Shown: one piece after another, positions 1-64,000 of the stretch
Layout of the letters: each line of letters starts with the position of its first letter
Numbering within the stretch: the first letter of the stretch is position 1
Assembly (NCBI GenBank): GCA_963667035.1
Contig: OY762964.1
Coordinates: 1,248,001 to 1,312,000, forward strand
Length of the DNA: 64,000 bases
Reading direction: 5' to 3'
Origin: Candidatus Cloacimonadales bacterium
Lineage (GTDB): Bacteria > Cloacimonadota > Cloacimonadia > Cloacimonadales > JAFGVF01
The notes under the pieces: model-generated
What the model was told of the DNA's origin: nothing
Database searches by the model: none
What the model saw: only the letters and a program-made list of their open reading frames with translations
Program-made: the position numbers and the translations under genes

Positions 1-1
1 C

Positions 2-328
2 TTCAGTACATTGTTGATATCCATTTCTGAAAGAATGACTGAGATAGGTATAAGAAAGAGTATTGGAGCAACTGAAGGAGATATATTCTTCTATTTTATT
101 GCTGAAGCTTTGAGCCTGGCTCTATTAGGAGCATTTGTTGGAACAGGAGTTGCGATGCTACTTCTGAAGATATTCTCATTCTTTGTAGGAATGCCATTCA
201 GTATACCTGTTGCAGGTATTCTATTAGGATTTGGATTCTCTCTCATTATTGGTTTTGTATCAGGATTGTATCCAGCGATCAAGGCCGCAAAGATTAATCC
301 TATTCAAGCGATATTCTATTTTGAATAG
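2..328 (+). CDS. ABC transporter permease, MacB/FtsX family, C-terminal part (truncated by window start)
   Basis: ERxxEIGIRKSIGA and GLYPAxKAAKINPIQA motifs typical of MacB-type permeases; frame is open back to position 2. Confidence 0.9.
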   Translation, partial: FSTLLISISERMTEIGIRKSIGATEGDIFFYFIAEALSLALLGAFVGTGVAMLLLKIFSFFVGMPFSIPVAGILLGFGFSLIIGFVSGLYPAIKAAKINPIQAIFYFE

Positions 329-403
329 ATTATACAGATAAAAATATTGACTTATTTTGATATTAAAGACTAAATATGAATATAGATAATTCAGGAGATA
401 TTA

Positions 404-1582
404 ATGATTGAAGTTATCGTTGAGAAATGTGTAGGCTGTGGTAAATGTATCAAATCATGTGCTTATAATGCTATTACTATTACAAATAAAGTTGCTGAAA
501 TCAATACAGATAATTGTGTTCTGTGTGGTGCATGTGTACAGGATTGTCCATTTGATGCAATTTTCATAAGAAAGAATTCCCGTTCAACCATTAATAAAGA
601 AGATTATAAGGGTGTATGGGTATATGCAGAGCAAAGAGAAGGTGAACTGGCTCCCGTTGTTCTGGAATTACTTGGAAAGGGAAGAGAACTGGCTGACCAA
701 ATTGAAGTACCTCTTTCTGCTGTGTTGTTAGGTTATAATGTTGATAATTTAACCGAAGATTTAATTGCTCATGGAGCTGATGAAGTTCTTTATGTGAATG
801 AACCGGAACTGGAAACTTTTACTGATCATCTCTATACTCAAGCTTTGGTAAACCTAAGTGAGAAGCATAAACCGGAAATCGTTCTTGCCGGTGCGTCAGT
901 AATTGGTCGTTCTTTCATCCCTCGTGTTGCAGTATCACTTCATACGGGATTAACTGCAGATTGCACCGGACTTGAAATTGATAAGGAATCCGGTGACTTA
1001 CTACAGACCAGACCAGCTTTTGGTGGCAATATCATGGCTACTATCGTTACTCCTGATCATAGACCGCAACTTGCAACTGTTCGTCATAAAGTTATGACTC
1101 CGCTTGAGAAAGATTCTTCCAGAGTAGGTAAAGTTATTATCGAAAAGATTGATCTTAACGGTAAAGGTGACGGCTCCAGATTGATTGAAAGTGTTAAGGA
1201 AGAAACCGGACTTATAAATGTTACTGAAGCTGATTTTATCATTTCAGGAGGTAGAGGTCTAAAGAATCCTGAGAACTTTAATCTATTGCATGAATTGGCT
1301 GAGAAACTTGATGGTGCTGTTGCTGCGTCAAGAGCAGCTGTTGATGCAGGCTGGATTTCCTACAACCATCAGATTGGTCAGACAGGTAAAACTGTTAAAC
1401 CAAGAATATATATTGCATCAGGTATTTCAGGTGCTATACAGCATCTTGCAGGTATGTCCTCATCCGACTATATTATTGCAATCAACAAAGACCCGGAAGC
1501 TCCTATTTTTAAAGTAGCTGACTTAGGTATTGTTGGAGACCTTTTCGAAATTCTACCTTTATTAAATAAAAAACTTGGATAA
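404..1582 (+). CDS. etfA: Electron transfer flavoprotein alpha subunit with N-terminal 2x[4Fe-4S] ferredoxin domain
   Basis: Two CxxCxxCxxxC motifs at the N-terminus; TGLTADCT, RPAFGGN, QIGQTGK and GISGAIQH ETF-alpha motifs; SD AGGAG. Confidence 0.93.
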   Translation: MIEVIVEKCVGCGKCIKSCAYNAITITNKVAEINTDNCVLCGACVQDCPFDAIFIRKNSRSTINKEDYKGVWVYAEQREGELAPVVLELLGKGRELADQIEVPLSAVLLGYNVDNLTEDLIAHGADEVLYVNEPELETFTDHLYTQALVNLSEKHKPEIVLAGASVIGRSFIPRVAVSLHTGLTADCTGLEIDKESGDLLQTRPAFGGNIMATIVTPDHRPQLATVRHKVMTPLEKDSSRVGKVIIEKIDLNGKGDGSRLIESVKEETGLINVTEADFIISGGRGLKNPENFNLLHELAEKLDGAVAASRAAVDAGWISYNHQIGQTGKTVKPRIYIASGISGAIQHLAGMSSSDYIIAINKDPEAPIFKVADLGIVGDLFEILPLLNKKLG

Positions 1583-2786
1583 AATGTATCTAACCCCAAC
1601 GCAAATAGTATTGGATTCCAACAAGGTTGTCAGTAAGCAAAGGTTGACTATTGATGCTGATACCAATCTGAGTGGACATCTGAAGTTGGAATCTAATACT
1701 GTGGCGTACATGCCTTTTATTAATGCTCACGATCACCTTGTGAGCAATTGGTTTCCACGTGCAGGTCATAATCGTCCTTATATAAATTCTCACCTTTGGG
1801 TAGAAGATATGAAAGATTCCGACTCCTATCTGGAAAGAAACAAGTTTTGGATTAATAAAGGTTTTCATGACCTCACTGCTGATAACGGTCACAAAGTAGC
1901 TATGTTAGGTGCATACAAGAATCTCTTTTCCGGATGTGCCGTAGTACAAGACCATATACCTCCACAACCAAGTAACTACTATGACAAGATGCCAATTGAA
2001 CTGGTTAGAGAATACACTCAATACCATTCAATAACTCTAGGTAACTGGTGGGGAGGAGGTTCGACTGAAGAAGAGTTTAGTGCCGCTAATGGTAGAATGC
2101 CATTTATAATGCACCTTGGAGAAGGTCTTGATGAAGAAACAAGAAGTGAATTCTCGAAAGCAATTGAACTGGGTATAATCGATAACAATACAATACTTAT
2201 CCACTGTATCTCTCTATCACATAAAGAGATTGATAAGATGGCTGAATTGGGTGCTACAATATGCTGGTGTCCATATTCCAATGACTTTCTTATTGGGCAG
2301 TCAGTTGATATAGATTATGCCTTGAAGGCAGGAGTAAACATAGTTATCGGAACAGACTCTTCAATGTCAAGTAGCATCAATATGTTAGAAGAGTTCAGTT
2401 TTATCAAACATAATTATCCTCAAATCCCTATGAAAACAATATATGAAATGGTTACTGTGAATAGTGCAAAAGCTCTTATGCTGGACAAAAAATGGACTCT
2501 TAAAGAGCAGACAGACTCTGTACTCATAACAGACATGGTTAAAGCCGATCCCTTCGAGAATCTGGCTTATCTTAAAACTGATAATATAAGACTACTAATT
2601 CATAAGGGTAAACCACTGTACGGGGATATGGAGATATTTACAAGTTTCAACTGTAATCCCGTTGATTATAGTTTTATCTCTACAAAAAGTGGAGATAAGT
2701 TTGTTATTGGCAATCCTGAAAGTTTAAACATGGAAGTCAATGATGCACTTGGATATCAAAAACACTTCCCATATCTGCCTTTCTAA
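1575..2786 (+). CDS. Metal-dependent amidohydrolase family protein
   Basis: NAHDH (HxH), MHLGEG, IHC and GTDS metal-ligand pattern; overlaps the etfA stop. Confidence 0.8.
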   Translation: MDKMYLTPTQIVLDSNKVVSKQRLTIDADTNLSGHLKLESNTVAYMPFINAHDHLVSNWFPRAGHNRPYINSHLWVEDMKDSDSYLERNKFWINKGFHDLTADNGHKVAMLGAYKNLFSGCAVVQDHIPPQPSNYYDKMPIELVREYTQYHSITLGNWWGGGSTEEEFSAANGRMPFIMHLGEGLDEETRSEFSKAIELGIIDNNTILIHCISLSHKEIDKMAELGATICWCPYSNDFLIGQSVDIDYALKAGVNIVIGTDSSMSSSINMLEEFSFIKHNYPQIPMKTIYEMVTVNSAKALMLDKKWTLKEQTDSVLITDMVKADPFENLAYLKTDNIRLLIHKGKPLYGDMEIFTSFNCNPVDYSFISTKSGDKFVIGNPESLNMEVNDALGYQKHFPYLPF

Positions 2787-2789
2787 ATA

Positions 2790-3431
2790 ATGCTTACAAT
2801 TAATGAAATCTTCCTTAGTATTCAAGGAGAGTCGCTTGCTACAGGACTCCCATGTATCTTTGTTCGTTTAACCGGATGCAATCTTAGGTGTTCATATTGT
2901 GATACCACATACTCCTTCAATGAAGGGTCAGATATGAGCATTAAAGACATTATTTCAGTAATTAAGAGCTACAGTCCTGTTAAACTGGTTGAACTAACAG
3001 GGGGAGAGCCACTGTTACAGAAAGAGATAGTACAACTGGTAGAAGACTTGATTGCTGAAGATTACAGGATTCTAATAGAAACTAATGGAACTATCCCGGT
3101 TAAAGATATACCGGATGTTTGTACTCTCGTTATGGATGTTAAGACACCTTCAGCAAAAGTATCAAGTCCTTTCTTAGTTGAGAATCTTAAATACTTTAAC
3201 AAAGATACAGACCAATTAAAATTCGTTATAAGTGACAGTAATGATTACAATTGGTCAAAGCTATTTATCAAAGAGAATGGATTGGAATCTTATAATCTAC
3301 TGTTTTCACCAAACATAGATAAATTGAAACCTTCTACACTAGCCGAATGGATTATTAAAGATAGATTACAAGTGAGATTCCAACTACAAATTCATAAATT
3401 TGTCTGGAATCCCGAGCAAAGAGGAGTTTAA
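2790..3431 (+). CDS. queE: 7-carboxy-7-deazaguanine synthase (radical SAM)
   Basis: EIFxSIQGE, RLTGCNLRCSYCDT, TGGEP, ETNG and QLQIHK motifs. Confidence 0.88.
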   Translation: MLTINEIFLSIQGESLATGLPCIFVRLTGCNLRCSYCDTTYSFNEGSDMSIKDIISVIKSYSPVKLVELTGGEPLLQKEIVQLVEDLIAEDYRILIETNGTIPVKDIPDVCTLVMDVKTPSAKVSSPFLVENLKYFNKDTDQLKFVISDSNDYNWSKLFIKENGLESYNLLFSPNIDKLKPSTLAEWIIKDRLQVRFQLQIHKFVWNPEQRGV

Positions 3432-3432
3432 T

Positions 3433-3729
3433 ATGTTTGCATCAACAATGCGTTACAAATTTAAAGAGGGTAAAGGAAGAGAAGGTTCTAAGATTTGGAA
3501 TGATATTGTGTTTCATACAGGAATGGAGCAGGAAGGTGTCATATCTCTGCAGATTCTATTGAATGAAGATGAAGCTTTGGCTATTGGTATCTGGGATGGG
3601 GAAGAGTATGCCCAGAGATTCATGAAAACCGGTATCTTTATAGATCTTATGAACAAACTTGAATCTATTCTTCTGAAGAAACCTCAGGCTGAACGTTGGG
3701 AAGCTGAAGCTTTCGGAACTGTCAGATAA
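3433..3729 (+). CDS. Small hypothetical protein, possibly ABM-like (dimeric alpha/beta barrel)
   Basis: ATG at 3433 follows SD GAGGAG; 98 aa; fold assignment is a guess from size and pattern. Confidence 0.6.
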   Translation: MFASTMRYKFKEGKGREGSKIWNDIVFHTGMEQEGVISLQILLNEDEALAIGIWDGEEYAQRFMKTGIFIDLMNKLESILLKKPQAERWEAEAFGTVR

Positions 3730-3791
3730 TGATATCATAACAAAGAGCTACATTTACAGCTCTTTTTTCTTTTAGTACAATATCTACTAAC

Positions 3792-3883
3792 GCACTGTGT
3801 TTGCACTGTGCACCCACTATGAAGGCACTGCCAATGCACTGTTTCACCGAGTTCACAGTGCGTTCACAGTGGAAAAACAGTGG
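3792..3883. repeat. 11-bp-period array with central inversion (core GCACTG / CAGTG)
   Basis: Units at 3792, 3803, 3814, 3825, 3836; reverse-complement units at 3854, 3865, 3876. Confidence 0.85.
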
Positions 3884-3977
3884 GTTGATTACGTTTTGCC
3901 TGATATAGTAATCAACGTGCAAACTTAGCTTGTATTGCTGAATTTAGAAGATGTATTCTAAAGGAATGGTGAAAGTT

Positions 3978-5699
3978 ATGAAAAACAGATCTTACTTCTG
4001 GCGATATGTTGCCTCGACTAAGAGCTACTGGAATTATATGTTCGTTGCATTGTTGATGATGGTGATTATAATAGCAATTCAAACAATGCTTCCACGCTTT
4101 TTCCAGAGAATGCTGGATGTTTACATCCCTAATAATGATTTTCCCGGTCTCATTAGACAAACAATTATATTGGCTATTCTCTACCTTAGTTAGAATGGGG
4201 GCCTTTATACTGAGAAATAACCGCATGTTGAATTTCGGGTATCATTATATCTATGACTTAAGAGATAAACTCATGCATCATTTTCATCTTCTTTCGTTCA
4301 GGTTTTATGACCGTAATAAAACAGGGGATATCATGAATAACATGCTCGATGATGTTATGAATACGGAGATGATGACAACCAACTCCTTGATATATCTTTT
4401 GGAAGACCTAATAATGATTGTGGTAGTATCTATCATTCTCATACATATGAACTGGATGCTTGCACTCTCAGCTCTTCTTATTCTACCTCTATACACTATT
4501 ATTCATAAGCATTTTAGAGGGAGAATCGGCGAAATGAACCGTGATATAAGAGAGAACTACGCACACTCTCCAGTGAATTTCATGACTCAATCGCTGGAAT
4601 TCGTGTAGTGAGAGCTTTCAATCTTGAGGATGTACGTAAAAAACAATTCAATAAATATATAAGTGAAGACCGTCGTCTTAGAATTAAGACTTACACTTTC
4701 AATGCACTATTCTCTTCCATCACAGAATACTTAACTGTCCTTGGAATCCTTTTAGTTCTTGGTTTAGGAGGATATTTTGCCATAATAAAAGGAACTATGA
4801 CAGGAGGAGCTGTCGTTGCCTTTTATACTTTTCTAGGCTTCCTCTACAACCCGATAGTCAGATTGAGTAGTACAACTTCGATAATAGAATCAGGTTTAAG
4901 TTCAATTACAAGAATCTATAAGGTATTGGACACAGTTCCTACACCCCCTGAGAAAGAAAACCCTTTAGTTCCGGTAGATAGAGCTAAGGGTGAAATCAAT
5001 TTCAAAGATGTTACCTTCTTTTATGATGGAGCGGAAAAACCGGCGGTTCAGAACATAAATCTTACAATCAAAGCCGGGAGTACCCTTGCACTTGTAGGAA
5101 CGAGTGGGGGAGGTAAAAGTACAATAATAAGCTTGATTACCCGTTTCTATGATCCAACATCGGGAGAATTGTTTTTAGACGAAATTGACCTCAAAGAATA
5201 CGAATTACAATGGCTCAGAATGAATATCTCACTTGTTCTGCAAGAAGGTTTCCTATTCTGGGGTACGATAAGGGAAAACATCAGATATGGACGTTTAAGT
5301 GCAACAGATGCTGAGGTTGAGAAAGCTGCAGAATTGGCTTTTGCTAAAGAATTTATAGATGAACTTCCCAATGGATTTGATACTCCGTTAGGGGAGAGAG
5401 GAATTAGTCTTTCCGGTGGACAAAAACAGAGAATTGCAATTGCAAGAGCTATCCTTAAAAATGCTCCTATACTTATCCTTGATGAAGCAACTTCAGCTCT
5501 TGATAACGAATCAGAAGTTAAAATTCAAAAAGCAATGGAGCAATTGTCAACCGACAGAACAACCATTGTGATTGCTCATCGTTTATCAACAATTAGAAAA
5601 GCTGATAAGATTATAGTGATGAAAGATGGTCAAATAATTGAATGTGGAAGTCACAATGAACTAATAGAAAAAGCCGGTGAGTATTATAGATTGCATTAA
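3978..5699 (+). pseudogene. ABC exporter (fused TMD+NBD, MsbA-like), split by two frameshifts (pseudogene or assembly error)
   Basis: Three ORF pieces join into one protein with a +1 shift near 4185 and a -1 shift near 4566; Walker A GTSGGGKST, LSGGQKQR and DEATSALD are intact. Confidence 0.85.
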
Positions 5700-5772
5700 T
5701 GCCCATGAATTAGGAGTGTGAAAAGCTTTAATACCTTCGGAATGGTCCTTTGACCTTGCGAATGGTGGAATA

Positions 5773-6700
5773 GCTTGCGTCCCATGTGAGTTTACGAACA
5801 AGACGCCAAGCGATAGTTGGCAAGTTTTCGCATGGAGTCGTACTCCCGTTGGTCGTATGGACTCGAGCTTCTGATTTACATCCATCATGTAATTAAAGGT
5901 TCTTGAAGTTGGAATAGTAATATTTCTTCTAACAGGTTGTGTAGTAAAAACAGAGAGCACATAGGATTCATAAGATCTTGGTATCGTCTTATGATAGCTT
6001 TGATTTTCTGATTGGATCGATGACTTGAAAACTTACACAACTCGTTATGGTAAAGATGTAATTGATAACGGATTTTTTCCAGTTGTAAGCAACTATGATG
6101 ATTTGACAAATTATTACAATAGCAGCTAATCTTAAAACCGCATTCACTAAAGCTGATATATTTATGGTCGGCTTTTTCATAAACTAATATCGGGAAATTG
6201 ATTATTTAGTGCAAATCTGAATGAAAGAGCAAAATCAACTTATTTTTGCGTTCTAAATACAAAGTTATATCGGAAAGTATGATTGAAAGCAAAAAAGCTC
6301 TGGAATCGGCTTGAAAATCAAAGGTACATGGGAGAGAGGAAAGAGAATTAGTCTTCTCCCATTTACCTATATGGTGTTTATAAATAATATATGTTATGTA
6401 AACTTGAGAGAGTTTTGCTATGGTGAGTGTTGCCAGATATTTAGGTATGGCTATTGCTGATATTATATCCATGTAAATAATTGGTATAATCTACAAGAAT
6501 CAATTTACGAGTATTATTTGTGATGTTGCATGGAGTCGAACTCCCCACCGGTCGTTTGGACTCGTGTCCCTGTATCAAGCCTGAATCTATTGGAGCTTGT
6601 GATTTCGCTTCCAAAAGAAAGACGGCTATTTTTAGTTATTTAAGCATATAGTAATACTCCCGTTTGTTCTATGGACTCTTGCTTTTGAATCTAGCCTGAA
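5773..6700. repeat. REP-like bulged-hairpin repeats: three related copies plus one analogous hairpin
   Basis: GCATGGAGTCGTACTCCCGTTGGTCGTATGGACTC-like copies at 5830, 6528 and 6644; hairpin GCTTGCGTC..GACGCCAAGC at 5773-5811. Confidence 0.7.
5887..6129 (+). pseudogene. Decayed lipoprotein gene fragment
   Basis: One frame reads M*LKVLEVGIVIFLLTGC (lipobox LTGC), has several internal stops, then FSDWIDDLKTYTTRYGKDVIDNGFFPVVSNYDDLTNYYNSS*; followed by a hairpin with T-tract. Confidence 0.5.
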
Positions 6701-6922
6701 GAATGCGAAGTAAAAACTCAGTTCTCCCCTATAAATCTAAAAATCAAGACTCTGAAATTTGCGTTTTTTGGTACTAAGCAATGATATATGTCTAGTTGAT
6801 GCGATAAAACGCAAATTTGAAGACATCGTTCACAGATGTTTTTGAACTAACTTAAATTTATCTTGCATAAATACCCTATTTCAATACAATGAATATAATT
6901 GATTATTCAGGAGATAAGATAT

Positions 6923-7804
6923 ATGAAAAGCATGACCGGCTTCGGTAAAAGCTCTTATACAAGCGATCAGTTCGACATTGAATTGCAGATTAGATCTGTT
7001 AATAATAGGTTTTTAGACCTTAAACTATATTTTCCCAATGAGTTAACATACGTTGACTTACAAATCAGAAAGATTATTCAGAGTAAAATTTCTCGTGGTA
7101 CAGTTGAAGTTAGGATAAACTATAAAGATAAAAGAATTCCACATGCTGAAGTTGATTATAATAAACTGGACATGTACTACAAACTCGGTTCTGACATAGC
7201 AAAGCATCTTAAGCAAGAGTACAAACCGGATATTAATGAATTACTTCAAAAGAATGATCTCATATTACTAGAAAACAATTCTTTAGATAATACTGAGTTT
7301 ACAGAGAAATTGTTGATGATTACTGAGGAAACGTTGAATAAACATCAAGAAATGGCATTAGATGAAGGAAAATCGATGAGAGTATTTTTCCTTGAATCAG
7401 TAGGGAAGATGCTAAAAGCAATTGATGAAGTAGAAGAGTACTTTCAGGAACATAAAAGTGAAATACATGATAAGCTTAAGTCTAGGGTTTTAGAGCTTCT
7501 AAATGATCATTTGACTGAAGAGAATGAGAAGAGAATTCTTTTGGAAACTGCAATTTATGTAGATAAGTCAGATATAAATGAAGAAATTACACGTCTTAGA
7601 AATCACATTCACAAACTGAAAGACACTATCGAAAAAGCTGACATCTCTCCTATCGGTAAAACGATGAACTTTATACTACAAGAAATGCATCGCGAAGCCA
7701 ATACTCTTGGTTCTAAATTTAGCACTACGAATTCTTTTGATAATGTATTAATCATTAAAGAGGAAGTTGATAAGTGTAAGGAGATGGTTTTAAATGTCGA
7801 ATAA
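6923..7804 (+). CDS. yicC: YicC/YloC family endoribonuclease
   Basis: MKSMTGFG start, SVNNRFLD, DINEEITRL and QEMHREANTLGSK motifs. Confidence 0.92.
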   Translation: MKSMTGFGKSSYTSDQFDIELQIRSVNNRFLDLKLYFPNELTYVDLQIRKIIQSKISRGTVEVRINYKDKRIPHAEVDYNKLDMYYKLGSDIAKHLKQEYKPDINELLQKNDLILLENNSLDNTEFTEKLLMITEETLNKHQEMALDEGKSMRVFFLESVGKMLKAIDEVEEYFQEHKSEIHDKLKSRVLELLNDHLTEENEKRILLETAIYVDKSDINEEITRLRNHIHKLKDTIEKADISPIGKTMNFILQEMHREANTLGSKFSTTNSFDNVLIIKEEVDKCKEMVLNVE

Positions 7805-8231
7805 AGAGATAGTCAGTTGGATATCCTGGCCATTTGTTGATCGTCCTAAAACATCTGTCATATTATCTATATTTCTGATAGGAATGGCTGTGTTGTTGTG
7901 GAATGTAGCAGTTGTTAATTGGGATATGCCTTTTTACTATATGCTCGGAATGCTCATATTATTACTGAGTCTTATCACCTACTTTATTCCTACTTACTAC
8001 ACGTTTTACGATACACATATTCAAGTAAAATATCTCTTAATAAACAACCGTCGCGAATATCAGGATTTCAAATGTTATTACATGGATAAAAGAGGAATCA
8101 TGCTTAGTACTTTCAGACACCCAAATCGACTTGATCCTTTTAGAGGTTTGAATTTGAGGTTCTCTAAAACAGGTGAAGAAAAAGAAACACTATTACAACT
8201 CCTTGAAACAAGGATAGGAAACAAACATTAA
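7794..8231 (+). CDS. Hypothetical membrane protein (2 TM plus soluble domain)
   Basis: Translationally coupled between yicC and rnr; two hydrophobic segments. Confidence 0.75.
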   Translation: MSNKEIVSWISWPFVDRPKTSVILSIFLIGMAVLLWNVAVVNWDMPFYYMLGMLILLLSLITYFIPTYYTFYDTHIQVKYLLINNRREYQDFKCYYMDKRGIMLSTFRHPNRLDPFRGLNLRFSKTGEEKETLLQLLETRIGNKH

Positions 8232-8233
8232 TT

Positions 8234-10531
8234 ATGTACGAACAAAGAAGTCTGGCTAAATCCATTTTAGATTTATTTTATAAGAATCCCGGAGTATCTT
8301 TATCGGAAGATGAGATAGCTCAAGCATTAGATATAGGTAAGCACCAACGTAAAGTTTTAAAATCAAATCTCTTCTCTTTAGTTAGAAAAGAAAGATTGAT
8401 TCAGGAAGGTAATTTATATTCACAAAAGGTTACTTCAAGAATAAAGAAAGCTCCCATTGTTTTAGAAGGTATTTTTGATGCCTCTTCCCTAGTTAAAAGC
8501 AATTCATACGCTTTTGTAAATACTAAGCAAGGAGATTACTATATCCCTGCAGATGATATTTCCAATGCTTTCCATGGAGATACAGTATTGATTGAAGAGC
8601 GTAAACGTGCAGGTAGAAAACTATTTGGTAGAGTCATTGAAGTAAAAAAGAGAAGATTTGATTCTTTAACAGGAGATATTGTAAATATTGGAGATAAAAG
8701 CTACTTTGTCCCTGACTCAGCAAAGATACACACTTATTTTGAAGTCGAAGGTGATAACATTATTCATGGACATAAAGTTCTTATAAAAGTCAAATCATGG
8801 GGTAGCAGAAAGTATAGTAGATTACCTTTAGGCGAAATCAAAGAAGATTTGGGAATCAGTGGTAATCCGGAAACAGATTTCTTGGCTGTTGTGAAGCAGT
8901 ATGGTCTCACCCTCTCCTTCCCGGCTCCCGTACTGAAAGAGATACATAACTTTAATCCACCTCTTCCCTACGCCGAGGATCGAAGAAAGGATTTTACTAA
9001 TATACTTACATTCACTATTGATCCTGTTACTGCAAAAGATTATGATGATGCAATCTCAATAATAAAGGATGATGATGGTTTTGAGTTATATGTACATATA
9101 GCAGACGTTGCTGAATATGTTACACCGGACACTGCCATTTTTAAAGAGGCTTCAAAACGAGGCAATAGCTTCTACTTTCCTAAGCAAGTTATACCTATGC
9201 TTCCGGAAATACTGTCTAATAAAACATGTAGTTTAAGACCTGAAGAACAAAAAAATGTTGTTTCTTGTTATTTTAAGCTTGATAATGAAGGAAATATTAT
9301 TAATCAGTTTATTACTGAAGCGGTTATAGAATCTAATTACAGATTTAACTATGCAGAAGTCGATGCTTTCCTTGAAAAAGAAGAACCAACATTCGGTATA
9401 GAATTGGATAATGCTTTGTTATATTTTAAAGAGTTATCATTAATACTACAAGCAAAGCGTGAAAAACAAGGTTATCTTAGACTTGATCTTCCAGAAGTAG
9501 AATTCAACTTCGATGATGATGGTAACATTACCAGTATATATGAAGACAGAGAAACTATCTCACATCAAATGATTGAGAATGCAATGCTACTAGCTAATGA
9601 GCTTGTTGCTAAAAGATTAAAGAAAAATACTAAATCATCAATCTATCGTGTACATGACATGCCTGATGAAGAAAGAATAGAGAAGTTAAAAACCGTTTTT
9701 AAAGCTTACAATATCAAAATGAAACCTAACTCTAAGTTAAGTATTTCCTTGCAAGATGCTCTTAATCAAGTTGAAGGTTTAGGAATGCACGATGTATTTG
9801 ATATGATGGTGCTCAGAAGTATGAAGAGAGCAATGTATATAACGGAATGTAAACCGCATTTCGGATTGGCAATATCAACTTATACGCACTTTACTTCACC
9901 TATCAGAAGATTCTCAGATTTAATTGTTCATACTCAACTTAAACAGATTTTAAATTCTGACAAGTCTGAGAAGTTCTCCCCTGCTCAGTTATCCTTCTAT
10001 GCAAAGATATGTACTGATCAGGAGAATCTTGCCGATGAAACCGAAAGAGAGATTACTAATAGATTGGTTCGCTCTTATATGAAAAAATATATAGGACATA
10101 CACTCAAAGGAAAAGTTATTGAGTTAAATAAGAATAAGATAATTGTGAAACTGTTTGATGAACCTGTGAAGGCTGTGATTGAAGAGCAAAATCTTAAAGC
10201 AGGACCTTTTGAGTTTGATCCAGGGTATTATTGCTTAAGACAAAAGCGTGGTTCCAAAATGATCAAACTTGGTGACACAATCGAAGCAATTATCGATAGA
10301 ATTACTGATGATATCTACCTTACTCAAAGACATACTAGTCAGGATAATGCTCAAACGGATTTCAATCCAAATGATCCACGTAATCCGTATGAACCACCAA
10401 AACCTGTAATCCGCGAGAGAAGAAGTCATAAAGGTAATAGGGATAGGAGCTCACATTCGGGTGCACATTCTAGTTCACGACCTAGTTTCCGCTCAAAAGA
10501 TCAAAGGAAAGGCAGACATCATAAATACTAA
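8234..10531 (+). CDS. rnr: Ribonuclease R (RNB family)
   Basis: TIDPVTAKDYDDA catalytic motif, YTHFTSPIRR, basic low-complexity C-terminal tail. Confidence 0.92.
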   Translation: MYEQRSLAKSILDLFYKNPGVSLSEDEIAQALDIGKHQRKVLKSNLFSLVRKERLIQEGNLYSQKVTSRIKKAPIVLEGIFDASSLVKSNSYAFVNTKQGDYYIPADDISNAFHGDTVLIEERKRAGRKLFGRVIEVKKRRFDSLTGDIVNIGDKSYFVPDSAKIHTYFEVEGDNIIHGHKVLIKVKSWGSRKYSRLPLGEIKEDLGISGNPETDFLAVVKQYGLTLSFPAPVLKEIHNFNPPLPYAEDRRKDFTNILTFTIDPVTAKDYDDAISIIKDDDGFELYVHIADVAEYVTPDTAIFKEASKRGNSFYFPKQVIPMLPEILSNKTCSLRPEEQKNVVSCYFKLDNEGNIINQFITEAVIESNYRFNYAEVDAFLEKEEPTFGIELDNALLYFKELSLILQAKREKQGYLRLDLPEVEFNFDDDGNITSIYEDRETISHQMIENAMLLANELVAKRLKKNTKSSIYRVHDMPDEERIEKLKTVFKAYNIKMKPNSKLSISLQDALNQVEGLGMHDVFDMMVLRSMKRAMYITECKPHFGLAISTYTHFTSPIRRFSDLIVHTQLKQILNSDKSEKFSPAQLSFYAKICTDQENLADETEREITNRLVRSYMKKYIGHTLKGKVIELNKNKIIVKLFDEPVKAVIEEQNLKAGPFEFDPGYYCLRQKRGSKMIKLGDTIEAIIDRITDDIYLTQRHTSQDNAQTDFNPNDPRNPYEPPKPVIRERRSHKGNRDRSSHSGAHSSSRPSFRSKDQRKGRHHKY

Positions 10532-10584
10532 AAAAATATGTATTATTGAGATTTTATAAATAGAAAACAATCAGTGAGGTAATC

Positions 10585-12045
10585 ATGGCTGAAATTATAT
10601 TATCAGGAGAATCAAAAACCAAAGATATATTAGATATCTTTGAATCCATAAATCAGATTCCAAGAAAATCAAAGCATGAAGATGCTATTAGTGAATGGCT
10701 TTTTAATTGGGCGAAAGGGCATGGGTTTGATGTAGTTAAAGATGAAGTTAACAACATCATTGTTAGTATTCCTGCTACAGAAGGAATGGAAGATAAACCG
10801 GGAGTGATTCTTCAAGGACACATGGATATGGTATGTGTAAAAACTCCCGATTCGAAGCATGATTTCATGAAAGATCCGATTAAGCATATAATAGAAGGTG
10901 ACTGGCTTAGAGCAGATAAAACCACACTTGGGGCCGATAATGGTATTGCTTTGGCAATAGCAATGAAAATAGCAACGGATAAAGAAATTGCTCATCCTGC
11001 TTTAGAACTATTGTTTACAGTTGATGAAGAAACCGGATTAACCGGTGCTACTGAACTCAAGGAAGGCATACTTAAAGGTTCATACCTTATTAATATTGAT
11101 TCAGAAGAAGAGGGTATATTTACAATTGGTTGTGCCGGTGGTGGAGAAACGAGACTTTATCTTGACGCTGATTTTGAAGAAGTACCGGAAGTTATGGTAC
11201 CTTATAAACTCACTGTTGGAGGTCTTGTTGGTGGTCATTCAGGAATAACAATCAATAAGCAAACAGCTAATGCTATTAAACTATTAATTAGAGCGATATT
11301 GTTCCTTGATAAGAATGTATCTGTCCGACTAGTAAGTGTAGAGGGTGGAACAGCTCATAATGCTATACCATCGACAGCAGAAGCAATATTTTACGCACTA
11401 CCAACAAATTCTTCTTTTATTGAAGGGCTGGTGGAATACTTTAAAACTATTGTTGAAAGAGAGTACGGAAGTACTGATCCAGATTTATTCATTAAATCCG
11501 AAAGAATTGAATATAGTAACAGGATGGGATTTACAACAGAAACAATGGCTCCAATGGTTTATCTTATCTCAGCGTTCCCTCATGGAGTTTACAGGATGAG
11601 TCCTGAAGTAGAGGGATTAGTAGAGACTTCCAATAATTTAGCTATATTGAGAACACTCGAAGATCAAGTGGAAATTGTATCAAGTCAGAGAAGCTCAATA
11701 ATGTCTTCATTAGATGATATTACTGAGAAAATTCAAGCACTTGCTTATTTATCTAAAGCCAGAATGGAACAAAGAGCTCCATACGATGCTTGGGAACCTG
11801 TGTGGGAATCAAAACTCCTTGATAAAGCTAAAGCAACTTACAGAAAACTCTATAATAAAGATGCTACTATAGAAGTTATACATGCAGGACTTGAATGTGG
11901 CGTTATTGGTAGTAAGTATCCAAATCTAGAGATGCTATCTATTGGACCTAATTTAAAGGATGTTCATACTCCTGAAGAGAGACTTAGAATTAGCGATGTT
12001 TCAAAGATCTATGACTTGATAGTTAATCTGATACAAGACTTGTAA
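10585..12045 (+). CDS. pepD: Aminoacyl-histidine dipeptidase (M20)
   Basis: LQGHMDMV, LGADNG, DEETGLTGA, GGHSG and IHAGLECG motifs. Confidence 0.93.
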   Translation: MAEIILSGESKTKDILDIFESINQIPRKSKHEDAISEWLFNWAKGHGFDVVKDEVNNIIVSIPATEGMEDKPGVILQGHMDMVCVKTPDSKHDFMKDPIKHIIEGDWLRADKTTLGADNGIALAIAMKIATDKEIAHPALELLFTVDEETGLTGATELKEGILKGSYLINIDSEEEGIFTIGCAGGGETRLYLDADFEEVPEVMVPYKLTVGGLVGGHSGITINKQTANAIKLLIRAILFLDKNVSVRLVSVEGGTAHNAIPSTAEAIFYALPTNSSFIEGLVEYFKTIVEREYGSTDPDLFIKSERIEYSNRMGFTTETMAPMVYLISAFPHGVYRMSPEVEGLVETSNNLAILRTLEDQVEIVSSQRSSIMSSLDDITEKIQALAYLSKARMEQRAPYDAWEPVWESKLLDKAKATYRKLYNKDATIEVIHAGLECGVIGSKYPNLEMLSIGPNLKDVHTPEERLRISDVSKIYDLIVNLIQDL

Positions 12046-12060
12046 ATAGTTATATTTTAT

Positions 12061-12093
12061 AGGGAGACATGAATCTTCTATGTCTCCCCTTTT
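12061..12093 (+). terminator. Intrinsic terminator after pepD
   Basis: GGGAGACAT-loop-ATGTCTCCC followed by CTTTT. Confidence 0.75.
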
Positions 12094-12115
12094 CTATTTA
12101 TATATAAAGGTAATA

Positions 12116-13771
12116 ATGAAAATTCTTTTTCTTGGTATAAATGCTCGTTACACTCACAGTAATCTTGCCTTATATTATCTTCGTAGCATGATTCTCGAGA
12201 CAGAGCATGAATGGATTATTCAAGAGACATCAATTAATACAGGAATACTTGATACACTAACCACGGTTATACAATCAGATTGTGATGTAGTATGCTTATC
12301 TGCTTATATTTGGAACTCAGAGTATATAACAAAGCTTATACCTCTAATAAAAACTGTAAAATCAGAGTGTATCATAGTAATAGGTGGACCGGAAGTTACT
12401 TACCCTAACTTGGAAATGAATAGAGTAATTAATGAAGTGGATTTTTGCATTGTTGGTCAAGGAGAATCTGCTTTTCTGAGCTTAGCTAGAAATAATTTTA
12501 CTTACGATAAAAATGTAATCATAGGAGACAGAATCAGCATTAAGAATCTTCCTTTCCCTTATCTAGAGTGCGACAAGGAAAATCTTAACGGTAAATATGT
12601 CTATTATGAGGCAAGTAGAGGATGCCCTTATAGATGTAGTTTTTGTTTGTCATCACGAGATGATATAGAGTTTGAATATAAAGACCTAGAAGTAGTTAAA
12701 ACAGAGTTGAGATTATTAATAAGTTTTAATCCAAGAGTTGTAAAGCTAGTGGATAGATCTTTCAATGCCAATAGAGAGTTTGCCAGAGAAATCTGGAAGT
12801 ATTTAGCCGAGTTAAATTCGGGAGTGACATTCCATTTTGAGATAAAACCTGATTTAATAACAGATACAGACCTAAAGTTACTATCCTCTCTTCCCAAAGA
12901 CCTTGTTCAATTTGAAGTTGGATTGCAATCAACAAATCCAGCTACCTTGAATGCAATATCGAGAAAAAGTAAGTTTGATACGATTAGAGCAATATTGAAT
13001 AATGTTAATGAGTTAGAGAATATTCATGTGCATCTAGATTTGATAGCCGGTCTTCCTTATGAAGATATTGATAGTTTCGCAAATTCGTTCAATCAAGCAA
13101 TCAGTACTAATCCCCAGAAGTTACAGTTAGGATTTCTTAAAGTACTTCCCGGTACTGAGATGGCTGAACTGGTTGAAGAATTTGGTATGCACTTTATGAG
13201 AACTCCTCCATATCAAGTACTTAGCAATAAATGGATAAGTTATAATGAATTAGCAACTCTTGATACAATTACTCATTTCTTTGATGTTTATTACAACAGT
13301 GAAAGACTACGAGAGACAATGGCATATATTACTAGTAATGTAGATAACCCATTTTCATTTTTTGTCTCCTTAACTAAATATTGTCTAAAGCATAATTTTG
13401 AACCTAAAAAGGATTATAATAAAGCTTTCTCTTTGCTTTATAAATTCATTGAAGAATATTATCCAGATTTAATATGCTACTGCAGAGATGCAATGTTGTA
13501 TGATTGGTGTATCAATATACATAATCCTAATATCCCTCACGAACTTGTAAATACTGAAATGCCTATATTAAAGAATAAAGTTTATAGTATTTTGAGGAAT
13601 ACTGACGAAGAATTACCAAATGCGTTGACCTTATCAAAACCATTTATAAAGAAAGCGTTATTCGCAGTTTTCGAGAATAAAAAATTCATTAAGAGTAAGC
13701 TTTGCAATCACAATCTAATGATTGTATATAAAACAGATGAAGTAAAACATATAGCTTTTAGTTTAGAATAA
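12116..13771 (+). CDS. B12-binding radical SAM protein (DUF4080-type)
   Basis: INARYTHSNLA N-terminus, SRGCPYRCSFC, HLDLIAGLP; likely ATG start at 12116. Confidence 0.85.
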   Translation: MKILFLGINARYTHSNLALYYLRSMILETEHEWIIQETSINTGILDTLTTVIQSDCDVVCLSAYIWNSEYITKLIPLIKTVKSECIIVIGGPEVTYPNLEMNRVINEVDFCIVGQGESAFLSLARNNFTYDKNVIIGDRISIKNLPFPYLECDKENLNGKYVYYEASRGCPYRCSFCLSSRDDIEFEYKDLEVVKTELRLLISFNPRVVKLVDRSFNANREFAREIWKYLAELNSGVTFHFEIKPDLITDTDLKLLSSLPKDLVQFEVGLQSTNPATLNAISRKSKFDTIRAILNNVNELENIHVHLDLIAGLPYEDIDSFANSFNQAISTNPQKLQLGFLKVLPGTEMAELVEEFGMHFMRTPPYQVLSNKWISYNELATLDTITHFFDVYYNSERLRETMAYITSNVDNPFSFFVSLTKYCLKHNFEPKKDYNKAFSLLYKFIEEYYPDLICYCRDAMLYDWCINIHNPNIPHELVNTEMPILKNKVYSILRNTDEELPNALTLSKPFIKKALFAVFENKKFIKSKLCNHNLMIVYKTDEVKHIAFSLE

Positions 13772-13782
13772 GCATAATCATG

Positions 13783-14321
13783 ACCACCAGCTCAGCTGGT
13801 GGTTTGGACTCGCCCTATAAGGGCGGACACTGACCAGTATCTCGCCCTCTGAGAAAATGTCAGCTGCACAACTATTTCCGGCTACCCCTAAAGGGGTTAT
13901 TTTAATGCCTTAGTTTTCTTGCTTACCCGTAAACGGGTCAATAAACTCTTTGATTGTCATCTGATCAGAGAGTACATCTTCTTGGAGTTTTGACCTGACA
14001 TAATTTGCTATTCGCTGTTCATTTTTGCCAACATGTGAATGTGATCGGGGCAAGCCTATGCTTCAATGATTTCAATCTGTTTCCGTTCACATAATACTCG
14101 CAGTATCTCACCAATATCTTTTTTTAGTTTGCGATAAATTACCTGTCGTCGATACTTGGGTGCAAAGACTATGTGGTATTTACAATTCCATGTAGTATGT
14201 GATAATGTACTATTATCCATTATTCCTCCTTTGGTTATTTTGCAGCTGACACTACAAAGTTACGATGGAGGAATTTTTGTGTATAGCTAAAGCTTTTTGG
14301 AACCACCTGCAGAGCAGGTGG
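13783..14321 (-). mobile_element. Decayed IS200-like element (IS200/IS605 family)
   Basis: Subterminal hairpins ACCACCAGC-TCA-GCTGGTGGT (13783-13803) and CCACCTGC-AGA-GCAGGTGG (14303-14321) enclose a tnpA remnant; exact ends uncertain. Confidence 0.85.
13910..14220 (-). pseudogene. tnpA: IS200 TnpA (Y1 HUH transposase) pseudogene
   Basis: MDNSTLSHTTWNCKYHIVFAPKYRRQVIY...IEA*ACPDHIHML, then an internal deletion/frameshift to GKNEQRIANYVR...FIDPFTG; absent from the ORF track. Confidence 0.9.
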
Positions 14322-14340
14322 ATTACGTTACACAACAAAA

Positions 14341-14366
14341 AAGCGGAAGTTGAATAACTTCCGCTT
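14341..14366. repeat. Target-site duplication of IS copy 1 (26 bp, second copy at 16030-16055); this is the degP terminator hairpin
   Basis: AAGCGGAAGTTGAATAACTTCCGCTT lies on both sides of the IS; it is palindromic with an A-tract on the left (U-tract on the minus strand). Confidence 0.93.
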
Positions 14367-14430
14367 CAGATTGTTGACAAAAACATTCTAATTTACATGG
14401 ATATATTGTTGAAAGTCATTTTTCTTCATT

Positions 14431-15909
14431 TTAACTGAGTCCAAACCTAAACATGCGAGATTTAGCTCTATTTTCGTGTAAATTGGAGTTGAAAATCATG
14501 TAATTGATGATAAATTTTGCTATTAATTTCCCTAATTTACCTTTGAAAAGGTATTTTACGAGTTTCTTGATATTTTGCACGATAGCTGTTAGATAAGCTT
14601 GTTCTCGAACTCGCTCTATTCCTCGATATTTTGCATATCGGTAGCCATGAAGTTGCTTTGCATTGGCAAAGCTTCTCTCAATGGTTTCTTTTCTCCTCTT
14701 GTATATCTCTTTCCCACATAATGTTAACCTATTCTTGTGGATTATCTCTTTGCTCTCTTCCCAGACATGACGAGTGATTACTTTTTGAGAAGACTTACTT
14801 TCTGTACATTTACTTAGCATTGGACAATTCTTGCATTCACTAGGATTCGACTTGTATTCTTTATAGCCATCACGGCTCGTTGTTCTATAATTTAACTCTT
14901 TATTACATGGACAAATGTAAACATCCTTCCGGGAATTATATGTAAATTTGTTCTTTTTAAATAGACCTTTCTTACCTCCCTGTCTTTTGTAGCCAAGGAC
15001 TCCCATAATATTCATATCTACCAGTTGCTTACAAATGTTAATTGTATCATATCCTGAATCAAGCCCTACTGCCTGAACATTAAAACCATAAACCTTTTGT
15101 TGGAACTGTAACCTGTCAATATAGCAGGTGCTATCATTTACATTGCCGGGAGTAATGTGAACATCGGTTATATAGTTCGTTTTATGGTCGACTGTCCTAT
15201 GATCTAAGTAGAAGAAGCCTTGAGGCTTTCTATCACGGGTCATAAAACCACTATCGGGATCTGTTGTGCTAGACTTGATATTTTTTACTTTAGGTGATGC
15301 TCCTCCTTTAAGATTGTTATCCTTAGGAGGTAAAGGTTTCTTACCATGAGCCTTCCGATCTTCATCAACGCTTGTGTTAAGATCTTCCAAGTAACTCTTG
15401 GAGGATACCTCAACTTCAATATCCTCGAATTTACCTTTATTAGCATTTGCCTTTAGATGGGTTGAGTCGCTATAAAGTATCTTTCCATCAACTAATCCAT
15501 GTTTAATGCCTAACTTCACTATATCTATAAAAATCTCTTCGAATACGCTGCTATCATTAAATCGCCTTCTACGATTTTGACTGAAGACTGAGTGATGAGG
15601 TACTTTATCAGTTAATCCAAAGCCTAAGAACCAACGATAAGCCACATTGACCTCAATCTCTTTGACCAATTGTCTTTCCGAGCGAATACCGAATAGATAG
15701 CCAATAAAAAGCATTTTGAAAAGAGTAATAGGATGAATTGGAGGACGACCGGTAGTAGAACAATACAAATGCGCTGTTCTATCTAAAATGAATGAAAAAT
15801 CTATTACGCTATCGATTTTCCTTAGTATGTGATCTACCGGTACTAAATCATCTATTATTACAAACTCCATTTGGGACTGTGTGTCAGAAACTTTTTTAAG
15901 CATAACCAC
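14431..15909 (-). CDS. IS1182-family DDE transposase
   Basis: GRPPIHP, GIRSERQL, AYRWFLG, DSTHLKANA, STTDPDS, DSGY, Cys-rich insert and IERSFANAK. Confidence 0.92.
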   Translation of the reverse strand: MVMLKKVSDTQSQMEFVIIDDLVPVDHILRKIDSVIDFSFILDRTAHLYCSTTGRPPIHPITLFKMLFIGYLFGIRSERQLVKEIEVNVAYRWFLGFGLTDKVPHHSVFSQNRRRRFNDSSVFEEIFIDIVKLGIKHGLVDGKILYSDSTHLKANANKGKFEDIEVEVSSKSYLEDLNTSVDEDRKAHGKKPLPPKDNNLKGGASPKVKNIKSSTTDPDSGFMTRDRKPQGFFYLDHRTVDHKTNYITDVHITPGNVNDSTCYIDRLQFQQKVYGFNVQAVGLDSGYDTINICKQLVDMNIMGVLGYKRQGGKKGLFKKNKFTYNSRKDVYICPCNKELNYRTTSRDGYKEYKSNPSECKNCPMLSKCTESKSSQKVITRHVWEESKEIIHKNRLTLCGKEIYKRRKETIERSFANAKQLHGYRYAKYRGIERVREQAYLTAIVQNIKKLVKYLFKGKLGKLIAKFIINYMIFNSNLHENRAKSRMFRFGLS

Positions 15910-15987
15910 CTCTAATTATGATGGTTTAAGTATAATATTTGGAGAAATCTGTCAATGATTGATGTTCTTATTTTAAGCTAAAAAAAG

Positions 15988-16020
15988 ACAAAGCTATGAA
16001 ATCTTACTCATAGCTTTGTC
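15988..16020 (-). terminator. IS-internal intrinsic terminator overlapping the upstream terminal IR (also 41351-41383)
   Basis: Minus strand GACAAAGCTATGA-loop-TCATAGCTTTGTC followed by seven T. Confidence 0.75.
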
Positions 16021-16077
16021 AACAGTCTGAAGCGGAAGTTGAATAACTTCCGCTTGCACTGGAGTGGTAACATTCAT

Positions 16078-17532
16078 TTAGTCTAGTTCAACGGCAACAA
16101 AGCGTTTGTTTCCTTGCTTACCTGCTACATATAACAAAACGACTCTGTTATCGCTGTCTTTGTTACTCTTAAGAATGCTTTTCATTTTATTATCGTACTC
16201 TTTTACCGAGCTTACTTTCTCTTCATTCACTTCTAAGATTACAAGACCAACCTTAAGTCCTGCTTTATCAGCAGGAGAACCATCTTTAATAGATTTGATG
16301 ATAACGCCTTCCATCTTATCTAATTTAAGCTTTTCTCCAATTTCACTATCGGTATCAACAACTTCGATACCTACTTCTTCAGTTTTAGCTTCTGTTTTAG
16401 ATATAAGTCCGTTTTCATCATCCTCCGGATATTTAGTCAGAGTTGCCTTAAGATATTTAATCTTATTTTTACGAGTTATCTTTAATGTAACAGGTACACC
16501 TATTGGACGATGTGCTATTGCAATTCTGAATAAAGCTACATTTGGTACTTTCATATCATCAATTTCAAGAATTACATCACCTTTTTGAAGCCCTGCTTTA
16601 TCTGCAGGAGTATCTTCAACTACTTGCGAGACAAGAACACCTGCAATCTCTTTTAACTCAAAAGTATCTTTTAATGTATCATCAATTTCCTGAGGGGCAA
16701 TACCTAAATAAGCTCTTTGTACTGAGCCGTCATTAATAATGTCAGTCACAACTTTCTGAGCAATACCGGAAGGGATTGCAAAACCGATGCCGATGTTTCC
16801 ACCATTAGGGCTTGTAATAGCTGCATTTACACCCACAACTTTACCAGAGATACCAATAAGAGGTCCACCACTGTTACCAGGGTTTATAGAAGCATCAGTC
16901 TGAATATAGTCCTGATATACCGGAGATCCTTGACCGAAATTTAAACCTGAACGACCTTTAGCTGAAACAACACCGACAGTTACCGTTCTGTCCAATCCTA
17001 CGTCACCGAAAGGATTTCCAATAGCAATAACCCAATCTCCAATATTAAGAGCAGTTGAGCTACCCCAATCTAATGATGTAATCTTTTCATCCTTATCGAC
17101 AGTAATCTTGATAACAGCTAAGTCTGTTTTGTCATCAAGTCCAATTATCTCTGCTTCATATTTACGTTTATCTGCAAGAGTAACTGTAATAGTTCCTTTA
17201 TCACCTTTTTCAACAACATGATTATTGGTTACTATCCATGCTTCTCTACTTCTTTCATCATACTTAATAATAAATCCACTACCCATGGATTTGAATGGCC
17301 TTGACTGAGGCATTCTTTGGTAAGGAAAGTAAAATGGGAATACTTCAGCAGAAAGATCTCTTGAGTTCTCAAGTTCTCCTTCAACTTTAATCTGAACAAC
17401 TGCATTTCCGCTATTCTTAACTACATTTACAAACGGACTCTGTCCATTCTCATTAACAGGATACTGAGCCCATATTCCTTGCACTAACATTACCAACGCT
17501 ATCAGGATTGTAACATTTCTTACGCTTTTCAT
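16078..17532 (-). CDS. degP: DegP/DegQ (Do family) periplasmic serine protease with two PDZ domains
   Basis: Signal peptide, TNNHVV, DLAVIK, INPGNSGGPL catalytic triad and two PDZ repeats. Confidence 0.92.
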   Translation of the reverse strand: MKSVRNVTILIALVMLVQGIWAQYPVNENGQSPFVNVVKNSGNAVVQIKVEGELENSRDLSAEVFPFYFPYQRMPQSRPFKSMGSGFIIKYDERSREAWIVTNNHVVEKGDKGTITVTLADKRKYEAEIIGLDDKTDLAVIKITVDKDEKITSLDWGSSTALNIGDWVIAIGNPFGDVGLDRTVTVGVVSAKGRSGLNFGQGSPVYQDYIQTDASINPGNSGGPLIGISGKVVGVNAAITSPNGGNIGIGFAIPSGIAQKVVTDIINDGSVQRAYLGIAPQEIDDTLKDTFELKEIAGVLVSQVVEDTPADKAGLQKGDVILEIDDMKVPNVALFRIAIAHRPIGVPVTLKITRKNKIKYLKATLTKYPEDDENGLISKTEAKTEEVGIEVVDTDSEIGEKLKLDKMEGVIIKSIKDGSPADKAGLKVGLVILEVNEEKVSSVKEYDNKMKSILKSNKDSDNRVVLLYVAGKQGNKRFVAVELD

Positions 17533-17745
17533 AAGTTCTCCTCATAACTTTTATTTTCACAAACATAAAACAGAGTAAGCTCTAATGGTTACAAAAACTA
17601 TAGAAAAAAAATGTGAATAAAAGTTACAGTTATATAAAATTGATAATGTTTCCTAAAAGCTCTAAATAATAAATATAGCTTGCCTAAGAAGTATCATTAT
17701 TCAGAACTGACAGTAGACCATATAATTATGATATATACCTTTTTA

Positions 17746-17761
17746 CGGAATCAAAATTGCA
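17746..17761 (+). promoter_or_regulatory. Putative sigma54 (-24/-12) promoter
   Basis: CGGAATCAAAATTGCA: GG at 17747-8 and GC at 17759-60 give the canonical spacing, 45 nt before the C25 gene. Confidence 0.55.
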
Positions 17762-17805
17762 TAATGATAAATATGAAAACAAAATAAAAACAGGATGGAG
17801 ATGTT

Positions 17806-20800
17806 ATGAAGAAGATTAATTCTGTTGTTATTCTTACATTATTGCTGAATCTACTAAGTGCAGCAACAATAAGAATGAGTTATAGTTTCAATGAACCTGA
17901 AATTGGAACTAATGGTAGTTATGATACTGTTAAACTGGAAGGAGGAATGAATATTGGCACTCCCGGAGAGCCATCACTTCCTTGGGTTGGTTCAAAACTA
18001 TATTTGGGTTCAGGAGTTGAGACTAATGAAATTAAAGTAGTAAAAAGATTACCTGTTAAACTGGAAGGGAATTATAACATAGAACCAATACAAGAGTTTT
18101 ATCCTCTTAGTCATGGTATAAATCCTGTTTTTACTGAACAGAATAATGATATATATAATGATAGTCGTCTATTCCCTTATGATGATTACAGAAATCTATC
18201 GACTCAATTCTTTGCAGGTCATTCCATTGGTTATGCCTCCTTCTCTCCTTTTGAGTATAATCCTGTTTCAGGAGAGCTTACTTATTATAGAAGCGTTACA
18301 GTAACAATGGAGACAACTTCATCAATTAGTGCTAGTAATTCATTAGCACTTTACAAAGATGATATTATTACATTAAGAAGACTCAAAAACTTGGTTGATA
18401 ATCCTTCAGATATACCTAATCCTCAGCTTGTAGCAGTTCCTAATGGATATGAGTATCTCATGATTATTGATGAGAATAAAGTAAATCAATGGCAACCTCT
18501 TATAAGTTTTTATGAGTCTAAAGCTGCTAGAATTGAATATATTACAGTTCAGGATGTTAACAGCAATACAGCCGGATCAGACCTCCAAGAAAAGATTAGA
18601 AATGCTATAATTAATGAATACACAACAAATAATATCTCTTATGTTTTACTTTGTGGTGACACAGATGTGATTCCTCATAGAGGTTTCTATGTTGATATGC
18701 AGGATGATAGTTACACAGATGCTGATATACCTGCTGATATATATTATGGTGCTTTGGATGGTAACTGGAATACTGACGGAGATAATTATTTTGGTGAAAA
18801 TCAAGAAGTTGACCTTGTTCAGGAAGTAGCTGTTGGACGTATCTGTTATAATAATGACATAGAGATTCAGAATGCAATTAACAAGATTCTGATGCATCAA
18901 ACAATCCCTGTAGAAGATGAAGTTGAAACTAATCTTATGGTTGGTGAATATTTATGGGATGCACCAACTTACGGTGGTGACTACATGGATGAAATGATTG
19001 GTGGATCTTCTATGACAGGATACACTACTATCGGTATTCCTACATCATGGGCAATTGATACAATCTACGACAGAGACCTTGGAGGAGACGGAAGCTGGGG
19101 CTCTAATACTATTATCAATGCCATTAATAACGGTTACAATTATATTAACCATTTAGGTCATTCTTCCACTACTTATACAATGAGACTAAGTAATAACCAT
19201 ATTAACGAATCAAACATAACTAATGATGGGACCAATCATAACTTTAGTACATTGTTTACCCAAGGTTGTTATGGTGGTGCTTTCGATAACAGAGAAACAA
19301 GTTCTGGCTATTATACGGATGATTGTATAACCGAAAGGTTTCAAGCTATAAGTACCGGTGTTGTTGCAATGCTATCTAACTCAAGATATGGATGGGGAAG
19401 CAATGGAAGCACTAATGGACCTTCTCAATATTATCATAGAGAGTTTATTGATGCTCTTTTCGGAGAAGGAATCAATGAGGTCGGCTGGGCTATAGCTGAT
19501 GCAAAAGCTGATGTTATACCATTTATTAATTCTGCAACTATGTATTGGTGTTTCTATGAAGTGAATCTTTTTGGTGACCCGGGAATGAGAGAATGGACAT
19601 CAACTCCTCAAACATTAAACATTCAACAAGTAGGAGACATTACCGGTGGTTCATTTATTGCTAACTTTGACATAGAAGTACCTAATTCCTCTGTTAGAAT
19701 ATTGGACGAAGGCGAGTTAATATACTTCGGGAACTCTGATGATTTTGGAATGGTACACGCTATAACCGATCAGCCTTTCTTACCGGGACAGTATCAGCTT
19801 ATAGTTGAAGCTGATAATTATTATGTTTCACATTACAATTTTAATGTGATTCCTTCTAATGAAGCTTATGTTACATGTACATCAATTGATTTTCATGATG
19901 AAGATGGTATCTTTACTTATGGTGATGTAATATCTATAAATATAGTAGTTGAGAATATTGGTACACAAACAACAAATTCAGATGGAGTAGTAACACTAAC
20001 CTCTCCTTCCAACCTTATAGAGATTGCTAATAATACTCTTGTAATTGATAATCTGACAGATGCACAATCTGTCACTATTGAGAATGCTTTCCAAGTAACT
20101 GTTGTTGGTTCATTCTCTGATTTAACAGACGTAGAACTTAACTTTACTACAAGTTTTAACAATAATATTGCTAACCATTCCAGTCATTTAACTCTTAATG
20201 CAGCTCATTTAAGATTAAGTAACTTAAACTTAGTAAGTGAAAACTATTTCATAGCACCAGGAGACGATGTAGAAGCATTCTTCACTTTTGAAAACAGTGG
20301 TTCTGCTCCGGCTAATAATGTTATGATTTTCTTAATGAATTCATCTCCTTATCTATCTTTCAGTACTACTGACTTAATTATAGATAACATTCCTATTGAC
20401 GGTACAAATTCGAACACTGTCCCCATTAACATTCATGTTGATGAAAGTTGTCCGATAGACACACAAATTGATGTTAACTACTTTGCAGGAGCTAATGGAG
20501 CAAATTCAATTGAAGATGTTATCAGTATCTATGTTAACTCCGGAATTTTCACTTTTGAACCAAGTGAACAAAACTTTATGAGCTACATAGTTACTCCTGA
20601 ATTTACTAATCAATGGCACCGTTCATCGGAAAGAAATTATACAAACAATGGTAGCTATAGTATGAAATACGGAGCAGATGGAGCAGGAGAATATGCTAAT
20701 AGTTCGCATGCTGCATTAGAGACTATGGAGATCGAGATTTTACCGGAGAGCCAGCTCAAGTTCTGGCACTGGATGCAAGCGGAAGATGATGCTAACTTAA

Positions 20801-21381
20801 TGGCATGGGATGGTGGTTTAGTCCAAATGTCAGTAGAAGGTGGAGCATGGCAAACTATTAATCCGGTCGGCAATTATCCATATATGATTACTGACAATCC
20901 GGCTTCTCCTTTCGATGCATATCAGGAATGCTTCTCAGGAACATTTGATTGGCAGGAAGCTGTCTTTAATCTTGGTAATACTGAGGGATTGGTTAAATTC
21001 AGATTTGTTTTTGGCAGTGATGGATATGTCGGTGGTGAGGGTTGGTACCTTGATGATATCACTATCTTTAACAGGACTCTTGGAAATGAAGAAGATGTGC
21101 AATTCTCTACATCAGTAAACAAACTATATGGTAACTATCCAAGTCCTTTTAATCCTACAACAACTATCTCTTTTTCTCTGAACGAAAGTGTTAAAGATGC
21201 TCAAATCGAGGTCTTCAATATTCGTGGACAAAAAAAACAAACTATTCCATTAAACCAAAACGCAATTAAAGCAAGAAGAGTAGTTTGGGAACCTAAAGAA
21301 CTTAGCTCAGGTGTCTACTTCTATCGTTTACAAGCAGATGGCAAAACCATCTCAACCAGAAAGACTATATTAATGAAATAA
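17806..21381 (+). CDS. Gingipain-like C25 cysteine peptidase with propeptide, accessory beta-sandwich domains and secretion-type C-terminal domain
   Basis: Signal peptide; GEPSLP propeptide; YVLLCGD, VGRI, NHLGHS (His) and QGCYGG (Cys); C-terminal NYPSPFNPTTTISF...SSGVYFYRL. Confidence 0.85.
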   Translation: MKKINSVVILTLLLNLLSAATIRMSYSFNEPEIGTNGSYDTVKLEGGMNIGTPGEPSLPWVGSKLYLGSGVETNEIKVVKRLPVKLEGNYNIEPIQEFYPLSHGINPVFTEQNNDIYNDSRLFPYDDYRNLSTQFFAGHSIGYASFSPFEYNPVSGELTYYRSVTVTMETTSSISASNSLALYKDDIITLRRLKNLVDNPSDIPNPQLVAVPNGYEYLMIIDENKVNQWQPLISFYESKAARIEYITVQDVNSNTAGSDLQEKIRNAIINEYTTNNISYVLLCGDTDVIPHRGFYVDMQDDSYTDADIPADIYYGALDGNWNTDGDNYFGENQEVDLVQEVAVGRICYNNDIEIQNAINKILMHQTIPVEDEVETNLMVGEYLWDAPTYGGDYMDEMIGGSSMTGYTTIGIPTSWAIDTIYDRDLGGDGSWGSNTIINAINNGYNYINHLGHSSTTYTMRLSNNHINESNITNDGTNHNFSTLFTQGCYGGAFDNRETSSGYYTDDCITERFQAISTGVVAMLSNSRYGWGSNGSTNGPSQYYHREFIDALFGEGINEVGWAIADAKADVIPFINSATMYWCFYEVNLFGDPGMREWTSTPQTLNIQQVGDITGGSFIANFDIEVPNSSVRILDEGELIYFGNSDDFGMVHAITDQPFLPGQYQLIVEADNYYVSHYNFNVIPSNEAYVTCTSIDFHDEDGIFTYGDVISINIVVENIGTQTTNSDGVVTLTSPSNLIEIANNTLVIDNLTDAQSVTIENAFQVTVVGSFSDLTDVELNFTTSFNNNIANHSSHLTLNAAHLRLSNLNLVSENYFIAPGDDVEAFFTFENSGSAPANNVMIFLMNSSPYLSFSTTDLIIDNIPIDGTNSNTVPINIHVDESCPIDTQIDVNYFAGANGANSIEDVISIYVNSGIFTFEPSEQNFMSYIVTPEFTNQWHRSSERNYTNNGSYSMKYGADGAGEYANSSHAALETMEIEILPESQLKFWHWMQAEDDANLMAWDGGLVQMSVEGGAWQTINPVGNYPYMITDNPASPFDAYQECFSGTFDWQEAVFNLGNTEGLVKFRFVFGSDGYVGGEGWYLDDITIFNRTLGNEEDVQFSTSVNKLYGNYPSPFNPTTTISFSLNESVKDAQIEVFNIRGQKKQTIPLNQNAIKARRVVWEPKELSSGVYFYRLQADGKTISTRKTILMK

Positions 21382-21398
21382 CTTATTTGCTTATATCC

Positions 21399-21431
21399 AA
21401 AAAGGCTGCTGACATTGTTAGCAGCCTTTTT
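21399..21431 (+). terminator. Intrinsic terminator (potentially bidirectional)
   Basis: AAAAAGGCTGCTGAC-ATT-GTTAGCAGCCTTTTT. Confidence 0.85.
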
Positions 21432-21484
21432 AATTGACAATAGTATTATCAATTCTTTCTTCAATCAGAGGTGTTTATAATATA

Positions 21485-22477
21485 ATGAATAAAAGATTCC
21501 ATATACTTTTAATTATTTCTTTACTAATAATTGCATGTGCTCCTAAAGTTGTTTCGGGAGATTTGTTTTTATTCTCAGAGATTGTCAATTTTGTAGATAG
21601 CTTTAAAATAGTTGGTTATAATTTATCTGAAAATCCTCCTGAAACTTATCTCATTAAAACTGATAATCAAGGAAAAGTTATTGATAAAAGACTGATAGGT
21701 AAATCACTATTTCTAAAAGACTCACATGCACTTGAGTTAAATACGGCATTGTTGTTTAACTCTTCTGATGGATATTCGGTTGTTGAACTTGTTAACAGTG
21801 ACGGGATAAAAGTGCAATCCAAGAGACTTGATTTCACGGCAGAAAAGCTTCTCCTCCATCCAAACGGAGGCTATGTTATACCGGGACATAAAAATGATGG
21901 GAAACCGATAGTAGTTACACTTGATGCTTTTTTTTATCCTTCAAAGATTATTGACTTGAATGGCGATTATCTAATGGATGCAGTTATGGTAAATAACCAA
22001 TTAGCTTATATAACAATGAACAAAAATACTAGAAAGTGTAGTATCTATAAAGGAAGCTCTGAATCCATTTACGAGTTTACTAATAATAGTGGCTACAATT
22101 GTGCTTTAACCACTATTGGAAACTTGATACAATTACATACTCAACAAAGTAAAAAAGAGATAAATATTACTAAATTCAATGTTCTTGATCGAATGATTAA
22201 TAATCAATCATATATAATAAAGAAATGTGATTTTTTTCAAGTATTCGTCTCTTCAGAATCTAAAATCTATTATTTAACTCAGTACTCTGATAAAAAAGGG
22301 AATTCTACTACAAATTTCTACACACTTTATGGAGATGATTTCTCGGAAGTCAAGTTCAAACAAGCCAAAAATGATATATACTCTTACCCTTTTGAAGTTA
22401 ACGGTACTGTATTCTCTACAGGTTATCATGTTGATATTAATGGAGCAAACCACAATGAAATTGTTGTCTTACCTTAG
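21485..22477 (+). CDS. Hypothetical lipoprotein (beta-rich)
   Basis: MNKRFHILLIISLLIIAC lipoprotein signal; start at 21485. Confidence 0.7.
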   Translation: MNKRFHILLIISLLIIACAPKVVSGDLFLFSEIVNFVDSFKIVGYNLSENPPETYLIKTDNQGKVIDKRLIGKSLFLKDSHALELNTALLFNSSDGYSVVELVNSDGIKVQSKRLDFTAEKLLLHPNGGYVIPGHKNDGKPIVVTLDAFFYPSKIIDLNGDYLMDAVMVNNQLAYITMNKNTRKCSIYKGSSESIYEFTNNSGYNCALTTIGNLIQLHTQQSKKEINITKFNVLDRMINNQSYIIKKCDFFQVFVSSESKIYYLTQYSDKKGNSTTNFYTLYGDDFSEVKFKQAKNDIYSYPFEVNGTVFSTGYHVDINGANHNEIVVLP

Positions 22478-23441
22478 CTTTTTATTTATACTCTTATCCC
22501 TTTTTGCTTGTACAAAAACTGTTGTGCCAAATGAAATATTGATGTACCAGAATATAGTGATGACTAGTGATGAAAGTGTTGCTATAGTTGCTTACGATAT
22601 ATCTAAGAAACCTTTTGAAACTCATTTGTTAATCACCGATTGGAATAACAATGTTAAGTATCAGAAGAATCTTGGAGACTCGCTTATATTTGTCGGTAGT
22701 TTTGAAAGTGATATTAATTTCAATATTGTATTATCATCTAAAAATGACTATAAAACATATATTATGCAGTTTGATGGTTTCGGAGTTATAAAAAACATCT
22801 CTACCCTATCTTTAAAAGCCGTTACAGTTAAGACTTCTAACAATAAAATCTTGCTTTGTGGACAATCAGCTTATAATGAACCGAGTTTGATTGTTCTGGA
22901 TAGAAAAAAGAATATTGTTGAAAATAGTGTAATTATAGGGTCAAGCATAAGAGATTGTGCAAGCCTAAATGATTCATACTTTGCCTTAGTTTATGATTCA
23001 GAAGCATCAAAAGCAACAGTTTATAATAAGAGAGAACTTTTGTATTCTTTTGAATGTAACGAGAATGAAGTTACGAAACTTACTCCTTATCATAATAACT
23101 TAAGGTTACATTACCTGACAGATTCAGGAATGTTAAAAATAATTGATATCTCTCCTCTTGGTAATGTGATTAGTTCAGTGGAATTAGAATTGAGCTTGGC
23201 AACTAATTTTACAGTTGTTAATAACAATAGCGTTAATTACTATTCGGTAATTCATAAATCAGATTCAGGTCCTTCATACACCAAAGTATATAAACTTGAT
23301 AAAGAAAACCTAATTGACATTACTTTTAATCTAGGTAATCCAACTTTAGCACGATTATACACCAAGAACAACCATGTTATAAGCTGTACTTTCAAATTAA
23401 CCGAAAGTGAACCTCTCAACGGATTCTCATTAATCCGGTAA
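22455..23441 (+). CDS. Hypothetical lipoprotein, paralog of the upstream gene
   Basis: MKLLSYLSFLFILLSLFAC lipoprotein signal; N-terminal similarity to the upstream protein; SD GGAG. Confidence 0.7.
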   Translation: MKLLSYLSFLFILLSLFACTKTVVPNEILMYQNIVMTSDESVAIVAYDISKKPFETHLLITDWNNNVKYQKNLGDSLIFVGSFESDINFNIVLSSKNDYKTYIMQFDGFGVIKNISTLSLKAVTVKTSNNKILLCGQSAYNEPSLIVLDRKKNIVENSVIIGSSIRDCASLNDSYFALVYDSEASKATVYNKRELLYSFECNENEVTKLTPYHNNLRLHYLTDSGMLKIIDISPLGNVISSVELELSLATNFTVVNNNSVNYYSVIHKSDSGPSYTKVYKLDKENLIDITFNLGNPTLARLYTKNNHVISCTFKLTESEPLNGFSLIR

Positions 23442-23650
23442 AAGAATAACAGAAGCTACTCCTTTCATTAATTGTTTGGGATATATTAACTTTTTAGTAA
23501 TCTATGCAACTAAATAATGCCAAAGTTCACATTACTTGGTATGCTGAAAGTTAATAATGATATAGAAAGTTATTAAGATTACACTGTTTTATTCTTGACA
23601 GATTGTCATTTTCCCAAAGAATTCATCTAAATTCAGGAAAGAAGGGTTTC

Positions 23651-23995
23651 ATGGGAAATTACAGTAATATTAGAGTGTTAGAGCCTGAAGATTTATCTGG
23701 AGTTAGCGAGAACTTTAAGGTAAAGATGGAACAAATGGGTATGGTTCCCTACGAAAAAGATGGCAGAGTGAAATGGGGGAATAAATCTCAAGTAACATAT
23801 TTAAAGAGTTTAGATACAAATACAGGACGTAAGATTGTTAAAATGATTGATAACAATCAACTTCCTCCATCGTTAAGGAGGAACAAAGGGAAGTTTGCGA
23901 AAGCTCTATCTAAGATTTCAGTACAGTACTATGTATTGATTGTTCTTAGTATTCTCTTAGGATTTTTGTACTTGTATTTAAATTATTTAGCTTAA
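23651..23995 (+). CDS. Hypothetical protein with C-terminal TM anchor
   Basis: ATG at 23651; hydrophobic C-terminus; first gene of the surE operon. Confidence 0.7.
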   Translation: MGNYSNIRVLEPEDLSGVSENFKVKMEQMGMVPYEKDGRVKWGNKSQVTYLKSLDTNTGRKIVKMIDNNQLPPSLRRNKGKFAKALSKISVQYYVLIVLSILLGFLYLYLNYLA

Positions 23996-24003
23996 GGATA
24001 TTA

Positions 24004-25299
24004 ATGAAAATACTTTTAACTAATGATGATGGAATCAATGCACCCGGAATTGTAATACTTGGGGAGCATTTAGTTAATGCAGGACACGATGTGTCTTATG
24101 TAGCACCTTCTGAACAGAAGAGTGCTTCTTCACATTCTATAACACTTTTTAAAGATATTGTTCTTACTAAGATTGAAGATAAGAAGTGGTCAGTATCAGG
24201 GACACCTGCAGACTGCATGGTTGTTGCAGCACAATATGTTTTGGACAGCAGTTTTGACTTAGTAATTTCGGGTATAAACGGTGGGCAAAATATGGGAGAA
24301 GATATATTCTATTCCGGTACTGTTGCCGCAGCTGCCGAAGCTTCATTTCAAGGTTATAAATCTGTTGCTATATCTATTGATACTTATCAAAACCAGAAGT
24401 ATGAGACTGCCGCAAAAATAATGGTTGATTTATTGGACAATGGTATTCGCGACATGATTAGTGATAATCACGTCTTAAACGTAAATGTTCCTAATATTGA
24501 TTATTCAGAAATCCGAGGTATTAAAGTCACTAGAAGCGGTAATAGATCTTATACTAATTTCTTGCGAGTTCAATCTCAGACAGAAACAGAGATGATTTAT
24601 CAAGTTGGTGGAGACTATCCTGATTGGTGTCTTCAACCTGGAACTGACTCCTTAGCTATTAAAAACAATTATATTTCAATCACTCCGCTTAAATTTGACT
24701 TGAACGAACTAAGCTTTCATCATGAGTTAAAAGACTGGAAATATAGATTTAATGATAAGTATACTGATAAGAAACCTATTCTGGAACCGGGCAAGAAACT
24801 GGATGTAAAGCGAACTGCTCAGAATATAACTGAGAAGGTTAAATCTATTGCAGTAGAATCCCCTGAAGAAAAAAAACTCAGAAAGATTCCTTTCTTTTCA
24901 AAGCTTACAACTATCCAATTGAAAAAACTATATACTTACTGTCATGTTAGACATTACAAAGCTGGTGAGATTATTTTTAAAGATAATCATCCCATCGTAG
25001 CTCTCTATATTATTCAAGAGGGAGAAGTCGCTATATATAAAGCTGAGGATATGGAGAACGCCGAGAAGATTTATACTAAAAATCAAACTCTTGGTGTTGT
25101 TGAAATGTTCAGTGGAGTAAAAAGGATGAATACTGCTGTTGCGAGTACAAACTGTACTCTCCTATCAATATCAAAGAGTGATTTCAATGAATTCCTTAAC
25201 AGAGACCCTAGAGCTGGTGCAAAAATACTGTTCGGTATAAGTAAATCATTCAGCCAATTCATTGTTAACAATAATTTCTTCTTTTTAAGAGAGGACTAA
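24004..25299 (+). CDS. surE: SurE 5'/3'-nucleotidase fused to a C-terminal cyclic-nucleotide-binding domain
   Basis: ILLTNDDG, SGTPADC, SGINGGQN and YSGTV; C-terminal GEIIF..LYIIQEGEV..R...AVA cNMP-domain pattern in the same ORF. Confidence 0.88.
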   Translation: MKILLTNDDGINAPGIVILGEHLVNAGHDVSYVAPSEQKSASSHSITLFKDIVLTKIEDKKWSVSGTPADCMVVAAQYVLDSSFDLVISGINGGQNMGEDIFYSGTVAAAAEASFQGYKSVAISIDTYQNQKYETAAKIMVDLLDNGIRDMISDNHVLNVNVPNIDYSEIRGIKVTRSGNRSYTNFLRVQSQTETEMIYQVGGDYPDWCLQPGTDSLAIKNNYISITPLKFDLNELSFHHELKDWKYRFNDKYTDKKPILEPGKKLDVKRTAQNITEKVKSIAVESPEEKKLRKIPFFSKLTTIQLKKLYTYCHVRHYKAGEIIFKDNHPIVALYIIQEGEVAIYKAEDMENAEKIYTKNQTLGVVEMFSGVKRMNTAVASTNCTLLSISKSDFNEFLNRDPRAGAKILFGISKSFSQFIVNNNFFFLRED

Positions 25300-26360
25300 T
25301 GAAAATAGCCAGGATAATCTTCTATATCCTGCTTGCACTTTTAATAGTAGCCGGATTATTCTTTTATCAGACTGTGATCAGATATGTTGTAGCAGCAACA
25401 ATCTTTGCATATATTTTAAATCCGGTTGTTCTCTTTCTTGAAGGAAGAGGATTGAGTAGAGTAAAGTCAATTGTATGCGTTTACATTGCCTTAGGTATGA
25501 TTATCGGGTGGAGTATTTATTTCCTTATACCGGTTCTTATAGATCAAGCGATAAGCGTTGTTGACGCTATAAAAGGAACTGCAGAAACAGGGGCTTTTGA
25601 TTTTAACAAGATACCAATTGTTGTTAGATTCGAAGAGAATGTAAAGAATCTTCAAGAGATGATTCCTATGCTTGATATTGACCCTTACTTAGAACAGATA
25701 GGTAATTTACTCAAGAAGTTTTTACTCAACGCTCCTCAACTTCTGATTGATTACTCAGCTAGTGTAATTAAAGCTTTCTCCTTTATTGCTACAATGCCAA
25801 TTATGGGATTTTTCCTACTCAAGGATTGGCATAAGTTTAAGAAATCTATTTTTACTATTATACCTAATAGATATATGGAACTAACAATGCACTTGTTTAC
25901 AAAGACTGATCAGATTGTCGGTAGATATCTGAGAGCATTATTAGTAGAAATTGCAATTATAGCAACTTTAGCTTCAATTGTACTTACAATAATTGGCGTG
26001 AAATACTCGGTACTAATTGGTACTCTCGCTGGTATTGCAAATGTTATTCCCTATCTTGGACCCTGGATGGGGATTATTTTTGCAGTACTGTCAGTTGTTA
26101 TTACAGGTAAAGAAGCAATATTTATTTTACTGACTGTTTTGGGTATGTGGTTTGTACAAATTATAGATAATAATTTTGTCTATCCTATTGTTATAGGAAA
26201 GAATACGGAGATGCACCCTCTAATCATATTATTGACGGTTATGGCAGGTGGTTGGGCTTTTGGCTTGACAGGAATGCTGTTCTCCGTTCCCGTTGTTTAT
26301 TTAATTTACGGTATTGTCAGAGAACTTTACAAACAATTAAAGGAATTTGAAATTATATAA
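25299..26360 (+). CDS. AI-2E (PerM/UPF0118) family transporter
   Basis: AYILNP, IPYLGP, HPLIILL and GMLFSVP motifs; multiple TM segments. Confidence 0.88.
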   Translation: MKIARIIFYILLALLIVAGLFFYQTVIRYVVAATIFAYILNPVVLFLEGRGLSRVKSIVCVYIALGMIIGWSIYFLIPVLIDQAISVVDAIKGTAETGAFDFNKIPIVVRFEENVKNLQEMIPMLDIDPYLEQIGNLLKKFLLNAPQLLIDYSASVIKAFSFIATMPIMGFFLLKDWHKFKKSIFTIIPNRYMELTMHLFTKTDQIVGRYLRALLVEIAIIATLASIVLTIIGVKYSVLIGTLAGIANVIPYLGPWMGIIFAVLSVVITGKEAIFILLTVLGMWFVQIIDNNFVYPIVIGKNTEMHPLIILLTVMAGGWAFGLTGMLFSVPVVYLIYGIVRELYKQLKEFEII

Positions 26361-26372
26361 AGGTTGTAATTT

Positions 26373-27551
26373 ATGGCGTTATTTGACAAGTGCAATCAAT
26401 TTACTGCTGCTAAAGATTTAATTTCAGCAGGATTTTATCCATATTTCAGAGAAATATCCTCAGAGCAGGACACTGAAGTAATCTGTAATGGGCAAAAGAT
26501 GCTAATGCTTGGTTCTAATAGCTATTTAGGACTGACAAATCATCCTAAAGTTAAAGAAGCATCTATTGAAGCTGTGAAGAAATATGGTACAGGTTGTGCC
26601 GGTTCAAGGTTCTTAAACGGAACACTTGATATTCATCTCGAATTGGAAGAAGAACTGGCTAAATACGTTGGAAAGGAAGCAGCTCTTGCTTATCCGACAG
26701 GTTATCAATCAAATGTTGGTTGCATTTCAGCACTTGTTGGTAAAGGCGATTTCGTTATAACCGACAAATATGATCATGCTTCCATTATTGACGGCTGTCG
26801 CTTATCATTCGGTAAAATGGAAAGATTCACTCATAATGATATGAAGAGTCTTGAACTAATTCTAAAAAAGATTGAAGGTAAGAACTCTCTTATTGTTGTT
26901 GATGGCATTTTCTCAATGGAAGGTGATATAGCCAATATCGAGGAAATCGTCAAGCTAGCTAAAGCTAATAATGCTGAAGTTATGGTTGATGAAGCTCACT
27001 CTTTAGGAGTATTAGGTCACTTAGGGGCAGGAGCAGCTGATGCTAGTGGTGTTAAGGATGATGTTGCGATTCTTATGGGAACATTCAGTAAGTCTTTAGC
27101 CTCTATCGGTGGTTTTATTGCCGCAGATAATGAGACTATTCATTATCTTAAACATCATTCCAGAGCTTTAATATTTAGTGCCTCTCTCCCACCTGCATCC
27201 GCAGCTAGTGTTCTGGCAGCTTTAAAGATCATTCAAAGTGAGCCGGAAAGAATCGACAGACTCTGGGAGAATACTCGTCACATGTTGAATAGCTTTAAAA
27301 GTATGGGATATAACACAGGCGATTCTTGTACTCCGGTTATTCCTCTCCACATTGGTGATTCCATGAAAACAATGCAAATGTGGAAATACCTCGCAGAAGA
27401 AGGTGTATTCATCAATCCTGTATTACCTCCTGCAGTACCTCCATCACAATGTATTATAAGAACAAGCTTCATGGCAACACATACAATTGAGCAACTGGAT
27501 TTTGCTCTTGATAAGTTTGAGAAAGTTGGGAAAAAGCTAAATATAATATAA
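26373..27551 (+). CDS. spt: Alpha-oxoamine synthase, most like bacterial serine palmitoyltransferase
   Basis: YPYFR, GSNSYLGLTNHP, GTGCAGSRFLNGTLDIH, DHASIIDG, DEAHS and GTFSKS (PLP Lys). Confidence 0.7.
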   Translation: MALFDKCNQFTAAKDLISAGFYPYFREISSEQDTEVICNGQKMLMLGSNSYLGLTNHPKVKEASIEAVKKYGTGCAGSRFLNGTLDIHLELEEELAKYVGKEAALAYPTGYQSNVGCISALVGKGDFVITDKYDHASIIDGCRLSFGKMERFTHNDMKSLELILKKIEGKNSLIVVDGIFSMEGDIANIEEIVKLAKANNAEVMVDEAHSLGVLGHLGAGAADASGVKDDVAILMGTFSKSLASIGGFIAADNETIHYLKHHSRALIFSASLPPASAASVLAALKIIQSEPERIDRLWENTRHMLNSFKSMGYNTGDSCTPVIPLHIGDSMKTMQMWKYLAEEGVFINPVLPPAVPPSQCIIRTSFMATHTIEQLDFALDKFEKVGKKLNII

Positions 27552-27570
27552 AATCTTAATTGAATCATAG

Positions 27571-27598
27571 AAAAGTCCGCATTTTGCGGACTTTTTTT
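27571..27598 (+). terminator. Intrinsic terminator
   Basis: AAAAGTCCGCA-TT-TTGCGGACTTTTTTT. Confidence 0.85.
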
Positions 27599-27694
27599 AT
27601 TATAAATTTGGTTCACAATTGCTTTATATCACCTTTTGAATATGTTGTTACTCAAAGCTAACAATTCTGTTGACAGGATATATAGCCTAAACAT

Positions 27695-27710
27695 GTTAGC
27701 AAAAACTAAC
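27695..27710. promoter_or_regulatory. Putative DtxR/MntR-family operator
   Basis: Palindrome GTTAG-CAAAAA-CTAAC between TTGACA (27670) and the SD of the regulator gene. Confidence 0.55.
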
Positions 27711-27722
27711 TTAGGAGTTTTA

Positions 27723-28430
27723 ATGAGAGCGAACCTGAATGTATTAGGTGAAAGCTTAGAAGACTATCTTGAAACAATAATGCTCGCTCATAAAGAGCTG
27801 AAAAGAGTTAGAGTTACTGATGTTGCAGAAAGATTAAATGTAAAGAAGTCTTCTGTGAATTCAGCAATTAAGAAACTAGTTAATGCCGGATACATTGACC
27901 ATGAACGATATGGGGATATCCATCTTACAGAATCCGGTTTTAAGCTTGCCGAACAGATATACCAGAGACATAAATCTCTTACGGAGTTCTTAACCGTAAT
28001 ACTAGGTGTTAATGAAAAGACAGCTTCTCTAAACGCCTGTGCAATTGAACACCATTTAAATGAAGAAACATACTTAAGATTTATGTACCTTTATGAGTTT
28101 CTTTTAGAAGGTGAAAAGAATAACAATCTACTTACTGAACTACATGAATATATTAATACGAAACGCCATATATTAATGGCATCTAGAGAGATTACAACCA
28201 TTAAAGACCTAAGAATAGGTGAAACAGCTATAATAAAGAACTATTCGGAATCAACTGATAATGAATACAAAGCTAAGCTGTTAAGAATGGGGCTAATCAA
28301 GAATACTAAACTCAAAGTTGTTAGAGTTGCTCCTCTTGGAGATCCAATTGAGATATCGATTAATAACTATCATATCATGTTAAGAAAAGAGGAAGCTAAG
28401 TGTGTTGAAGTTGAGGTTATAGATGAATAA
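27723..28430 (+). CDS. DtxR/MntR-family metal-dependent repressor with C-terminal FeoA domain
   Basis: SLEDYLETI, HTH, IYQRH, ACAIEHHL; C-terminal LLRMGL..RVAPLGDPIEI..LRKEEA; ATG at 27723 after AGGAG. Confidence 0.9.
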   Translation: MRANLNVLGESLEDYLETIMLAHKELKRVRVTDVAERLNVKKSSVNSAIKKLVNAGYIDHERYGDIHLTESGFKLAEQIYQRHKSLTEFLTVILGVNEKTASLNACAIEHHLNEETYLRFMYLYEFLLEGEKNNNLLTELHEYINTKRHILMASREITTIKDLRIGETAIIKNYSESTDNEYKAKLLRMGLIKNTKLKVVRVAPLGDPIEISINNYHIMLRKEEAKCVEVEVIDE

Positions 28431-30837
28431 CAAAGAGATAAAAATAGCCCTAGCCGGTAATCCTAATTGCGGTAAAACAACTATTTTCAATGCTCTTACA
28501 GGGGCACAACAAACTGTTGGTAATTGGCCTGGAGTAACAGTAGAGCATAAAGAGGGTTATTTTGAATATAAAGGAAATAAGATAACTGTTATAGACTTAC
28601 CGGGGACATATTCTTTCTCGGCACTTTCTGAAGATGAACAAATAGCAAATAGCTTTGTTCAAAGCGGTCAAGCTGACTTAATCGTTAATGTGGTTGATGC
28701 TTCCAATCTTGAAAGGCATTTGTATCTGACTACTCAACTAATCGAAATGAAAGTACCGATGCTAGTTGTCCTAAACATGATGGATGTTGCAAAGACAAAC
28801 AGTATTAAGATTGATATTATGCATCTTTCCAAGCATTTGGATTGTCCTGTTGTAACAACAATTGCCAATCGTAGAAGTGATGGACTGGCATCACTAAAAG
28901 AAGCAATAATCAACATTGAACCCAACAAAGTATCATCTACAATAATAAGATATGATGATTTTTTTGAATCACATTTATCTGAAATTACAGAGTTACTTAT
29001 TAAGAAGGATTTACCTGAGAATGTAGATCCACGTTGGCTAGCACTGAAGATGTTTGAAGACAATTATCAGTATTGTAATAGACAGAGAGGTTCCGGCAAT
29101 GGTCATGGACACGGGCATCGAGGAAGACATGGTATACAGGAAGCACCTGATGGTATTAACGAGCATTCGTTTATGCGTCATCGTAAGTTTAGAAATCGTA
29201 TTCGTAGAACTATCGAGAACGAATCTTTAAAGTTTTATCTGGATGACGAGTTCTCAAGTAAACTCAATGAGATTAATGAAAGAGTTAGAAGGCATACAAG
29301 AGATGAGATAGATGTTGTAATTGCTGACGGACGTTACGGTTTTATTAGAGGACTGGCAAAAGATGTTATCCATAGAAGTACTCTCAGGCGTAATGTAACG
29401 GAACTTATAGATAATGTTGTGCTAAACAGATTCATGGGAATACCAAGTTTCTTTATAGTGCTTTTCTTAGTGTTCTATTTAACAATTAATGTAGGAACTC
29501 CTTTTATAGATTTCTTTGATTCACTAATGGGTGCAATATTCGTTGATGGATTCGCCAATCTACTTATGGCTCTTCATTCTCCCAACTGGTTAATTAATAT
29601 CCTAGCCTATAGTATCGGTGGAGGTATTCAGACTGTTTCAACCTTTATCCCACCGATTTTCTTCATATTCGTGTCATTGGCAATACTTGAAGATTCGGGA
29701 TATATGTCCAGGGCAGCATTTGTGATGGATCGTTTTCTTAGGTTCATCGGATTACCGGGTAAAGCTTTTATTCCTTTAATGGTAGGATTCGGATGTACTG
29801 TTCCTGCAATTCTGGCTACCAGAACATTAGAGAATAAGCGAGAAAGATTAATAGCCATCATGATGACTCCATTTATGTCATGTGGAGCCAGGTTCCCGGT
29901 TTATGCACTATTTATATCACTATTCTTTGCTAAATCCGGAAGTTATGTACTCTTTGGAATATATTTACTTGGTATCATATTGGCAATACTTACAGGGCTT
30001 CTTTTTAAGAAGACTATTTTTCAAGGTGAAACCTCAACTTTTGTTATGGAGCTTCCCCCCTATCATATACCAACTCTAAGAGGAATAATGACTCATACAT
30101 GGTTTAGGTTGAAAGCTTTCATTCAAAAGGCCGGAGCAATGATTCTTGTACTCGTTATTATCTTAAATATTTTCGGGAATATAGGGCTTGATGGTAAGTT
30201 TGGAGAAAAGAGTGAAAGTGACTCTATTCTAACCGGATTTGGTAAACTTATTACTCCTATATTCAAACCTATGGGAATAGATTCTGACAACTGGGAAGCA
30301 TCTGTTGGTCTTGTAACGGGATTGTTTGCTAAAGAAGCCGTTATTGGTACTTTGAGTGTTCTTTATAAAGATGAGATAGCTGAAGATAGTAATGTTGAGG
30401 CAAATAACGAGGAGTTTAAACTTCTGCCGGCAATAGGCTCATCATTTGTTGTGTTGTGGGATGGATTCTTTGGAAGTGAAGATGATAGTGAGAATACTGA
30501 TGAGGATAATTCCCTCAGACCTATCATGCAAAAGAAATTTAAATCCAAAGCTAATGTTTTAGCATATCTGATATTTATATTGATATATGCTCCTTGTATA
30601 GCAGCTGTTGGTACTATTTTTAATGAAACTAACGGCAAGTGGACATGGATAATTGTTGCATATCTAACAGGTTTGGCATGGATTATTTCTATGCTGTTCT
30701 ATCAATCAGCAACTTTCTTCGCACACCCGGGTAGCTCATCATTGTGGATTGTTGCAGGATTAGCGGTTATAGCTTCATTTTATTTGTTCTTAAGACATAG
30801 AGGTAAGCAACTTCAAGGTAGAATTAATTATTGGTAA
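28423..30837 (+). CDS. feoB: Ferrous iron transporter B
   Basis: GNPNCGKT, VGNWPGVTVE, DLPGTYS, EDSGYMSR, GFGCTVPA and MELPPY motifs. Confidence 0.95.
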   Translation: MNNKEIKIALAGNPNCGKTTIFNALTGAQQTVGNWPGVTVEHKEGYFEYKGNKITVIDLPGTYSFSALSEDEQIANSFVQSGQADLIVNVVDASNLERHLYLTTQLIEMKVPMLVVLNMMDVAKTNSIKIDIMHLSKHLDCPVVTTIANRRSDGLASLKEAIINIEPNKVSSTIIRYDDFFESHLSEITELLIKKDLPENVDPRWLALKMFEDNYQYCNRQRGSGNGHGHGHRGRHGIQEAPDGINEHSFMRHRKFRNRIRRTIENESLKFYLDDEFSSKLNEINERVRRHTRDEIDVVIADGRYGFIRGLAKDVIHRSTLRRNVTELIDNVVLNRFMGIPSFFIVLFLVFYLTINVGTPFIDFFDSLMGAIFVDGFANLLMALHSPNWLINILAYSIGGGIQTVSTFIPPIFFIFVSLAILEDSGYMSRAAFVMDRFLRFIGLPGKAFIPLMVGFGCTVPAILATRTLENKRERLIAIMMTPFMSCGARFPVYALFISLFFAKSGSYVLFGIYLLGIILAILTGLLFKKTIFQGETSTFVMELPPYHIPTLRGIMTHTWFRLKAFIQKAGAMILVLVIILNIFGNIGLDGKFGEKSESDSILTGFGKLITPIFKPMGIDSDNWEASVGLVTGLFAKEAVIGTLSVLYKDEIAEDSNVEANNEEFKLLPAIGSSFVVLWDGFFGSEDDSENTDEDNSLRPIMQKKFKSKANVLAYLIFILIYAPCIAAVGTIFNETNGKWTWIIVAYLTGLAWIISMLFYQSATFFAHPGSSSLWIVAGLAVIASFYLFLRHRGKQLQGRINYW

Positions 30838-30846
30838 CTAAATATC

Positions 30847-30878
30847 CCACCCCCGATTCCTCTTGTAATCGGGGGTGG
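30847..30878 (+). terminator. Strong hairpin after feoB (no clear U-tract)
   Basis: CCACCCCCGATT / AATCGGGGGTGG 12-bp stem. Confidence 0.55.
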
Positions 30879-31049
30879 ACAATATACTTCTTCTGAAAAA
30901 CAGCTTACATTGTATCAATCCATTTACTATTAAAGAGACCTGTCACTGCTTTTCAATTGCTATAATAAGACTTTCTCATCAATCTCCGTAAATTTTCAGA
31001 ATATTATCATTTAATTTATATCTTAATCCACTAATCTTCGCTTTATCTT

Positions 31050-31100
31050 CTCTTGGCTAACTCTCGGGTTACCCTTGGATAGCAAGGGTAACCCGAGAGA
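31050..31100. repeat. 11-bp-period inverted array containing a perfect 17-bp palindrome
   Basis: CTCTTGG, CTCTCGG, CCCTTGG at 31050, 31061, 31072; arms CTCTCGGGTTACCCTTG and CAAGGGTAACCCGAGAG around GATAG. Confidence 0.8.
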
Positions 31101-31161
31101 GATGATTGGGATGATAATTATTTCTATCTTGATTTTGTTTACTCTTTATGGTCTTCTTCAA

Positions 31162-31247
31162 CACTCGCGAATCTGAAGGGAGTTACTCAGGATTTTGGCG
31201 GGAATTTCTCGGGTAAAGTCCCGAGAGAGTCCCGTGTAAGTCCCGAG
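31162..31247. repeat. 11-bp-period array with central inversion (core CTCGGGA / TCCCGAG)
   Basis: Degenerate left units at 31164, 31175, 31186, 31197, 31208; AGTCCCG at 31217, 31228, 31239. Confidence 0.8.
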
Positions 31248-31379
31248 TATTGAGATAGAGTATAGAGACAGCAAATTGATTTAGCAATGAGAGCATATTT
31301 AATTGAATAGAAACTATTTCTCGCCGACACTTATTATAATCAGATAGGATAAAGAATGGGATTTAGAGGTATAAAAGCA

Positions 31380-31847
31380 CTAAAGAAGCAAAAGCTCTTT
31401 GTTCTCCCCCACCCAGGAGTACTTTACCTCACCTACATAAATAGTGTGGTCCCCACTCCTAACTTGAGAAACAAGTTCACACTCAAAGTTGGCAACAGCA
31501 TTCTTGAGAATAGGTATTTTCCTATATCGTCCGTGAAACCACGGTTCATCAATGACTTCAAGTTTATCAGTATCTCTGCCTGATTGAGTTCCGCATATCT
31601 TCATAGCCTCCTGCATCTCTTTGGAAAGAAAACAAAGGTTGAAGCTATCAGACGTTTGAAGACATTCATAGCTATATCTGGTATGCCCTATTGAAATAGC
31701 AAACATGGGTGGTTTGATTGAAGTTCTCATGAACCATTCGAGTGTTATTAGGTTATATTTATCATCGGGAGTAGGCATAATTGCAATTGTAACCTTATTC
31801 ATAAGCTTTGTTTGCTTCCATACATCAATAAAATCTCTTCTATTCAT
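31380..31847 (-). CDS. Flavin reductase-like (flavoredoxin) protein
   Basis: PPMFAISI, CGTQSGRDTDK and GDHTIYVGEV motifs. Confidence 0.85.
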   Translation of the reverse strand: MNRRDFIDVWKQTKLMNKVTIAIMPTPDDKYNLITLEWFMRTSIKPPMFAISIGHTRYSYECLQTSDSFNLCFLSKEMQEAMKICGTQSGRDTDKLEVIDEPWFHGRYRKIPILKNAVANFECELVSQVRSGDHTIYVGEVKYSWVGENKELLLL

Positions 31848-31876
31848 TATTACTCCCGTGATTATGCTATGGATGT

Positions 31877-33307
31877 CTATCTTCCGTTAAGACATCTCTT
31901 ATCTCGTAAATTTCTAATTTCCCATCTATAGATAAGTGATTTAAACATGCAATTGGTATCTATTTCAGGTCTTCTGGAAAGGTATATCATAAACCAAACG
32001 ACAAGGACTGCACCTTTTGCAACACTTGACATACTTATACTCCACCATACACCATTTAATCCTAATAACTCAGGAGTTGCAAGTAAAATTGCCAATGGAA
32101 CTCTTGAACCGGTAAAAACGATGCTCACCAGTGATGGCGGAAGAGTTTTTCCAAGTCCATTGAAAGCACCTGCTGTTGTTATTTCAAGACACATGAACAA
32201 TTGAGACAAACCGAGAATTTTCAAGTACACTGTTCCCACCTTTAAAGCTTCTTCTTCTGGAATGAAGATGTTGAAAAGGAATCTGCCTCCAAATACAAAT
32301 AGGAACATAGCGAAAATACCTACTGCTGAAGAAATACCAAGAGTTGTGAAATAACCCTTCCAGATACGTTCCCAATTTTTAGCACCATAGTTTTGCCCCA
32401 CAAAAGTACTTAATGCTGTAGAGAATCCACCGGCAGTCATCCATGATATCGCTTCAATCTGAGAACCAACCTTTTGAACTGCAATAGGTACCGGACCCCA
32501 TTGGGCAACGATTCTAGCAAGGAACATTGCAAAGATTGTGAATAGACCACTTTGTAATGCTACGGGAGAGCCAAAACTAAAGATAGTCTTCCAAAACTTG
32601 AACTCAGGAAGATTGAACACTTGAATCTTAGTAACCGGAGCATGCTTACTCATGAATAAAACAACATATATTAAAGTAACAACAAGCTGAGCAATCACTG
32701 TAGCAATACCTGCACCTGCGATTCCAAGAACAGGAAAAGGACCTACACCAAAGATTAGAACAGGGTCAAGTATGATGTTAATGATTAAACCAACTCCATT
32801 TACATAAAAAGGTGTTTTGCTATCTCCCATACCATTATATATACCGGAAAAAACCGGATTAAGGAATGAGAATATCATACCCGGAATAATAATTTTAATG
32901 TATAGAATAGCATCATTGATTACTTGTGTATCTCCAAGTTTAAAGAAACCAATCAACTGCTCCTTGAAGGTCCAAATTACAACCGAGTACAGAACTCCGA
33001 AAATAAGGTTTATCTGAATAGCATTTCGAGCAAAAGACCTCACAGAATCCAGATCCTTACGTCCTATAGATTGAGATACTCCTACTTCCGCTCCGACTTT
33101 TGATATTAGGATTAGTGCAAAACCGAACCAGGTAAGAAATCCTGCTGTACCAACAGATGCTACCGCATTACTGCCTAATCTTCCAAGCCACATCATATCG
33201 GTCATGTTATATGCCATTTGGACAAGAGATGTACCCATTATAGGTAAAGCTAATACAATAAGAGCTCTTAATATAGACCCTTGTGTCAAATCACGTTTTG
33301 GTGCCAT
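31877..33307 (-). CDS. MATE family efflux transporter
   Basis: DLTQGSI..LALP, GMGDSKTP, NIILDP and GQNYGA; about 12 TM segments. Confidence 0.92.
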   Translation of the reverse strand: MAPKRDLTQGSILRALIVLALPIMGTSLVQMAYNMTDMMWLGRLGSNAVASVGTAGFLTWFGFALILISKVGAEVGVSQSIGRKDLDSVRSFARNAIQINLIFGVLYSVVIWTFKEQLIGFFKLGDTQVINDAILYIKIIIPGMIFSFLNPVFSGIYNGMGDSKTPFYVNGVGLIINIILDPVLIFGVGPFPVLGIAGAGIATVIAQLVVTLIYVVLFMSKHAPVTKIQVFNLPEFKFWKTIFSFGSPVALQSGLFTIFAMFLARIVAQWGPVPIAVQKVGSQIEAISWMTAGGFSTALSTFVGQNYGAKNWERIWKGYFTTLGISSAVGIFAMFLFVFGGRFLFNIFIPEEEALKVGTVYLKILGLSQLFMCLEITTAGAFNGLGKTLPPSLVSIVFTGSRVPLAILLATPELLGLNGVWWSISMSSVAKGAVLVVWFMIYLSRRPEIDTNCMFKSLIYRWEIRNLRDKRCLNGR

Positions 33308-33535
33308 TTATACCTTCTTTAATTATTAATATTCAATGATGCTACCCAATCCCTTTTGCAATGTAAAAATGTCAATGACAAGCTAGCTAATTTTATGTTA
33401 TTGACAAAGAAATAAGTTATATTTGTCCACATAAGTCAATTATTAACTTAAACCCTACTAATGAATGTAATTTATATTGAACTTTTGATTGACATTGATT
33501 TGCAAAAATGAGAGTCATAGACAAAAGGAAGTAAT

Positions 33536-33700
33536 ATGATAATTTCTCTGTTTATTACATTAATGGGTGTGATCCTCATACTTCTTGGCATTGTTATGAT
33601 GTTTTTTCTTGAGGTGAACAGACCCTTAGGAATAATTCTAATTGCAGTTGGTTTATTGGTTTTAATTAGAGGAACACGACAGAATGGTAGGAAGTCATGA
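33536..33700 (+). CDS. Small two-TM membrane protein (54 aa), not in the ORF track
   Basis: MIISLFITLMGVILILLGIVMMFFLEVNRPLGIILIAVGLLVLIRGTRQNGRKS; SD AAGGAA; TTGACA 47 nt upstream. Confidence 0.65.
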   Translation: MIISLFITLMGVILILLGIVMMFFLEVNRPLGIILIAVGLLVLIRGTRQNGRKS

Positions 33701-33775
33701 TATTTATTGCAAAAAAACTTTGTTCATGTGTCCGATTTAGAATAGATTGTAATCAGTATTAATTAAGGGAGCGTT

Positions 33776-34726
33776 ATGAAACAAATAATCTTGAAACAAG
33801 CGATGATGAACAGAGTTCTCTATTCCCTTGTTCCGATTATAATTATGGCAATCTATCTGTTTGGATGGAAGGTTCTCGCAGTTTTGGCCGTAACAAACGG
33901 AATTGGATTTCTAACGGAATACTTGTTCATTAGAAAGAAGAAAATTGGTAAAGTATCTATGGCTGTTTTTGTCACAGGTACATTACTCGGACTTATTCTG
34001 CCACCTTCGATTCCTCTTTGGATAGCTGCAGTAGCTTCTGCCTTTGGAGTGGCTTTCGGTAAGATGGTTTTCGGTGGATTTGGTCTCAATATCTTCAATC
34101 CTGCAATTGTTGGAAGAGCTTTCGTTTATATCTCTTTTCCCAAACAGTTAGCAACAACATGGAATCATATATACTCAGGTTTTCCCGGAGGATTTGCTCA
34201 CTTTAATCCTGCCCCTGAGCTAACAACTTCGGCTACAATGCTTGCTCAATATAGAAACACCGGAGAGTTTGGTTACTCATTTTGGGATAGCTTTGCCGGA
34301 CTCATCCCCGGTAGCATCGGTGAAACAAGTACACTATTGATACTTATAGCAGGAATATATCTGATAATAACAAAGACAGCAAAGTGGCAAGCTATGGTCT
34401 CAACTCTACTTGGATTCATTATTACTACAGCTATTTTTTATCCTATGAGTCAAATGCATTTCTTCCTTACAGGTGCAGGCATTATGTTTGGTACTGTCTT
34501 CATGTCTACCGATCCTGTATCTCAAGCTAAACATCCTAAAGCTTTATGGATTTACGGAATCATGATTGGTTTTCTGACTGTATTTATTAGACGCTTCTCA
34601 CTCTTTGCTGAAGGTTTCATGTTTGCAATTCTCCTGGCGAACTGTTTTATGCCTTTAATTGACTACTTCTTCCAAGAGGCAGACAAAAAGAAAAAGTTAA
34701 AAGCAAAGGCGGTCCAGAATGGATAA
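33776..34726 (+). CDS. NqrB/RnfD-family membrane subunit
   Basis: FGGFGLNIFNPA, TSAT (FMN-Thr site), GSIGETS and TDPVS. Confidence 0.9.
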   Translation: MKQIILKQAMMNRVLYSLVPIIIMAIYLFGWKVLAVLAVTNGIGFLTEYLFIRKKKIGKVSMAVFVTGTLLGLILPPSIPLWIAAVASAFGVAFGKMVFGGFGLNIFNPAIVGRAFVYISFPKQLATTWNHIYSGFPGGFAHFNPAPELTTSATMLAQYRNTGEFGYSFWDSFAGLIPGSIGETSTLLILIAGIYLIITKTAKWQAMVSTLLGFIITTAIFYPMSQMHFFLTGAGIMFGTVFMSTDPVSQAKHPKALWIYGIMIGFLTVFIRRFSLFAEGFMFAILLANCFMPLIDYFFQEADKKKKLKAKAVQNG

Positions 34727-35357
34727 AGAAAAGAAAACATTCTCAGAGACCAACTTCTACCCTATCTTTTTTATGGTTGTGTTAACTATCATTTTCATTG
34801 GTTTACTCTCAGTGATTTATCACATGAATCTGGAGAGAATAAACAGTAATCAACTTAGCCAGTATCAATCAACAATTACAGGTTTGTTCAGTAGCTATTT
34901 TGATACAGATAAATCTTCGAGTGAATTATATAAAGAACACTTTAAAGAAATAACTACTGATACCCGAACATATTACGAAGTAAGTAAAGACGGCTCTTTG
35001 ATTGGCTATTGTTATGTCATCAACGGTCAGGGACTTTGGGGTTCAATGAAAGCCTTGATTGCCTTGACTCCTGATTTACATAACATCATCAATCTTGATG
35101 TTTATCAACATCTTGAGACTCCAGGACTTGGTGGTCGTATTGATGAAGAATGGTTCAAACAGCAATTTAACAATAAAGTCATTGTAGTTGATGGTAAACC
35201 TATTAAGTATGTACTGATTCCGGAAGGTTCGGATAATGTTAAAGCTACCGAGATGATGCAAGTTACAGGAGCTTCCAGAACTAGTGAAGGTGTCAGAAAT
35301 ATGCTCTATAATGAAACGTTGTCTATTTTAAAAGAGATGAAAGGAGGTACTGAATAA
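34719..35357 (+). CDS. NqrC/RnfG-family FMN-binding subunit
   Basis: N-terminal TM, GQGLWG, ETPGLG and VTGASRTS. Confidence 0.88.
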   Translation: MDKEKKTFSETNFYPIFFMVVLTIIFIGLLSVIYHMNLERINSNQLSQYQSTITGLFSSYFDTDKSSSELYKEHFKEITTDTRTYYEVSKDGSLIGYCYVINGQGLWGSMKALIALTPDLHNIINLDVYQHLETPGLGGRIDEEWFKQQFNNKVIVVDGKPIKYVLIPEGSDNVKATEMMQVTGASRTSEGVRNMLYNETLSILKEMKGGTE

Positions 35358-35959
35358 TGACTAAGAAACAAATATTTATGAACAGTGCCTTCACAGATAA
35401 CTCAATCTGGAAGCAGATACTTGGCATCTGCTCCAGTTTAGCGGTAACCAATCTAATGATGAATAGTCTCATAATGGGACTTGGTGTTATCTTTGCTCTG
35501 GTGATGGCGAATTTCACTATCTCATTAGTGAGAAATTATACTCCTAGAAGCGTTAGAATGATGGTCCAAACACTTATCATTGCAGCTTATGTTATTATTG
35601 TCGATATATTCTTGAAAGCTTATTTACCTGAGATAAGTAAGAATTTAGGACCTTATATCGGACTAATCATCACTAACTGTATACTTATGGGAAGAGCAGA
35701 GGCTTTTGCTGCTAAGAATAGTCCTTTGGATTCAATGATGGATGGACTTGGGGCAGGAGTGGGGTATACACTTGTGCTACTTGCTATTGCTACCGTTAGA
35801 GAGTTATTCGGATTTGGTTCTCTATTTGGAATACAGATACTGGGAAACTGGTGGGTAAGCTGGTCTATTATGATTATGGCTCCAAGTGCATTTTTCTTGC
35901 TTGCAATCATGATTTGGATTATAAACAATAACTTTTATCAAAAGAAGAAACAGGGGTAA
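35357..35959 (+). CDS. NqrD/RnfE-family subunit
   Basis: QILGICSSLAVT and LIITNCILMGRAEAFA. Confidence 0.9.
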   Translation: MTKKQIFMNSAFTDNSIWKQILGICSSLAVTNLMMNSLIMGLGVIFALVMANFTISLVRNYTPRSVRMMVQTLIIAAYVIIVDIFLKAYLPEISKNLGPYIGLIITNCILMGRAEAFAAKNSPLDSMMDGLGAGVGYTLVLLAIATVRELFGFGSLFGIQILGNWWVSWSIMIMAPSAFFLLAIMIWIINNNFYQKKKQG

Positions 35960-35962
35960 GTC

Positions 35963-36550
35963 ATGGAAATAAATCCTTTTGTTCTCTTTTTCGCATCAAT
36001 ATTCACAAGTAATATTCTTTTAAGTAATTTCTTAGGAATGTGTTCATATCTATCAGTTTCTAAAGAGATAGAATCATCTTTCGGATTAGGTATGGCAGTA
36101 TTTTTTGTCTCTACGGTTTCGGTTGCATTGAACTGGCTTGTTTATCACTATATTCTGGTGCCGTTCAATCTTGTATACTTGCAATATATAGTATTCATCA
36201 TTGTAATTGCTGCTTTTGTTCAATTGACCGAGATAATCATAGAACGATTCTCGCCGGTGTTGTATTACTCACTGGGAATATTCCTTCCGTTGATTACAGT
36301 AAATTGTGCAATTCTTGGAGTCTCTTTGTTTATGATTATTAGAAACTATAGTTTTATCCAGTCCGTTCTCTTTGGTGCAGGCTCAGGACTTGGTTGGTTA
36401 TTGGCAATCATGATGCTAGCAGGTATTCGTCAAAGAGTTAAAGAAAAACTTGTTCCGGTTGGTTTACAAGGAGCAGGTTTAAGCTTAATAATCACAGGAA
36501 TTATGGCATTGGCCTTTATCGGGTTTTCCGGTATAGTAAATGTTCAGTAA
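35963..36550 (+). CDS. NqrE/RnfA-family subunit
   Basis: FLGMCSYLSVSK and FLPLITVNCAILG. Confidence 0.9.
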   Translation: MEINPFVLFFASIFTSNILLSNFLGMCSYLSVSKEIESSFGLGMAVFFVSTVSVALNWLVYHYILVPFNLVYLQYIVFIIVIAAFVQLTEIIIERFSPVLYYSLGIFLPLITVNCAILGVSLFMIIRNYSFIQSVLFGAGSGLGWLLAIMMLAGIRQRVKEKLVPVGLQGAGLSLIITGIMALAFIGFSGIVNVQ

Positions 36551-36562
36551 GGAGAGTTATTA

Positions 36563-37666
36563 ATGATAATATTAATTGTTAAAGAAGTTCTCCTGTTAGT
36601 TGTATTATTCGGGATTCTTACTGCCATGATTGTCGTAGCAAAAATGATTTTCAGTAATTACGGAGATTGCAAAATCACTATAAACAATAAGAGAGAAGTA
36701 GTAGTTAAAGGTGGGGCTTCCCTACTTTCCAGTTTAGCTGAAAATGATGTATTCATACCTTCCGCTTGTGGTGGAAGAGGTTCATGCGGAGCTTGTAAGT
36801 GTAAAGTTACTTCAGGTGGCGGTCCACTTCTTCCTACAGAGAAACCTTTCATGGATAAGAAAGAATTATCAGGCAATATTCGTTTATCATGTCAGGTAAA
36901 GGTTAAAGAAGATATCAATATCAACATTCCTGAAGAGATTTTCAATGTCCGAAAGTTTAAAGCTAAGATAGCAAAGATAGTAGACTATACTCACGATATT
37001 AAAGGTATCACGTTTGAGTTTATAGATCCCCCTGAAATTGATTTCAAATCGGGTCAATATGTTCAATTGATTACTCAAAGATACGGTAAGCAAAAGCAAA
37101 GCGTTTCAAGAGCTTACTCTATCTCATCCAAGCCTTCGGATAGTAAACACCTACAACTTATTATCAGAAGAGTACCTGATGGTATTTGTACAACATGGGT
37201 GCATGATTATTTGAAAGAAGGTGATATAGTTGATATTACTGGTCCCTATGGTGATTTCTTTATCAGAGACACAGAAGCCGATATAATCTATGTTGCAGGA
37301 GGTTCAGGTAAAGCTCCAATCAAGAGTATGCTTGAGGACTTAGCGGAGAAAGGTACGGATAGAAGAATGGCATATTTCTTTGGAGCTCAGAGTAAGAGAG
37401 ATCTTTATTTAACTGAAGAGATGCACTCTTATGAAGAGAAGTTCGCTGATTTCACATATTATCCTGTTCTGTCTAGTCCTACCGAAGAAGACAAATGGGA
37501 TGGTAGAACCGGATTTGTTATGCCATACTTTAAAGAGTTTATTAAAGACCCTAAGAATACGGAAGCATACCTTTGCGGAAGTCCCAGAATGATTGATGCT
37601 GTATGTGCCGAACTCGAAAAAATGGGTGTTCCAAAAGATAAGATTTATTTCGATAGCTTTGTCTAA
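36563..37666 (+). CDS. NqrF-like membrane-anchored [2Fe-2S]/FAD/NAD(P)H oxidoreductase
   Basis: N-terminal TM; SACGGRGSCGAC..RLSCQ; RAYS; GPYG; AGGSG; YLCGSP; C-terminal FDSF. Confidence 0.88.
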   Translation: MIILIVKEVLLLVVLFGILTAMIVVAKMIFSNYGDCKITINNKREVVVKGGASLLSSLAENDVFIPSACGGRGSCGACKCKVTSGGGPLLPTEKPFMDKKELSGNIRLSCQVKVKEDININIPEEIFNVRKFKAKIAKIVDYTHDIKGITFEFIDPPEIDFKSGQYVQLITQRYGKQKQSVSRAYSISSKPSDSKHLQLIIRRVPDGICTTWVHDYLKEGDIVDITGPYGDFFIRDTEADIIYVAGGSGKAPIKSMLEDLAEKGTDRRMAYFFGAQSKRDLYLTEEMHSYEEKFADFTYYPVLSSPTEEDKWDGRTGFVMPYFKEFIKDPKNTEAYLCGSPRMIDAVCAELEKMGVPKDKIYFDSFV

Positions 37667-37677
37667 AGAGGATAATT

Positions 37678-38127
37678 ATGAAGCAAACTGAAAAAGAGAT
37701 GCAAATTCAAAATAGAATGCAACCGGGGATCATCTCATCTGAGGGCTTTTTAGGTGATGACAGCCGCCATATTCACGATATTATAGCTGATGATGAAAAG
37801 ACTCTTGAGATGCTTGATGTTACACCTGAAGAGATTGCCGATAAGTTGCAGACTTTGACCGATATTGCTTATCAAAGCCCTTATGGTCCAATTGAGTTTG
37901 AGAAATTTACATTAGAGTATCTCTCCTATCGTGGGAAAGTTATCTGTCCTTTTGTTGATCCGGGTGTATATGTTAAGGCTGTCATCAAGCTTATCGATAA
38001 AGATAAATTGATAGAGTTCAGTTGGACTCCCCTACACATTCATATGATAAGAGAACATCACTTCTTCGAGGGTAAGGGTTCCAAGTTCAGACTTGAGCCT
38101 GAGCTTCTAGTAAAGTGTTTATTCTAA
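37678..38127 (+). CDS. Hypothetical protein, last gene of the Nqr/Rnf-like operon
   Basis: SD GAGG, starts 11 nt after the previous stop, terminator follows; GFLGDD, CPF and HIHMIREHHFFEG motifs. Confidence 0.75.
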   Translation: MKQTEKEMQIQNRMQPGIISSEGFLGDDSRHIHDIIADDEKTLEMLDVTPEEIADKLQTLTDIAYQSPYGPIEFEKFTLEYLSYRGKVICPFVDPGVYVKAVIKLIDKDKLIEFSWTPLHIHMIREHHFFEGKGSKFRLEPELLVKCLF

Positions 38128-38151
38128 GATAGAGATGTTTGTTAAATTGTA

Positions 38152-38180
38152 AGGGCACGTTTATCGTGCCCTATTGTTTT
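38152..38180 (+). terminator. Intrinsic terminator
   Basis: AGGGCACG-TTTAT-CGTGCCCT followed by ATTGTTTT. Confidence 0.7.
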
Positions 38181-38287
38181 ATGACAATCTTTCCAGCTTA
38201 TCCCTTAACAAACTCTTTAGTTGACGCAAATGGGTTTCATTGTGATAAGGTTCTAATTAGATTTAAAACTAAGATTTTGAGGTTGAT

Positions 38288-39262
38288 ATGCGTAATATAT
38301 TGATTATTCTTACCGGTGGAACTATAGGAATGCGTAACGTAGAGAACTCAGGAGTTGTTCCAACTCATGAGCTTGAAGAATTCTTGCATTCATTTCCCCA
38401 ACTAGCAGAAGTTGCTAAAGTTGACGTATACGATTGGATAGATATTCCCAGTCCATGGATGACACCGGAAAAGATGTTTGAACTTGCTAAGTTAGTTGAG
38501 ATAAAATCTGCAGATTACGATGGAATCGTAATTACGCATGGAACAGACACCTTGGAAGAAACCGCATATCTACTTGACCTAGTTGTTACCTCCTCAAAAC
38601 CAATTGTGTTTACTGCAGCAATGCGAAACTTCAATGATTTAGGACTGGACGGACCGAGAAACATCATTGGCGCTGTTAGGGTTGCAAGTACTTATGCAGC
38701 TGCGGACAAGGGTGTGCTTGTTGTTATGAATGATGAAATCCATGCGGCCAGAGAAGTTATTAAGTCGGATACAAGTAAAGTAAATACCTTTATTTCACCT
38801 GGTTATGGGAAACTTGGCATGGTAGATCCTGATAAAATCATATTTGAAAGGTCACTGTCTACAAATGAAAGCTTTTGGACAGACAGCGTTGACACTAATG
38901 TTGATTTGATTAAACTTGCTGCAGGAATGGATGGAAGATTCTTGAAAGCTTCCATTGAAAACAAAGCCAAAGCAGTAGTTATTGAAGCTTTCGGAAGAGG
39001 TAATGTTCCGAAAGAGTTAGTACCGGATATACAAAGGGTTCTAGATGCAGGTATACTTGTTGTCATAGTCTCCAGAGCCGTGACCGGACGCGTTATGTCT
39101 GAGTATGGTTATGAAGGCGGAGGAGCAAAACTAGTAGAGATGGGATGCCTTATGGGTGGAGACTTGAAGGGTCATAAAGCTAGAATAAAACTAATGGTAC
39201 TTTTTGGTAAATACAAGGATTCTGAACTTGTAAGAAAATTCTTTAAAAATAGCGAAAGTTAA
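38288..39262 (+). CDS. L-asparaginase (cytoplasmic)
   Basis: TGGTIG and THGTDTLEETA motifs; no signal peptide. Confidence 0.92.
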   Translation: MRNILIILTGGTIGMRNVENSGVVPTHELEEFLHSFPQLAEVAKVDVYDWIDIPSPWMTPEKMFELAKLVEIKSADYDGIVITHGTDTLEETAYLLDLVVTSSKPIVFTAAMRNFNDLGLDGPRNIIGAVRVASTYAAADKGVLVVMNDEIHAAREVIKSDTSKVNTFISPGYGKLGMVDPDKIIFERSLSTNESFWTDSVDTNVDLIKLAAGMDGRFLKASIENKAKAVVIEAFGRGNVPKELVPDIQRVLDAGILVVIVSRAVTGRVMSEYGYEGGGAKLVEMGCLMGGDLKGHKARIKLMVLFGKYKDSELVRKFFKNSES

Positions 39263-39285
39263 TCCTACTTTTTGATAGATTTATT

Positions 39286-39314
39286 AAGGTATGGAGCATA
39301 GCCCATACCTTTTT
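39286..39314 (+). terminator. Intrinsic terminator after asparaginase
   Basis: AAGGTATGG..CCATACCTT followed by a T-tract. Confidence 0.75.
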
Positions 39315-39445
39315 ATATAAATTTTATATAACTAATATTCATTAATGATATATGCATACCAGCCTTTGTTTCTATGCATCTAATCTGATTTATCAAAACC
39401 ATTATAGAAACACTATTTAAACAATTCATGAATAATTACTATTTA

Positions 39446-39461
39446 TGGAACACTTTATGCT
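39446..39461 (+). promoter_or_regulatory. Putative sigma54 (-24/-12) promoter
   Basis: TGGAACACTTTATGCT with GG at 39447-8 and GC at 39459-60. Confidence 0.55.
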
Positions 39462-39471
39462 TATTAAATTT

Positions 39472-39538
39472 GTATCCATCCAATGACGTATAAAAAGAAA
39501 GGCCTCATGCATCCAGGTGTGGGGCTTTTTCTTTTTCT
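39472..39538 (+). ncRNA. Candidate small RNA (~65 nt)
   Basis: Lies between a sigma54-like promoter and a terminator hairpin (AGAAAGGCCTCATGC..GTGTGGGGCTTTTTCTTTTT); no ORF. Confidence 0.4.
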
Positions 39539-39630
39539 CACGTTTTCTTATATTTTTCATTGCTCTATCATAATAAGAATTCAAGTACCATCTTTATCTT
39601 GTCACATCCTCATCAGTCTCCTATTCCCCA

Positions 39631-39685
39631 TAACGAGAATCTAACGGGAAGTTAACGAGGAACCCTCAAGAGACTCATGGGAATT
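39631..39685. repeat. 11-bp-period degenerate array (core TAACGRG)
   Basis: TAACGAG, TAACGGG, TAACGAG at 39631, 39642, 39653. Confidence 0.65.
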
Positions 39686-39708
39686 ATGATAGGGAAATGA
39701 AATACAAA

Positions 39709-39729
39709 AGGCACTCATTACGAGTGCCT
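39709..39729. repeat. Target-site duplication of IS copy 2 (21 bp, second copy at 41393-41413); this is the kbl terminator hairpin
   Basis: AGGCACTCATTACGAGTGCCT lies on both sides of the IS. Confidence 0.93.
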
Positions 39730-41392
39730 CAGATTGTTGACAAAAACATTCTAATTTACATGGATATATTGTTGAAAGTCATTTTTCTTCATTTTAACTG
39801 AGTCCAAACCTAAACATGCGAGATTTAGCTCTATTTTCGTGTAAATTGGAGTTGAAAATCATGTAATTGATGATAAATTTTGCTATTAATTTCCCTAATT
39901 TACCTTTGAAAAGGTATTTTACGAGTTTCTTGATATTTTGCACGATAGCTGTTAGATAAGCTTGTTCTCGAACTCGCTCTATTCCTCGATATTTTGCATA
40001 TCGGTAGCCATGAAGTTGCTTTGCATTGGCAAAGCTTCTCTCAATGGTTTCTTTTCTCCTCTTGTATATCTCTTTCCCACATAATGTTAACCTATTCTTG
40101 TGGATTATCTCTTTGCTCTCTTCCCAGACATGACGAGTGATTACTTTTTGAGAAGACTTACTTTCTGTACATTTACTTAGCATTGGACAATTCTTGCATT
40201 CACTAGGATTCGACTTGTATTCTTTATAGCCATCACGGCTCGTTGTTCTATAATTTAACTCTTTATTACATGGACAAATGTAAACATCCTTCCGGGAATT
40301 ATATGTAAATTTGTTCTTTTTAAATAGACCTTTCTTACCTCCCTGTCTTTTGTAGCCAAGGACTCCCATAATATTCATATCTACCAGTTGCTTACAAATG
40401 TTAATTGTATCATATCCTGAATCAAGCCCTACTGCCTGAACATTAAAACCATAAACCTTTTGTTGGAACTGTAACCTGTCAATATAGCAGGTGCTATCAT
40501 TTACATTGCCGGGAGTAATGTGAACATCGGTTATATAGTTCGTTTTATGGTCGACTGTCCTATGATCTAAGTAGAAGAAGCCTTGAGGCTTTCTATCACG
40601 GGTCATAAAACCACTATCGGGATCTGTTGTGCTAGACTTGATATTTTTTACTTTAGGTGATGCTCCTCCTTTAAGATTGTTATCCTTAGGAGGTAAAGGT
40701 TTCTTACCATGAGCCTTCCGATCTTCATCAACGCTTGTGTTAAGATCTTCCAAGTAACTCTTGGAGGATACCTCAACTTCAATATCCTCGAATTTACCTT
40801 TATTAGCATTTGCCTTTAGATGGGTTGAGTCGCTATAAAGTATCTTCCCATCAACTAATCCATGTTTAATGCCTAACTTCACTATATCTATAAAAATCTC
40901 TTCGAATACGCTGCTATCATTAAATCGCCTTCTACGATTTTGACTGAAGACTGAGTGATGAGGTACTTTATCAGTTAGTCCAAAGCCTAAGAACCAACGA
41001 TAAGCCACATTGACCTCAATCTCTTTGACCAATTGTCTTTCCGAGCGAATACCGAATAGATAGCCAATAAAAAGCATTTTGAAAAGAGTAATAGGATGAA
41101 TTGGAGGACGACCGGTAGTAGAACAATACAAATGCACTGTTCTATCTAAAATGAATGAAAAATCTATTACGCTATCGATTTTCCTTAGTATGTGATCTAC
41201 CGGTACTAAATCATCTATTATTACAAACTCCATTTGGGACTGTGTGTCAGAAACTTTTTTAAGCATAACCACCTCTAATTATGATGGTTTAAGTATAATA
41301 TTTGGAGAAATCTGTCAATGATTGATGTTCTTATTTTAAGCTAAAAAAAGACAAAGCTATGAAATCTTACTCATAGCTTTGTCAACAGTCTG
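39730..41392 (-). mobile_element. IS1182-family insertion sequence, copy 2 (1663 bp)
   Basis: Same terminal IRs and length as copy 1; I spotted only three base differences. Confidence 0.95.
39794..41272 (-). CDS. IS1182-family DDE transposase
   Basis: Identical to the copy 1 protein except for one Ala/Val change (DRTAH vs DRTVH). Confidence 0.92.
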   Translation of the reverse strand: MVMLKKVSDTQSQMEFVIIDDLVPVDHILRKIDSVIDFSFILDRTVHLYCSTTGRPPIHPITLFKMLFIGYLFGIRSERQLVKEIEVNVAYRWFLGFGLTDKVPHHSVFSQNRRRRFNDSSVFEEIFIDIVKLGIKHGLVDGKILYSDSTHLKANANKGKFEDIEVEVSSKSYLEDLNTSVDEDRKAHGKKPLPPKDNNLKGGASPKVKNIKSSTTDPDSGFMTRDRKPQGFFYLDHRTVDHKTNYITDVHITPGNVNDSTCYIDRLQFQQKVYGFNVQAVGLDSGYDTINICKQLVDMNIMGVLGYKRQGGKKGLFKKNKFTYNSRKDVYICPCNKELNYRTTSRDGYKEYKSNPSECKNCPMLSKCTESKSSQKVITRHVWEESKEIIHKNRLTLCGKEIYKRRKETIERSFANAKQLHGYRYAKYRGIERVREQAYLTAIVQNIKKLVKYLFKGKLGKLIAKFIINYMIFNSNLHENRAKSRMFRFGLS

Positions 41393-41437
41393 AGGCACTC
41401 ATTACGAGTGCCTCTGATTATAAATTTGGATGTAGGT

Positions 41438-42625
41438 TTATTCAGCTTCCATCTCTTTTTTTACTTTTGCGAATGCGTCAATACATTTCTGTATATCTTC
41501 TCTTGAATGAGCTGCTGAAATCTGAACACGGATTCTTGCTTTGCCACGTGGGACAACAGGGAAACAGAAACCGATTACATATATGCCTTCTTTAAGAAGA
41601 CGATCGGCAACCTTTATAGCAAGAGGTTCATCATAGAACATCACAGAAACAATCGCTGTGTTACCCGGAACAAGGTCAAAACCTGCTTTGGTCATTTCAG
41701 CACGGAAATAATCAGCACTATCTTTAACTTTGTTTACAAGTTCACTTGATTCTTCAAGCATATCGATAACTTTCATTGTTGCACCAACAATAGCAGGGGC
41801 AAGTGTATTTGAGAAAAGATATGGTCTTGAACGCTGTCTAAGCATTTCAATAATTTCTTTCCTAGCTGCCGTGCAACCACCGTTACCACCGCCCATAGCC
41901 TTGCCAAAAGTAGTTGTAACAATGTCAACTCTATCCATAACACCAAAATGCTCAATAGTACCGCGACCGGTAGCACCAAGATATCCGGTAGCATGAGATT
42001 CATCAACCATAACCAGTGAATCATATTTTTCTGCAAGGTCACAGATTTGATCAAGCTTAGCCATATCTCCATCCATAGAGAAAACACCATCAGTAACAAC
42101 TATACGATATTTTGCATCTTTAGCAGCAATTAGTTGTTGTTCCAGATCTTCCATGTTCGCATGCTTGTAACGGAAGCGTTGAGCTTTACAAAGACGAACA
42201 CCATCAATAATAGAAGCATGGTTAAGTTCATCTGAAATGATAGCACTATCTGCTTCTAGTAGAGGTTCGAAAACACCACCGTTTGCATCGAAGCAAGCTG
42301 CATACAAAATAGCATCTTCTTGACCTAAGAAAGCAGCAACTTTCTTTTCGAGCTCACGATGAATATCTTGAGTACCACAAATAAAACGTACTGAAGAGAG
42401 ACCAAATCCTCTTCTGTCCATCATGTCCTTAGCTGCTTGAATAACCTGAGGATTATTTGCAAGTCCGAGGTAATTGTTGGCACAAAAGTTAAGAACTTTC
42501 TTATCGTTATTAACTTCAATTTCAGCCTGTTGCATGCTTGTAATAATACGTTCTTCTTTGTAAAGCCCCTTATCTTTGAGACCGTCAAGAGTTTCACGTA
42601 AGTCATTTTTCATTTTTCCAAACAT
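41438..42625 (-). CDS. kbl: 2-amino-3-ketobutyrate CoA ligase (glycine C-acetyltransferase)
   Basis: NFCANNYLGL, SVRFICGTQ, RQRSRPYLFSN and ARIRVQISAAH; ATG at 42625 after GGAGG. Confidence 0.93.
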   Translation of the reverse strand: MFGKMKNDLRETLDGLKDKGLYKEERIITSMQQAEIEVNNDKKVLNFCANNYLGLANNPQVIQAAKDMMDRRGFGLSSVRFICGTQDIHRELEKKVAAFLGQEDAILYAACFDANGGVFEPLLEADSAIISDELNHASIIDGVRLCKAQRFRYKHANMEDLEQQLIAAKDAKYRIVVTDGVFSMDGDMAKLDQICDLAEKYDSLVMVDESHATGYLGATGRGTIEHFGVMDRVDIVTTTFGKAMGGGNGGCTAARKEIIEMLRQRSRPYLFSNTLAPAIVGATMKVIDMLEESSELVNKVKDSADYFRAEMTKAGFDLVPGNTAIVSVMFYDEPLAIKVADRLLKEGIYVIGFCFPVVPRGKARIRVQISAAHSREDIQKCIDAFAKVKKEMEAE

Positions 42626-42697
42626 TATAACCTCCAAAGAGTGTTTATTTTATTTCAATCAATTTTACTTTTATTTTTAGTCAAGCAAGAACGGAGA

Positions 42698-43411
42698 TTA
42701 TTCTTGATTAATTATTGACTTCATTTCAGATACTGCTTCTTTTAATCCAGTGAACACAGCTCTTGAAATAATACTGTGCCCAATATTGTATTCTTCAAAC
42801 AAACCCATTTCCAGAAGAGGATAGATATTCTTATAGTTAATACCATGGCCTGCCACGCAACGCATACCACATGATTTAATAGTCTTCGCACCTTTTTTAA
42901 TACGCTGAAGCTCATTCTCTATTTCTCTATCTGTTTTTGCATTCGCATAGGCACCTGTATGAATTTCAATAGCATCAGCCCCGAGTTTGTCGCCCAACTT
43001 AATCATGTTTACATCCGGTTCTATAAAGAGGCTTACTTCTATGCCTGCATCTTTTAAATCTTTAATTACCTTATCTAAACCAGGCTTTTCTAGATTAAGA
43101 CCACCTTCGGTAGTGACCTCTTCCCTCTTTTCAGGAACAAAGGTAACTGTATCCGGTTTTATCTCCTTGGCAATTGCAACCATTTCAACGGTTGAAGCCA
43201 TTTCAAGATTGAGCTTAGTTTGTATCAGTTCTCTTAATAACTTAACATCACGATACTGGATATGTCTCCTATCCTCTCTTAAATGTACAGTAATCTGATC
43301 TGCCCCGGCCTGTTCTGCTATTTGAACAGCAAAAATAGGTTCAGGTTCAATGCCTTTTCGAGCTTGTCTAATTGTAGCAACATGATCAATATTTACACCT
43401 AATGCAATCAT
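42698..43411 (-). CDS. pdxJ: Pyridoxine 5'-phosphate synthase
   Basis: LGVNIDHVATIRQAR, HLREDRRHI, TTEGGL and NIGHSII. Confidence 0.95.
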   Translation of the reverse strand: MIALGVNIDHVATIRQARKGIEPEPIFAVQIAEQAGADQITVHLREDRRHIQYRDVKLLRELIQTKLNLEMASTVEMVAIAKEIKPDTVTFVPEKREEVTTEGGLNLEKPGLDKVIKDLKDAGIEVSLFIEPDVNMIKLGDKLGADAIEIHTGAYANAKTDREIENELQRIKKGAKTIKSCGMRCVAGHGINYKNIYPLLEMGLFEEYNIGHSIISRAVFTGLKEAVSEMKSIINQE

Positions 43412-43674
43412 CTCTAAATCTCCATAGTTGATTTTATATTACATCTCATTCATGATAATCATCTGTCAATATAATTGTTAAATAGTTTGTCCATTGTATT
43501 GTGCAATATAGTAGGTTCATAAGACATGTGAATAGCTTTATCTTTTCATGACATTTTGAGATACAACAGTAACCGTTATCTATCTTGGAATTGGCTATAC
43601 GGTTATTACAAATAGCTTGACTCTATTAATCTTTCCCAAAACTTGATAAAAACTAATATTATCAGGAGAATAGT

Positions 43675-46272
43675 ATGTTGACCAGTAAAGAAATTAGGCA
43701 ACAATTTATAGATTTTTTTGTATCCAAACAACACACATCTGTTGCATCCGATACTGTTATACCTAAAGATGATCCTACCTTACTATTTACTAATGCAGGA
43801 ATGAATCAGTTTAAAAATATATTTCTCGGTGAAATTGAACCCAAAAATTTAAGAGTTGTTGATGTCCAGAAATGTATAAGAGCAGGTGGAAAGCATAATG
43901 ACTTGGATGAAGTTGGTCGTGATGGATATCATCACACATTTTTTGAGATGCTTGGGAACTGGTCTTTTGGTGATTACTATAAAAAAGAAGCAATAACTTG
44001 GGCATGGGAGCTAATAACAGAAGTATGGAAATTACCCAAAGAAAAACTATATGCGACTGTCCATGAAAGTGATAAAGAAGCTTTTGATTTATGGAAAAAC
44101 GAGACTGATATAAATCCAGCTCACATATTTTATGATGGCGATAAGGATAACTTCTGGGAAATGGGAGATACCGGTCCTTGTGGACCTTGTTCTGAGATAC
44201 ATTTTGATAGAGGTATAGACTATTGTGGCGTTGAAGGTAAACATGATTGTCGTGTTAATGGAGATTGTCATAGATTCATCGAACTCTGGAATCTTGTCTT
44301 TATGCAATATTTTAGGAATAAAGATGGTTCTCTGACTCCATTAAAGATGAAGAATGTAGACACAGGTGCCGGACTTGAAAGAATCTGTCAGGTTTTACAA
44401 GATAAGAATAGCAATTATGATACTGATTTGTTTATACCACTTATTAATAAAATAGCAGAATTAACAGGCTCGGATTATGATAGAGAAGATAATGGCGTTC
44501 CACATAGAGTCATAGCTGACCATATAAGAGCATTAAGTTTTTCAATAGCTGATGGAGGAATCCCTTCTAATGAAGGTCGAGGCTATGTAATTCGTAGAAT
44601 TCTAAGAAGAGCTGCTCGTATGGGTAGATTGCTGAATCAAAGTAAGCCATTTCTATATAAACTTGTACCAACAGTTATTGAGATAATGGGACATCATTAT
44701 ACTGAGTTGAAGGAACAACAGAAGTATGTAGAAATGATTATTAAGAGTGAAGAGGAGAGGTTTAACCTGACACTAGATAAAGGTCTTATCAAATTTGATG
44801 AGATGCTTGATAAAACATCCGGTAAAATTCTTTCGGGTGAAGATGCCTTCATGCTTTATGACACTTATGGGTTCCCTTTAGATTTAACCGTTATTATAGC
44901 AGAGGAAAAGGGCTTAACTGTAGATACAAAAGGCTTTGAAGAGTTTATGGAAGAGCAGAAGGAACGAGCTAGGTCAGCATCTTCATTCAAAGTAGAGCTA
45001 GATAATAGAGACTGGAATGTTTTAGCCGATGACGCCCCAACTGAATTCATTGGCTATAACTTATCACAAGCTAAAGCTTCCATAATTAAATACAGAATAG
45101 ATGATGATAATAAAGTAATGTTTGTATTAGACAAGACACCATTCTATGCTGAGTCCGGAGGTCAGATTGCAGACACAGGAAAAGTATTCAATGATAGCTT
45201 CGAAATAGAAGTAAATGAAGTAAGAAAAAGTGGCGATCAATTCATTCATATAGGTAACTTGATATCCGGTTATATCAATAGCAATGTTGTAATAGCTTCA
45301 ATTGATATTGATCGAAGAAAAAGAATTGCTTCAAATCATACTGCAACTCATCTTCTGCATGCAGCTTTGAGAAGAGTTCTAGGAGATCATGTCCAACAAA
45401 AGGGCTCACTTGTTACTGATGAGTATCTTAGATTTGATTTCACACACTTTAAGAATATGGATAATGTTGAAATTAAGAAAGTAGAAGAACTAGTTAGGTC
45501 TGAGATTAAGAAACAATTGATAATAGATACTAAGATTATGTCTCAGGAAGAAGCTAAAGCTGATGGAGCAACAGCATTATTCGGTGAGAAATATGGTGAT
45601 AAAGTAAGAGTTGTTTCATTGAGTACCTTTTCAAAAGAACTCTGCGGAGGTACACATGTAAGCAACAGTGCCGAAATAGGTATGTTCAAAATACTTTCAG
45701 AATCATCAAGTTCTGCCGGTATTCGTAGAATTGAAGCAATTACCCGTGAAGCAGTGTACAAATATTACGAAGAGAAAGAAACAATCTTAGATGAAGTTGC
45801 TTCAATCCTTAAAGCTAAACATGAGAAAGTAGTTGATAAAATATATCATATTATTGAATTAAATAGAGAATTAGAGAACGAACTTAGGACTATAAAAAGT
45901 CAAGCTGCTGGTTCCGAAATTGATGATTTACTTTCATCAGCAGTTATTATAAACGGTATAAAAGTTGCTTCCGGAAGAGTTTCAATTGATGACTCTAATG
46001 AGTTAAGAAATGCCGGAGATGTTCTTAGACAGAAGCTTGGTAGCGGAATCGGAATTCTAATTTCCATAATAAATAGCAAAGTTTCTTTGCTAACCGTAGT
46101 TACAGATGATTTGAAGAAACAATATCCTGCTGGAAAGATAGTAGGTAAATTAGCAGAATATGTTGATGGTAAAGGCGGAGGAAGACCTGATATGGCAATG
46201 GCCGGAGGTAAATCGATAGATAAAATTACTGAAGCCTTAAACAATGTTGAAACAATTATTAAATCTTTTTAG
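43675..46272 (+). CDS. alaS: Alanine--tRNA ligase
   Basis: LLFTNAGMNQFK, HHTFFEMLGNWSFGDY, NHTATHLL, ELCGGTHV and GGGRPDMA. Confidence 0.97.
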   Translation: MLTSKEIRQQFIDFFVSKQHTSVASDTVIPKDDPTLLFTNAGMNQFKNIFLGEIEPKNLRVVDVQKCIRAGGKHNDLDEVGRDGYHHTFFEMLGNWSFGDYYKKEAITWAWELITEVWKLPKEKLYATVHESDKEAFDLWKNETDINPAHIFYDGDKDNFWEMGDTGPCGPCSEIHFDRGIDYCGVEGKHDCRVNGDCHRFIELWNLVFMQYFRNKDGSLTPLKMKNVDTGAGLERICQVLQDKNSNYDTDLFIPLINKIAELTGSDYDREDNGVPHRVIADHIRALSFSIADGGIPSNEGRGYVIRRILRRAARMGRLLNQSKPFLYKLVPTVIEIMGHHYTELKEQQKYVEMIIKSEEERFNLTLDKGLIKFDEMLDKTSGKILSGEDAFMLYDTYGFPLDLTVIIAEEKGLTVDTKGFEEFMEEQKERARSASSFKVELDNRDWNVLADDAPTEFIGYNLSQAKASIIKYRIDDDNKVMFVLDKTPFYAESGGQIADTGKVFNDSFEIEVNEVRKSGDQFIHIGNLISGYINSNVVIASIDIDRRKRIASNHTATHLLHAALRRVLGDHVQQKGSLVTDEYLRFDFTHFKNMDNVEIKKVEELVRSEIKKQLIIDTKIMSQEEAKADGATALFGEKYGDKVRVVSLSTFSKELCGGTHVSNSAEIGMFKILSESSSSAGIRRIEAITREAVYKYYEEKETILDEVASILKAKHEKVVDKIYHIIELNRELENELRTIKSQAAGSEIDDLLSSAVIINGIKVASGRVSIDDSNELRNAGDVLRQKLGSGIGILISIINSKVSLLTVVTDDLKKQYPAGKIVGKLAEYVDGKGGGRPDMAMAGGKSIDKITEALNNVETIIKSF

Positions 46273-46281
46273 GAGGACTCT

Positions 46282-47787
46282 ATGAAGCGAAATCTTTTAT
46301 TGTTAATGTTTGTTACATTAATATTGATAGTAGGTGCAAAAGATTATGTGATCCCCTTATGGGAACTACCTGATATTTATTCAAAAACGAGCTTATCATA
46401 TCTGAAGTATAATAAAGAAGTTAAATTTAAGTTGATTAACAAGAAACAAGCAAAGACTTATAACCATGCCTTTACCTCCAAAAAAGCTTTTGATGAATCA
46501 TTAAACGAATACTTAGTTGGAACAACAACAGATAAAAGACTTTTAAGATATACAACACAAGATTCATACATTGATTTCAAAGTTGCCGGATTCATAGATA
46601 TAAGAGATGTAGAAAATGATACATATTACTTCACAGGTTGGGGTATGGATATTAAGGCAAACATAAACAATAAAATCCTACTCCACACTGATTGGTGGAA
46701 AGGACATTATTCAGGAGCAACTGAAATAGCTCTCAATGATTATATTGTAGACAGCTGGCACAATCACGATATAGGAGAAAAAAACATCTCCAATATTGAT
46801 AATCTAAAAGGAAGTCTAAGCTATGTTACTGATCATGCAACTGTTTCTGTAGGCAGAGGTGGTTTTGTAGTTGGAAACAATGTTAGTGGTAGTATTATAT
46901 TAAACAATAAGAGTGATGACTATGCCTACCTTAGTGCTAAATACACTATGGGAGATTTTAGCTATTCTGTAATGCAAGGTACCATAAACATAGATCCTTC
47001 TGATGCTGCATACGAGCTTGAAATCGTTGATAAATATATTTCGATGCATAAAATAGATTGGAAGTTTAACCACATTAAATTGTTCCTTGGAGAAGAAATT
47101 GTTTACGGAAATAGAAGTTTTGACAGTAACTATGTACTTCCTATAGGATTTTGGAGAATTAATGAACACTTGCAATATGATAGAGATAATGTACTTATTT
47201 TTGCAGGTGGTTCGTTTAAAGTTAATAAATCAGTACTTTACTCTAATATAGTTCTTGATGAGTTAAGGAAAAAAGAAATATTCGGTAATTGGTGGGGTAA
47301 TAAATGGGCGATTCAAGCCGGACTCTCTCATAACCTTAATATTGGAATGAAGAATGACATGACTGTAACAGGGGAACTCACCATAGTTCGTCCTTGGATA
47401 TATTCGCATAAATATTATTGGAACTATTTATCTCATTCAGGAGAAACATTAGGATATCCTAATGGATCAAATTTAATTAATTATTGTATAGAAATAAACT
47501 TACCAATTAATAGAGTTGGTTCTCTAGATATAAACTACAATTTAAATCGCCAAGGCAGTTTAGCGAATGACTATACATGGAATTATGCTGACAATGTTCC
47601 TGGAGATAGAGAAGACTACAAAACTTCTCTTTTACAAGGTCATATCACAAATACTTCTGAGTTGACTGCTGTTTACAGTTTGGAATACCTCTCACACCAC
47701 TTTGTTAAATTTGCTGTTAACTATAAGGTAGATAGTGATAATATTGAAGAAACAACATTATCCTGTAGTTATATGACAAGATTCTAG
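46282..47787 (+). CDS. Putative outer-membrane beta-barrel protein (Wzi-like)
   Basis: Signal peptide, RPWIYSH..LGYPNGSN motif, alternating beta pattern and C-terminal Phe; family assignment tentative. Confidence 0.55.
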   Translation: MKRNLLLLMFVTLILIVGAKDYVIPLWELPDIYSKTSLSYLKYNKEVKFKLINKKQAKTYNHAFTSKKAFDESLNEYLVGTTTDKRLLRYTTQDSYIDFKVAGFIDIRDVENDTYYFTGWGMDIKANINNKILLHTDWWKGHYSGATEIALNDYIVDSWHNHDIGEKNISNIDNLKGSLSYVTDHATVSVGRGGFVVGNNVSGSIILNNKSDDYAYLSAKYTMGDFSYSVMQGTINIDPSDAAYELEIVDKYISMHKIDWKFNHIKLFLGEEIVYGNRSFDSNYVLPIGFWRINEHLQYDRDNVLIFAGGSFKVNKSVLYSNIVLDELRKKEIFGNWWGNKWAIQAGLSHNLNIGMKNDMTVTGELTIVRPWIYSHKYYWNYLSHSGETLGYPNGSNLINYCIEINLPINRVGSLDINYNLNRQGSLANDYTWNYADNVPGDREDYKTSLLQGHITNTSELTAVYSLEYLSHHFVKFAVNYKVDSDNIEETTLSCSYMTRF

Positions 47788-47789
47788 TT

Positions 47790-48827
47790 ATGCTTGTTGT
47801 TTCATTGTTTGCCTTTATCTTAATTTTGCTCTCTTTTGCAATGTTGAGATGGTTTCCAAGACAGCATTTTGAAACACACAGTTTTTCAATTATAGTTGCG
47901 ATAAGAAATGAAGCAGATTTGATTATGGAATTTCTAACGTCACTCGAAAAGCTGGATTATGATGATGATAAATACGAAATAATCCTAGTAGATGATGCCT
48001 CTATAGATAGTACAGCTTTTATTATTGAAAAGTACATTGAAGATAAACCTCAGTATAAGCTAATCAAACTCAAAGAGAAAAGTTCTGAGTATCTAGGTAA
48101 AAAAGCAGCTCTTAAAGCTGGAGTTGAAGAGTCTCAAAATGATTTGCTAATATTTACTGATGCAGATACAACAATACCAAGAAACTGGCTAACTTCAATG
48201 AATACTTACTATACTGATAATACAGGTTTTGTGATTGGATACGTTAGAAAAAGAGATATCTCCAACATACCCAGATTTAAGAGACTTATGTCTGTTGGTA
48301 TTTTTGCATCTACAGCCGGATTAGGACTCCCCTTCAGTTGCTCGGGTGGAAACCTTTCAATAAGAAGAGAGACATTCAATGAAATAGGTGGATATGATTC
48401 AATAAAACATGAAGTAGCAGGCGACGATAAATTGCTATTGAAACTTGTTAACAAGACTAAATGGAAAGTCTCATACAATTCTGATATTAAAGTTCTTGAG
48501 AGTAACAGACAAGAATCTTTAGTAGATGGTATAAACAGAGAGAAACGACAAATGGGTAAATTTAGGATGTCCTCTCCCCTATACATGTTTGTTTCTTTGT
48601 TGACTCTCATTTTCTTTATCTGGCTTCCAATACAAGTTATACTATATAAATCTTGGTTATTGTTACTACCATATTCTATTGGAATGTTGTTTTTTTATAT
48701 TGCCAGTTGCATCAGGCATCGTGAAGAAATAAAAGTTACTGATTTAGTTCTAATTTATATACTACCATATCAAATGCTTTTATTTTCCGTATGGGGAGCA
48801 TTAACGGGGTTTAAATGGAAAAACTAA
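47790..48827 (+). CDS. Glycosyltransferase family 2, membrane-bound
   Basis: IIVAIRNE, VDDAS, GKKAAL, FTDAD and GDD motifs; flanking TM segments. Confidence 0.88.
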   Translation: MLVVSLFAFILILLSFAMLRWFPRQHFETHSFSIIVAIRNEADLIMEFLTSLEKLDYDDDKYEIILVDDASIDSTAFIIEKYIEDKPQYKLIKLKEKSSEYLGKKAALKAGVEESQNDLLIFTDADTTIPRNWLTSMNTYYTDNTGFVIGYVRKRDISNIPRFKRLMSVGIFASTAGLGLPFSCSGGNLSIRRETFNEIGGYDSIKHEVAGDDKLLLKLVNKTKWKVSYNSDIKVLESNRQESLVDGINREKRQMGKFRMSSPLYMFVSLLTLIFFIWLPIQVILYKSWLLLLPYSIGMLFFYIASCIRHREEIKVTDLVLIYILPYQMLLFSVWGALTGFKWKN

Positions 48828-49696
48828 CTAAAAGTAAGATAGTTTTCTTCCTTAAACTTGCATTGTCTGTTGTTATCTTACTTCTTATAATAAGAAGTTT
48901 GGACTTAAAAAATGTCTTCGTGAATATTAGCTCATATTCATTGAAAACTGTAATTGTAGTGTTAATAGTAGCCTTCATTAAACATGTAACTCAATATTAT
49001 AACTGGAAGAAATTTCTACAGATAAATCCTGATTTTAGCAGTAACGAGTGGGAAATTGTAAAATCATATTTAATTGGTTTAGCCTTAAGATTTGTAATGC
49101 CGGGTGGTTTGGCAACTTTTGGAAAGGTTTACTATGTAGAGAATACAAGTAAGAAAGATACTGCACTTTCAATCGGTTTAGAGAAAGTTTTCGGAACGTG
49201 GACAATTTGGTTGTTTGCAGGCTGGGCATCAATATTCTACTTCAAAAGCCTGTCATTAACTATACGCTTAATTATTGTTGTTGTAACATCGTTTTTCCCA
49301 ATTATCTTATATAATGTAATATCTAAAATTAGTAGACTTAACAAATACCTGGTATCATACAAAAGTAATATATCTAAAGTTATAATCAGCCAGTTAATCT
49401 ATGAAAGTTCAACTTTTATTCAATATTGGTTGCTAATTAACACTTTTGTTAGTATTTCGATTGCTAAAGTAGCATATAGTACTGCTTTAATCCTATTCTC
49501 AAACACTATACCTATTACTTTTAGTGGGTTAGGATTACGAGAATTGTTTGCTATAAATGTATTATCAAAATACGGAGTATCAAGTGAAATAGCCGTTGCC
49601 TCAGCTTTCTCAATTTTCTTATTTAATGATTTACTCCCTTCAATTTTAGGAGTCTACTTCATTCTTAAAGAGAAAAAATCAGATGATAATTCTTAG
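48815..49696 (+). CDS. Lysylphosphatidylglycerol synthase TM-domain (UPF0104 flippase-like) protein
   Basis: IPITFSGLGLRE motif; multiple TM segments. Confidence 0.8.
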   Translation: MEKLTKSKIVFFLKLALSVVILLLIIRSLDLKNVFVNISSYSLKTVIVVLIVAFIKHVTQYYNWKKFLQINPDFSSNEWEIVKSYLIGLALRFVMPGGLATFGKVYYVENTSKKDTALSIGLEKVFGTWTIWLFAGWASIFYFKSLSLTIRLIIVVVTSFFPIILYNVISKISRLNKYLVSYKSNISKVIISQLIYESSTFIQYWLLINTFVSISIAKVAYSTALILFSNTIPITFSGLGLRELFAINVLSKYGVSSEIAVASAFSIFLFNDLLPSILGVYFILKEKKSDDNS

Positions 49697-49832
49697 GTTT
49701 TCAAGTGTTAATCGGATTTATCAATATTAACTAATGCCCATTAATAATTAACAAGCGAAAAGAAAAATCTTTACAATATTAATTCTATGTTCAGAATAGA
49801 CAAAGGTAGAAAAAAGTAAAGGTGGAGAATCT

Positions 49833-50363
49833 ATGTTAAAGAAAAGTATTTTAATCCTTATTGTAAGTGTATTGTTAACGACTTTGACGGCTGTTGAGTA
49901 TTCGAATGAAAAAGTGAAGCAGTATATGGGACTTAATATCAGTGACATCTGCGGAAGTGGACTTATTTATAGATTAAGTGGTACTCCATTAGGACTGGGA
50001 ATTATTCTTGGTGGAGCAGCAGATGGAGAAGAAGGAGCTAAGTTTGATTCATATTTTAACGGTGGTGCAATGGCTACTTATAAGTTAAAAGACTTTACTA
50101 AGAGTACCTTCTTCTATTTTCTAGGCGGTTCCTACCATTACAGAGAAAACCGTCATGAGATAGAACCGTTAGAATTAGAAATAAACGGAAAAGATTACAC
50201 AACAGATGTTAAAGAAGAGTACTATTATGGTATGGGGTTGGGATTTGATTTGTTTCTTAATGAATGGGGAGTGTTTTCAATACAGTGGCCTTTAACATTT
50301 AGGGATGATGGTTATATTAGCATGTATGTACCAATGGCATCACTGATGATAAGGTTTAAATAG
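49833..50363 (+). CDS. Hypothetical exported, probable small beta-barrel protein
   Basis: Signal peptide; Gly/aromatic beta-strand pattern; SD GGAG; terminator at 50399-50424. Confidence 0.65.
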   Translation: MLKKSILILIVSVLLTTLTAVEYSNEKVKQYMGLNISDICGSGLIYRLSGTPLGLGIILGGAADGEEGAKFDSYFNGGAMATYKLKDFTKSTFFYFLGGSYHYRENRHEIEPLELEINGKDYTTDVKEEYYYGMGLGFDLFLNEWGVFSIQWPLTFRDDGYISMYVPMASLMIRFK

Positions 50364-50533
50364 TAGAGTAACTAGTTAACAGTAATTGTTTATTATATAA
50401 GTCTGTAGAAATACAGACTTTTTTCTATTAACTAATCATAATCTCAGCTTAATGCTATAAAGTCAATAGCATAAATGAATTGACATAGAGTGAGTCGTCT
50501 TCTTTTTTGCAACATGATTTCAGAGGAGGAAAT

Positions 50534-52897
50534 GTGGCTTTAACAATAAATCCTGAAAAGATAGATATTGAACATTTTGAAAATAGACAATATAATGTAG
50601 TCCCATTGAGGCGCATGCTTATTGCACCAAGAATTATAGCTCCCGTGTTAGTAGGAAGAGAGATTTCTAAAGAAGCAGTTGAACAGGCTCTGGTTTTTGA
50701 TAAATTGATTTTCTGCGTCACTCAGCGTGATGGAGATGAATCAGATGATAATCCGGTTGCTAAACAGCTATATAGATCCGGAACTGTATGTCAGATCTTA
50801 CAAAGCTTCAGACTACCGGATGGTAACATAAGACTTTTAGTTGAAGGCTTATATAGAGCAGAAGTCGTACGTTTCATTAATGCGAAGAAGGTTATGAAAG
50901 CTAACCTCATTCGAAGTGATATTGAACTCAACATGGACAGTGTTGAGTTAACTGCTTATCAACGAAACCTAAGGTCGCTGTTTGGTGAGTATATCACTCT
51001 AAACAACTCACTTCCGGAAGAGATGCTCCAATCTCTTGATGAATTGAATGACCCGATTGAGATATTTTATTTTATTCTTACATATTTCAATGTTGATATT
51101 CATGCCAAACAGCATGTCTTTAATAATAATAATATTAGAGAGGGATTAGCAGAACTATTAAGAATGATGAATCAAGAAATTGAAGTTAGTAAACTTGAGC
51201 ATCGAATCGAAGGAAGAGTTAAGAAAACACTAAATAAGATGCAAAGAGAATACTACTTGAATGAGCAACTCAAGATTATTCATAAAGAACTAGGGATAAC
51301 GGAAGAGGATGATTCTAATCTTTTAAAGATAAAAGAAAAAGCAGATTCTCTTAACTTAAGTCCAATTGCTAAGAAAAGGTTTGATGAAGAGTTAAAGAGA
51401 TTACAACGTATGGCTCCTCAATCTCAAGAATACGGAGTTGTTTTGAATTATATAAATTGGATTCTGGATTTGCCATGGAACATGAAAGATACAGATTCAA
51501 TTGATATCAAAAAGGCAAAAGAGATTTTAGATACAGATCACTATGGACTTGAAAAAGTTAAAGAGCGAATTCTAGAATTTATTTCTGTCATCAAGCTTTC
51601 CAAGAAAACAAAAGGTCAGATTATTTGTTTCGTAGGACCTCCCGGAGTTGGTAAAACTTCTCTTGGTCGATCTATTGCTAGAGCTCTTACTCGTGATTTT
51701 GTTAGGATATCGCTGGGAGGAGTCAGAGATGAAGCTGAGATTAGAGGACATAGAAGAACTTATATTGGTGCTATTCCTGGAATTATCATCCAGAGCATGA
51801 AGAAAGCCGGCTCAATGAATCCTCTGATTATGATGGATGAGATAGATAAAATGAGCATGGACTTCAGGGGTGATCCTGCTTCTGCTTTACTTGAAGTACT
51901 TGATCCGGAACAAAATAATGATTTCAGAGACCACTACCTTGATTTTGGTTATGACCTTTCTAAAGTGATGTTTATAACTACTGCCAATAGCCTTGCCGGT
52001 ATACCTGCTCCATTAATGGATCGTATGGAATTGATTAGAATCCCCGGTTATACCCAGTTTGAAAAACTTAATATTGCTAAAAGACACCTCATCCCTAAAC
52101 AGATAGAAGAACACAATATAGGTGAAAAAGTTTCAATATCAATACCTGACAAACAGATTAGTAGAATAATCTCAGACTATACTAGAGAAGCAGGTGTAAG
52201 AGAACTGGAAAGAAAATTTGCCCAAATAACAAGAAAAATAGTTAGAAAATATGTAGAAGGTGATCTTAAAAAGAAGATAACTCTCAATGATAAACTGTTA
52301 AAAGATTTTCTTGGTATTCCAACTCACTCATCATCTTTAGCAAATACCAAGGATAGAGTAGGAATCGTAACGGGACTTGCATGGACTTCTGTCGGTGGTG
52401 AAACCCTTCAAATAGAAGTTGTGACAATGCCAGGAACAGGCAGAGTAAAACTTACAGGTAAACTCGGTGACGTCATGAAAGAATCTGCAATGGCTGCTTT
52501 AAGTTATGCAAGACTTCATGCAAAGAAATATGGTATAGAAGCTGATTTTTATAAGAGAAAAGACTTACATCTTCATATTCCGGAAGGAGCAATTCCAAAA
52601 GATGGACCTTCTGCTGGTGTAACAATAGCAACAGCTTTTATCTCCATTTTAAGTGGTAATAAAGTTAGGCATGATGTAGCTATGACAGGAGAGATAACCT
52701 TATCAGGACAGGTTCTGGCTATTGGAGGACTACCTGAAAAGCTCATTGCCGCTAAGAGACAAGGTATTACAAATGTGATTATTCCAGAAAAAAACAAGAT
52801 TCATCTTGAAGAGATTCCTGAAGAAATCAAGAAAGATATGAATATTATATTTGCAACCAAAATTGAAGATGTGCTTAAGGAAGCACTATGTAAATAA
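50534..52897 (+). CDS. lon: ATP-dependent Lon protease
   Basis: GPPGVGKT, GHRRTYIG, DEIDK and PKDGPSAG; probable GTG start after GGAGG. Confidence 0.96.
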   Translation: MALTINPEKIDIEHFENRQYNVVPLRRMLIAPRIIAPVLVGREISKEAVEQALVFDKLIFCVTQRDGDESDDNPVAKQLYRSGTVCQILQSFRLPDGNIRLLVEGLYRAEVVRFINAKKVMKANLIRSDIELNMDSVELTAYQRNLRSLFGEYITLNNSLPEEMLQSLDELNDPIEIFYFILTYFNVDIHAKQHVFNNNNIREGLAELLRMMNQEIEVSKLEHRIEGRVKKTLNKMQREYYLNEQLKIIHKELGITEEDDSNLLKIKEKADSLNLSPIAKKRFDEELKRLQRMAPQSQEYGVVLNYINWILDLPWNMKDTDSIDIKKAKEILDTDHYGLEKVKERILEFISVIKLSKKTKGQIICFVGPPGVGKTSLGRSIARALTRDFVRISLGGVRDEAEIRGHRRTYIGAIPGIIIQSMKKAGSMNPLIMMDEIDKMSMDFRGDPASALLEVLDPEQNNDFRDHYLDFGYDLSKVMFITTANSLAGIPAPLMDRMELIRIPGYTQFEKLNIAKRHLIPKQIEEHNIGEKVSISIPDKQISRIISDYTREAGVRELERKFAQITRKIVRKYVEGDLKKKITLNDKLLKDFLGIPTHSSSLANTKDRVGIVTGLAWTSVGGETLQIEVVTMPGTGRVKLTGKLGDVMKESAMAALSYARLHAKKYGIEADFYKRKDLHLHIPEGAIPKDGPSAGVTIATAFISILSGNKVRHDVAMTGEITLSGQVLAIGGLPEKLIAAKRQGITNVIIPEKNKIHLEEIPEEIKKDMNIIFATKIEDVLKEALCK

Positions 52898-53148
52898 TGA
52901 AGTTTAAGATAATTACTCGTACAGTTAATACTGATAACTCAGTTGAGTTAGTCCTTTTCACTCCAAAAGAGGAAGTAATTGTACTGGGATACATTCTTGA
53001 ATCTTTTGAAGGATGGTTTAATTACTCTACAATTGACCAGAGAAAGCAACTCTTCAGAGTCAATATAATGAAGGATTTTGTAAGTAATGCAGATGAGATT
53101 TTAAGCTTTCTAAAAAGCTGGTCACCACCCAAACGTAATTTCTATTAG
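52897..53148 (+). CDS. Small hypothetical protein (DUF4911-like)
   Basis: Coupled to lon (TAATG); YILESFEG motif. Confidence 0.6.
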   Translation: MKFKIITRTVNTDNSVELVLFTPKEEVIVLGYILESFEGWFNYSTIDQRKQLFRVNIMKDFVSNADEILSFLKSWSPPKRNFY

Positions 53149-53156
53149 AAAAGGCT

Positions 53157-54050
53157 ATGATAATGGATATAGACATTAAAAATTATAAATGTGGTTATGT
53201 TGCTATTATAGGCAAGCCAAATGTTGGAAAATCGACTTTACTCAATGCCTTGATAGGTGAAAAGCTATCAATTACAACACCCAAGCCACAAACAACAAGA
53301 CAATCTATTAAAGGCATATTTTCAGATGAGAAGAGACAAATTGTATTTGTTGATACCCCTGGATTTGTTGAGCCTAGATATGAGCTTCATACAAGGATGA
53401 GAAATATTATTTCGGATTCATTGAAAGATGCCGATATAGTACTGTTTATGACAGATATAAGAGACTTCCCAACTGACTATGATAATCAAGTTATTGAAAA
53501 AGCCGGTAAAGTAAGAGTACCAAGAGTTGCTGTTCTTAATAAGATAGATTTAACCTCAATTGAGGACTTTGAACAGAAGAAGAAACTTCTAGAAGATAAG
53601 TTTGATTATGTCTTTGGAGTTTCAGCTTTGAATGGAACAAATAACGATTTACTTATGCAGAAATTAACTGATTTACTACCATATAGCCCCCCCTTTTACG
53701 ATCCTGAAAATCTTTCTGACCTTCCTATGCGTTTCTTTGCTCAGGAGATGATTAGGGAAAAGATTTTTCTAATCTTTGATAAGGAAATACCATATTCCAC
53801 TGCCGTGCTTGTTGATAGATATAAAGAAGAACCTGATGCAACCAATATAGATGCAACTATATGGATTGAAAGAGAAAGTCAGAAACCAATAATTATTGGA
53901 GCCAAAGGAAGTGGTTTAAAAAAAATACGCATGGCTGTCGAAAAAGAGTTAAGCGAAATGTTACAAACTAAAGTCATGGTACATTTGTGGGTTAAAGTGA
54001 AAAAGTCATGGAGAAAGAATAATCTCTATCTGAAAGAATTAGGTTTTTAA
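53157..54050 (+). CDS. era: GTPase Era
   Basis: GKPNVGKST, PQTTR, DTPG, NKID and KH domain IIIGAKG. Confidence 0.96.
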   Translation: MIMDIDIKNYKCGYVAIIGKPNVGKSTLLNALIGEKLSITTPKPQTTRQSIKGIFSDEKRQIVFVDTPGFVEPRYELHTRMRNIISDSLKDADIVLFMTDIRDFPTDYDNQVIEKAGKVRVPRVAVLNKIDLTSIEDFEQKKKLLEDKFDYVFGVSALNGTNNDLLMQKLTDLLPYSPPFYDPENLSDLPMRFFAQEMIREKIFLIFDKEIPYSTAVLVDRYKEEPDATNIDATIWIERESQKPIIIGAKGSGLKKIRMAVEKELSEMLQTKVMVHLWVKVKKSWRKNNLYLKELGF

Positions 54051-54067
54051 CTATTTAGATTTACACC

Positions 54068-54123
54068 AAGGGTTGAAAATCAGCCCTTTTAAATATTAAA
54101 AGGCTACCATCAAGGTAGCCTTT
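54068..54123. terminator. Two back-to-back terminators for convergent genes
   Basis: AAGGGTTGA..TCAGCCCTTTT (54068-54090) and AAAGGCTACC..GGTAGCCTTT (54098-54123). Confidence 0.8.
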
Positions 54124-54145
54124 ATAGTATTTACTATAACTCTAA

Positions 54146-57100
54146 TTACTTAATTAGAATCATCTTTCTTGTTTTAGTATATGTACCAGCTTGAAGTTTA
54201 TAGAGGTATATACCGCTTGCAACTCCATTACCTTCATTATCTGTTCCATTCCAAACAAAAGTCTGTCTTCCTGCTGGGAATTTTCCATTAGCAATAGTAG
54301 CGACATGTTGACCGCGTTGATTGTAAATATCTAAACGAGCAGCACCTGGCTTTGCCATGTTAAAACCAATCGTTGTAGTAGGATTGAAAGGATTAGGATA
54401 GTTATTCAAGAGAGTAGTTCCTATAACCTCAGGATTAACATCTTCATCATTACTTACAAAAGTATCTGGAGCACTAGTTGTAAATTTAACGGCTAAACCT
54501 GCAGTTAGTTCTGATGCTGAAGCAGGATAGCTATTTGCAAAAGAGTAAGTTAAACCGTCTGTTTGAGTATGATTTTCAATACCAACCGTTGAGTAATTAC
54601 TAAGAGTATTCACTGCCGGATTATCAACAGTATGATACATTACAACCAGCTCACCATCATTATCAGCTTGAGGATAAAGTATCAACTGGAACTTTTCAAG
54701 TGAAGGGTTTTCATAAGTTAAAGTATATCTATTATAAGCATCATTCCATTCAATGATAAATCTGTTGTTAGCAACATCATGCCATGTAACAAGTCTCATA
54801 TCATTGAATACATCTGTTTCTATCTGAGTACCCTTAAGGTCTTCCCAATAAGGAGCGACCATAGCGTAAGGTCCTAATGGAGATGGAATGTAAAGATTAT
54901 CAAAGTTACTCATCCATGTTTGAATAAATGAAATCCAGCCGTTTGAGCAAGCAGTAATACTATTATAATCAACGCCATAATATCTGAATGTGAAAGGTAA
55001 ATCCATGTCAATTGATTCATCATCAGTGATTTCATGAACTGTTCCTTGTCCACCGTCTCTAGGGTCAATTTCTATCCATTCATATGTAGGAGCCTGTTCC
55101 CAATCTGTATCATTACTGTCATATGCATAATAACCATAAGCATCTGGTCCTGTCGGGGCTGTATTATCTACAGTACCTGCTGTTATGCTGAAATGAGAAG
55201 TTGTCTCATAACCATTGTCATCAGTTGTAACGAAAGCAAAAGGTAAAGAACGGCCTCTGAAGCATGCTGAATTGACATTAACATTAAAGCTAACCTGTGT
55301 AGATTCTCCTGATGCAAGAGCAAAATTATCAATGATATTACTTGAAATTGTTGCAGCATCACATAGACTTCTTACATCAATCTCACCGTCTACATTTGAA
55401 ACTCCTATATTAGTAACACTAACTGTAACATTAGATTCACTACCTATACTTACCGTTGAGGTTACAGGTGTTACAGTTAAAGCATGTCCACCTATTTTGT
55501 AAGAGAATTTCTCAACGTTATTAGTTGGAGCTATTGCCAAATCCATTTCAATTACATTATGTGGTAAAATAGCTCCGCTTAATTCAACGGTAAATGTTGC
55601 TGTAGTTTCTGCTCCGGAAGTTAAAGTTCCTACATTAACCGCACTTGAGATTGAACTAACTTCGTCGTTTGTACTACTTAAAGTTGCTGTAACATTATCA
55701 TAGCTATTAGCACTTAAGTTCTTAAGGGCAAACGTAACTTCCATTGGTTCACCGGCAATGAGATATTCACTGTTATTAATTGAATTACCGATTACTGTAA
55801 TGTTATCAGTTGATTCACTAACTAAAACTGTTTTCTTTAATGGAACCCAATTTTTTTTGCTGATAGTTACTGTCAAATCACCATCGGTAACTGTATCTAT
55901 AGGCAGAATAGCTCTACCATTAATTACTTTTGCATATGTGAAATTGATACCATCTTTTGTTCCGGTAACAACAGCTCCATCTAAACCTGGATAATCAATT
56001 ACAATTGAAGAAGTCGCTCTATCAATCTCGCTAGGTAGATTATCAGCAATTGCTTGAGGAATTCCATACCATATTCTTAAAGAAGGATCGGATAATATTG
56101 CATAAATATGGTTATAGAAAGGTACATAACCTCCTGTTTGTCTCTCAAGCGGGAAGTTCTTATAAATTTCTACTTTACCTGCTAAAACAGCTGCGCCAAA
56201 AGATCTTTCACCTTTGTTGCAAATAGCATCAACTATTCCTGTCGAAAACGAATTATTAAGAGCTGTTCTTGTGTGTAAATCAGAAGGACCGACAAAAGCT
56301 ACACAGCCATTAGGAACTGTTGGTTGTCCAAGATGCATCCAGTATTCACCGAAACATTCAACATGTGTTGCATTAGCAAAGTCACCTGTGTTACAAACTA
56401 TCGATAAAACGATTGGCATTTTAGGTCCATTATTCAAGTTACCGAAATCATCTTTATGGAAACGTGGATAGTGCCACCCTGTAGCATCTCCCCAACCTCT
56501 ATATATCACATAGCTTCTACCGTTAGCTAAATATTGTCTAATCAAAGAGGCCGCTAATTCATGTGGTGGATAATAAACTTTATCTACAGTAAATCCATCT
56601 CGTTCAAATAATTCTGCAAAGAAGTCACAAGTCAATGTTGGAGTACTAGGTTGCAATCCACCTTCTGCATAGTTACCTGCAACCATCAATGCTTTGTTTA
56701 ACCAAGAAGGGTCACCCAAGAAAGGATTTGATTCGTACATTACAGTTTTGTTAACCATTGTCAAAAGCTGACCAATATCATTAAAGGACATTCTTCCTAC
56801 AATCATTTCTGGCATACTATCGTTACCTTCAATCATTGTATAATAGTTATCATCAGCATCATTTTCTTGTCCGTCGGGTGATCCAAAGAAGTTTGTAGGT
56901 ATATGAAATTCTTCGCCTACTGTATCTCCAAAGATAATCAAGTATTCAGGATGATGTTCATTATAATAGTTTTCAACATAAGCATCTATCGCAGTCAATG
57001 TATTACCGCCACATTCATCAGTATCGGCGAAATGAACATTGAAACCTAGAGATCTTTTCCAATTAATGAATGATGTTAAGTAATTTTCAATACCGGGACG

Positions 57101-57622
57101 ACCAATCATAAGAATACCTGGTCTTGAATCAGGTAGATTTCTTAAGTAGGATTCATTAAAATTAAGAGCTATATCCTCGTATGACTGTCTGAAAGCAGAA
57201 GAAATCTCAGTAGGAATAGCTACAGAATTTTTTGCTACCAAATCATATTCAAGCTCAGAGATAATTGAACTACTTCCGTCATCATTTCCAATTTGCTCAT
57301 CAATAGTTACATCAAAAGCATACATTTCACGCATCACAAAGCTATCTGTGATTCTAACACGATCAGTATCTGCATTGCGAAGAGTCTCTAATAAATTACC
57401 GTTTGAATCTCTTCTTTCAACAACCATCTTGTTGATTCTAATCTCAGCTTCAGTAGCCGGGAGTATGAATGTTTCGACAGTAGATCTGTTCTCCTCTGTT
57501 TGCAGAGAGCTCGAATAAGTAACACTCACCCTGTTTTCTGCTGTTCTTACACTCATATCAGCTGAAGCAAAACAGGCCGCAACTACAGCTAACATGACAA
57601 TAATGACTAAAAATCGTTTCAT
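54146..57622 (-). CDS. Gingipain-like C25-family protein with FlgD/secretion-type C-terminal domain
   Basis: Signal peptide; YLIIFGD, DNYY, PEMIVGRMS, YRGWG and VCNTG; PTGPDAYGY; C-terminal NYPNPFNPTTTI..WNGTD..ASGIYLYKL. Confidence 0.82.
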   Translation of the reverse strand: MKRFLVIIVMLAVVAACFASADMSVRTAENRVSVTYSSSLQTEENRSTVETFILPATEAEIRINKMVVERRDSNGNLLETLRNADTDRVRITDSFVMREMYAFDVTIDEQIGNDDGSSSIISELEYDLVAKNSVAIPTEISSAFRQSYEDIALNFNESYLRNLPDSRPGILMIGRPGIENYLTSFINWKRSLGFNVHFADTDECGGNTLTAIDAYVENYYNEHHPEYLIIFGDTVGEEFHIPTNFFGSPDGQENDADDNYYTMIEGNDSMPEMIVGRMSFNDIGQLLTMVNKTVMYESNPFLGDPSWLNKALMVAGNYAEGGLQPSTPTLTCDFFAELFERDGFTVDKVYYPPHELAASLIRQYLANGRSYVIYRGWGDATGWHYPRFHKDDFGNLNNGPKMPIVLSIVCNTGDFANATHVECFGEYWMHLGQPTVPNGCVAFVGPSDLHTRTALNNSFSTGIVDAICNKGERSFGAAVLAGKVEIYKNFPLERQTGGYVPFYNHIYAILSDPSLRIWYGIPQAIADNLPSEIDRATSSIVIDYPGLDGAVVTGTKDGINFTYAKVINGRAILPIDTVTDGDLTVTISKKNWVPLKKTVLVSESTDNITVIGNSINNSEYLIAGEPMEVTFALKNLSANSYDNVTATLSSTNDEVSSISSAVNVGTLTSGAETTATFTVELSGAILPHNVIEMDLAIAPTNNVEKFSYKIGGHALTVTPVTSTVSIGSESNVTVSVTNIGVSNVDGEIDVRSLCDAATISSNIIDNFALASGESTQVSFNVNVNSACFRGRSLPFAFVTTDDNGYETTSHFSITAGTVDNTAPTGPDAYGYYAYDSNDTDWEQAPTYEWIEIDPRDGGQGTVHEITDDESIDMDLPFTFRYYGVDYNSITACSNGWISFIQTWMSNFDNLYIPSPLGPYAMVAPYWEDLKGTQIETDVFNDMRLVTWHDVANNRFIIEWNDAYNRYTLTYENPSLEKFQLILYPQADNDGELVVMYHTVDNPAVNTLSNYSTVGIENHTQTDGLTYSFANSYPASASELTAGLAVKFTTSAPDTFVSNDEDVNPEVIGTTLLNNYPNPFNPTTTIGFNMAKPGAARLDIYNQRGQHVATIANGKFPAGRQTFVWNGTDNEGNGVASGIYLYKLQAGTYTKTRKMILIK

Positions 57623-57679
57623 TTAGTTCCTCCATTTATAAAAATTAGGTTCATTCATTCTTAAAATATCAATTCGCAA

Positions 57680-58939
57680 TTATTGTTCCAATACAGTAAA
57701 GCGTTGGCCTTTGATGTATATTTTTTCGCAATTGCTAGATCCGAAGTGGTAAGGAAGGAATCCAAAACTAGGCATATCCATGACCAAAAAGTTAGCTTGT
57801 TTGCCTTTTTCCAGTGATCCTACCTTATCTCCCATGCCAATAGCATAGGCTGCGTTTATAGTTGTAGCAATTATAGCTTCTGCTGGTAACATCTTCATTT
57901 GAAGACAACCTAAAGTAGCTATAATCTGCTGAGAATCGGCATTACAGCTACCTGGATTATAGTCTGTAGCTAAAGCAACAGGTACTCCCAATTCTATCAT
58001 CTTTCTGGCTCTTGCATAACTTTTCATTCCAAGACTAAATATAGTCGCAGGTAACAGGGTTGCAATAACTCCTGCATCAGCCATAGCTTTTATACCTTCA
58101 TCGGAAGCAGCTCCCAGATGATCAGCACTAATGCATCCCATCTCTGCTGCTAATTCGGCTCCACCAATAGGTTCTATCTCATCAGCATGCATCTTTAACT
58201 CAAGTCCAAGTTCTTTGGCTCTTTTCATTACTCTTCTGGATTCTACAATGTTATAGACATGTAACTCGGTAAATATGTCACAGTATCTAGCTATTCCCTG
58301 TTCAGCAACAGCAGGAAGCATTTCGTCTTCCAAAATCTTCAAATATGATTCATGGTCATCCTTATATTCAGGAGGAAACTCATGTGCTCCCATGAAAGTT
58401 GGGACTATATCAATGGGCATTTCATCGTTCAATCTTTTAATGACTTTTAATTGTTTTAACTCTGATTCTGTTGTTAATCCATATCCGCTTTTAGCTTCCA
58501 AAGTAGTTGTCCCCACGCTAATAAGCTTGTTTATTCTCTTTTTAGCTAACTGAAACAATGTTTCCTCGTCTGCATCTCTGGTAGAGTTCATTGTTGAGCG
58601 TATACCGCCACCACTCAAAGATATCTCAACATACGATTTTCCCTGTATTCTCATTGCAAATTCATTCTCACGTGTATCAACAAATATAGGGTGAGTATGA
58701 GGGTCAACGAAACCCGGCATAACCACTCTATCGGTTGCATCAACAACTTCTACCGCTTCATACTTTGAAGTAATATTTTGCGTCTCACCTACTTCTACAA
58801 TTAAACCGTTATTGATAGCCATCGCACCATTCTTAACAATAGCAAGCTCCGACATCTCTTTCCCTCTACGAGGTTCAGGTTTACCTGCAAGTGTAAGTAA
58901 TTCTTTGGCATTAATTACCAATAAATCAACTTTCTGCAT
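57680..58939 (-). CDS. hutI: Imidazolonepropionase
   Basis: PGFVDPHTH, GGGI, EAKSGYGL, HADE, SADHL and ATDYNPGS. Confidence 0.95.
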   Translation of the reverse strand: MQKVDLLVINAKELLTLAGKPEPRRGKEMSELAIVKNGAMAINNGLIVEVGETQNITSKYEAVEVVDATDRVVMPGFVDPHTHPIFVDTRENEFAMRIQGKSYVEISLSGGGIRSTMNSTRDADEETLFQLAKKRINKLISVGTTTLEAKSGYGLTTESELKQLKVIKRLNDEMPIDIVPTFMGAHEFPPEYKDDHESYLKILEDEMLPAVAEQGIARYCDIFTELHVYNIVESRRVMKRAKELGLELKMHADEIEPIGGAELAAEMGCISADHLGAASDEGIKAMADAGVIATLLPATIFSLGMKSYARARKMIELGVPVALATDYNPGSCNADSQQIIATLGCLQMKMLPAEAIIATTINAAYAIGMGDKVGSLEKGKQANFLVMDMPSFGFLPYHFGSSNCEKIYIKGQRFTVLEQ

Positions 58940-60832
58940 CTATTCTCCTATACTCATTTCAAGGTATTCATCTTCAAGTTGCTCAAGTAAATGTTCCTTT
59001 TCATTAATAAGCCTATTCAATTCACTCATTCTATTGTTAAGCTCTTTAACTCTCTCAACATTAGTATAAGTCTCAGGTAAAGCAAATTCTGTCTCAATAT
59101 TACTTTTTTCTGTATTAAAATCATCAATTTGAGAGCTAACAGTCTCAATCTCATCCATCTTCTTCTCGAGAAGAATCGGATTAACTCTCTTCCTTGTTGT
59201 TTTTGGCTTTTGTTGCTTATCACCTACCGATTTATCCTGTAAATCACGGATAATTCTGTCTATAACTTCAACAAACGAATCCTTACTCTCGTTTATGATA
59301 CCTTTAGAGAAATACCATTTCTTGTTGGAAACCTTGTCAATAAAATATCTGTCATGTGAGACAAATACTAAAGTCCCGTCATAATTCCTTAGGGCTTCTT
59401 CCAAACTATCTACCATATATACATCAAGGTGGTTTGTTGGTTCATCCAGAATCAACAGATTAGGCTTTTGATGAATAAGGACTGCTAGCTTCAATCTTGC
59501 TTTTTCGCCCCCACTTAGAGTTCCAACATTCTTATCAACATCATCTCCCCTAAATCCGAATCTTGCAAGATAACCAAGTACATATCCTTGTGTCTCGGCA
59601 GGTACCATTTCCCAAATGGTCTCCATAACTGAAATTGTTGTATTCAATTCTTCCTGCATTTGACCAAAGTAACCTATCTTAAGATTATTGCCAATATATA
59701 AGTCACCGGATAATGGTCTTAAATATCCTAACAATACTTTCAATAATGTGGACTTACCACAACCGTTTGCACCCACAATTGCAATTCTATCTTTGTAGCC
59801 GGCATACAAACTCTCTGCATAAGCCAGTTCTTTTCCCGGATAACCTAGTTTTATATCTGTCATTCTAAAGATATCATTACTGGAACGATACTCACTATCA
59901 AGTCCAAGATTAAATGTTTCCAATGAATCCGGTCTATCCAGTCGTTCTGTTCTTTCTAAAATCTTTCTCCGACCTTGTGCTTGTTTTGTTTTTACACCCG
60001 CAAGATTACGTCTGATGAAGTCCTCTTCTCTGGCAATATACTGTTGTTGAGCTTTCCATAGCTTCTCTTCCAGCAGATGATTTGCTTCAGATTGTTCTAT
60101 AAAAGCAGTGTAATTACCTCTATATTTCTTAGCTTTCTTACCTCTAATTTCAATGATGTTCTTCACAGTCTCATCAAGAAAATATCTGTCATGTGAGATT
60201 ATAATATATGGAGTTGTATTCTTATTCAGATAGTTCTTAAGAAATTCTATCTGAAATGTATCGAGGTGGTTAGTCGGCTCATCAAGAAGCAGCAGATCAT
60301 GAGGAGCAAGCAGTATCTTTGCAAGTTGAATTCTGGACTGCTCTCCCCCGCTAAAACTTGATACGGGACGATACCATTCACTTTCAGGGAAGTTCAAACT
60401 AGTTAAAAGTAGTTTCATCTCCGTTTCAAATGTGAACCCACCCATAAGCTCAAATTGCTGTTGTAGCATTGTCATTTTATTCATAAGCGACTCGTTTGAT
60501 TCTTTCTCCAGTTTGAGATTCAATTCATGTAATTGCTTTTCAATCTCTAACATCTTTGGTCTGGATGTAAGTACTTCTTCCAAAAGTGATTGTGTTTGAT
60601 TCAGTTCATTTTCCTGACGTAGGAATGCCATATCACATTTCCCGGACTTAAGGATCTCTCCTCCCTCGGGAGTAAGTGTTCCCTTTATTAAACTGAATAA
60701 AGTTGTCTTTCCACAACCATTGACACCTACAAGTCCTATTCTGCTATCTTTTTCTATTGAAAGACTTAACTCTTTGAACAGCTCCCTACCGCCGAAACTG
60801 AAATTAAGCCCATTTATGGCTACTAAACTCAC
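58940..60832 (-). CDS. ABC-F family ATP-binding protein
   Basis: Two NBDs (GVNGCGKT, GANGCGKST; two DEPTNHLD), no TM, C-terminal coiled coil; GTG start. Confidence 0.93.
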   Translation of the reverse strand: MSLVAINGLNFSFGGRELFKELSLSIEKDSRIGLVGVNGCGKTTLFSLIKGTLTPEGGEILKSGKCDMAFLRQENELNQTQSLLEEVLTSRPKMLEIEKQLHELNLKLEKESNESLMNKMTMLQQQFELMGGFTFETEMKLLLTSLNFPESEWYRPVSSFSGGEQSRIQLAKILLAPHDLLLLDEPTNHLDTFQIEFLKNYLNKNTTPYIIISHDRYFLDETVKNIIEIRGKKAKKYRGNYTAFIEQSEANHLLEEKLWKAQQQYIAREEDFIRRNLAGVKTKQAQGRRKILERTERLDRPDSLETFNLGLDSEYRSSNDIFRMTDIKLGYPGKELAYAESLYAGYKDRIAIVGANGCGKSTLLKVLLGYLRPLSGDLYIGNNLKIGYFGQMQEELNTTISVMETIWEMVPAETQGYVLGYLARFGFRGDDVDKNVGTLSGGEKARLKLAVLIHQKPNLLILDEPTNHLDVYMVDSLEEALRNYDGTLVFVSHDRYFIDKVSNKKWYFSKGIINESKDSFVEVIDRIIRDLQDKSVGDKQQKPKTTRKRVNPILLEKKMDEIETVSSQIDDFNTEKSNIETEFALPETYTNVERVKELNNRMSELNRLINEKEHLLEQLEDEYLEMSIGE

Positions 60833-61120
60833 TGTTTGCCTCGCTTCTTCTGTTTGCAGTGAATTTATATAGCATTATTTTGTGTCAACTAAAGAATTGA
60901 AGTGAATATAAATCTTCTATATTTAGAATTCTTTCTAATATTGAATACATGTTCGAGTAAACAAATCACTATCTGTTTCCTCATACTGACTTTTATAGCT
61001 TTCGACTCTATCTTTATCATTTGGTTCTAACGTAAATAAATATTTCCCTTTACCGGTAAATCTCCACAAGTCTCGTAGTTGCTAAAAATTCTACCCATAC
61101 AATATCGTATTATAAAATAG

Positions 61121-61143
61121 GGGCACAAAAATCTGTGCCCTTT
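61121..61143. terminator. Terminator-like hairpin downstream of the DUF3825-like gene
   Basis: GGGCACA-AAAATC-TGTGCCC, T-rich on both strands. Confidence 0.65.
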
Positions 61144-61170
61144 GATATTTATGTAAAGTTCTGTACAGTT

Positions 61171-62037
61171 CTACGGTTCAAGCCAATTCTTACCGGTTCT
61201 GGCAATTAATCTTGCATTCATATAAGCCTGATCCATGGTTAGAACTGTTCGAGCAATGTACATTGCTTTATTATTCTCTTCCGAGACTTCCTGTTTATCA
61301 AGCACAATTGTCATATCAGGTTTATTATCATGATTAACTAATGCTACAGGCATAAGTAATTGAATCTTATCTTTATGCCATATTGGTACACTATAATGAT
61401 AATTCCTTCTGATCATCTTTTTGGAAGACTCTACAGCTCCAAACAGAGCATTTCTTATTAGCATAGGATTTTTATTTAACTCGGATGGGAATCTCTCAAT
61501 ATTGTCTTCGATTATATGTTCATAATTAATTTCAAGCTCAAGTCTATAATCAAAAATCAAATCGGCGGGATTAACTATGTATTCAGCTAATTCAGGAGAA
61601 TAGGGATAATACTTCATACGATCGTCGTTCGACTTAATAAAGTCTTGAAAATACCAGTCACATGAGTCACCGTTACCATTAACATTTTTAGAAAATATCG
61701 CATAAATATCGCTACCGTATCTCGTCTGTAATCCGGTGTTAAAACATGCCCAAGAACCATTATTATTAAAAACTATCTTATTTTCATCCTGAAGTCTCAT
61801 GAAAGTGTAATTCAAGTAATTTGTTAAAATCGGGATATCTTGATTTCTATATCTGTTTCTGGTATCTTTATGGGTAAAGTTCCAGCTTTCGGAATCTGCT
61901 AAATCTGCTAATTTTTTAAAAGGTGTCTCCCAGGTCTCTCCGTTTTTGCTATCGAAATAGAAGAAAGCAAAAGCACTTCTATATTCTTGTTCATTGCAAC
62001 GACGGAAAAGGCTGGCATACTTTTTCTTTTCAGACAT
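61171..62037 (-). CDS. DUF3825-like protein
   Basis: IL.NYL.YTF.RL, FNTGL, HII.DN..RFP, QLLMP and AYMNARLI..WL motifs; ATG at 62037 after AAGGAGG. Confidence 0.72.
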   Translation of the reverse strand: MSEKKKYASLFRRCNEQEYRSAFAFFYFDSKNGETWETPFKKLADLADSESWNFTHKDTRNRYRNQDIPILTNYLNYTFMRLQDENKIVFNNNGSWACFNTGLQTRYGSDIYAIFSKNVNGNGDSCDWYFQDFIKSNDDRMKYYPYSPELAEYIVNPADLIFDYRLELEINYEHIIEDNIERFPSELNKNPMLIRNALFGAVESSKKMIRRNYHYSVPIWHKDKIQLLMPVALVNHDNKPDMTIVLDKQEVSEENNKAMYIARTVLTMDQAYMNARLIARTGKNWLEP

Positions 62038-62170
62038 AAAACCTCCTTTATAAATTAATGCCTCACTGAAAATATATGGAAAATTCATGACAAGCAAAAT
62101 TTAAAGCAAATTATCTTGCTAATAATACCTATTTAAGCATTATTGAGTTAGTTTATTGAATGGAGATGTA

Positions 62171-62611
62171 ATGAAAGTAGATTTCTCAAAAACATGGATA
62201 CATTATGTAATTGCTGTACTATATAGCGTTCTTTTCTCAATCTTGGTTATAATGATAGGTAACCTTGGAATAAAAACCCTGATTGGTGCATTTGCTATTT
62301 CATGCCCTTCTTTTCTTTTCGGTATACATGCAATAATGCCGGAAGCCGCTCATGGTGTAAAATTGTTACCAAGTTGGTACAGACGCATATTAGCCAGTTT
62401 CTCTTTTATTATCCCAAGCTTCACAAGCTTTGCTATCGGGATTCAAGAATTGCATCTTTTCCGTGGAAGCAAAGTAACTCTTGAATTCGATAAATCTTTT
62501 TGGATTATTGTAATAATCTGCTATCTTCTCCTCTATAAATTCTTTATTGTCTCAGCTTGGGTATATGAAGGATATAATAATGACAAAAGAAAGGCTAGAA
62601 TAAACAGCTAA
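62171..62611 (+). CDS. Hypothetical 4-TM membrane protein
   Basis: SD GGAG; four hydrophobic segments. Confidence 0.65.
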   Translation: MKVDFSKTWIHYVIAVLYSVLFSILVIMIGNLGIKTLIGAFAISCPSFLFGIHAIMPEAAHGVKLLPSWYRRILASFSFIIPSFTSFAIGIQELHLFRGSKVTLEFDKSFWIIVIICYLLLYKFFIVSAWVYEGYNNDKRKARINS

Positions 62612-62618
62612 GACCTAA

Positions 62619-63386
62619 CTAATTATTCCTTACTTTAATCATTTCAGCCATAATACTTACGGCTATCTCCCAAGGTGTTCTTGAACCTATTTTGATACCA
62701 ATAGGAGCATGGACTCTGTTTATCTGTTCCTCAGTAAATCCTTTCGATAACATGTTATCGAAGATTTCTTTTGTTTTATTCTTACTTCCCATCATACCAA
62801 GGTAATGGATAGGAACATCAATCAATGCCTCTAAGACTTCCTGATCATGTTTATGCCCGAATGTCATTATAACTGCATAAGCCTTCCCTGGATGATCTAT
62901 AACATCAGCTGCATTAGCATACTCAATAACCTTACAACTCTCAGCTTCAGGATGCTTGGTTTTATTAGCCCAATCTTCTCTACTATCTGTTACTACTACT
63001 CTAAAACCACATCTTGAAGCTAGTTTGCATAAAGCAATCCCGCAATGACCTGCCCCAAATATATATAGTACCGGATGCTGATTGAGAGGTTCAATCATGA
63101 CTCTCGCAAGTCCCCCACAAATCATATCATTACTGTTATTCTGTCCTAAATCAAATTCCAATGTCTTTGTTTGTAAAGGCTTCTCTGTACGAACCATTTG
63201 GATAATCTGATACTCTATATCACCACCACCGATTGTCCCATGTACTTCTGATCCATTCTCAGGAATTAGCATTTTCATACCTTCAGATGCAGGAGAAGAT
63301 CCGTTAACTTCGGTAATTGTCACCATCCAAGCCGGTATACTTTCAGTTATAAATTCTGCTAAATGCCTGTAGAAATTATTATTCAT
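62619..63386 (-). CDS. xdhC: XdhC/CoxI family molybdoenzyme maturation factor
   Basis: GSSP, GTIGGG, MICGG, FGAGH, YLGMMGS and APIG..TPWEIAVSI. Confidence 0.9.
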   Translation of the reverse strand: MNNNFYRHLAEFITESIPAWMVTITEVNGSSPASEGMKMLIPENGSEVHGTIGGGDIEYQIIQMVRTEKPLQTKTLEFDLGQNNSNDMICGGLARVMIEPLNQHPVLYIFGAGHCGIALCKLASRCGFRVVVTDSREDWANKTKHPEAESCKVIEYANAADVIDHPGKAYAVIMTFGHKHDQEVLEALIDVPIHYLGMMGSKNKTKEIFDNMLSKGFTEEQINRVHAPIGIKIGSRTPWEIAVSIMAEMIKVRNN

Positions 63387-63927
63387 TTTCATACCCCTTT
63401 ATGTCTCTCTTATAATTAACATTTCTATAAATGCCTATATCGTCACATAAAACATGTAAAGTTTTTCTTTTTTTTATTTGTTCATATAATGGTACTAAAG
63501 GATTTTCCAGTATGGATAATTTAACTGCATTTGATATTGCAATAGGGTGTCCTGATTTGTTGCTAAATACAGGCTTTATGACATCAAAATCATGGCTTGA
63601 ATTAACAAGTAAATCAACCGTTTCTTTCTTTACATACGGGAAATCTACCGGATAGATAAGATAGTAATTATCATCAGAGTAGTTTAATCCCAAAACAATG
63701 CTCTCAATCATGCCTGATTCAGGAGTACTATTCACAACTATCTTCATATTAGAGTAGTGATTAAAACAATAAGCTTCTACTAAAGGATTTACGATAATGA
63801 TAATATCCTTACATCCAAGACAATTCTCAACAGCCTTTTCCAGATATGTCTGAGATTCTATTTTTAATAAAGCTTTGGGGCTACCGATTCTTCGTCCGTA
63901 GCCCCCTGCCAAAATTATTGCTGTAAT
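63379..63927 (-). CDS. MocA/MobA-like molybdenum cofactor nucleotidyltransferase
   Basis: ITAIILAGGYGRRIGSPKALL, PVDFP and GHP; no ATG, first sense codon is ATT at 63927. Confidence 0.8.
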   Translation of the reverse strand: MTAIILAGGYGRRIGSPKALLKIESQTYLEKAVENCLGCKDIIIIVNPLVEAYCFNHYSNMKIVVNSTPESGMIESIVLGLNYSDDNYYLIYPVDFPYVKKETVDLLVNSSHDFDVIKPVFSNKSGHPIAISNAVKLSILENPLVPLYEQIKKRKTLHVLCDDIGIYRNVNYKRDIKGYENE

Positions 63928-63999
63928 CTATAGCTCCTTTAAGAGTCCTGTTTTCTCGTTAAATTCACTAATCAGCCTATCCCATTCATTCACTTGAGA
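63928..63999 (-). CDS. C-terminus of an unidentified gene entering from the window end
   Basis: Open frame SQVNEWDRLISEFNEKTGLLKEL then TAG. Confidence 0.55.
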   Translation of the reverse strand, partial: SQVNEWDRLISEFNEKTGLLKEL

Positions 64000-64000
64000 G

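Follow-up and report, generated by a model that had tools for sequence, protein, structure and literature searches.

In the window (the whole stretch of 64,000 nucleotides of a Candidatus Cloacimonadales genome that was analyzed) we identify a six-gene operon coding for a probably quinone-independent member of the Nqr/Rnf complexes, which, judging from its conserved residues and gene contexts, may well be a membrane-bound oxidoreductase of the NAD(P)H:rubredoxin type that probably pumps Na+ and passes electrons from NADH to the rubredoxin-based oxygen defence. The complex, which lacks NqrA (hereafter A-less), is intact, and its conservation extends over at least three phyla, namely Cloacimonadota, Desulfobacterota and Fusobacteriota. 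It is common, and annotations of hosts that apparently make no quinone routinely list it as a quinone reductase.

To judge from the relevant passages of published reports, the question of its acceptor has been in print since 2014. NqrA-less nqrBCDEF clusters were described in that year from Pseudothermotoga thermarum (Theth_1137-1141) and P. lettingae (Tlet_0865-0869; PMC4148951), in 2018 from Clostridium ultunense (CUESP_0375-0379; PMC5924567), and also from Ca. Izimaplasma ZiA1 (PMC6256511); the passages on the clusters in PMC4148951 and PMC5924567 state that the acceptor is unknown. As the A-less order already appears in these two reports, the layout is not novel. The published clusters share with ours the order BCDEF, the lack of nqrA and a separate rnfCDGEAB in the genome; the passages describing them give neither a tree nor an analysis of residues and mention no sixth gene and no connection with rubredoxin, and their orthology is presumed from the layout. 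A literature search, whose reach did not extend to most subscription journals, recovered no paper on the sixth gene or on a link of the A-less complex to rubredoxin.

Gene content of the operon

The operon codes, on the forward strand throughout, for a B subunit of the NqrB/RnfD family (33776..34726; 316 residues; PF03116), a C subunit of the NqrC/RnfG family (34719..35357; 212 residues; FMN_bind), the D (NqrD/RnfE; 35357..35959; 200 residues) and E (NqrE/RnfA; 35963..36550; 195 residues) subunits, both with a PF02508 domain, and a compact NqrF-like F subunit (36563..37666; 367 residues) combining Fer2, FAD_binding_6 and NAD_binding_1 domains (PF00111, PF00970 and PF00175). These abutting reading frames are followed by a sixth gene, X (37678..38127), which codes for a conserved, soluble protein of 149 residues. 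A terminator-like hairpin and T tract directly 3' of X (38152..38182, forward strand), a pattern match of a kind found 4 times in the region against 3.1 expected, suggests that the transcript probably stops there. A 54-residue reading frame downstream overlaps this hairpin, and another of 54 residues upstream is present in 1 of 21 Cloacimonadota loci, that of the closest relative (54% identical). A promoter scan of the region gave matches at chance level (23 vs 23.3).

The initial annotation had described the order B-C-D-E-F, both FMN sites and cysteine motifs in D and E, which our reading-frame calls, profiles and motifs confirm; it rightly saw a distinct, intact Nqr/Rnf-type complex of unknown acceptor, and the novel subunit that it considered possible is at hand in X, the sixth gene of the unit. 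Its statement that nqrA, rnfC and rnfB are missing holds for the operon, which none of them adjoins, but not for the genome, where rnfC and rnfB lie in a separate, complete rnfCDGEAB operon (G000:C1:1921349-1926537). An orphan nqrA was rightly not expected: profile searches of this 98% complete, single-contig genome recovered no NqrA over the cut-off, the models matching just RnfC itself and, below cut-off, an N-terminal domain encoded at an unrelated locus. Likewise, none of 80 A-less metagenome loci has nqrA.

The NCBIfam scores of the subunits sit between the Nqr and Rnf families. B barely reaches the cut-off of rnfD (207.2; cut-off 207.05) and misses that of nqrB (201.8; cut-off 349.9), while D barely passes one NqrD model (236.5; cut-off 235) and F scores 294 bits with the nqrF model (cut-off 295).

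Phylogenetic position and spread

An A-less B was found in 116 of the 177 Cloacimonadota genomes. The A-less complexes form one clade beside canonical NQR, as its sister group in a careful concatenated tree of 33 rows, and the Rnf rows form a separate clade (support 100/100); two loci with long branches and partly mis-called frames (L217 and L184) were left out of the concatenated trees and the residue counts. The AU test rejected nesting of the A-less group within canonical NQR with Bacteroidota-type rows (p = 2.5e-34) and left standing its placement as the earliest offshoot (p = 0.175). The operon is thus no local rearrangement, in agreement with the initial annotation. The same source had also seen an evolutionary intermediate in it; this is unsupported, since under both topologies A/C must have been lost on the stem of the A-less group, and the A-less clade is one that lost A/C.

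Cofactor sites and electron exits

Compared with Na+-NQR (NqrABCDEF; Vibrio cholerae, PDB: 7XK3 and 8A1T), its sister group, the complex has homologous B to F subunits in the same order, the cofactor residues and the Na+-gate phenylalanines, but it has no NqrA, no quinone helices in B, an F without the two insertions of canonical NqrF, the extra X and a host without a quinone prenyltransferase. With Rnf (RnfCDGEAB; C. tetanomorphum 7ZC6, A. woodii 9ERI and A. vinelandii 8AHX) it shares a membrane core of similar size and a B that reaches the rnfD cut-off; it differs in its operon without RnfB and RnfC, its NqrF-type input reductase, the lack of an RnfC-anchoring arm and its separate clade.

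The NQR wire has all its predicted cofactor sites: FAD and [2Fe-2S] in F, [2Fe-2S] in D/E, FMN in C, and FMN and riboflavin in B. F carries the membrane anchor, [2Fe-2S] cysteines (Cys69, Cys75, Cys78 and Cys110), and FAD and NAD(P) domains, as in Na+-NQR. The remaining Na+-NQR hallmarks are present as residues: Cys25 and Cys108 of D and Cys27 and Cys115 of E for the membrane [2Fe-2S]; the TSAT motif of B at 151-154, with Thr154 for covalent FMN; the TGAS motif of C at 183-186, with serine as acceptor (TGAT in 72 of 79 distinct relatives); and the riboflavin ligands of B. Across 83 A-less B proteins (V. cholerae numbering) the FMN threonine/serine, the riboflavin ligands G198, N200, N203 and A205, and D/E346 are kept in all, T/S162 in 82, and the Na+-gate residues F338 and F342 in 68 each; the source B keeps the phenylalanine gate. 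ApbE is also encoded in the genome.

By the same residue survey, the two known exits from riboflavin, the quinone pocket and the RnfC anchor, are gone. The N-terminal quinone helices are missing in 83 of 83 A-less B proteins; the G141 position is phenylalanine in the source B, E157 is kept in 18 of 83, and the genome gave no match to the UbiA-family prenyltransferases, which were detected in 14 of 14 controls. These losses make it very unlikely that the complex is an ordinary NADH:quinone reductase working on scavenged quinone without NqrA, even though the closest solved structure to B is V. cholerae NqrB, genome papers annotate the Nqr of Cloacimonadota as quinone-linked, and G141 is not absolute, being missing in 2 of 7 menaquinone-using canonical rows. 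The kindred view, that of a decaying NQR operon, sits badly with the conservation across phyla and the rejected canonical nesting. We find it scarcely probable that the missing subunit is an RnfC borrowed from the rnf operon, as the initial annotation had suggested, making the complex an ion-coupled NADH/NADP+ transhydrogenase. A complete rnf operon does coexist with the A-less one in this genome and, as far as the relevant passages go, in the published cases, and zwf and pgl upstream in a few loci hint at NADP(H); however, the N-terminal arm of RnfD that RnfC buries has its motif in 24 of 25 RnfD proteins and in 0 of 83 A-less B proteins. Moreover, Ser-Arg, an NADP-type motif, is not conserved at positions 304-305 of F, and a preference for NADH or NADPH is not discernible from the sequence of F. 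No ETF, another candidate partner, was seen among the annotated neighbour genes.

The sixth gene and its association with F

X belongs to no Pfam or NCBIfam family. Its structure model is confident; the best VIA-align match among 48,161 chains had a Z of 2.6 (rmsd 3.3, 62 aligned) and Foldseek returned no match at E 0.001, results that do not in themselves prove a new fold. An Atlas search matched solely hypothetical-protein clusters. One of these Atlas clusters carries DUF7919 (PF25535) in 13% of its members; X itself does not match this family, and four distant homologues score 16.6-23.6 bits, below the cut-off of 27. No cysteine of X is invariant (Cys90 in 47 of 59). A search of phages with X came up empty, and one of plasmids gave a single match.

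F lies directly 5' of X in all 73 metagenome loci whose sequence extends upstream, in all 18 Cloacimonadota loci that extend past F, in 11 of 11 Desulfobacterota X loci and in the fusobacterium Ilyobacter polytropus, whose cultured, non-pathogenic strain DSM 2926 carries all six genes (ILYOP_RS10220-RS10195). Thus, X is probably a partner of F. Modelling of the F-X pair alone gave an ipSAE of 0.53 against 0.11 for the best control, weakly supporting a predicted binding. A distance correlation of F and X (r 0.79) was set aside because it mirrors shared descent.

F and X also occur as anchor-less pairs without the A-less core in three genomes of two phyla (G079, G314 and G114), with catalytic residues intact in both pairs examined; the pair of G114 lies inside an operon with a flavodiiron protein gene and three rubrerythrin-like genes. 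The pair of G079 seems to result from a recent deletion: its congener G078 still has E-F-X at the corresponding position. A D-E-F-X locus without B and C (L142 and L144) was not scored as a module because an integrase interrupts it.

Fusions of X include two with rubredoxin (P0096, a cluster of 3 sequences, and P0086) and others with rubrerythrin, nitroreductase and AhpC; of these five redox fusions, four are represented by one sequence each and might be artefacts of read-through. Distant homologues of X are fused to unrelated sequence.

Rubredoxin and the candidate acceptors

In 9 of 67 metagenome loci the gene that directly follows X codes for rubredoxin, and in 11 of 35 a rubredoxin gene lies within 4 kb; with near-copies merged, rubredoxin adjoins X in 7 of 46 loci at 90% identity and 1 of 20 at 70%. 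Of 7 extended Desulfobacterota loci, 2 have rubredoxin after X, and in one family of Cloacimonadota at least 12 of the 21 genomes have it within the 5 kb upstream of B; by comparison, any such gene was present in 1 of 17 Rnf/NQR control loci. PF18267, the usual marker of NADH:rubredoxin reductases, which may not cover all such enzymes, is missing in 177 of 177 genomes of the phylum, 156 of which encode rubredoxin. Many genomes with rubredoxin lack the A-less complex (e.g. family f14, with rubredoxin in 6 and B in 0 of 6 genomes), so other reductases exist.

Several observations weigh against rubredoxin as the acceptor. The rubredoxin of the source genome lies about 1 Mb from the operon, whose neighbours code for a MATE transporter and an asparaginase; the linkage shrinks once near-copies are merged, and most loci lack rubredoxin. 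Furthermore, 5 genomes of a single genus have X but neither F nor B, the closest relative has X in split form, and no X was found in G177, which has an A-less BCDEF. One can conceive, as a lesser though appreciable prospect, that F and X are themselves the rubredoxin reductase, X presenting rubredoxin to the [2Fe-2S] cluster of F. The oxygen defence would then bypass the pump, and the membrane core would serve another exchange, such as a low-potential carrier docking at B and feeding F, or overflow to another acceptor. The anchor-less pairs, the weak predicted binding of F and X, and the kinship of F to soluble reductases of oxygenases, which pass electrons to small iron proteins, fit this; but the membrane core and all its cofactor residues are kept in the great majority, which requires a partner at B, and the pair of G079 seems recent. 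Scarcely less likely is an acceptor of another kind: free flavin, a flavodoxin or ferredoxin-like protein, an ETF, a flavoprotein of the nitroreductase type, or a metal or shuttle on the outside to which the outward-facing FMN of C gives access, with X a maturation or regulatory factor of F. In favour of this, oxygen-defence genes are missing next to most loci, none of the cysteines of X is invariant, a nitroreductase gene lies 5' of B in several Cloacimonadota and is once fused to X, and Manzoor et al. draw attention to a metal reducer carrying the cluster. However, no other neighbour recurs across phyla among the 54 flanking proteins scanned, and the riboflavin ligands conserved on the cytoplasmic side of B place the exit probably inside.

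As an NAD(P)H:rubredoxin oxidoreductase, the complex would, by what is known of its family, oxidize NAD(P)H at F, pass single electrons across the membrane and back to the cytoplasmic side, where the riboflavin of B receives them, and thereby move Na+ (or H+) out. Gene contexts suggest as acceptor a small, soluble carrier of single electrons; rubredoxin is the likeliest one and would feed the flavodiiron protein, rubrerythrin and desulfoferrodoxin. X would bind F as an adaptor or scaffold replacing NqrA and bring in the carrier, which might pick up electrons at B or already at F; the soluble F-X pairs suggest that F could already reduce it, in which case the pump would be bypassed. The reaction and the placement of F and X beside a flavodiiron protein and rubrerythrins recall, by context, the soluble NAD(P)H:rubredoxin oxidoreductases that serve oxygen defence in anaerobes (flavoproteins of the pyridine nucleotide-disulfide type with PF18267), but F is unrelated to these, being FNR-like with a [2Fe-2S] cluster, and the complex is membrane-bound and possibly ion-pumping. 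Extending this, we tentatively consider a third Rnf/NQR branch, a possible though doubtful proposal, in which NAD(P)H to rubredoxin electron flow is coupled to Na+ export, allowing quinone-less strict fermenters to gain energy while removing oxygen and peroxide, and in which the sixth subunit, of a new fold, attaches to the reductase and can part from the core together with it, the two forming a soluble rubredoxin reductase. If rubredoxin reduction and Na+ pumping do go together here, obligate anaerobes would have a miniature respiratory chain to oxygen that needs no quinone, and the Rnf/NQR core would have a third output mode.

Proteins that look like real intermediates between Rnf and NQR are NqrA proteins with two [4Fe-4S] motifs, on which our literature search, limited as above, found no paper; they offer a separate handle on the origin of NQR from Rnf.

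An NqrA-less operon with a sixth gene

The operon codes for five Nqr/Rnf-type subunits in the order B-C-D-E-F (33776-37666, forward strand), whose sizes and motifs agree, by ORF calls and domain and residue checks, with the initial annotation, and whose profile scores fall between those of Nqr and Rnf. A 149-residue ORF, here X (37678-38127, forward strand), begins 11 bases past the end of F and has a terminator-like hairpin 3' of it, recognized by pattern match (38152-38172). Among the loci of the closest relatives 21 of 22 are titled Cloacimonadota. The host genome is a single contig and 98% complete, and a profile search of it recovered no orphan NqrA. The operon does lack RnfC and RnfB, as first described, but a complete rnfCDGEAB cluster lies elsewhere in the genome. 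ApbE is encoded, whereas a family search found no UbiA-family quinone prenyltransferase and MenG/UbiE gave nothing over the cut-off.

Comparable NqrBCDEF clusters without NqrA (hereafter A-less) have been described in T. thermarum and T. lettingae, where the second reactant was called unknown (Goker et al. 2014, PMC4148951), and in C. ultunense alongside a full Rnf (Manzoor et al. 2018, PMC5924567); NqrBCDEF is listed for Ca. Izimaplasma (PMC6256511), and the Nqr of Cloacimonadota has been annotated as an ordinary quinone reductase (PMC8542988). The available portions of PMC2702500 and PMC12052999 hold nothing further on A-less forms or on NqrA-like proteins that still bear two [4Fe-4S] motifs (Fe-S-NqrA). 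The layout was already known; the complex is real, intact and widespread, with a putative function. Relative to the available text of these papers, the new elements would be a tree with Fe-S-bearing NqrA, the loss of an RnfC-anchoring arm and natural soluble pairs of F and X.

Phylogenetic position

In a tree of concatenated B, D and E (33 rows, LG+G4; seven canonical B in all, with Chlamydia and Chlorobi left out) the A-less forms constitute a single clade (100/99) whose sister group is canonical NQR (99/97); Rnf falls outside both. A placement of the A-less forms inside canonical NQR, together with the Bacteroidota-type rows, was rejected (AU p 2.5e-34). A quick tree of B only, unlike the concatenated one, placed them as sister to all A-bearing forms, and this alternative withstood the test (AU p 0.175). 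NqrA is homologous to RnfC (PMC4014512), so that either topology requires loss of this subunit on the A-less stem; hence the complex is a side branch rather than, as first proposed, an evolutionary intermediate on the way to NQR.

Below both A-less and canonical NQR branch operons in which an NqrA-like gene precedes B-C-D(-E-F), namely L189:6015-11515 (genome G115) and, in the Desulfobacterota sample, L212, L214, L216, L218 and L229. Their first gene shares the NqrA-specific insertion, yet keeps two CxxCxxCxxxCP motifs and lacks the ECEP motif of RnfC. A downstream F was confirmed in L189; the remaining loci do not extend far enough to show it. Branching basally among the NqrF-bearing forms, these operons look like the true Rnf-to-NQR intermediates. 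As the Fe-S-NqrA operon also carries a compact F, sequence comparison indicates that the compact F is the ancestral state.

The B subunit

We examined the B positions named in Hau et al. 2023 (PMC10643135). The window's B, like most of the 83 distinct A-less B, retains the riboflavin ligands, the FMN threonine, R209 and the gate phenylalanines. None of the 83 has the N-terminal helices with which NqrB closes its quinone pocket (review PMC12174285). The N-terminal arm of RnfD is buried in RnfC (Vitt et al. 2022, PMC9588780); its motif occurs in 24/25 RnfD and 6/6 B of Fe-S-NqrA operons, but in 0/83 A-less B. Judged by these residues, the internal wire is therefore intact, with both known exits gone.

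Distribution and properties of X

A-less B was recovered from 116 of 177 Cloacimonadota genomes; the corresponding numbers for F and X are 123 and 125, and comparison of the lists puts the two together in 120. The three with F but no X are G036 (contig end), G115 (the Fe-S-NqrA operon) and G145 (canonical NQR). The five with X but no F make up part of a single genus; two of them were inspected, and there X remains intact at its ancestral position after deletion of BCDEF (L066:7453-7908, G004; L082:6677-7150, G006). In a Desulfobacterota sample of 201 genomes X is present in 11, each time directly after F and in 10 with a matching B. G177 has A-less BCDEF with no X found. Ilyobacter polytropus has BCDEF and X, and further X homologues bear the source names Sphaerochaeta and Tissierellia. 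In 80 metagenome loci selected by X, F precedes it in all 73 with upstream sequence; none contains NqrA or RnfC, and 30 of the loci extend 1.5 kb or more upstream of B.

Searches with X gave 1813 matches at E 0.001 (50%-identity representatives). Its model (pLDDT 96.8) had no clear structural match in fold searches. Among 59 operon-linked copies R30, D39, G86, K100, F129, G132 and R138 never vary and H122 and H127 hardly do, while C90 is present in 47. Domain scans of 21 longer or extended homologues revealed fusions to rubredoxin (2), rubrerythrin, nitroreductase and AhpC (1 each); the remainder are free of redox domains and seem to form a distant branch that lies outside the A-less system. 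In P0031, P0106, P0115, P0151, P0163 and P0175, distant X-like domains stand in two or three repeats or inside long proteins without a redox domain and show weak similarity to DUF7919.

An anchor-less F adjoins X in the absence of the A-less core in three genomes, as two-gene soluble pairs: L067:10799-12277 (G079, single contig), L236:725-2240 (G314) and L243:2971-7513 (G114). The G114 pair ends an operon holding a flavodiiron protein and three rubrerythrin-like genes, in a genome that additionally carries canonical NQR. These natural pairs suggest a tie of X to F. The predicted complex of F(33-367) with X scored 0.53, against 0.11 for the best of three controls, with contacts agreeing at least 73% between runs and partner pLDDT of at least 86. 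The calibration mark was reached by 116/157 solved complexes and 2/215 mismatched pairs, though at scores up to 0.60 by just 18 solved complexes and both mismatched pairs. The prediction lends weak support to F-X binding.

Gene-context link to oxygen defence and a proposed mechanism

Rubredoxin is the next gene after X in 9/67 metagenome loci (7/46 and 1/20 with near-copies merged at 90% and 70% identity) and lies within 4 kb of X in 11/35. Within that distance, 16/35 loci have a diiron, desulfoferrodoxin or flavodiiron gene, compared with 1/17 Rnf/NQR control loci. Some rubredoxin-linked clusters also hold Fur/PerR-family regulators and zwf-pgl. At least 12/21 genomes of one Cloacimonadota family have a rubredoxin cluster no more than 5 kb upstream of B; these genomes are kin and count as one event. 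In the host genome, as in most others, rubredoxin is unlinked to the A-less operon; the host also encodes rubrerythrin, desulfoferrodoxin, ferritin and a flavodiiron protein (named from sequence; rubredoxin family-confirmed). PF18267, which marks the usual NADH:rubredoxin reductase, was not found in the host genome or in any of the 177 Cloacimonadota genomes, though 156 have rubredoxin; the reductase role therefore appears vacant. The same vacancy, however, exists in genomes without the A-less complex.

Residue conservation and gene context suggest that electrons most likely pass from NAD(P)H through F, D/E, C and B to rubredoxin, with X most likely bound to F as an adaptor, and, by analogy with NQR, with ion export most likely coupled to this flow. 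The riboflavin exit of B would suit a one-electron carrier. The potentials of NADH (about -320 mV) and rubredoxin (about 0 mV) differ sufficiently for one Na+ per electron. The main rival is that rubredoxin is reduced at F itself.

Additional observations

A hydrophobic 54-residue ORF upstream of B (33536-33700) probably encodes a genuine small membrane protein that does not belong to the system in general; a counterpart (54%) is kept only in the closest relative. In that relative X is broken into two frames, through either recent decay or an error in the assembly (L013:11903-12354, the region also covered by G089). In one genus TPR histidine-kinase genes separate F from X (L234:5739-7655, L235:5208-9115), and a few Cloacimonadota also have canonical nqrABCDEF, grouping with Bacteroidota rows (L190, L191, L192). 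Elsewhere in the window, feoB preceded by a DtxR-FeoA fusion (27636-30837) lies 3 kb upstream of the operon, an IS transposase (DDE_Tnp_1_6, DUF772; 39794-41272) lies downstream of an asparaginase gene, and a 431-residue protein (24004-25299) displays an unusual fusion of SurE with a cyclic-nucleotide-binding domain.
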